30,569 nucleotides of DNA from Patescibacteria group bacterium (GTDB lineage: Bacteria > Patescibacteriota > Patescibacteriia > Patescibacteriales > GWC2-42-12): contig JAHJXD010000016.1 of NCBI GenBank assembly GCA_018827685.1, positions 1 to 30,569 of the forward strand. The letters are read 5' to 3'. The notes beneath the pieces are model-generated. The model saw only the letters and a program-made list of their open reading frames with translations, searched no databases and was not told where the DNA came from. Shown in pieces: positions 1-30,569 of the stretch (position 1 is the first letter of the stretch; every line of letters starts with the position of its first letter). A program made the translations under genes and the position numbers.

Positions 1-50
1 ATTTACAATTTTTTTAAAAAGTATTCTAAAATTAGCCAAAGTTTGTAAAC

Positions 51-78
51 TTGACAACACTATATGTAGTGGTATAAT
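51..78 (+). promoter_or_regulatory. Sigma70-type promoter of the nrd operon
   Basis: Perfect TTGACA (51-56), 16-bp spacer, perfect TATAAT (73-78), upstream of nrdR. Confidence 0.85.
57..72. promoter_or_regulatory. NrdR box filling the -35/-10 spacer
   Basis: ACACTATATGTAGTGG fits the NrdR-box consensus acaCwAtATaTwGtg and lies upstream of nrdR-nrdD-nrdG. Confidence 0.85.
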
Positions 79-89
79 TAAACCAACAA

Positions 90-105
90 CTACAAGATAG
101 GGTAT
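90..105. promoter_or_regulatory. Possible second, degenerate NrdR box
   Basis: Core CAAGATAGGG vs CwAtATaTwG, 33 bp after box 1. NrdR boxes normally come in tandem about 31-32 bp apart. Confidence 0.4.
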
Positions 106-124
106 TTTTAGAAAAAAAGGCAAG

Positions 125-170
125 AAAGCACTTTAAATTGGTTTTAAGTAAAATAGAGTGCTTTTTTATT
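125..170 (+). terminator. Terminator/attenuator-like hairpin in the nrdR leader
   Basis: AAAGCACT (125-132) pairs with AGTGCTTT (157-164), followed by a T-rich run. Confidence 0.35.
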
Positions 171-183
171 TGGCCTTGCGAAT

Positions 184-220
184 GAGATTATCACGCTTGT
201 TCCGGTTGCTCGCGATGACA
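184..220. repeat. Degenerate half of a REP-like palindrome (GAGATT...GCTCGCGATGACA)
   Basis: Resembles the GTCATTGCGAG...GCTCGCAATGAC type of extragenic palindrome. A matching CATTGCGAGG fragment lies at 18921-18930. Family recognised from memory only. Confidence 0.4.
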
Positions 221-263
221 GTTTATTGATCATTCGGCCACAGTCCCTATAATTCTCAATTTT

Positions 264-830
264 ATGCGTTGTCCTGTCTGTTATTACGAAGATTCTAAAG
301 TAATTGATTCGCGCGTGGCATCAGATGGGCTGTCTATTAGGCGCCGGCGCGAATGCCTTAAGTGCGGTTTTAGATTTTCAACTTACGAAGAAGTGGAGAT
401 TTTGGATTTAGTGGTGGTAAAACGAGACGGTCGCAAAGAATCGTACGCGCGCGAGAAAATTGTTAAAGGATTAAAGCGGGCTTTAGAAAAACGATCCATC
501 ACTGATGATAGTTTTAAAAAGATGATTAATTCGATTGAGCGCGATTTGCAAATTTTAAGGAAAAATGAAATAACAACCGGCGAAATCGGGCAAATCGTCA
601 TGAAAATTCTAAAGAAGTTTGATCAGGTCGCCTATATCCGCTTTGCCAGCGTTTACGAATCATTTAAAGATGCCAATGAATTTAGACTGGAACTTAATAA
701 GTTGTTAAAAACAAAAAAAACTGGATCCCATGTCCGCGGCGAAATACGCAAAAGCATTTCACGCGGCAAACAAGCTCAGAATGACAAAAAAATAATTTTA
801 TGCAAGAAAATCCCATCATGCAAATTTTAA
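264..830 (+). CDS. nrdR: Transcriptional repressor NrdR, with an extended C-terminal tail
   Basis: MRCPVC Zn ribbon, RRRRECLKC, RFSTYE, ATP cone (VVKRDGRKESY), DQVAYIRFASVY. Confidence 0.97.
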   Translation: MRCPVCYYEDSKVIDSRVASDGLSIRRRRECLKCGFRFSTYEEVEILDLVVVKRDGRKESYAREKIVKGLKRALEKRSITDDSFKKMINSIERDLQILRKNEITTGEIGQIVMKILKKFDQVAYIRFASVYESFKDANEFRLELNKLLKTKKTGSHVRGEIRKSISRGKQAQNDKKIILCKKIPSCKF

Positions 831-2863
831 AACGTTCCGGCGAAATCGCGCCTTTTGATAAGGCTAAATTAGTAAGCGCGATTTTTAAAGCCACTGAAGC
901 CGTGGGCAAACCAGATCAGTTCTTAGCGCAAAAATTCAGTGACCAAGTAGTTGATCAGCTCAATGAAAAATTTCATGCCAGAAGCATCCCTGCGGTTGAG
1001 GAAGTACAGGATATGGTTGAAGAGATTTTAATTAAAAATCGTCAGATTAAAACTGCTAAAGCTTATATTTTATACCGTGACCAGCGAGCGCGCCTCAGAG
1101 AAATGAAATCAATGATTAATTCTGACGAATTGACAAAAGGCTATTTAAAACAAAGTGATTGGCGGGTTAAAGAAAATTCTAACATGAGTTATAGCCTGCA
1201 AGGCTTAAATAACCATTTAGCTTCGGCGATTTCTTCTAATTATTGGTTGAACCAAGTTTATACGCAAAATATCAGGCAAGCTCATAAAAACGGCGATTTG
1301 CATTTGCATGATTTGCAGTTTTTAGCCGCTTATTGCGCTGGTTGGGATTTAAGAGAACTTTTAATCCGAGGTTTTGGCGGTGTGGCTGGTAAGGTTGAAT
1401 CCAAGCCGGCTAAGCATTTAAGAACCGCTTTGGGCCAGATTATTAATTTTTTCTATACTTTACAGGGCGAAGTGGCCGGAGCTGAAGCTTTTTCAAATTT
1501 TGACACTTATTTAGCGCCTTTTATTAAATATGATAATTTAAGCTATAAAGATGTTAAACAAGCGCTTCAGGAATTTTTATTCAATATTAATGTGCCGACT
1601 CGCGTTGGTTTTCAGACGCCCTTTACCAATATCACTATGGATTTAACGGTTGGGTTGACCGCAGGAGAAGAAAATATTATCATCGGCGGTAAAATTATGC
1701 GGGAAAAGTATAAAGAATTTCAGCCGGAAATGGATATGATAAATTTGGCTTTTGCCGAATTAATGATGGAGGGCGATGCCAAGGGGCGCGTGTTTACTTT
1801 CCCGATTCCGACCTATAATATTACCAATGATTTTAAATGGGAATCGCCAGTAGCCACTAAAATTTTTGAAATGACAGCTAAATACGGCATCCCTTATTTT
1901 TCAAATTTTGTTAATAGCGACATGAAACCTGATGACGCGCGCAGTATGTGTTGTCGCTTGCGCCTTGATAATCGAGAATTAAGAAAACGCGGCGGCGGTT
2001 TTTTCGCTGCCAATCCTTTAACCGGTTCGATCGGCGTGGTTACTATTAATATTCCTCGCATCGGCTATTTATCAAAAACTAAACAAGAATTTTTTGAACG
2101 ATTGGATAATTTAATGCAGATTGCTTCTGAAAGCTTAGAGATCAAGCGCGCTATGCTTGAAGATTTAACTGACAAAGGTCTTTATCCATATGCTAAATAT
2201 TATTTAAATAATATTAAAGAACGTTTTAACGGTTACTGGAACAATCACTTTTCCACGATCGGTATTATTGGCATGAATGAAGCTTTATTAAATTACGAGC
2301 CAATCAGAAAAAGCATTGCTACGCCCGAAGGCAAAGAATTTGCTTTGCAAGTTATGGATTATATGAGGAATAAAGTTTTGGATTATCAGGGCAAGACCAA
2401 TCATTTATATAATTTAGAAGCCACGCCGGCCGAAGGTGTAACCAGACGTTTATCCAGGCTTGATAAAAATAAATATAAAGATATTATCGTGGCTAATGAA
2501 CAAGCCTTTCGTGCCGGCAAAGCCTCGCCTTATTATACTAATTCAAGTCAGCTACCTGTAAATTACACGAACGATTTATTTGAAGCTATGGATTTGCAAG
2601 ATGATATTCAAACTAAATATACGGGTGGCACGGTTTTGCATGGTTTTATCGGCGAAGCTTTGCCCAGTGCCGAATCAGTCAAAAATTTGGTTAAAAAAAT
2701 AGTTCATAAATATCACATGCCTTATTTTACCATTACTCCAACTTTTTCGATTTGCCCCAAGCATGGCTATTTAGCAGGCGAACATTTTTTCTGCCCTAAG
2801 TGCGATGAGGAAATAGGCTATTTATCTAAAGAAGAAATAGTAACTCAAGTTGAACAATTTTAA
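800..2863 (+). CDS. nrdD: Anaerobic (class III) ribonucleotide reductase catalytic subunit lacking the glycyl-radical C-terminus
   Basis: N-terminal ATP cone, YCAGW and RSMCCRL cysteine motifs, EATPAEG, YTNSSQLP, and a CPKH...CPKC Zn box. Ends about 20 aa after the Zn box with no RxxGY motif. Confidence 0.95.
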   Translation: MQENPIMQILKRSGEIAPFDKAKLVSAIFKATEAVGKPDQFLAQKFSDQVVDQLNEKFHARSIPAVEEVQDMVEEILIKNRQIKTAKAYILYRDQRARLREMKSMINSDELTKGYLKQSDWRVKENSNMSYSLQGLNNHLASAISSNYWLNQVYTQNIRQAHKNGDLHLHDLQFLAAYCAGWDLRELLIRGFGGVAGKVESKPAKHLRTALGQIINFFYTLQGEVAGAEAFSNFDTYLAPFIKYDNLSYKDVKQALQEFLFNINVPTRVGFQTPFTNITMDLTVGLTAGEENIIIGGKIMREKYKEFQPEMDMINLAFAELMMEGDAKGRVFTFPIPTYNITNDFKWESPVATKIFEMTAKYGIPYFSNFVNSDMKPDDARSMCCRLRLDNRELRKRGGGFFAANPLTGSIGVVTINIPRIGYLSKTKQEFFERLDNLMQIASESLEIKRAMLEDLTDKGLYPYAKYYLNNIKERFNGYWNNHFSTIGIIGMNEALLNYEPIRKSIATPEGKEFALQVMDYMRNKVLDYQGKTNHLYNLEATPAEGVTRRLSRLDKNKYKDIIVANEQAFRAGKASPYYTNSSQLPVNYTNDLFEAMDLQDDIQTKYTGGTVLHGFIGEALPSAESVKNLVKKIVHKYHMPYFTITPTFSICPKHGYLAGEHFFCPKCDEEIGYLSKEEIVTQVEQF

Positions 2864-2864
2864 T

Positions 2865-3010
2865 ATAATTAGTTGCTGTGTAAAAATTATTTGTCCACAA
2901 TTTTGGTGATTTATAAAATTCATACTTTAAGCCAAGTTTCCGCTGATCAAACGCTGATAATTACGCTGATCTACGCTGAAAAATAATATTTTTACACAAT
3001 AACTAATTAT
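2865..3010. mobile_element. 146-bp MITE-like element with 23-bp terminal inverted repeats (family A)
   Basis: ATAATTAGTTGCTGTGTAAAAAT (2865-2887) vs the reverse complement of 2988-3010, ATAATTAGTTATTGTGTAAAAAT: 21/23. Internal CGCTGA x4 (2941-2979). 2866-2944 recurs inverted at 18940-19018. Confidence 0.75.
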
Positions 3011-3027
3011 CATTTTAAATTAACATT

Positions 3028-3168
3028 ATGAGTCCAATCGAAGTTAAGAGAACAGCCTGTGAAGTTTACTCAAGAGTAACCGGATATTTAAGGCCGGTTC
3101 AGCAATGGAATGACGGCAAACAAGCGGAATATTACAACCGCAAAACTTTTAAAGTCAATAAGGAATAA
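3028..3168 (+). CDS. Stand-alone 46-aa NrdD glycyl-radical domain (MSPIEVKRTACEVYSRVTGYLRPVQQWNDGKQAEYYNRKTFKVNKE)
   Basis: Translated by hand; below the ORF-track length cutoff. CEVYSRVTGYLRPVQQWNDGKQAE is the typical NrdD C-terminal radical motif, and the ORF lies between nrdD and nrdG. Confidence 0.93.
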   Translation: MSPIEVKRTACEVYSRVTGYLRPVQQWNDGKQAEYYNRKTFKVNKE

Positions 3169-3192
3169 TGCCATCAAGCGAGTATTATTGGC

Positions 3193-3272
3193 ATTAGACT
3201 TGTTGCGTAATTATTTTATGTGAAAGAGTGTTTGGTCACAGCCCTATGGGACTGTCGCGCAGTAAGTCTATT
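3193..3272. repeat. Family C inverted-repeat pair enclosing family B ends
   Basis: ATTAGACTTGTTGC (3193-3206) vs the reverse complement of 3259-3272, AATAGACTTACTGC. Similar to the ends of 20018-20182. Inside are a B right end (3221-3245) and a GGGACTGTCGC end. Confidence 0.55.
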
Positions 3273-3275
3273 ATT

Positions 3276-4016
3276 ATGATTATCGGTGGATTGCAAAAAT
3301 TTAGTTTATTGGATTACCCCGACCGTGTCAGCGCTATTGTTTTTACTCAAGGCTGTAATTTCCATTGCCAATTCTGCTACAACCCCATGCTTGTCTGGCC
3401 ATTTCAGGTCAGCAAGTCAAAATATGCCCAAGAAGAAATTATAGGGCAACAAAAAGTTCATCCCATGATTAATCAGGATGATCTTTTTGTTTTTTTGCGT
3501 TCGCGAGCAGGCAAGTTAGATGCCGTGGTTATAACCGGTGGCGAACCATGTTTACAAAAAAATTTATTGGAATTTATTGCTAAGATAAAAAAGTTAGGTT
3601 TTTTAGTAAAATTAGACACAAATGGCAGTTATCCAGAAGCGCTGGCTAAGCTAATAAAAGAAAAATTGATTGATTATATTGCCATGGACATTAAAGCGCC
3701 TGAAAAAAAGTATAAAGAAGTAACTGGCGTTGAGGTGGATTTTCAAAAAATAAAGAAAAGTGTTAGGATAATAATGCAGAGCGAATTGGCTTATGAATTT
3801 AGAACCACGATGGTACCCGGGCTTTTAAATAAAGACGATATTGGCGAGATGGGAAAAATAATTAAAGACGCTAATAAGTGGTATTTACAAAATTTTAAAA
3901 GCAATATTGAGCTTGTTGGTCGCGATTTGGAACAGCAAGTACCATATAATGCATGGCAAATGAAGCAGATGGCGCAGATTGGCAGTCAATATGTGAATAA
4001 ATGCGAAGTTAGATAA
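3276..4016 (+). CDS. nrdG: Class III RNR activase (radical SAM)
   Basis: MIIGGLQKFSLLDYP start, CNFHCQFC radical-SAM motif, ITGGEP, KLDTNG. Start moved from 3228 to 3276 because the longer start lies within repeat DNA. Confidence 0.95.
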   Translation: MIIGGLQKFSLLDYPDRVSAIVFTQGCNFHCQFCYNPMLVWPFQVSKSKYAQEEIIGQQKVHPMINQDDLFVFLRSRAGKLDAVVITGGEPCLQKNLLEFIAKIKKLGFLVKLDTNGSYPEALAKLIKEKLIDYIAMDIKAPEKKYKEVTGVEVDFQKIKKSVRIIMQSELAYEFRTTMVPGLLNKDDIGEMGKIIKDANKWYLQNFKSNIELVGRDLEQQVPYNAWQMKQMAQIGSQYVNKCEVR

Positions 4017-4018
4017 TT
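4003..4018 (+). repeat. 16-bp direct repeat, copy 1 (includes the nrdG stop)
   Basis: GCGAAGTTAGATAATT, identical to 5638-5653. Confidence 0.75.
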
Positions 4019-4085
4019 CTGTGGATATTTGATTTATAAATTTAGGCAATGCCTAACCAAATCGGACCAAAATTGGTAGAATAAA

Positions 4086-4340
4086 ATGGCGACAGTCCCA
4101 AAATCAATTATGACTATAGAATCAGAAAAATCTATATTGGGAGACAGCAACAGCGATCCAGAATTAAAAGAGAAAGTTAAAATATTAGGCGGCAGCTTAA
4201 ATCCGGCAGAAACAATATCATCGCCGACAGTTCAAGAATTGGCAAAAAAAGAATCAGAAGAATTCCCAGGACTTTCAGAAGAAATAAGGTGGTCCCGCTT
4301 GTCAAGACAGATTATATTGACAAAAAGATATATCATTTAG
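4086..4340 (+). CDS. Hypothetical 84-aa ORF, possibly a gene remnant
   Basis: No motif recognised. Its start overlaps a family B motif and its 3' end overlaps the promoter of the next gene. Confidence 0.4.
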   Translation: MATVPKSIMTIESEKSILGDSNSDPELKEKVKILGGSLNPAETISSPTVQELAKKESEEFPGLSEEIRWSRLSRQIILTKRYII

Positions 4341-4346
4341 TATACT
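4317..4346 (+). promoter_or_regulatory. Sigma70-type promoter of the AAA ATPase gene
   Basis: TTGACA (4317-4322), 18 bp, TATACT (4341-4346), inside an imperfect inverted repeat ATTTAGTATAC...GTATATCAAAT. Confidence 0.6.
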
Positions 4347-4368
4347 ACAGTATATCAAATGTAATATT

Positions 4369-5526
4369 ATGTACATAAAAAGAATTGCTGAAAAATTTTT
4401 AATACAAGCAACAAAAAACAAAAAAATCTTAATAATTTTAGGGGCGCGACAAGTAGGCAAAACCACATTAATTAAACATTTTTTAACAAATAAAAATGCG
4501 GTGTTTTTAAATTTGGATATTGAAGTGGATAAAAATAAGTTTTTAGCCATATCAATGCTTGAGCCGTCGCAAGCTATAAAAGCATTAGGGCAACCTAGAT
4601 ATTTGATTATTGACGAAGCGCAAAGATTAAAAAATACAGGTCAAATTATTAAAGCATGGTATGATGCTTCTGTTAATTCAAAAATTATTTTGCTTGGCTC
4701 GTCTAGTTTAAATTTAATAAATCAATCAGCAGAAAGTTTAACCGGACGGAATGAAAAATTATTTTTATCACCGCTTTTATTTAAAGAAATAATAACCAAT
4801 CAATCATGGTATTCTACTGTTTATAAAAAAGATATTCTGAATAAAAGTTTTAGAGAACAAATAAATTCATTACTGCTTTATTCTTTGGTTTTTGGTAATT
4901 ATCCGGAAATAATTCATTCTACAGATAAACAGCAATATTTGCTAAATCTGGTGTCAGATTATTTATTAAAAGATATTCTTCAACTTGGCTTAATTAAAAC
5001 TCCTAATTTAATTAAAAAATTATTAATGATGCTCGCGCATCAAATTGGCGCGGAAGTTTCAGTAAATGAATTGGCTAATAATTTAGGAATGAATAAAATC
5101 ACTGTTAATAAATATCTCGATTTATTAGAAGAAACTTTTGTAATTTTTCGTTTACCATCTTATAGCACTAACCCGAGAAAAGAAATTTCTAAAAGCCATA
5201 AAATTTATTTTTATGACACTGGTATTCGCAATGCTATTTTAAATGAATTTTCTTTAAATCCATTGCGAAGCGACATTGGCCAGCTTTGGGAAAATTGGGT
5301 TGTGGCGGAATTTATGAAAAATAATTTACTTTTTGGCCAAAAACAAAATTTATATTTTTGGCGTTCAAGAGCAAAAAGTGAAGTAGATTTAGTTGTAAAA
5401 CAGGGAGAAAAAATTTCCGCTTATGAGATTAAATGGAAAAAGAAAAACATTAATGAAAGAGCGTTTGAAAATCAATATAAAGTAAAAGTTCAAATTATTA
5501 ATAGTGATAATCCTTTGTTTTTATAA
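4369..5526 (+). CDS. AAA_14-type ATPase with DUF4143-like C-terminal domain
   Basis: Walker A GARQVGKTT, Walker B IIDEAQ, LLGSSS, ESLTGR, wHTH-like region, KIYFYDTG, C-terminal EVDLV...EIKW nuclease-like motif. Confidence 0.9.
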   Translation: MYIKRIAEKFLIQATKNKKILIILGARQVGKTTLIKHFLTNKNAVFLNLDIEVDKNKFLAISMLEPSQAIKALGQPRYLIIDEAQRLKNTGQIIKAWYDASVNSKIILLGSSSLNLINQSAESLTGRNEKLFLSPLLFKEIITNQSWYSTVYKKDILNKSFREQINSLLLYSLVFGNYPEIIHSTDKQQYLLNLVSDYLLKDILQLGLIKTPNLIKKLLMMLAHQIGAEVSVNELANNLGMNKITVNKYLDLLEETFVIFRLPSYSTNPRKEISKSHKIYFYDTGIRNAILNEFSLNPLRSDIGQLWENWVVAEFMKNNLLFGQKQNLYFWRSRAKSEVDLVVKQGEKISAYEIKWKKKNINERAFENQYKVKVQIINSDNPLFL

Positions 5527-5637
5527 GCGCTTTTGATGATTAGTTTAGTTAGTTATTGTGTAAAAACATCTCGATTTTTTACCAATATGCTATACCCCAA
5601 AAACTGGACAGTCCCATGTTAAGTGAGAAGAAAAATA

Positions 5638-5653
5638 GCGAAGTTAGATAATT
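5638..5653 (+). repeat. 16-bp direct repeat, copy 2
   Basis: Identical to 4003-4018. Confidence 0.75.
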
Positions 5654-5712
5654 AATTTTGACTCTCTTTTTAAGTTGCTCAACAAAGAAGAGAAAATTTT
5701 GGTGAAAAAACT

Positions 5713-5994
5713 ATGGACGAAGAAATAAAAAGAATATTAGAACAAAATCTTAAATTGACAGAAGAGATTTATGCCATGACTAAAAAAATAAAAAAATATT
5801 TGGCTTTTCAGCGCCTAGTTAGTCTTTTTTATTTATTTTTAATCATAGCGCCGATTATTTTAAGTATAATTTATCTGCCGCCTTTATTAAATAGCTTGTT
5901 TGATCAATACAAGGACGTTTTAGGGCTGCAAGCAGGATCGAGCAGCGCGATTCAGGGGTTATTTAATGGCGGAGTCGGTAATTTTGATAAATAA
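5713..5994 (+). CDS. Small single-pass membrane protein
   Basis: Helical N-terminus followed by the hydrophobic stretch LVSLFYLFLIIAPIILSIIYLPPLL. Confidence 0.8.
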   Translation: MDEEIKRILEQNLKLTEEIYAMTKKIKKYLAFQRLVSLFYLFLIIAPIILSIIYLPPLLNSLFDQYKDVLGLQAGSSSAIQGLFNGGVGNFDK

Positions 5995-6020
5995 ACGTCA
6001 GTGATGAAAATGGCAACCGC

Positions 6021-6057
6021 ATCTGTCCGTGTTCTGTCCGTGTCGCGTCGTGTCGTG
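6021..6057. repeat. Degenerate tandem repeat (TCTGTCCGTG x2, then GTCGTG units)
   Basis: ATCTGTCCGTGTTCTGTCCGTGTCGCGTCGTGTCGTG, GC-rich within AT-rich intergenic DNA. Confidence 0.55.
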
Positions 6058-6058
6058 T

Positions 6059-6087
6059 TTGACTTATAAAAAAGGTTTTGATATTAT
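6059..6087 (+). promoter_or_regulatory. Sigma70-type promoter with extended -10
   Basis: TTGACT, 17 bp, TATTAT, with TG one base upstream of the -10. Confidence 0.6.
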
Positions 6088-6140
6088 TATGTTAATAACA
6101 GGGCTTACGCGCTTAAATAATAATTAATTTAAATTATCTT

Positions 6141-7130
6141 ATGAATTTTAGAAAAATTTTTGCCAAAGGCAAATCCGCTGTTAGCGGAAAACAGTTTATA
6201 ATAATGGGAGTGGTTTTGATTTTGCTTATATTTATATTGATTGGCACCAGTACCATTGTTTTTTTAAACAATGCCAAAAAGATAAAAATTTTAAGACCGG
6301 AGCAGGCTAAGATTATTGCGGAAAAATTTATCAATGAAAATTTATTGTCGACCGGCGCTAAAGCCACAGTTAAAAGCGTTATTGATGAAGGCGATGTTTA
6401 TAATATTAATCTGAACGTAGACGGTCAGGACTATTCTTCTTATATGTCTAAAGATGGATCTAAATTTTTTCAAAGCGGCATAAACATGGCGACTTTTGCG
6501 GCAAAGAAGGCAAGCCAAGCCATTGCGCCGGCAGATAGCGCCAAGGCCGTGGCTCCTGTGGCCAAAATATCGCAAAGCGATAAACCAAAAGTTGAATTAT
6601 TCATTATGGCTTATTGTCCTTATGGATTGCAGGCAGAAAAAGGGTTTTTACCGGTTATGGAAGCTTTAGGCAACAAGGTTGATGCCAGCATAAAATTTGT
6701 CCATTATTTTATGCATGGCGACACGGAAGAACAAGAAACATATAATCAGGTTTGTATCAGAGATGAGCAAGCGGCAAAATATGATAAATATTTAAATTGT
6801 TTTGTTATAGAAAATAACAGCGCTAAATGCGTGGCGCAAGCCGGGGTTGATGAAGCTAAATTAAAAAGTTGTATCGCAACTAAAGCCAAAGATATTTATA
6901 AGGCTGATTCAGCTTTAAGTAATCAATATGGGGTGCAAGGCAGTCCGACTTTAATAATTAACGGAGTGCCATCTAACGCTGGCAGAGACGCGGCTAGCTA
7001 TTTGGCTGGTATTTGCGATGCTTTTAATACAGCGCCGGCCGAATGTTCCAAACAGTTATCAACTGCGGCTCCGACTGCGGGTTTTGGCGCAGGCAGCGCT
7101 TCCGGTGCTTCGGACGCAAGTTGTGAATAG
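6141..7130 (+). CDS. Membrane-anchored DsbA/thioredoxin-fold protein (CPYG active site)
   Basis: N-terminal TM helix, VELFIMAYCPYG, cis-Pro loop YGVQGSPTLIING, several extra Cys. Confidence 0.8.
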   Translation: MNFRKIFAKGKSAVSGKQFIIMGVVLILLIFILIGTSTIVFLNNAKKIKILRPEQAKIIAEKFINENLLSTGAKATVKSVIDEGDVYNINLNVDGQDYSSYMSKDGSKFFQSGINMATFAAKKASQAIAPADSAKAVAPVAKISQSDKPKVELFIMAYCPYGLQAEKGFLPVMEALGNKVDASIKFVHYFMHGDTEEQETYNQVCIRDEQAAKYDKYLNCFVIENNSAKCVAQAGVDEAKLKSCIATKAKDIYKADSALSNQYGVQGSPTLIINGVPSNAGRDAASYLAGICDAFNTAPAECSKQLSTAAPTAGFGAGSASGASDASCE

Positions 7131-7182
7131 TAGAATATTTAACAGAGTAAATGGGACAGTCCCTAAATAATTACCTTTAATT

Positions 7183-7263
7183 AAGCCTTTAGTTTTTAAA
7201 GTTGACCTTCTGCGACATCTGCTCAGTAAGCAGAGGAGGCAACCCAAGGTAGCTAAAGGGCTT
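7183..7263 (+). ncRNA. Candidate structured RNA in the rpsA leader
   Basis: Nested stems: 7183-7192 with 7253-7263, 7201-7211 with 7234-7243, 7219-7223 with 7229-7233. No known family recognised. Confidence 0.4.
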
Positions 7264-7348
7264 TTCTGCAAAGAGAGGTTAAAATAATTTTTTTATTTTA
7301 TTTGCCCTTAGAGGTTTAACAGGGGAATTATAAATAAAAGCGAATAAT

Positions 7349-8659
7349 ATGCAAATTTCTAACCGGGTGACGCAACAAACCAAGTTAAACAACAGCCAGC
7401 CTGACGTTTCCAACGATGATTTTCAAAAATTATTGGACGCGGAAAAAGCCAAAATTCCTCAAGTCGGGGATATTATAAAAGGTACGGTTTTGTCCGCTTC
7501 AAAAGCTGAAGTTAAACTTGATATTGATGGCATAGCTACGGGTGTGGTGCGTGGTAGAGAGCTTTATTTTGAAGCTGAAGAATATGCTAATTTAAAACCT
7601 GGCGATGTAATTGAAGCGACAATAGTTGAAGAGGAAAATGAAAATGGAGATTTAGAACTGTCATTTAGAAGCGCAGGCCAGCAAAAGGCTTGGAACGCTT
7701 TATTTGACGCTTATGAAAATAGAACAATATTAAAATTTAGAGTTAATGACGCGAATAAAGGCGGTTTGATAGTAAGCTATGGACAAATTCAAGGCTTTTT
7801 ACCGGTTTCGCAATTAGCTCCGGAAAATTATCCGCGAGTTAACGGCGGTGATAAAAGCAGAATTTTAGACAAGTTAAAATCTTTTGTTGGTACGGATTTT
7901 GAGGTCAAAATTATGACTTTAGATGAAAAGGATGATAAATTAATTGTTAGCGAGAAAGAAGCTTGGCAAGAAAAACAGAAAGATATAATTTCTCAATATA
8001 AAGTTGGCAGTGTTGTCGAAGGAGTAATTACGGCCTTGACTAATTTTGGAGTTTTTGTAAGTTTTGGCGAAAATTTAGAAGGTTTAATTCATATTTCTGA
8101 GATAGCCTGGCAACGAATTGACGATCCGTCGGATTTATTCAAGATCAGAGATAAGATTAAGGCCGAGATAATCTCCATTGAAGGTTCAAAAATATTTTTA
8201 TCAACCAAGAAGCTGTTAACTGATCCTTGGTATGATGTGGAAAAGAAATACAAGATTGGCCAAGTAGTTTCCGGCACCATACTTAAAGTTAATCTATTTG
8301 GTTTGTTTGTTGAATTGGACCATGATATTCATGGCTTAGCGCATATTAGCCAGATTGGCTTGGCGCCGGAGCAAAATATTAGCGAAGTTTTTCATGCAGG
8401 AGAAAAAAGGGATTTTATAATTGTTTCAATTGAACCAAAAGATCATCGCTTAGGTTTGTCTGTCTTGATTAAAGCCAAGCAACCTACTGCGCAACCTACT
8501 GCTAAAAGCAAAAAGAAACAAGACCTTTCGGCAAGCTCAGGGCAAGCTGATGGTGAAAAAGATGGTGAAAAAGCGGTTAAAACCAAGAAAGTAAAAAAAG
8601 AAAAAATTAACCAAGCAGAAGAAAAAAAGATAAAAAATATTTCGGCGACAGCCTTGTAA
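7349..8659 (+). CDS. rpsA: 30S ribosomal protein S1 (four S1 domains, Lys-rich tail)
   Basis: GDIIKGTV, NKGGLIV...GFLPVSQL, FGVFV...EGLIHISE, FGLFV...GLAHISQ. Confidence 0.9.
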   Translation: MQISNRVTQQTKLNNSQPDVSNDDFQKLLDAEKAKIPQVGDIIKGTVLSASKAEVKLDIDGIATGVVRGRELYFEAEEYANLKPGDVIEATIVEEENENGDLELSFRSAGQQKAWNALFDAYENRTILKFRVNDANKGGLIVSYGQIQGFLPVSQLAPENYPRVNGGDKSRILDKLKSFVGTDFEVKIMTLDEKDDKLIVSEKEAWQEKQKDIISQYKVGSVVEGVITALTNFGVFVSFGENLEGLIHISEIAWQRIDDPSDLFKIRDKIKAEIISIEGSKIFLSTKKLLTDPWYDVEKKYKIGQVVSGTILKVNLFGLFVELDHDIHGLAHISQIGLAPEQNISEVFHAGEKRDFIIVSIEPKDHRLGLSVLIKAKQPTAQPTAKSKKKQDLSASSGQADGEKDGEKAVKTKKVKKEKINQAEEKKIKNISATAL

Positions 8660-8662
8660 AAT

Positions 8663-10069
8663 ATGGCCAACAAAAAGCATGATACAGCCTTAGAAAAAAT
8701 CGTTTCTTTGTGCAAGCGGCGCGGTTTTGTTTATCCGTCTTCGGAAATTTATGGTGGTCTGGCCGCCATATATGATTATGGCCATTATGGAACGCTGCTT
8801 AAAAATAATATACGCGATTCGTGGTGGAAAAGTATGATCCAAACCAGGCACGACATCGTGGGGCTTGATAGCGCAATTTTTATGCATCCAAAAACTTGGA
8901 TTGCTTCCGGGCATGTGAGCGGTTTTAATGATCCTCAAGTTGATTGTAAAGCATGTAAAAATAGATTTAGAGCCGATCATTTATTAAAAAATTACAGAAT
9001 TGAAGCGGATAAAGCTACTATAGAAGAAATTAATAAAAATTTAGCCGAGTTGCGCGCGAAAAAAAAGTTGAAATGCCCTAATTGCGGTTCAACTAATTTA
9101 ACAGACGCGAAAATATTTTCGTTAATGGTAAAATCAAATATCGGTTCTCCGACAGAAGAGCTCACGGAAGAAAATGTCGTTTATTTAAGGCCGGAAACCT
9201 GCGGAGGCATATATTTGGAATATAAAAATACGGTTGATTCTTTGCATAAAAAACTTCCCTTTGGCATCGCGCAAGTTGGCAAGGCTTTTAGAAATGAAAT
9301 TGTAGCGCGACAATTTATTTTTAGAACTCGTGAATTTGAACAAATGGAAATGCAGTATTTTCTTGATCCGAGCATGATGAAAGAAAAATATGAAATGTGG
9401 AAAGATTTAAGATGGAATTGGTATTTAGCCAACGGCATTCCTGCTGATAAAATAAAATGGCATAAACACGAAAAATTGGCTCATTACGCGACTGAAGCTT
9501 ATGATATTTTGTATGATTTTAAAATGTTGGGCGGCTTTGACGAAGTTGAAGGAATTCATGCCAGAGGAAATTGGGACTTAACTCAACACGCAAAATTTTC
9601 CGGCGTTGATTTTAATTATACGGATGAAAAAACCCGCGATAAATTTATTCCGCATATTATGGAAACTTCCGCGGGACTTAATCGGCTGCTGTTAATGTTT
9701 CTTGATTTTGCCTATAATGAAGAAGAAGTAAAACACGAAACCAGAGTGGTTATGAAGTTTCCCAAGCATTTGGCGCCAATTAAGATCGCCATCTTTCCTT
9801 TATTAAGGAATAAGCCAGAGCTGGTAAGCAAAGCTAAAGAATTATATTTAGAGTTGGCAAAAAAGTATATGTGCGAATTTGATGATAATGGCAATATTGG
9901 CAAACGTTATCGCCGGCAAGATGAAATCGGCACGCCATATTGTGTAACTATTGATTTTGATACTTTTACCGATGGACAGGTTACGGTAAGAGATCGTGAT
10001 ACCATGGAGCAGGTAAGAATTAAAATTTTAGACTTAGATAATTTTTTCCAAAATAAATTCGCTCAATAA
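8663..10069 (+). CDS. glyQS: Glycine--tRNA ligase, homodimeric alpha2 type
   Basis: CKRRGFVYPSSEIYGG, YLRPET, GKAFRNEI...IFRTREFEQMEMQ, anticodon domain GKRYRRQDEIGTP. Confidence 0.97.
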   Translation: MANKKHDTALEKIVSLCKRRGFVYPSSEIYGGLAAIYDYGHYGTLLKNNIRDSWWKSMIQTRHDIVGLDSAIFMHPKTWIASGHVSGFNDPQVDCKACKNRFRADHLLKNYRIEADKATIEEINKNLAELRAKKKLKCPNCGSTNLTDAKIFSLMVKSNIGSPTEELTEENVVYLRPETCGGIYLEYKNTVDSLHKKLPFGIAQVGKAFRNEIVARQFIFRTREFEQMEMQYFLDPSMMKEKYEMWKDLRWNWYLANGIPADKIKWHKHEKLAHYATEAYDILYDFKMLGGFDEVEGIHARGNWDLTQHAKFSGVDFNYTDEKTRDKFIPHIMETSAGLNRLLLMFLDFAYNEEEVKHETRVVMKFPKHLAPIKIAIFPLLRNKPELVSKAKELYLELAKKYMCEFDDNGNIGKRYRRQDEIGTPYCVTIDFDTFTDGQVTVRDRDTMEQVRIKILDLDNFFQNKFAQ

Positions 10070-11902
10070 ATGAAAAATTTAATTAAAAACTTTTTAATAT
10101 TTTTTACGGTATTTTTACTAATTGCCGCGCTTTTTAGTTTATTAGGTGATCATGGTCAAAAAACCGAACAAGTCGGCGTGGAAACTTTAATTACTCAAAT
10201 TAATAATCAGGAAGTTGGCAAAATTATTATTGTGGGTAATGAAATAAGAGCAACTTTAAAGAATGGAAAAAACCAGACAGTGAAAAAAGAAGCTGGCGAT
10301 ACTTTTTCGCAGATTGTTAAAAATTATAATGTTGATCCAAATAAATTAAACGGTTTGTTAATTGAAGTCCAAGACAATCAAGGCATAGATTATTGGCTGG
10401 TTACAATTTTGCCCTTCTTAATTCCCTTTTTACTCATCAGCATTTTTATTTATTTTATGATGCGTTCGGTACAGGGCGCTAATTCTAAGGCCATGATGTT
10501 CGGCCAGTCTCAGACCAAGGAAACCGACAAAGAATTTAAAGGCAAGGTAACTTTTCAAGATGTGGCAGGGGTTAAAGAGGCTAAAGAAGAATTATCAGAA
10601 GTGGTTGAATTTTTAAAAAATTCTCAGAAATTTTCCGAATTAGGAGCGCGCACGCCGCGCGGAGTTTTGCTTTTGGGCAGCCCTGGTACGGGCAAAACAT
10701 TGTTAGCTCGCGCAGTTGCAGGCGAGGCCAACGTGCCGTTTTTTTCCATCTCCGGATCTGAATTCGTGGAAATGTTCGTGGGCGTTGGCGCTTCGCGCGT
10801 TAGAGATTTATTTCGTAAAGCTAAAAAAAGCGCGCCTTGTATAATTTTTATTGATGAAATTGACGCGGTTGGTCGTCGCCGCGGAGCCGGACTGGGCGGT
10901 TCTCATGACGAACGCGAGCAAACTTTAAATCAGATTTTAGTGGAAATGGACGGTTTTGATCCTAATACCAATGTTATCGTTATCGCGGCCACTAACAGGC
11001 CTGATGTTTTAGATCCAGCGCTTCTTCGGCCTGGGCGTTTTGACCGCCGGGTTATTTTAGATGAACCTAATTTAGCTGACCGCGAAGCTATTTTAAAAGT
11101 TCACTCCAAGAAAAAACCGTTAGGTAAAGAAGTAAGTTTGAAGCGCGTGGCCGAAAGAACCCCTGGTTTTACCGGCGCTGATTTAGCCAATCTTTTAAAT
11201 GAAGCCGCGATTTTAGCAGCCATGAAAAATAAAAAAATAATTGATTTGGAAGAAATTTTTTCTTCCATTGAAAAGGTAATGCTCGGACCGGAAAGAAAAT
11301 CAAGAATTTTATCCGACAAAGAAAAAAAAATAACCGCTTATCATGAAGCCGGCCACGCGATCGTAGCGCATTTTTCCCTTCATAGCGATCCTGTGCAAAA
11401 GGTTTCTATTATCGCTCGTGGTCAAGCCGGCGGCTATACTTTAAAAATACCGCTTGAAGATAAACACATGTATTCCAAGACCGAGTATGTTGAAGAAATT
11501 GCCATCTTACTCGCTGGTTATGTTACTGAACAGGAAATTTGCGGAGAAGTTACTACTGGCGCTACTTCTGATTTAAGGCGCGCCACAGGATTGGCCAGAA
11601 AATTAATTACTGATTTCGGCATGAGCGAATCTTTAGGTCCGCGCACTTTTGGCGAAAAAGACGAGATGATATTTTTAGGCAGAGAAATTCATGAACAGCG
11701 CGATTACAGCGAAAAGATGGCCGAGGAAATTGATAAAGAAATATCCAATTTCATTGATAAAGCCGCGCATCAAGCTAAAGGTTTAATTAAAACCAATCAT
11801 GAATTTTTAGAAAAAGTTGTGGCTGAGCTTATGGAAAAAGAGACTTTGGAAAAAGAGGAATTTGAAAAAATTGTCGGTCCAAAGCAACAAGAGGCTGAGT
11901 AA
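10070..11902 (+). CDS. ftsH: ATP-dependent zinc metalloprotease FtsH
   Basis: Two TM helices, [29 protein letters not shown] zinc motif. Confidence 0.98.
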
Positions 11903-11916
11903 TCGTTCTTTATTTA

Positions 11917-11968
11917 GGGATTGTGGTCCAATGCCATATTGGGCATAAATTTCCTCGAAATAATGAAA
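11917..11968 (+). repeat. Internally deleted left half of the family B element
   Basis: 11917-11954 matches 14782-14819 (34/38). 11947-11968 matches 14889-14910 (21/22). The join is at an AAATTTCC microhomology, and the match ends at the ATGAAA start of the next gene. Confidence 0.8.
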
Positions 11969-12679
11969 TTAATAAAACAAGAAAAATTAAACAAAGAAAT
12001 AATGGAAAAATATTCATGCGATAAGGGAGTTGATAAAAGAGGAAAATCTCCGGTAAGATTATGGTTTATTTTTATTCCATTGATGTTGGTAATTTTATCA
12101 GGCGCTTTCTGGCTACACAATAACCAGGGGCGAGTATATATCAGCTATCACGAGGCCAAACCTGGTTCATGGTTTTGTGATACTGGAGAGTCATGGGTCA
12201 ATGTCGCGGTTATAGATGGTTTTAAGCTAAAAAAGGCTAGAATTAATAATGTCCAGGAAATTAAAGAAGTTTGCTCCGGCCTTAAAAAGGGCAGTTTGAG
12301 ATATTCTTATACAGATTTAGACAATGATGATTCATATGAAATTGTGCTTAACGGTAAATGGGACAATGGTAATCAAGTCCAATACTATTTAAAAATAAAA
12401 AAAGACAAGCTGTTTGTTATACCAATTGACAGTTCTGATTTTAATGGCGGCGCAGATGGTTTGGTTAATAAGGCAGTATATCTAAATTGGCCGAACGAGC
12501 GAGGCAAATATATTTTTACTGCTGAAAGTATAGTACATTATTCAAACCCGCCGGATAAAATTTTTCGCGACCTTTATCATTTTAATGATAAAGGTGAAAT
12601 TGAGCTTTATCGCAGAGAAACCGAAGAGCTGACTGGCAATGTATCTAAAATTGGAAAGATTACTGAAATGAAAAGATAA
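11963..12679 (+). CDS. Hypothetical single-pass membrane protein with extracytoplasmic domain
   Basis: TM segment LWFIFIPLMLVILSGAFWL and a DLDNDDSYEI calcium-binding-like motif. The ATG at 11963 is preferred over the TTG at 11921, which lies in the repeat. Confidence 0.75.
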   Translation: MKLIKQEKLNKEIMEKYSCDKGVDKRGKSPVRLWFIFIPLMLVILSGAFWLHNNQGRVYISYHEAKPGSWFCDTGESWVNVAVIDGFKLKKARINNVQEIKEVCSGLKKGSLRYSYTDLDNDDSYEIVLNGKWDNGNQVQYYLKIKKDKLFVIPIDSSDFNGGADGLVNKAVYLNWPNERGKYIFTAESIVHYSNPPDKIFRDLYHFNDKGEIELYRRETEELTGNVSKIGKITEMKR

Positions 12680-12866
12680 AAATTGTGTTAGTTCAAACGG
12701 TTAGTAAAAATGCGAATCTATTTGGCTGTATAAAGAGCTATAGCCCCCCGCAAGACAAATTCGGGTGTTTTGCAAAGAGAATTTATAGGGAAAAAAGAAA
12801 GACAAATTGGCTAATTTTAATAATTTTTATGCTAAAATATAGGCATAAACATAAATACTAGGAAAT

Positions 12867-13607
12867 ATGCTAGATAGCCTTATTTTAAACAAAAAATCTA
12901 TAGAAAATATTTACAAGACTATTTGTGAATATCACGAAAAATATTTAAAGCAATTTGGGGTCAAATTGCCAAAACTTTATGCTTCCAAAGGCAAGTTTAC
13001 AAAAGACGCTTTGGTTTTAGTTTATCTTGCTTACGATTACCCTAAAACCAGAAAAGTAAGTAAAGAAGAGCTTACTAAATTTGTCAGGAGTTATTATCCG
13101 GATACGAATGATGTCCAACAGGCTAGACACTTGGGAGCACAAGCTGGCTGGTGGATAGTTGCGGGAGGACGAGATAACATTGTTTTAAGAATAAAAAGAG
13201 GATCGTACCAGTTTTACACATTAGAACAACCATACCCAGGGTTTAAAAAAGGACATAGAATTTCCAAAACCGATGATTGGAATAAAATAAAAGAAAAGTA
13301 TAATTATCGTTGCGCTACTTGTAGTTCGCAGGAAGGAAAACCGCATTTTCATTGGCCAGCAACAAAAACCATTCTACAAAAATCGCACATGGACCTAAAC
13401 AAGCCACTGATTGCCGGAAATATTATTCCTCAATGCCAAAAATGCAATAGAGCCGACAGAAATAGATGGGTTTATGATGAAAAAGGCAGGGTTATCAAAT
13501 TGGCGGATGCAAATTTTGTCAAAAATTTCGATAAAGATGTGAGAAAAAAGATATACAAAATATTGCACAAAGAATTTAGAGGCAAAAAATTTAATTCTAA
13601 AAAGTAA
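12867..13607 (+). CDS. Putative type II restriction endonuclease, HNH family
   Basis: CATC and SHMD...NIIPQCQKCN HNH/Zn motifs after a wHTH-like region (layout reminiscent of R.KpnI). Lies 3 bp before a methyltransferase gene. Confidence 0.75.
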   Translation: MLDSLILNKKSIENIYKTICEYHEKYLKQFGVKLPKLYASKGKFTKDALVLVYLAYDYPKTRKVSKEELTKFVRSYYPDTNDVQQARHLGAQAGWWIVAGGRDNIVLRIKRGSYQFYTLEQPYPGFKKGHRISKTDDWNKIKEKYNYRCATCSSQEGKPHFHWPATKTILQKSHMDLNKPLIAGNIIPQCQKCNRADRNRWVYDEKGRVIKLADANFVKNFDKDVRKKIYKILHKEFRGKKFNSKK

Positions 13608-13610
13608 AAC

Positions 13611-14618
13611 ATGAAAAATAATAAATTTATAAACAAAATAATTTGTGCCGACACTTTAGAATTACTTCCCAAAATTGAAGATAATTCAATTGATGTTGTT
13701 TTAACTGACCCGCCGTATTTTTTAGATAAATTTGACAATAACTGGGACTACGAAGAAGTATCAAATCAAAATAATCAATATACAATCAAATCACTTCCTG
13801 CCGGAATGAAATTTGACAGAGAACAAGGCAAAAAATTTTATTCTTGGTATTTAAAAATTTCCGAAGAAATTTTTAGAATTTTGAAGCCAGGCGGTTTTTT
13901 CTTTTCATTTTCCAGCCCTAGATTATACCACAGAATGGCTTCTGCGATAGATGACGCTGGTTTTGAAATCAGAGATGCTTTTATGTGGCTTTACACTCAA
14001 AATCAAGCTAAGGCTATGGGAGTTGACCATTTTATTAAAAAAATGAATATAGACGAAAAAACAAAACAAAAAATAAAAGAAAAACTAAATGGCTGGAAAA
14101 CTCCGCAGATTAAATCTTGCTTTGAACCAATTGCCATGGCACAAAAACCCACCGATCAAACCTATCTCAATAATATGCTTAAACATGAAGTTGGAATGTT
14201 CAATACGAATGTAAAAATTGGGGATAATATGTATCCAGCGAATGTTTTTACCGTTGATAGCATTAATGAATTAATAGATAAAACATTTCTTTTGCCCAAA
14301 CCAACAAAAAAAGAAAAAGGCGAATATAATGATCATAAAACAGTCAAGCCGTTGGCAATATGCGAGTATCTAATTAAACTCTCTGCTTTTTCAAAAAATG
14401 CAATTGTGCTTGATCCTTTTATAGGTAGTGGCACAACTGCCGTTGCCGCTAAAAAACTAGGGAAAAATTATATTGGCATTGATGCAAACGAAAAGTATGT
14501 AAAAATTTCCGAAAAAAGATTGAAGGAATTAGATGAAAAACCAGATTTATTTAGAAACACGGAAATTGTAGTAAAACAAGAAAAAAGAAGTTTGCAAGCA
14601 CAACTACAAATAGCATAA
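13611..14618 (+). CDS. Amino-DNA methyltransferase (m6A/m4C), beta class
   Basis: Catalytic TDPPY precedes HKTVKP and the SAM-binding DPFIGSGTT. Confidence 0.95.
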   Translation: MKNNKFINKIICADTLELLPKIEDNSIDVVLTDPPYFLDKFDNNWDYEEVSNQNNQYTIKSLPAGMKFDREQGKKFYSWYLKISEEIFRILKPGGFFFSFSSPRLYHRMASAIDDAGFEIRDAFMWLYTQNQAKAMGVDHFIKKMNIDEKTKQKIKEKLNGWKTPQIKSCFEPIAMAQKPTDQTYLNNMLKHEVGMFNTNVKIGDNMYPANVFTVDSINELIDKTFLLPKPTKKEKGEYNDHKTVKPLAICEYLIKLSAFSKNAIVLDPFIGSGTTAVAAKKLGKNYIGIDANEKYVKISEKRLKELDEKPDLFRNTEIVVKQEKRSLQAQLQIA

Positions 14619-14686
14619 ATGACGTATCACTACCTGCCAAACCCAACCCCTCTTGCCCCTCGCCAAAACAGAAAAAATTAAATTTC

Positions 14687-14739
14687 GGTGTCATTTTAGA
14701 TGATGTATCAATGAGCCTCTTGGTGTCATTTTAGATGAT
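14687..14739. repeat. 18-bp direct repeat x2, 35-bp period
   Basis: GGTGTCATTTTAGATGAT at 14687-14704 and 14722-14739, each with an internal TCAT-N5-ATGA dyad. Confidence 0.8.
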
Positions 14740-14774
14740 TTGATGCGAGCCATATGTTAAAATAAAATTTTGTG

Positions 14775-14951
14775 CTATAATGGGACTGTGACCCAATGCC
14801 ATATTCGGCATAAATTTCCAAATTTCGGTAAATTTTTATCTAAAATTTTTTCGCTAATATATCCATATTCCCTCAAAAATTTTTTAAAAAATTTCCTCGA
14901 AATTATGAAAATTTATAGCTGAAAGAGCATTCGGCGACAGTCCCATAATAG
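14775..14951. mobile_element. 177-bp MITE/REP-like element with 25-bp TIRs (family B, full copy)
   Basis: CTATAATGGGACTGTGACCCAATGC vs the reverse complement of 14927-14951, CTATTATGGGACTGTCGCCGAATGC: 21/25. ACAGTCCC/ACAGCCC-type end motifs also occur near 228-247, 3221-3259, 4088-4100, 5606-5616, 7153-7163, 18865-18907 and 21835-21845. Confidence 0.75.
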
Positions 14952-15001
14952 AAATAGACGCGACAATCATTTAATTTTTTAAAAAAATAAAATAAAAATT
15001 T

Positions 15002-15988
15002 ATGTTATTTTATCGAACTATTTTAAAACAAGCTTGGGAATTAACTTGGCGCAATAAATATCTCTGGTGGTTTGGCATTTTCGCCGCACTAGTCGGTAAT
15101 GGCGGCGAATTTGAAATTTTATTTAATAACGCGGGCGCGAATCCAGGTCAGGCTTTATTTCCAGCTTGGCAAAGAATTGCTTCAACAGGAGTGTTTAGCG
15201 GTCACACCATAGCCAATATTAGAAATTTATTAAAGCAAGATATTTTAAACATGATTTTTGTTTTAGTTGTTTGTTTGACCATTTTAGCTATTTGTCTGTT
15301 TTTAATTTGGCTGATTATAGTTTCGCAGGCGGCCATAGTTAATAATTCGGCCGCGATTATTAAGCAGAAAAAACCTACCATTAGGGATGGTTTGGATTCC
15401 GGGATTTTAAATTTTTGGCCAGTACTAACTTTAAATATTATAATTAAAGCCATGATTTACATATTATTAGTGGCGGTTAGCCTGCCGGTGATTTTTTTCC
15501 AAGGAAGTTTTAACGCCAACCTTTTTTATATTATTGCTTTGGTCATTGCAGTGCCGGTGGCTATAATTTTATCTTTTATCATGAAATACGCAGTGGCCTA
15601 TGTGGTTATTAATAAAAGCAAAGTTATGTCGGCGATTAAACAAAGTTGCCAGCTTTTTAAGAAAAATTGGCTTATAAGTTTTGAGATGGCGATTATTCTA
15701 TTTTTTATAAACCTGCTGGTTGGCATGGTTATAGTCTTGGCGATTTTAGTTTTGGCTGTGCCATTTTTATTTTTTGGTTTAATATTTTATTATTTTTTTT
15801 CTTTAGTTGGTTTTTGGTTAATTGTTATTTTGGCTGTTGCCAGTTTTTTATTCATTGTTGTTTCGGTTGGAGCGGCTTTAGCGGTTTTTCAGATTTCTTC
15901 TTGGACTGGACTATTTCTTGAATTGCAAAACAATAAAGGGGCGAGCAAATTGGTTAGATTGGTAAATAGCATTGTTAAGGTTGGTTAA
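15002..15988 (+). CDS. Multi-pass membrane protein of unknown function
   Basis: About six long hydrophobic segments, with a YLWWFGIFAAL N-terminal motif. Confidence 0.85.
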   Translation: MLFYRTILKQAWELTWRNKYLWWFGIFAALVGNGGEFEILFNNAGANPGQALFPAWQRIASTGVFSGHTIANIRNLLKQDILNMIFVLVVCLTILAICLFLIWLIIVSQAAIVNNSAAIIKQKKPTIRDGLDSGILNFWPVLTLNIIIKAMIYILLVAVSLPVIFFQGSFNANLFYIIALVIAVPVAIILSFIMKYAVAYVVINKSKVMSAIKQSCQLFKKNWLISFEMAIILFFINLLVGMVIVLAILVLAVPFLFFGLIFYYFFSLVGFWLIVILAVASFLFIVVSVGAALAVFQISSWTGLFLELQNNKGASKLVRLVNSIVKVG

Positions 15989-16005
15989 AATAAAGTTGTA
16001 CGTCA

Positions 16006-16489
16006 TAATAAAAAGCCTTTTAATTTATTTTTTATAATTTCGGCAATTTATTTTGCCATACTAACAAAAAATTATGAACATGGATAAATATGTATACCCA
16101 TACGAAAACAAGCCAAACAAAGATCAACTCGCAGAACAACGCAATAAATACATTGACCAAGCAGTCGATGGCATTCTTAAACATTTTAAGTATAGCTCTG
16201 ATTTATATCATGAGCTTAAATTAAAAAAATATAGCGATGAAGAGCTGAAAGATTTTTTTTACAAATTTCGTCATCAACCATCTTAATTGTAAGCATGATG
16301 TTGATAAAAATTCATCGAAGCAAAAGAAAGATGAGATTGCTCAAGAATATCCACATATATTAATATACAGTAAAATTGATAGGCTCGTCGATCGTTTTAA
16401 AAGCATATTGAAAGCAGAAAAAGAATACGACGGAGAATAAATTGCCGAAATTTTTTTCATAAGGAGATAAATTAAAAGGCTTTTTATTA
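16006..16489. mobile_element. 484-bp element with bipartite TIRs carrying one ORF (family D)
   Basis: 16006-16028 is a perfect inverted repeat of 16467-16489 (23 bp). 16036-16050 is a perfect inverted repeat of 16438-16452 (15 bp). No target-site duplication seen. Confidence 0.75.
16074..16440 (+). pseudogene. Frameshifted or phase-variable orphan gene (about 121 aa if repaired)
   Basis: The first frame stops at 16286. The +1 frame is open from 16249 to TAA 16438-16440. A T8 run at 16253-16260 lies in the only possible shift window. Confidence 0.65.
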
Positions 16490-16510
16490 CTCAAGCCACG
16501 CTGCGCTCTC

Positions 16511-16605
16511 GTTCCGCCTCTTTTTATAATATTACATTAAGGAAGGCGGAACTTCGGGATGCCTAACAAAGAATAAAAGGAAAATGCCTCGGCTCGGCAT
16601 TTTCC
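16511..16605. repeat. Two GC-rich palindromes
   Basis: GTTCCGCCT (16511-16519) with AGGCGGAAC (16544-16552); GGAAAATGCC (16579-16588) with GGCATTTTCC (16596-16605). Confidence 0.7.
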
Positions 16606-16627
16606 CAAATCCCACGCCTTAGTTCTG

Positions 16628-16715
16628 TGATATAATAGAGCCAGTGCCATTTAACAAGTTTTGAGGGTAGAATAAGTTTTACGCTTTTAGTTGGCGCGGG
16701 ACTTCTTTTATTCTT
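16628..16715 (+). ncRNA. Candidate small RNA with its own extended -10 promoter
   Basis: TGaTATAAT (16628-16636). GTGCCA (16644-16649) can pair with TGGCGC (16692-16697). A T-rich tail follows, and there is no ORF. Confidence 0.3.
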
Positions 16716-16737
16716 AAACGTTATTAAAAATAATATA

Positions 16738-16768
16738 AAAAGAACATAACGGTTTGTTATGTTCTTTT
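16738..16768. terminator. Perfect 13-bp hairpin, possible bidirectional terminator
   Basis: AAAAGAACATAAC-GGTTT-GTTATGTTCTTTT. Confidence 0.6.
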
Positions 16769-16853
16769 GGTAAAACGGATTATTTTAATATTTATAAGTG
16801 TGAAAATTTTAATTGCATTTTTGTCTAGTATATGTAAAAATAAAAGAAATATT

Positions 16854-17429
16854 ATGATCTCATATTTAAAAGGAAAAATTAAGCACAAAGGTAATGGTTT
16901 TGTGATACTGGAGGTAAATAATATCGGTTATCAGATTTTTATTTCGCCTTTGCTTTATACTGATTTAAGCCTTAATCAAGAGATTGAATTTTTTACCTAT
17001 CAACAGGTGCGAGAAGACGCTTTGAATTTATACGGTTTTAAAAGTTCGACAGAACTGGAACTGTTTGAATTATTGCTTTCCATTTCAGGAATTGGTCCAA
17101 GATCGGCTTTAGCAGTTATGTCTATCGCTACTGTGTCTGACATTAAAGATTCAATTTCCAGGGGCGATTCAGCGCTGCTCACTAAAGTTTCCGGCATCGG
17201 CCGTAAAACCGCAGAAAGAGTAGTTTTGGAGTTAAGAGAAAAAATTGGTAAATTGGCAGTTGGTAATGACAAAATTGGCAGAAGCCAATTAGGCTCAAGC
17301 GATGAGATAGACGCTTTAATGGCTTTAGGCTATTCGTTCTCGCAAGCGCGCGAGGCTTTAAATAATGTTGACGCGGAAATAAAAGATAGCGGAGAAAGAA
17401 TCAGACAGGCGTTGAAAAAATTGGGATAG
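16854..17429 (+). CDS. ruvA: Holliday junction branch migration protein RuvA
   Basis: MISYLKG, VNNIGY, VREDALNLYGF, SGIGP and SGIGRKTAERVVLELREK HhH motifs, DALMALGY. Start moved to 16854. Confidence 0.97.
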   Translation: MISYLKGKIKHKGNGFVILEVNNIGYQIFISPLLYTDLSLNQEIEFFTYQQVREDALNLYGFKSSTELELFELLLSISGIGPRSALAVMSIATVSDIKDSISRGDSALLTKVSGIGRKTAERVVLELREKIGKLAVGNDKIGRSQLGSSDEIDALMALGYSFSQAREALNNVDAEIKDSGERIRQALKKLG

Positions 17430-17476
17430 TAAGGAGAAGGGTCTTATTAGATAGACAAGTTCTATACTGCGTTTTA

Positions 17477-17523
17477 TTGACTTTTTTAGTGCGTTTTGGT
17501 AAATTGACAATATGGTCAAATTA
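17477..17523 (+). promoter_or_regulatory. abiE promoter with overlapping inverted-repeat operator
   Basis: TTGACT (17477-17482), 17 bp, TAAATT (17500-17505). The dyad TAAATTGAC-N6-GTCAAATTA (17500-17523) spans the -10 and the ATG. Confidence 0.6.
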
Positions 17524-18111
17524 GTGAATCAAACAATTTTTGCGGCTAAGATAAAGGATAAAAAGCTCTATATATTTAACTCAAACAATATTTGCTCACT
17601 TTTTGGCGTGTCTGCCATTGCCGCATCCGCCCTGCTCCATAGATATAAAAAACAAGGGTTTATTTTACAACTTAAGCGCGGATCTTATGTTTTTCCGGAT
17701 GTTTTGCCTCCGGATGTTTATATTGCTAACAAACTTTACAGTCCGTCCTATATTTCTCTTGAATTTGCCTTGTCTTATCATGGCGTGATCCCCGAAACGG
17801 TTTATGAGATTACTTCAGTCACCACGAAAGCTACTCGCCGCTTTGAAACATTAGGAAAAATTTTTTCTTACCGTACGATAAAAAAGGCCGCTTATACCGG
17901 TTATGGCGCCGAGAAGCAGGCAGGGTTAAGTTTTTATATCGCTGATGCAGAGAAAGCGTTTGTGGATACGAATTATTTACGGCTGATGAATAAGCAGAAG
18001 CCGATCTCTCGCTTTAATAAAGAAAAAATCGATTCTAAAAAAGCCTTACGCTACGCAGAATTATTTAGCAATAATAAACTTCTAAGTATTATAAAAACTA
18101 CATTACCATGA
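17512..18111 (+). CDS. abiEi: Type IV TA antitoxin, AbiEi family
   Basis: N-terminal wHTH (LHRYKKQGFILQLKRGSY), PSYISLEFALSYHG, IADAEKAFVD. ATGA overlap with the toxin gene. Confidence 0.88.
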   Translation: MVKLVNQTIFAAKIKDKKLYIFNSNNICSLFGVSAIAASALLHRYKKQGFILQLKRGSYVFPDVLPPDVYIANKLYSPSYISLEFALSYHGVIPETVYEITSVTTKATRRFETLGKIFSYRTIKKAAYTGYGAEKQAGLSFYIADAEKAFVDTNYLRLMNKQKPISRFNKEKIDSKKALRYAELFSNNKLLSIIKTTLP

Positions 18112-18869
18112 TTACCAACGAGGCACTTGAAAAATTGTCACGGCAATATCAAACTGGCGTGTTTCCTAACATCATCCGCGAGTATTTTCAGCATATTTTT
18201 TTGGGAGAACTTTATAAATTGTCGCCGGCGAAACAACTGCTTTTTAAGGGTGGCACCGCGCTTCGCATCATCTATAATAGTCCGAGATTTTCTGAAGACT
18301 TAGATTTTTCGTTATTCGGAGTTTCACCGCCTCAAATTAAATTTTTCGTGGAAGAATTATTTGTGATGGTTCTGGTGGAGATGGAACGAATCGGAATTAA
18401 GGTTGAAATAGGCGCAAAATCAGATGTGACAACCGGAGGATATTTCGGCGTGGCTACTTTTAAAATGTTTGAGTATCAGCCGGTAGGCGTTACAATTAAT
18501 GTATCGTCGCGCAATGGTCGGAGTGTTGCCGGCGAAGTGGACAGCGTTGCCAACAATTTTGTGCCCACCTATACGACTATCCATCTTCCGCAAAAAGAGC
18601 TGGTGGAGGAAAAGATTTTTGGCGCGCTTCGCGAGCGCAAGAAGCCACGCGATTTTTATGATTTATATTTTATTATGCGCAAGGGCATGCTTTCGCCGGA
18701 TCAAAAAATACAGCTTGCTAAAGTCAAGGATGAGATTGTCGCGGATGCGAAAAAGATAGATTTTCGCGGCGAACTCGGCGCTTTTTTGCCGGCTGACCAG
18801 CAAGCAATTATTCGCGATTTTCCAGCTATGCTTGAGCGTGAGCTTAATCGCCAGCTAAGCGGAGTATGA
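18108..18869 (+). CDS. abiEii: Type IV TA toxin, AbiEii nucleotidyltransferase
   Basis: FKGGTALR, RFSEDLDF, KPRDFYDL. Confidence 0.92.
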   Translation: MITNEALEKLSRQYQTGVFPNIIREYFQHIFLGELYKLSPAKQLLFKGGTALRIIYNSPRFSEDLDFSLFGVSPPQIKFFVEELFVMVLVEMERIGIKVEIGAKSDVTTGGYFGVATFKMFEYQPVGVTINVSSRNGRSVAGEVDSVANNFVPTYTTIHLPQKELVEEKIFGALRERKKPRDFYDLYFIMRKGMLSPDQKIQLAKVKDEIVADAKKIDFRGELGAFLPADQQAIIRDFPAMLERELNRQLSGV

Positions 18870-18907
18870 AAATTTCTATCCGAAAGAGCATGCGGCCACA
18901 GTCCCAT
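18865..18907 (+). repeat. Right half of the family B element
   Basis: 38/43 identical to 14904-14946. Begins at TATGAAA, which contains the abiEii stop codon. Confidence 0.8.
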
Positions 18908-18930
18908 CAAAATACCTTGCCATTGCGAGG

Positions 18931-19018
18931 TAATTAGTTAGCGGAAACTTGGCTTAAAGTATGAATTTTATAAATCACCAAAATTGTGGACAAATAATTT
19001 TTACACAGAAACTAATTA
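18931..19018. mobile_element. Shortened inverted copy of family A
   Basis: 18940-19018 is the reverse complement of 2866-2944 (78/79). Ends are TAATTAGTT...AACTAATTA. Confidence 0.8.
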
Positions 19019-19023
19019 CATAA

Positions 19024-20001
19024 ATGCAAATAATTGATATAACAGACAAAAAACAGTTAAATGATTTTGTGGGCGGACAGGAGCACGCCCAGTTTTTGCA
19101 ATCGTGGCAGTGGGGAGAATTTCAAAAAGATGTAAGCGGGTTTGTTCGGCGCATCGGCGTTGAAGACAGAGGGCAACTAGTAGCGTCGGCTAAGCTGGTA
19201 AAAAAGCAATTACCAATGGGCCGAAGTTATTTTTATTGCGGGCGCGGGCCGATTATAGGCGATATGAAGAAGATGGGAGTAATCACGAATGAATTATTTA
19301 ATACCATTAAGGAATTGGCAGAGGAACAAGGCGTGATGTTTTTAAGATTTGAGCCGGTTTATGAATTTAAAATTTCCGATTTTTCATTTCCAATTTCCCA
19401 AACCATTGATGTCCAGCCGAGCCAAACGTTGATTTTAGATTTAACAAAATCTGAAAATGAAATTTTGCAAGCCATGCATCAAAAAACTCGCTACAATATT
19501 CGTTTAGCCGAAAAAAGAGGTGTAAAAATTGTGGAGGCTGGAGCTGATCGTTTTGAAGAATTTTGGCAACTGCTAACTTCTACAGGTGATCGAGATAATT
19601 TTAATCTGCATGGTCGCAGCTATTATCAGGCTATGTTAAAAACGGATAGCAGTTTTGTAAAATTATTGTTTGCCCAATATCAGGGCAAGTCGTTGGTTGG
19701 CAATTTAGTAATTTTTTTCGGCGACACTGCCACTTATATCCATGGCGGCTCATCAAATGATAACCGCGAAGTTATGGCGCCATACGCCATGCAATGGCAT
19801 AATATCAAGCTGGCCAAACAATTAGGTTATAAATATTATGATTTTCACGGCATTGATAAAACCAAATGGCCAGGAGTGACTCGTTTTAAAACAGGTTTTG
19901 GCGGTCAAGCCATAATTTACCCAGGGACATTTGATTTGGTTTATGATGCCGGATGGTACAACATTTATAAAATGGTCAGAAAAATTAGGAGAACGTTTTA
20001 A
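19024..20001 (+). CDS. FemAB/FemX-family tRNA-dependent peptidoglycan aminoacyltransferase
   Basis: FLQSWQWG, GRGP, QP..TLILDL, HQKTRYNIRLAEKRGV, YDFHG, GVTRFKTGFGG. Confidence 0.93.
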   Translation: MQIIDITDKKQLNDFVGGQEHAQFLQSWQWGEFQKDVSGFVRRIGVEDRGQLVASAKLVKKQLPMGRSYFYCGRGPIIGDMKKMGVITNELFNTIKELAEEQGVMFLRFEPVYEFKISDFSFPISQTIDVQPSQTLILDLTKSENEILQAMHQKTRYNIRLAEKRGVKIVEAGADRFEEFWQLLTSTGDRDNFNLHGRSYYQAMLKTDSSFVKLLFAQYQGKSLVGNLVIFFGDTATYIHGGSSNDNREVMAPYAMQWHNIKLAKQLGYKYYDFHGIDKTKWPGVTRFKTGFGGQAIIYPGTFDLVYDAGWYNIYKMVRKIRRTF

Positions 20002-20017
20002 AAATTTACATTTTGTA

Positions 20018-20182
20018 ATTAGACCTACTGCATAATAACTTATTACTGCAATTTCCATATTTTGGCTAAATTTTCTAAAAATTTTTTCAGCTTAGCTCAG
20101 GCTAAACCTTAAAAATTGTTTAAAAAATTTATCTCAAAATCTGAAAATTTCGTTACATAATTTATTATGCAGTAGGCCTATT
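20018..20182. mobile_element. 165-bp element with 21-bp TIRs (family C), interior homologous to family B
   Basis: ATTAGACCTACTGCATAATAA vs the reverse complement of 20162-20182, AATAGGCCTACTGCATAATAA: 19/21. Interior about 20050-20150 aligns by eye with about 14812-14915. Confidence 0.7.
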
Positions 20183-20194
20183 GAAAAAATTATT

Positions 20195-21676
20195 ATGGAC
20201 CGACTATTACATATTATAAAAAAATATATTCCGGTTAAATTATTTAAGGCTTTGCAACCAGCCTATCATTTTTTATTAAGCTTAATTGCTTCAGTCTGGT
20301 ACGGTTGGCCTTCGAATAAACTTATTGTTATTGGCGTAACAGGCACTACGGGTAAAACAACCAGTGTTTATTTAATTGCTAAAATGTTAACTTCAGCCGG
20401 GTATAAAACCGGCTTTACTTCAACGGCTATTTTTAATGACGGTCAAACCGAATGGTTGAATAATAAAAAAATGACCATGGCAGGCAGATTTTTTACCCAA
20501 AAAATGCTAAAAAAAATGGTAAAAAATAACTGTAAGTACGCTATAGTGGAAACCACTTCGCAAGGAGTTGAACAGTTTCGCCATAAATTCATAAATTACG
20601 ACATTTTAATTTTTACAGGTCTTTATCCTGAGCACATTGAAGCTCATGGCGGTTTTGAAAATTATAAACAGGCTAAAGGCAAGTTGTTCTCGCATTTACA
20701 ACAATGCAAAACCAAATATGCCAATGATAAAAAGCAAGTGGTTAAAGCTGAGAATGGTTTTAAAAAAATACAAGCTAATCGGGTCAAAAAGACCATTATT
20801 GCTAACCTCGATGATAAATATGTTGATTTCTTTTTGTCGTTTTGGGCTGAAGAAAAGTTTATCTATACAAAAAAAAATGAAAATTCGCCAACTAGTGAAG
20901 TAAAATTAACGAATGATAAAACGCAAGTTGTAAAATATGGCGATGTTAAATCAAATAAAACCGGGGTGAGTTTTAAAGTGAAAGATAACACAACAATTAA
21001 TTTAAAACAGTTAGGCGAATATAACGCGGCTAATGCCATGACCGCGGTTTGTTTAGGGCTTAGTCAAAAAATAAATTTGGAAAAAATAAAAATTGGTTTG
21101 GAAAAAATTAAAAGCATCCCCGGCAGGATGGAGTTGATAACCTCATCCAAGTTATTTTCTTCTAAGGCAGGAGCAGGAGGTTGGACGATTATAGTTGATT
21201 ACGCTTTTGAACCTGAGGCTTTAAAAAAAATATACAGCACAATTTTAAAATTAGAGCATAATAAAATAATTCATGTTTTAGGTTCGGCAGGCGGTGGTCG
21301 AGATATAGCGCGCCGACCAAAGATAGGCGGTCTGGCTGGAAAGAAAGCTGATATTGTGATTGTAACTAACGAAGATCCGTATGACGATGATCCGAACATG
21401 ATTATTGCTCAAGTGGCGGTCGGAGCGGTTAACGCCGGCAAAAAAGAAAATGAAAATTTATTTAAAATAGAAGACAGGCGAGAGGCTATTAAAAAAGCCT
21501 TGTCATTGGCTGAAACTGGCGATATAGTTTTAATTACAGGTAAAGGTTGCGAGCAGGCGATTTGCATAGCCGCGGGAAAAAAAATTAAGTGGGATGACAG
21601 AGATGTGGCGCGAGAAGAATTAAAGAAGTTGGAATTAAAAAGTGAGAAATATATGGCTAAAATTAAAGAAAATTAA
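20195..21676 (+). CDS. murE: UDP-N-acetylmuramoyl-tripeptide synthetase
   Basis: GVTGTTGKTT P-loop, ETTSQG, PEHIEAHG, IPGRME, VDYA, GGGRD, LITGKG. Confidence 0.92.
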   Translation: MDRLLHIIKKYIPVKLFKALQPAYHFLLSLIASVWYGWPSNKLIVIGVTGTTGKTTSVYLIAKMLTSAGYKTGFTSTAIFNDGQTEWLNNKKMTMAGRFFTQKMLKKMVKNNCKYAIVETTSQGVEQFRHKFINYDILIFTGLYPEHIEAHGGFENYKQAKGKLFSHLQQCKTKYANDKKQVVKAENGFKKIQANRVKKTIIANLDDKYVDFFLSFWAEEKFIYTKKNENSPTSEVKLTNDKTQVVKYGDVKSNKTGVSFKVKDNTTINLKQLGEYNAANAMTAVCLGLSQKINLEKIKIGLEKIKSIPGRMELITSSKLFSSKAGAGGWTIIVDYAFEPEALKKIYSTILKLEHNKIIHVLGSAGGGRDIARRPKIGGLAGKKADIVIVTNEDPYDDDPNMIIAQVAVGAVNAGKKENENLFKIEDRREAIKKALSLAETGDIVLITGKGCEQAICIAAGKKIKWDDRDVAREELKKLELKSEKYMAKIKEN

Positions 21677-21726
21677 ATAGGCTTGCGTAATTTTATAAAA
21701 TTGCCTTGACAAATCCTTACAAACCA

Positions 21727-21755
21727 TTGACAAGTTTAATGATTGTTGTTAGTAT
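21727..21755 (+). promoter_or_regulatory. Promoter upstream of rpoBC
   Basis: TTGACA (21727-21732), 17 bp, TAGTAT (21750-21755), with TG upstream of the -10. A second TTGACA lies at 21706. Confidence 0.6.
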
Positions 21756-21988
21756 TTAAAATACATTAATCTAATATCTTTCACATATTTTAAATCTTAA
21801 ATAAGTGAAGACCTATCTCATCAATTAAATATTTTGCGACAGTCCCATAACTCACGGTTCATAGAAAACTGATTGGGGGGGGTTTTTGTTTTTGAGTTAC
21901 ATAATGGAATAGTTTCAATAAATAAAATACGAATGTGGCAAATTATTAAGCAAGTCTAAAAATATAAAATAATCATAATATATTTCAT

Positions 21989-24900
21989 ATGACTACGAAA
22001 ATAAAACGAGGCGACCGAATATTTTTTACTGAAACTAAGGCGGCGATTGATCCGCCTGATTTAATTGAAATTCAAAAAAATTCTTATAATTGGTTTTTGC
22101 ACGATGGGCTTAAAGATTTATTTGAAGAAATTTCTCCTATAACCGATTTCATCGGCCGCAACCTTGAATTATGCTTAGAGGATTATTATTTAGACGAACC
22201 TAAATTTGATGAAAGCGACAGCAAAGCTAAAAATATTACCTATGAAGCATCACTTAGGGTTAAGGCTAAATTATCAAATAAAAAATCCGGTCAGAGCGTA
22301 TCTCAAGAAGTATTTTTGGGAGATTTTCCTTTAATGACTAAAAACGGCACTTTTATAGTTAATGGTATTGAAAGAGTGGTGGTTTCACAGTTAATTAGAA
22401 GCACCGGAGTTATTTTTACTTCAGAATTTATTAAAGGCAAAAAATATTACGGCGCTAAAGTTATACCTAATCGAGGCGCTTGGCTTGAAATTGAAACTGA
22501 CATGAATGATGTAATTTGGGTTAGGATAGACAGAAAAAGAAAAGTTGCTATTACTTCTTTATTTAGAGCTTTTGGTTATTCAACCGATGAAGAAATAAAA
22601 CAGTTGTTTGCCAACGGCGAAGTGGTTGCTGGAATTGACGGCCAGAAGAGTTTGCCAGACTATATTGAAGCCACCTTAAGTAAAGACGCGGCTAAAAACG
22701 AGACTGAAGGCTTGAAAGAAGTTTATAAAAGAATTAGGCCTGGTGATTTGGCCACGACCGATAATGCCAGGCAATTAATTCATTCCATGTTTTTTAGATT
22801 TGATCGTTATGATTTTGATCGAGTCGGTCGCTATAAGATGAATAAGCGGTTTGGTCAAAATGTTCCTAATAATAAAGAGAACAGAGTTTTAAGAAGAGAA
22901 GATTTGGTTGCTATTGTCAAAGAAGTTGTAAGATTAAATATTACTCAAGACAGAGAAGATGATATAGATCATTTAGGCAATCGCCGCATTAGAGCTGTTG
23001 GAGAATTAATCCAAAATAAATTTAGAATCGGCTTGACCAGAATGGAGAGAATTGTAAGAGACAGAATGAGCATTATGGACATAAATAATTTAACGCCGAA
23101 TAAATTAATTAACGCTCGTCCGGTAATTAGCGTGGTTAAAGAATTTTTTATGTCTTCGCAGTTGTCGCAATTTATGGACCAGACCAATCCTTTAGCCGAG
23201 CTTGAACATAAGCGCAGATTGTCAGCCATGGGTCCGGGCGGGTTAACCCGTGAACGCGCCGGCTTTGAAGTACGCGATGTGCATACTACTCACTATGGCC
23301 GTATTTGCCCTATTGCTACTCCAGAAGGCCCAAATATCGGCTTGGTCGGCCATTTGGCCAGTTATGCCAGGCTTAATAGTTATGGTTTTATTGAAGCGCC
23401 TTACCGAGCGGTTTTGCATGATGTGGAAAACGAGCCGGCTAAAACTTTAGATAAAATCGCGCGTGAAGATATTTATGAACTTAAGGGCGATAAAAAAGGC
23501 AAATTGATTATTAAAGCCGGACAGGTTATTGATAAAGAGATTGCGATTGAATTAAAAGAAAAAATGGGTCATATTACTATTCCGATTGTGCCGGTTTTAG
23601 ATAAAAATATTATTTATCTTGATGCTGTTGAAGAGGAAAAATATATTACCACGGTCGCGACTACCCCTGTTGATGCCAAAGGATATTTTTTAGTTGAAAA
23701 AGCCGAGGCCAGAAGATATGGTAAGCCATCTCTTGAACCAGTGGAAAAAATAGATTTAATCGGTGTCGCGCCCAACCAAATCGTTTCTGTGGCCACTTCT
23801 TTGATTCCTTTTTTGGAACATAATGATGGCATTAGGGCTTTAATGGGAACTAATATGCAACGTCAGGCTGTACCATTAATAACGGCCGAAGCGCCGATCG
23901 TTGGCACTGGCATGGAAGCTAGAGCCGCTACAGATTCAGGGCATATTATTTTGGCCGACGACGATGGCGAGATCGTTAAAATGGATGGCGGATCGATTGA
24001 ATTAAAAGATAAAAAAGGAAAAATTACCAAATATATTTTAAATAAATTTTTGCGCTCTAACGCTTCAACCTGCATAAATCAACGTCCGATTGTTAATCGC
24101 GGAGATAAAGTAACAAAAGGCGATGTTTTAACCAATAGTTCGGCCATAGATAACGGCGAATTGTCCTTAGGGCGCAATGTGTTAGTGGGTTTTATGAGCT
24201 GGGAAGGTTTTAATTATGAAGACGCGATAATTATTTCCGAACGTTTGATAAAAGAAGATGTTTATTCTTCAATTCATATAGAAAATTATACAATTGATGT
24301 ACGTGATACCAAGCTTGGACCAGAATTAATAACTAATGATATTCCTAATATCAGCGAGGAAAAATTAAAAGACTTGGATGAACGCGGTGTTGTCCGAATT
24401 AGCGCCGAAGTTTCTTCCGGAGATATTTTAGTGGGTAAAATTACGCCTAAGGGTGAAACTGAATTGTCGGCTGAAGAAAAACTTTTACATGCGATTTTTG
24501 GCGAAAAAGCTAAAGACGTTAGAGACTCTTCATTATATTTAGAGCATGGCGAACATGGTAAAGTAGTTGATATTAAAATATTTTCGCGCGAAGACGGGGA
24601 TAAGCTATCTGCCGGAGTAATTCAATCAATTCAGGTAACCGTAGCTAATTTAAGAAAAATTCAAATAGGAGATAAAATGGCTGGCCGGCATGGTAACAAA
24701 GGCGTTATTTCTAAAGTCGTGCCGATTGAAGATATGCCTTATTTAGCTGATGGTACGCCGATTGACCTAATTTTATCTCCTTTAGGCGTGGTTTCAAGAA
24801 TGAATTTAGGCCAGTTGCTTGAAACTCATTTGGGTTATGCGGCTAAAAAATTGAATTATAAAATAGCCGTACCGCCGCTTAACAGCATTAGCGAAGCGCA

Positions 24901-25438
24901 AATTAAAGAAGAATTGAAAAAGTCTGGCTTGCCAACTAATGGCAAGGTAACTCTTTATGATGGCAAAACCGGCGAGGCTTATGACAACCAAGTAGTGGTT
25001 GGCTATAAATATATGTTGAAATTAAGTCATATGGTTGAAGATAAGATACATCAACGTTCAACCGGTCCATACTCTTTAATTACTCAACAGCCTTTAGGAG
25101 GTAAAGCTCAATTTGGCGGTCAACGTTTTGGTGAAATGGAAGTTTGGGCGCTTGAAGCTTATGGCGCGGCTCATTGCTTGCAAGAAATATTAACCATTAA
25201 ATCGGACGATGTGCCAGGCAGAAGCAAAGCTTATGAAGCAATTATTAAAGGAGAGCCGATTAGAAAATTAAACGTTCCAGAATCATTTAACGTTTTGGTG
25301 CGCGAACTTAAAGGTTTGTGCTTAGACGTGGAATTAATGCAAGGCGATCAGGTAATAAATTTAGAGCGCCAAGCAGATGACAAACCTGTTGATGAAGCGG
25401 AAAAAAGAAATACTTATGAAGAAAGGGCTGAAAAATAA
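21989..25438 (+). CDS. rpoB: DNA-directed RNA polymerase subunit beta
   Basis: SQLSQFMDQTNP, HYGRICP, ALMGTNMQRQA, GDKMAGRHGNKG, GGQRFGEMEVWALEAYG. Confidence 0.99.
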   Translation: MTTKIKRGDRIFFTETKAAIDPPDLIEIQKNSYNWFLHDGLKDLFEEISPITDFIGRNLELCLEDYYLDEPKFDESDSKAKNITYEASLRVKAKLSNKKSGQSVSQEVFLGDFPLMTKNGTFIVNGIERVVVSQLIRSTGVIFTSEFIKGKKYYGAKVIPNRGAWLEIETDMNDVIWVRIDRKRKVAITSLFRAFGYSTDEEIKQLFANGEVVAGIDGQKSLPDYIEATLSKDAAKNETEGLKEVYKRIRPGDLATTDNARQLIHSMFFRFDRYDFDRVGRYKMNKRFGQNVPNNKENRVLRREDLVAIVKEVVRLNITQDREDDIDHLGNRRIRAVGELIQNKFRIGLTRMERIVRDRMSIMDINNLTPNKLINARPVISVVKEFFMSSQLSQFMDQTNPLAELEHKRRLSAMGPGGLTRERAGFEVRDVHTTHYGRICPIATPEGPNIGLVGHLASYARLNSYGFIEAPYRAVLHDVENEPAKTLDKIAREDIYELKGDKKGKLIIKAGQVIDKEIAIELKEKMGHITIPIVPVLDKNIIYLDAVEEEKYITTVATTPVDAKGYFLVEKAEARRYGKPSLEPVEKIDLIGVAPNQIVSVATSLIPFLEHNDGIRALMGTNMQRQAVPLITAEAPIVGTGMEARAATDSGHIILADDDGEIVKMDGGSIELKDKKGKITKYILNKFLRSNASTCINQRPIVNRGDKVTKGDVLTNSSAIDNGELSLGRNVLVGFMSWEGFNYEDAIIISERLIKEDVYSSIHIENYTIDVRDTKLGPELITNDIPNISEEKLKDLDERGVVRISAEVSSGDILVGKITPKGETELSAEEKLLHAIFGEKAKDVRDSSLYLEHGEHGKVVDIKIFSREDGDKLSAGVIQSIQVTVANLRKIQIGDKMAGRHGNKGVISKVVPIEDMPYLADGTPIDLILSPLGVVSRMNLGQLLETHLGYAAKKLNYKIAVPPLNSISEAQIKEELKKSGLPTNGKVTLYDGKTGEAYDNQVVVGYKYMLKLSHMVEDKIHQRSTGPYSLITQQPLGGKAQFGGQRFGEMEVWALEAYGAAHCLQEILTIKSDDVPGRSKAYEAIIKGEPIRKLNVPESFNVLVRELKGLCLDVELMQGDQVINLERQADDKPVDEAEKRNTYEERAEK

Positions 25439-25541
25439 AATAGTTGCATTGGCGATAAAAATTAGATATTAAAAATTTTAAATTTGGGAATTAGCAAGCA
25501 CTTGATAAGCGGAAAAAATAATTTAAATATTTTACATCAAT

Positions 25542-28500
25542 ATGTTAAATCCAATAAAAATCACCGATTTTGATGCCATTAAATTAAAATTAGCTTCACC
25601 TGAAGAAATTTTAAATTGGTCTCACGGTGAAGTTACTCGCCCTGAAACTATTAATTATCGTACTCAAAAATCGGAGAAAGATGGGTTATTTTGCGAACGT
25701 ATTTTTGGACCGTCAAAAGATTGGGAGTGTTATTGCGGCAAATACAAAAAAATCCGTTATAAAGGCATAATTTGCGATAAGTGCGGCGTGGAAATAACAA
25801 GAAGTTTAGTTAGGCGCGAGCGCATGGGTCATATTAAGCTTGAAGCGCCGGTAAGCCATATCTGGTTTCTTCGCGGCACTTCTTCAAAAATCGGTTTAAT
25901 TTTGGATTTACCCATGCAAGCCTTGGGAAAGGTGGTTTATTTCGCCAGCTTCATAATTTCTGATGTTAATGAAGATTTGTGCTTAGCCACTATTGAACAA
26001 ATCAAGCAGGAATATAAAAATAAAAGAAAATCTATTGAAACCGATTGGCAAAAGCAGGTTAATGAAACTAAAAATAAAAAAGGTAAATTATTAACCCAAG
26101 GTAAAAGCGATTTTGAAATTGAAAATTTTTTAAGCCAAGAAATTGAGACTTTGGAAAAAATAAAAACCAGCAAGCTTAATAATTTAGAGCAAGCCTTTGA
26201 TCAGGCGCAGAAAGAATTAAAAGATTTAAAGCCTTTAACTATAATTTCCGAAAATGTTTACCAAAACTTAAGCTTAAAATACGGGCATATTTTTACTGCC
26301 GATATTGGCGCTAGCGCTATTAGAAAACTTTTAGAAAAAATTGATTTGGATAAAATAATAGCTATCATAGATAAAGAACTTTTAATAGCGGTTGACTCAA
26401 AAAAAGATAAAATGATTAGACGTTTAAAGTTATTAAAAAGTTTAAGGGCCAATAATTTAAGGCCTGAATGGATGATTTTAAACATAGTGCCTGTCATACC
26501 GCCTGATTTAAGGCCAATGGTGCCACTGGATGGCGGACGATTTGCCACATCAGACTTAAATGATTTATATCGCCGGATTATTAATCGCAATAATCGTTTA
26601 AAACAACTAATTGAACTTAACGCGCCGGAAGTTATTTGTCGTAATGAAAAAAGAATGCTTCAGGAAGCGGTTGACGCTTTAATTGATAATTCCATCAGAC
26701 ACGGGAAAACAGTGGTGGCGTCTACTGGGCAGAAAAGAATGCTTAAATCATTGGCTGATTCATTAAAAGGCAAACAAGGCAGATTTAGGCAAAATTTATT
26801 GGGTAAAAGAATTGATTATTCAGGCAGAAGCGTTATTGTGGTCAACCCGAATTTGAATTTAGACCAATGCGGTTTGCCAAAACGGATGGCCTTAGAGTTA
26901 TTTAAACCTTTTATTATCAGCCAATTAATTAATAAAGAAATTGTCCATAATGTTAGAAGCGCTTCTCGCTATATTGAATCAGGCAAAGATGAGGTTTGGG
27001 ATATTCTTGAAGATATTGTTAACAAATCATATGTTATGTTAAATCGCGCTCCGACTTTGCATCGCTTAGGTATTCAGGCGTTTAAGCCGATTTTAATTGA
27101 AGGTTTAGCCATCCAGATTAATCCTTTAGTTTGCACGGCTTTTAACGCTGACTTTGACGGCGATCAAATGGCGGTTCATGTGCCTTTAACCCAGGAAGCG
27201 ATCGCCGAAGCCCGCGATATTATGCTGGCTAGCCATAATTTATTAAAGCCGGCTACTGGCGATCCAGTAGTAGCGCCAAATCAAGATATAGTTTGGGGAG
27301 CTTTTTATATCACCAGTATTGATCAGGCTTATTTGGATGCTGATGAAAAAAAATTGAAAAATTTTTATTCAGCCGAAGACGCGCAATTGTCTTATAGCAT
27401 GAAAAATATAAAATTGAAGCAAAAAATAAGGGTTATGATAAATGGCAAATTAATAATTACTACCGCAGGCAGAATTATTTTTAATGAAGTTTTGCCCTTG
27501 AAACTCCGCTTTGTCAATGAAGCAGTAGACAAGAGTAAGCTAAAAAATTTAGTTAAAGAATGTTTAAGACATTATGGCGAGCAACCCACGATTGATTTAT
27601 TGGATGATTTAAAGAAAACCAGCTTCAAATATATTACTAAGAGCGGATTGTCTTGGGGCATGGACGACATACCTCATCTTTATGAAAAAGATGAAATATT
27701 GGCTCAAGCTTCTGGGCAAGCAGAAGAAATCAGCGAGCAATATCGCGATGGGCTGTTAACTGATAGCGAGCGTTATAGCAAGGTTATTGAACTTTGGACC
27801 ACGATTAAAGAAAAGGTGATGGAAATTTGCCGCCGCCATTTGCCAAAATACGGACCGGTTTATTCCATGATTGAATCAGGCGCTCGCGGTTCTTGGGCTC
27901 AGCTTACTCAAATTTTAGGCATGAAAGGGTTAGTAATTTCACCTTCCGGAGATATTATTGAATTGCCGGTTAAGGGAAACTTTAAACAAGGTTTTAGCGT
28001 TTTGGAATATTTTATCGCCACGCACGGCGTGCGTAAAGGTTTATCTGACACAGCCCTTCGCACTTCCAACGCAGGTTATTTAACCAGGCGCTTAGTTGAT
28101 GTTTCTCAGGATATAATAGTGGTTAAAGATGATTGCGGAGACAAAGAAGGTTTATTAATTAGTAAGAAAGAAAGCCAAGCCATGGGCGAAAGTTTATTCA
28201 GGCGCATGACCGGCAGATTTTTAGCCGCTGATTTAAAAAATAAAACCGGCAAAATTTTAATTAAAGCCGGAGAATTAGTTACTGAAGAATTGGCGGAAAA
28301 AATTGCTAAAGAAAATATTGAAGAAGTTAAAATCAAGTCGATTTTAACTTGTAAAATACACCGCGGTATTTGCGCTAAATGCTATGGCTATGATTTAGCT
28401 TATAATAAAACGGTTAAAATCGGTACAGCCGTAGGCATTATCGCGGCTCAGTCAATCGGCGAGCCAGGAACGCAGCTTACTATGAGAACTTTTCATACAG

Positions 28501-29516
28501 GAGGCGTGGCCGGGCAAGAAGATATTACTCAAGGTTTGCCCAGGGTGGAAGAAATTTTTGAAGCGCGGCCGCCGAAAAAGAAAGCTTTTATCGCTGATGT
28601 TGCCGGCAAGGTTAAAATTGAAACAGCCCAAAGAACCATGGCTGGTGAAAACGGGGAAATAATTATTTCCAATCCGCAGTCGCAAATTTTAAGGGTATAT
28701 TATAAGGGAGAGGAAAGCGATAAATATTATTTTGCCGAAGCGGTTAAACAGGCTGTTATTGAAGATAAAGATAATAAAAAGAAAATAACCGGAGCCAAGC
28801 AATTTAATGGAATAAAAATATTGGTTAAAGACGGCGCTGAAGTTGTTAAGAATAGCGAGTTGTTTGTTGTTGGTAAAAAAGTTTTTAAAGCCAGAAAAGC
28901 AGGTGTGGTAAAATTAGATGAAAAATTAATTAAAGTTATTAGCGATGTGGAAAAGGTTAAGGAGTATATTGTGCCGAAAGGTTTTGGCATTTGGGTTAAA
29001 GACGGCGATGAAGTTAAGATCGGCGACCAATTAACCGAAGGTTCGCTTGACTTGCAACAGTTGTACCAACTGCGCGGCAAGTTAGAAGCGCAAAAATATA
29101 TTATTAAAGAAATTCAATATGTTTATTCATCTCAAGGCCAGCCGCTAAATGACAAACATATAGAAATAATCGCGCGCCAGATGTTCGCACGCGTTTATGT
29201 CAATGATGCTGGCGACACTGAATTACTGCCTGGAGAAATCGTGGAAAAAGCGATTTTTGACCAGACTAATGAAAAGGCTAAAATCGGCGATAAAAAACAG
29301 GCCAAAGCAGATCAGCTATTATTAGGCGTAACCAAATCATCTTTAACCACTAATAGTTTTTTATCAGCGGCTTCATTTCAGGAAACCGCCAGAGTTTTGA
29401 TTGAAGCGGCTGTTACAGGAAAAGTTGACCGCCTTGAAGGCTTGAAAGAAAATGTTATTATCGGCCGGCCAATTCCGGCAGGCACTGGTTATAGAGCGGT
29501 CCGCGAAAAAATTTAA
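25542..29516 (+). CDS. rpoC: DNA-directed RNA polymerase subunit beta'
   Basis: CYCGKY/CDKC Zn site, NRAPTLH, catalytic NADFDGD, GEPGTQLTMRTFH, GLKENVIIG. Confidence 0.99.
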   Translation: MLNPIKITDFDAIKLKLASPEEILNWSHGEVTRPETINYRTQKSEKDGLFCERIFGPSKDWECYCGKYKKIRYKGIICDKCGVEITRSLVRRERMGHIKLEAPVSHIWFLRGTSSKIGLILDLPMQALGKVVYFASFIISDVNEDLCLATIEQIKQEYKNKRKSIETDWQKQVNETKNKKGKLLTQGKSDFEIENFLSQEIETLEKIKTSKLNNLEQAFDQAQKELKDLKPLTIISENVYQNLSLKYGHIFTADIGASAIRKLLEKIDLDKIIAIIDKELLIAVDSKKDKMIRRLKLLKSLRANNLRPEWMILNIVPVIPPDLRPMVPLDGGRFATSDLNDLYRRIINRNNRLKQLIELNAPEVICRNEKRMLQEAVDALIDNSIRHGKTVVASTGQKRMLKSLADSLKGKQGRFRQNLLGKRIDYSGRSVIVVNPNLNLDQCGLPKRMALELFKPFIISQLINKEIVHNVRSASRYIESGKDEVWDILEDIVNKSYVMLNRAPTLHRLGIQAFKPILIEGLAIQINPLVCTAFNADFDGDQMAVHVPLTQEAIAEARDIMLASHNLLKPATGDPVVAPNQDIVWGAFYITSIDQAYLDADEKKLKNFYSAEDAQLSYSMKNIKLKQKIRVMINGKLIITTAGRIIFNEVLPLKLRFVNEAVDKSKLKNLVKECLRHYGEQPTIDLLDDLKKTSFKYITKSGLSWGMDDIPHLYEKDEILAQASGQAEEISEQYRDGLLTDSERYSKVIELWTTIKEKVMEICRRHLPKYGPVYSMIESGARGSWAQLTQILGMKGLVISPSGDIIELPVKGNFKQGFSVLEYFIATHGVRKGLSDTALRTSNAGYLTRRLVDVSQDIIVVKDDCGDKEGLLISKKESQAMGESLFRRMTGRFLAADLKNKTGKILIKAGELVTEELAEKIAKENIEEVKIKSILTCKIHRGICAKCYGYDLAYNKTVKIGTAVGIIAAQSIGEPGTQLTMRTFHTGGVAGQEDITQGLPRVEEIFEARPPKKKAFIADVAGKVKIETAQRTMAGENGEIIISNPQSQILRVYYKGEESDKYYFAEAVKQAVIEDKDNKKKITGAKQFNGIKILVKDGAEVVKNSELFVVGKKVFKARKAGVVKLDEKLIKVISDVEKVKEYIVPKGFGIWVKDGDEVKIGDQLTEGSLDLQQLYQLRGKLEAQKYIIKEIQYVYSSQGQPLNDKHIEIIARQMFARVYVNDAGDTELLPGEIVEKAIFDQTNEKAKIGDKKQAKADQLLLGVTKSSLTTNSFLSAASFQETARVLIEAAVTGKVDRLEGLKENVIIGRPIPAGTGYRAVREKI

Positions 29517-30569
29517 GGAGCCACTTCCCGCCATGAGGGCAGAGAGGACTGAACACCAATTAATTTGGAAGCAGAACAAGTATAATTGTCTGAGTCAGTA
29601 ACTGTTAAACTTGCCTGCTTAGAGCCAGTGGAAACAAATTGGACAATAAGACTGGACGAACTAGAATTTGCCGGATTGCCGTTTTGAAAAGTCCATGACC
29701 AAGAAGGCTCGCCAGCTCCGTCGTACACAACCGACTCTTGCTTGAAAGATATGTTTTCATTCAGAGACGGATTAGCAGGAAACCAGGTAAAATCTACTGT
29801 TGGATACTGATGCTTTTCAGTAGTAAATTCCTGGCCATCAATCCAATCTGATTCATTTGATTGAGAATCCCAAACTTTTAGCCGCCAATTATAAGTTGTA
29901 TTGTAAGAAAGATTAGCAGGAGCATAAACGTTGGAAGAATTATTTTCACAGGTTCCAGGAGAGGGAAGACAACTGTCTTTTTCCGGCGAAGAAAAATCAG
30001 AATTATTATCTACTTGAACTTGATAAGCAGACTGATCAGAAAAAGTCCAAGAAAGAAAAATCGGAGGATAAGACTTCTTGCAATAATTTTCTTGGCTGAC
30101 AGAAAGATCAGCAGCCAAGATTTTTTTCGTTGTAAAACTCCAAGTCTGACCGGCAACCGGTTCATGTCCAGAGTCAGATCTAGTAATAAAAACCCACAAA
30201 GGACCAATAGCTTGATCGCCAGGTACTGGCGGCGGAGGAGCAGAATTTACTTGTATTGTTTTTACTGCTGTTGAACTCGCGTTTTCAGTGTCTTTTACCT
30301 CTAATTTAACATTATAATAAGCTGGCGATGAATATTGATGAGTAGAGGTTTTACCAGATGTCCAATCAGTCCAAGTTCCGTCGCTCTGCCAATCCCATCT
30401 TATTTGAAGCTGATCCAAAGAATCTTCCGCGTCAAAAGAACCAGTCGCGTCAAAATTAAAAACAGTGCTAGTGGCTCCTGAACAAGGGTTAACAGTGAAA
30501 GAAGCTACGGGAGTACCTCCTGATACAGTTGTAAAATCCCAAGTTTCGCTGATAGCTTCATGTGCTTCA
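29513..30569 (-). CDS. PKD/FN3-domain surface protein, 5' end outside the window
   Basis: The frame stays open to the window edge (...PVASFTVNPCSGATSTVFNFDATGS...). PKD-like repeats (WDWQSDG...THQYSS, WSWTFQNGNP) and an FN3-like YNTTYNWRLKVWDS segment. Confidence 0.85.
   Translation of the reverse strand, partial: EAHEAISETWDFTTVSGGTPVASFTVNPCSGATSTVFNFDATGSFDAEDSLDQLQIRWDWQSDGTWTDWTSGKTSTHQYSSPAYYNVKLEVKDTENASSTAVKTIQVNSAPPPPVPGDQAIGPLWVFITRSDSGHEPVAGQTWSFTTKKILAADLSVSQENYCKKSYPPIFLSWTFSDQSAYQVQVDNNSDFSSPEKDSCLPSPGTCENNSSNVYAPANLSYNTTYNWRLKVWDSQSNESDWIDGQEFTTEKHQYPTVDFTWFPANPSLNENISFKQESVVYDGAGEPSWSWTFQNGNPANSSSSSLIVQFVSTGSKQASLTVTDSDNYTCSASKLIGVQSSLPSWREVAP

Follow-up and report, generated by a model that had tools for sequence, protein, structure and literature searches.

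To our knowledge, every glycyl radical enzyme characterised so far carries the radical glycine on its catalytic chain, and the free-standing radical modules that we know of are only the repair parts of pyruvate formate-lyase. In the class III ribonucleotide reductase (RNR) NrdD of P. copri, the glycyl radical domain corresponds to residues 676-739 of one chain (PMC11226230). Reviews contrast the class III "glycine in enzyme" with the class I "tyrosine in separate subunit" (PMC4390871), and a 2026 review gives formate lyases as the only glycyl radical enzyme class known to have spare-part proteins (PMC13450708). Two-gene catalytic subunits have been described in the split class II RNR NrdJa/NrdJb of Pseudomonas aeruginosa and in the fragmented phage class I NrdA (PMC4520616, PMC3045599, PMC9669993). 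Our literature search found no published description of a split NrdD.

We have analysed a stretch of 30,569 nucleotides (the window) from an ultra-small groundwater bacterium, a member of the Patescibacteria. The window holds an nrdR-nrdD-peptide-nrdG locus with the following features:

226..253, + strand: promoter-like site TTGATC-16-TATAAT upstream of nrdR (consensus scan, 10/12 matches), a candidate operon promoter
264..830, + strand: nrdR, transcriptional repressor of RNR genes (Pfam Zn_ribbon_NrdR, E 2.8e-20; ATP-cone, E 5e-19)
800..2863, + strand: nrdD-large, 687-aa catalytic chain (Pfam NRDD 1-532/562; NCBIfam NF006126, 1045 bits)
2804..2860, + strand: acidic C-terminal tail of nrdD-large, a signature common to split forms
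2865..3010, no strand given: 146-bp MITE-like element in the nrdD-peptide spacer (terminal inverted repeats, genomic copies, empty-site allele)
3028..3168, + strand: gene of the 46-aa glycyl-radical peptide (Pfam NRDD 532-562; found in relatives; dN/dS ~0.03)
3276..4016, + strand: nrdG, radical SAM activase (TIGR02495 NrdG2, 210.8 bits vs a 131-bit cut-off)

The 3' end of nrdR (830) overlaps the start of nrdD (800). The nrdG ORF is open from GTG 3228, but alignments to relatives begin at residue 16-17 of this longer frame, and ATG 3276 is the likely start; counted from this ATG, the CX3CX2C motif occupies aa 27-34. The upstream nrdR and the adjacent NrdG2-type activase are shared with canonical class III RNRs (E. 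coli, phage T4 1H78, T. maritima 4COI/4U3E and P. copri 8P23), as are the ATP-cone, the barrel, the finger-loop cysteines, the Zn ribbon, the R-V-x-G-Y loop and the helix that follows it. The difference is that here the loop and the C-terminal helix are found on a separate 46-aa chain, and that the Zn ribbon is followed by a new acidic tail.

The large chain comprises an ATP-cone (aa 7-97), a barrel with finger-loop cysteines (aa 384-385, in the motif SMCCRLRL at residue 382) and a Zn ribbon, C652-x2-H655 ... C665-x2-C668 (aa 652-668), whose first half is CxxH and not CxxC, likewise in 66/72 fused relatives. It matched Pfam NRDD (PF13597) with an E of 5e-182 and 606.9 bits (cut-off 26.2), and positions 3-657 of the 684 of NF006126 with 1045 bits (cut-off 548). 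The finger-loop cysteines, together with scores above the curated cut-offs, identify it as a class III RNR catalytic subunit, with 8p23, 9d3x, 4coi and 1h78 as relatives in the PDB. The chain stops at TAA 2861-2863, at position 532/562 of the NRDD profile, and the R-V-x-G-Y glycyl-radical loop was absent from this polypeptide, being present only in trans, on the 46-aa ORF.

The peptide ORF is offset by 2 in frame relative to nrdD and carries the motif SRVTGY, with GGA at 3082-3084 as the codon of the radical Gly19. It matched NRDD at positions 532-562/562 (E 2e-10, 40.3 bits, cut-off 26.2) and NF006126 at positions 649-683, the two ORFs thus covering the family profile complementarily, with the break at 532/562 of NRDD and ~657/684 of NF006126. 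A first-pass annotation of the window had already described an NrdD that keeps its ATP cone, Cys motifs and Zn box and ends without the loop, followed by a 46-aa ORF in another frame with the radical glycine and then by nrdG; all of its coordinates were right. At E<=1 the peptide had no Pfam match other than NRDD, Gly_radical (PF01228) not being matched. A likeness to the Npu DnaE intein N-fragment (E ~0.5) was accounted for by NrdD-family residues.

The peptide was found in 37 of the 41 related genomes, a recurrence far beyond chance. Eleven residues were invariant among 32 peptides (R8, C11, Y14, S15, R16, G19, P23, N28, K31, E34 and R38), and dN ranged from 0 to 0.03 against a dS of 0.5-1.3 (median dN/dS 0.03). 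We have considered Cys11 as the contribution of the peptide to a Zn site shared between the chains, and rejected it for this type of break: the large chain provides the complete ligand set (C, H, C, C), and just 48/72 fused relatives have a cysteine at the equivalent position.

An AlphaFold2 model was obtained for a covalent stand-in of the two-chain complex, namely a relative whose two parts are in frame, with its stops read through, and with a MAFFT alignment whose rows were read-through and fused sequences only. The model had a mean pLDDT of 86.7 and a pTM of 0.81, and its fold matched the class III RNR structures 8p23, 9d3x, 4coj and 1h79. The peptide part formed the expected strand and helix with a pLDDT of 70-85, while the linker and the finger-loop tip (residues 385-388) remained below 50.

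We consider it highly probable that the class III RNR of this bacterium is made of two obligate polypeptides, the 687-aa catalytic chain and the 46-aa radical peptide. The own genome is 95.7% complete; this NrdD is the only one found in it, and no match to PF02867 (class I/II RNR) was obtained. Since the large chain lacks a loop and only one peptide gene is present in the genome, the peptide would be the regular radical subunit and not a spare. Like GrcA/YfiD of E. coli and Y06I of phage T4, it is a small free-standing glycyl-radical-loop protein that has to act in trans, together with a large chain and an activase; it is autonomous as GrcA is, with its own ATG and at least 32 loci, and phage-encoded lone copies exist for both. 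Unlike GrcA/YfiD, it has 46 aa and shares ancestry with the C-terminus of NrdD rather than with that of pyruvate formate-lyase, and its partner chain lacks a loop, which makes the peptide an obligate subunit instead of a repair part. The likeness to NrdJa/NrdJb and phage NrdA lies in a catalytic subunit assembled from the products of two adjacent genes, the detached part of NrdJb also bearing a Zn-finger C-terminal module. Those systems belong to other RNR classes and their detached part is not the radical store, whereas here the radical is stored on the detached part, which has no more than 46 aa.

The alternative that survives best, although we regard it as improbable, is that the peptide plays an accessory role, whether as a regulator of NrdG, as its decoy substrate or as a genuine spare called on only after damage, and that the large chain works otherwise, for instance with the radical delivered directly by NrdG or by means of the glycine of its D-E-E-I-G-Y tail. 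This motif precedes the acidic stretch, and the signature CxxC-D-[EQA]-E-x-G-[YF] is common to split forms in CPR bacteria and DPANN archaea, the tails having a median net charge of -4 (46/54 negative). A G-[YF] is conserved in the tail, five residues beyond the Zn ribbon, and MAFFT aligned it with the radical GY of fused enzymes; lone phage peptides could in principle be decoys. The tail takes the place of the 3-5 residues that join the Gly loop to the rest of the chain in fused enzymes. However, it lacks the R-V-x context and is 7 residues too short, compared with fused enzymes, to reach the active site. We rejected the tail glycine as the radical site on spacing and context. All residues that define the radical loop and the next helix are invariant on the peptide, each genome has a single peptide gene, which invariably lies between nrdD and nrdG, and we know of no glycyl radical enzyme that functions without a loop.

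A second alternative is that the two ORFs are rejoined, by a self-splicing intron, bypass, frameshift, read-through or protein splicing. Phage T4 nrdD (sunY) is interrupted by a group I intron, a case that resembles this locus in that non-coding DNA interrupts an nrdD coding sequence. Introns and inteins are well known to invade RNR genes, several of the sampled Patescibacteria NrdDs carry intein-sized inserts, and in some relatives (L011, G170) the two parts are in frame with one stop between them. In the window, most of the 164-nt nrdD-peptide gap is the 146-bp MITE, whose excision would likewise put the two ORFs in frame. The element has 23-nt terminal inverted repeats (2865-2887 and 2988-3010, 91% complementary), and 37 matches to it were obtained in the own genome, of which 30 share 97-99% identity; its contig depth was 200-2450x vs 6-100x on the flanks, and an empty-site allele in run X4 joins 2858 to 3011. 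The insertion in this strain is recent, and the spacer before it probably measured ~9 nt.

Against rejoining, and in contrast to sunY, the locus carries no intron signature: an Rfam scan of 2500-3400 returned no intron or other RNA family even at E<=10, only noise, and neither nrdD nor the 46-aa ORF had a Pfam intein domain. Across the 32 related loci, all of which keep the order nrdD-peptide-nrdG with the NrdG gene adjoining (32/32), the spacer is unconserved, varies from 26 to 355 nt and places the ORFs in all three frame offsets (0, 1 and 2). That the gap in the window is mostly a MITE, present about 37 times in the genome, also speaks against an intron. The peptide has its own start codon, an ATG being present at the M1 position in 30/32 loci; together with the conserved N-terminal head and a Shine-Dalgarno-like motif ahead of the ATG in 12/32 loci (mostly AAGGAG), this points to independent initiation. 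Rejoining is thus largely refuted, and we would give it very little weight. The peptide gene has no Shine-Dalgarno motif in this strain, where any such motif precedes only 1/19 long ORFs of the window. The hairpin-forming MITE and the missing motif could lower peptide expression here. In one metatranscriptome run, exact contigs were found only inside nrdD, possibly from carried-over DNA.

That nrdD is decaying or mis-assembled and the small ORF a functionless remnant has a negligible chance of being correct: public contigs do break at the MITE repeat, CPR bacteria are thought to scavenge nucleotides and a frameshifted nrdD in the draft of a Syntrophomonas palmitatica isolate (L067) mimics a split, but the idea is already refuted by conservation, with strong purifying selection on the peptide (dN/dS ~0.03), an identical arrangement across dozens of species in two domains, contigs of independent studies that match both junctions exactly (X1, 2532-2905 and 2981-4100; X3, 3013-4100) and no other RNR found in the 96%-complete genome.

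The two-chain organisation is not a peculiarity of this strain. By our manual count over a sample of 401 Patescibacteria genomes, 116 of which bear an NrdD, ~70 were split and ~40 fused, a split share of roughly 60% of those with NrdD. DPANN archaea, Hippea and Bipolaricaulota MAGs also have this operon, including the tail signature, and of the top 150 cluster representatives with a match to the peptide, 149 measured 41-119 aa. Phage contigs carry peptide genes without a partner, in L188 for example upstream of the terminase, which implies that the peptide acts in trans. The first-pass annotation had proposed a two-chain enzyme, supposed the split to be widespread and not unique, and suggested a peptide search with scoring of split against fused forms and of synteny. 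The search bore this out in the relatives, in the split and fused counts and in the gene order, the split reaching well beyond CPR bacteria; conservation, a separate start codon, purifying selection and synteny all speak for the two-chain proposal. The assembly error or the all-fused relatives that it had set against its own reading are contradicted by the junction-exact contigs and the dozens of split species. At the level of sequence, it is established that the gene fission is genuine and ancient, that it is under strong purifying selection, that the peptide is initiated independently and that synteny with nrdG is kept.

At least three distinct break points were observed among split NrdDs: after the second CxxC, as in the window; inside the second CxxC, in G091, where the Zn site may be shared across the chains; and in a distant NrdD lineage (G105, G080 and G151), where the small protein consists of CPxCG plus the loop. 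Fission at several break points argues for a selective advantage. Fused relatives with 66-72% identity occur in Caldicellulosiruptor, Bathyarchaeia and others. A single origin of the split was rejected, since a barrel-only tree needs 7 label changes, at least 4 of them forced by well-supported branches; several fissions, re-fusions or transfer of a 3' module are possible histories. In another genome (G117), a fused NrdD is accompanied by an extra 89-aa free-standing domain, which is a candidate GrcA-type spare as it coexists with a loop-bearing full-length enzyme.

In the two-polypeptide enzyme, the 687-aa chain would supply the ATP-cone, the catalytic barrel with the finger-loop cysteines and the Zn ribbon, and the 46-aa peptide the strand-loop-helix bearing the radical glycine. 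By analogy with the family, the peptide would sit non-covalently in the barrel, at the site of the C-terminal loop of fused enzymes. NrdG, with SAM and its [4Fe-4S] cluster, would abstract a hydrogen from Gly19, and the radical would then pass to the finger-loop cysteine for NTP reduction. The formation of the Gly19 radical and its requirement for NTP reduction are predicted from the fact that G19 and the residues around it are invariant. The chain ends may be held together with the help of the large chain's acidic tail and of the peptide's basic head, which includes the invariant Arg8. Activation probably needs the complex, since a 46-aa peptide on its own would leave its radical exposed and unstable.

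The first-pass annotation had further suggested that the peptide is an O2-labile, replaceable part that spares the 687-aa chain, which is plausible. A bolder version, which we hold only as a tentative and rather doubtful proposal, makes the peptide a consumable "radical cartridge": O2 or quenching would cost only the peptide, a fresh one charged by NrdG would re-arm the intact chain, peptide supply would be tuned separately through a strong Shine-Dalgarno motif, and phages would bring their own cartridge for the host enzyme. Indirect hints of such exchangeability come from the lone peptide genes on phage contigs and from the strong Shine-Dalgarno motif in relatives of this motif-poor genome. 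If true, this would give these lineages a class III RNR with a separate and exchangeable radical-storage subunit, a functional parallel to class I beta.

With two obligate chains, many ultra-small bacteria and archaea would have, as the one RNR found in them, an enzyme that holds its radical on a 46-residue subunit, which bears on RNR evolution. The peptide would be a natural minimal substrate of the activase, and the two-piece enzyme would offer a direct route to asking how the radical loop moves into and out of the barrel and whether O2 damage is repaired by subunit exchange. Finally, annotation pipelines name some short ORFs "anaerobic ribonucleoside-triphosphate reductase"; a two-piece NrdD would account for these as well as for the lone phage copies.

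The class III RNR genes of the window were located as follows, with a MITE-like element lying between nrdD and the gene of the glycyl-radical peptide:

upstream of nrdD, + strand: nrdR, preceded by a good promoter-like site
800-2863, + strand: nrdD, an open frame of 687 aa with its TAA at 2861-2863
2865-3010, strand not given: MITE-like element of 146 bp with 23-nt terminal inverted repeats
3028-3168, + strand: glycyl-radical peptide ORF of 46 codons, frame offset 2 versus nrdD, Gly19 being GGA 3082-3084
start ATG 3276 (indicated by alignments to relatives), + strand: nrdG, an NrdG2-type activase

The first-pass annotation had described the end of nrdD, a 46-aa ORF in another frame and the Gly19 codon, and every one of these coordinates was confirmed. 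The placement of nrdG 3' of the peptide gene held as well, with a TIGR02495 match carrying CX3CX2C, and the ATP cone, catalytic Cys and Zn box ascribed to NrdD were found on the large chain as an ATP-cone, the finger-loop SMCCRLRL (aa 382) and the Zn ribbon C652-x2-H655...C665-x2-C668. In the profile search, the large product covered positions 1-532 of Pfam NRDD (562 positions) and the small one 532-562; judged by these matches, the two ORFs jointly rebuild the family exactly, the break falling at one profile position. NCBIfam NF006126 (684 positions) gave the same picture (large chain 3-657, peptide 649-683). A spacer of 107 nt (3169-3275) lies between the peptide gene and the likely start of nrdG, and the NrdG alignments of relatives start only at residue 16-17 of the long ORF opening at GTG-3228.

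Artefact, intron and broken gene are all rejected as explanations of this arrangement. We have retrieved 32 related loci, sampling genomes at the level of genus, family and order; the first-pass annotation had considered that close relatives might all carry a fused nrdD, and instead all 32 were split, in the order nrdD-peptide-nrdG. The spacing of the peptide ATG from the preceding nrdD stop varied between 26 and 355 nt, with all three frame offsets represented, and the M1 position was an ATG in 30 of the 32. A Shine-Dalgarno-like motif, mostly AAGGAG, directly preceded the peptide in 12 of these loci; any such motif was present in only one of the 19 long ORFs of the window. The possibility of an assembly error was checked against contigs of three independent metagenome studies, which reproduced both flanks of the gap, and an Rfam scan of the nrdD-peptide region returned no match. 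The peptide is under strong purifying selection, with dN of 0-0.03 at dS of 0.5-1.3 (median ratio 0.03), and 11 residues, including R8, C11, Y14, S15, R16, G19 and P23, were invariant in 32 diverse peptides. Neither a class I or II RNR domain nor a second NrdD was found in the 95.7%-complete genome; the two genes, both constrained and sited with the activase, form the only RNR found in it. The peptide (3028-3165) also weakly resembled the N-fragment of the Npu DnaE split intein (E ~0.5), a likeness judged to be chance because the matching residues belong to the NrdD family.

The MITE-like element fills 146 of the 164 nt between nrdD and the peptide gene. A search of the 865-kb genome with it gave 37 matches, of which 30 were 97-99% identical, and contig depth over it was 200- to 2450-fold versus 6-100 on the flanks. 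A related allele in one groundwater metagenome run joined 2858 straight to 3011, an empty site; without the element, the peptide ATG would follow the nrdD stop after ~9 nt. Together, the genome copies, the depth and the empty-site allele indicated a recent insertion into the existing short spacer of an already split gene. The repeats were predicted to pair in RNA as a long hairpin, the peptide ATG being unpaired and ~14 nt downstream.

We have then compared the break points. Fused relatives (from the same phylum, Caldicellulosiruptor, Bathyarchaeia, Syntrophomonas and others) read CPxC-G-x-x-[C/T]-E-V-Y-S-R-V-V-G-Y, with only 3-5 residues from the Zn ribbon to the strand entering the radical loop. 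In split large chains, CPKC is followed by a conserved D-[EQA]-E-x-G-[YF] and then by a variable tail that is mostly acidic (median net charge -4, negative in 46 of 54), and the peptide head is short, mostly basic and ends K-R-x-x-C (net positive in 47 of 54), both counts including kin and being non-independent. This is only a hint that tail and head may pair, replacing the lost covalent link. At least three break points were distinguished. The window and most others break after the second CxxC. The G091 (L051) family breaks inside it, with the parts in frame, a single TAA between them and one Cys on each chain, which suggests a Zn site divided between chains, the small protein supplying one ligand. 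The third type belongs to a very distant NrdD lineage (L047-L049; G105, G080, G151), where the genes after that of a 67-73-aa protein with CPxCG and Gly loop encode, in order, an 83-103-aa thioredoxin-like CPKCP protein and NrdG. Fused NrdDs of a Nanoarchaeota MAG (L061) and of G092 (L053) had 19-20 additional residues separating the Zn ribbon from the Gly-loop strand; this insert resembles the tail plus head of split forms, and these two may be intermediates or re-fusions. A hydrophobic end motif (I-I-x-A-I-A and similar) recurred at the extreme C-terminus of long tails (L022, L023, L025, L027, L030, L059, L070) and also closed the extension of L032, the one fused NrdD of the same order.

AlphaFold2 was run on an in-frame relative (L016, 81% identical) read through three TAA codons, using an alignment of L016, other read-through rows and 72 fused homologues. 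The model had a mean pLDDT of 86.7 and a pTM of 0.81, with the artificial linker below 50 and the peptide part at 70-85; in the latter, E-V-Y-S formed a strand and the loop was followed by a helix, and the tail was a helix. Foldseek grouped it with the class III enzymes of P. copri, S. thermophilus, T. maritima and T4. By analogy with the family, NrdG would form the radical on Gly19, the peptide would fill the barrel the way the fused domain does, and the radical would be transferred onward to the finger-loop Cys. P. copri NrdD has a glycyl radical domain of high mobility, which dATP inhibition renders disordered (PMC11226230). We infer that this domain must exit the barrel to reach the activase; with the loop detached, the exit step would be a binding equilibrium instead of a conformational change.

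The guess that the split is widespread proved correct, within the phylum and in groups outside it. NrdD was carried by 116 of 401 evenly drawn phylum genomes, with split and fused forms counted by hand: the gene was fused in ~40, and in ~70 the profile was broken at positions 525-534, giving two matches or one match containing stops. Operons of the window type with the same tail signature occurred in MAGs labelled Nanobdellota, Pacearchaeota, Woesearchaeota, Micrarchaeota, Hippea and Bipolaricaulota. When 1.84 billion cluster representatives were searched with the peptide, all but one of the best 150 matches (149) were 41-119 aa long, 128 of these with a Met start and without CxxC. A tree made from the barrel columns only placed the relatives of the window in a well-supported all-split clade (18 rows), and over the whole tree 7 changes of the split/fused label were required, well-supported branches forcing at least 4 of these. 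In databases, these short ORFs already carry the full enzyme's name. In the RNR family surveys consulted, split class II enzymes are described and a split NrdD is not; our literature searches found no description of it either.

Several observations accompanied this survey. NrdD open frames of 1000-1557 aa in the phylum sample had the profile interrupted near 157 and 263 (e.g. G277, G076, G214, G334, G306, G347, G431, G266) by what look like intein-sized inserts, and several of these genes were also split at the C-terminus. Tandem nrdD paralogues were present in L045 (G386) and L046 (G247), one fused copy having G-K, not G-Y, after the radical glycine; in G386 the neighbour of this copy is a split one that lacks the cone and has a peptide and nrdG of its own. 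ORFs of 106-429 aa with only the C-terminal Zn ribbon and NrdD-type Gly loop recognisable (Desulfobacterota MAGs L065, L079, L104, L131; also P0490, P0491, P0496) had no nrdD nearby, and P0496 adjoins a phage-type COOH-NH2 ligase gene.

Lone peptide genes were frequent on viral contigs. The best 80 IMG/VR matches comprised 71 short ORFs without nrdD or nrdG within 3 kb and 8 fused genes; on four contigs (L188-L191), the lone gene lies directly upstream of the terminase large subunit and portal protein. Set against the cellular loci, where nrdD was adjacent in 32 of 32, this implies that the peptide could work in trans, the host providing the large chain and the activase. One 90-kb IMG/VR contig (L139, L182) carried two different lone peptide genes ~76 kb apart. 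A cellular MAG, Falkowbacteria RIFOXYC2_FULL_36_12 (L092), had a peptide gene whose 3-kb flanks contained neither nrdD nor nrdG.

It is plausible, as the first-pass annotation had proposed, that detachment of the loop serves repair after oxygen damage: O2 cleaves all glycyl radical enzymes at the glycine, spare parts are proven for pyruvate formate-lyase (PMC8683613), and the strong Shine-Dalgarno motif ahead of the peptide gene (12 of 32 related loci), the lone copies on phages and the recurrence of independent fissions all point this way, whereas there is only one copy of the peptide, an obligate one, and a radical exposed on a peptide in free form is expected to be unstable. As the large chain lacks the loop, the peptide counts as a standard component of the enzyme and not as a spare. 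G117 offers a candidate for a true class III RNR spare part, followed by nrdG:

L044:725-3019, strand not given: fused NrdD of 764 aa with its own Gly loop
L044:3142-3411, strand not given: extra free-standing protein of 89 aa

The 89-aa protein has its own CxxC...CxxC ribbon and a near-identical Gly loop.
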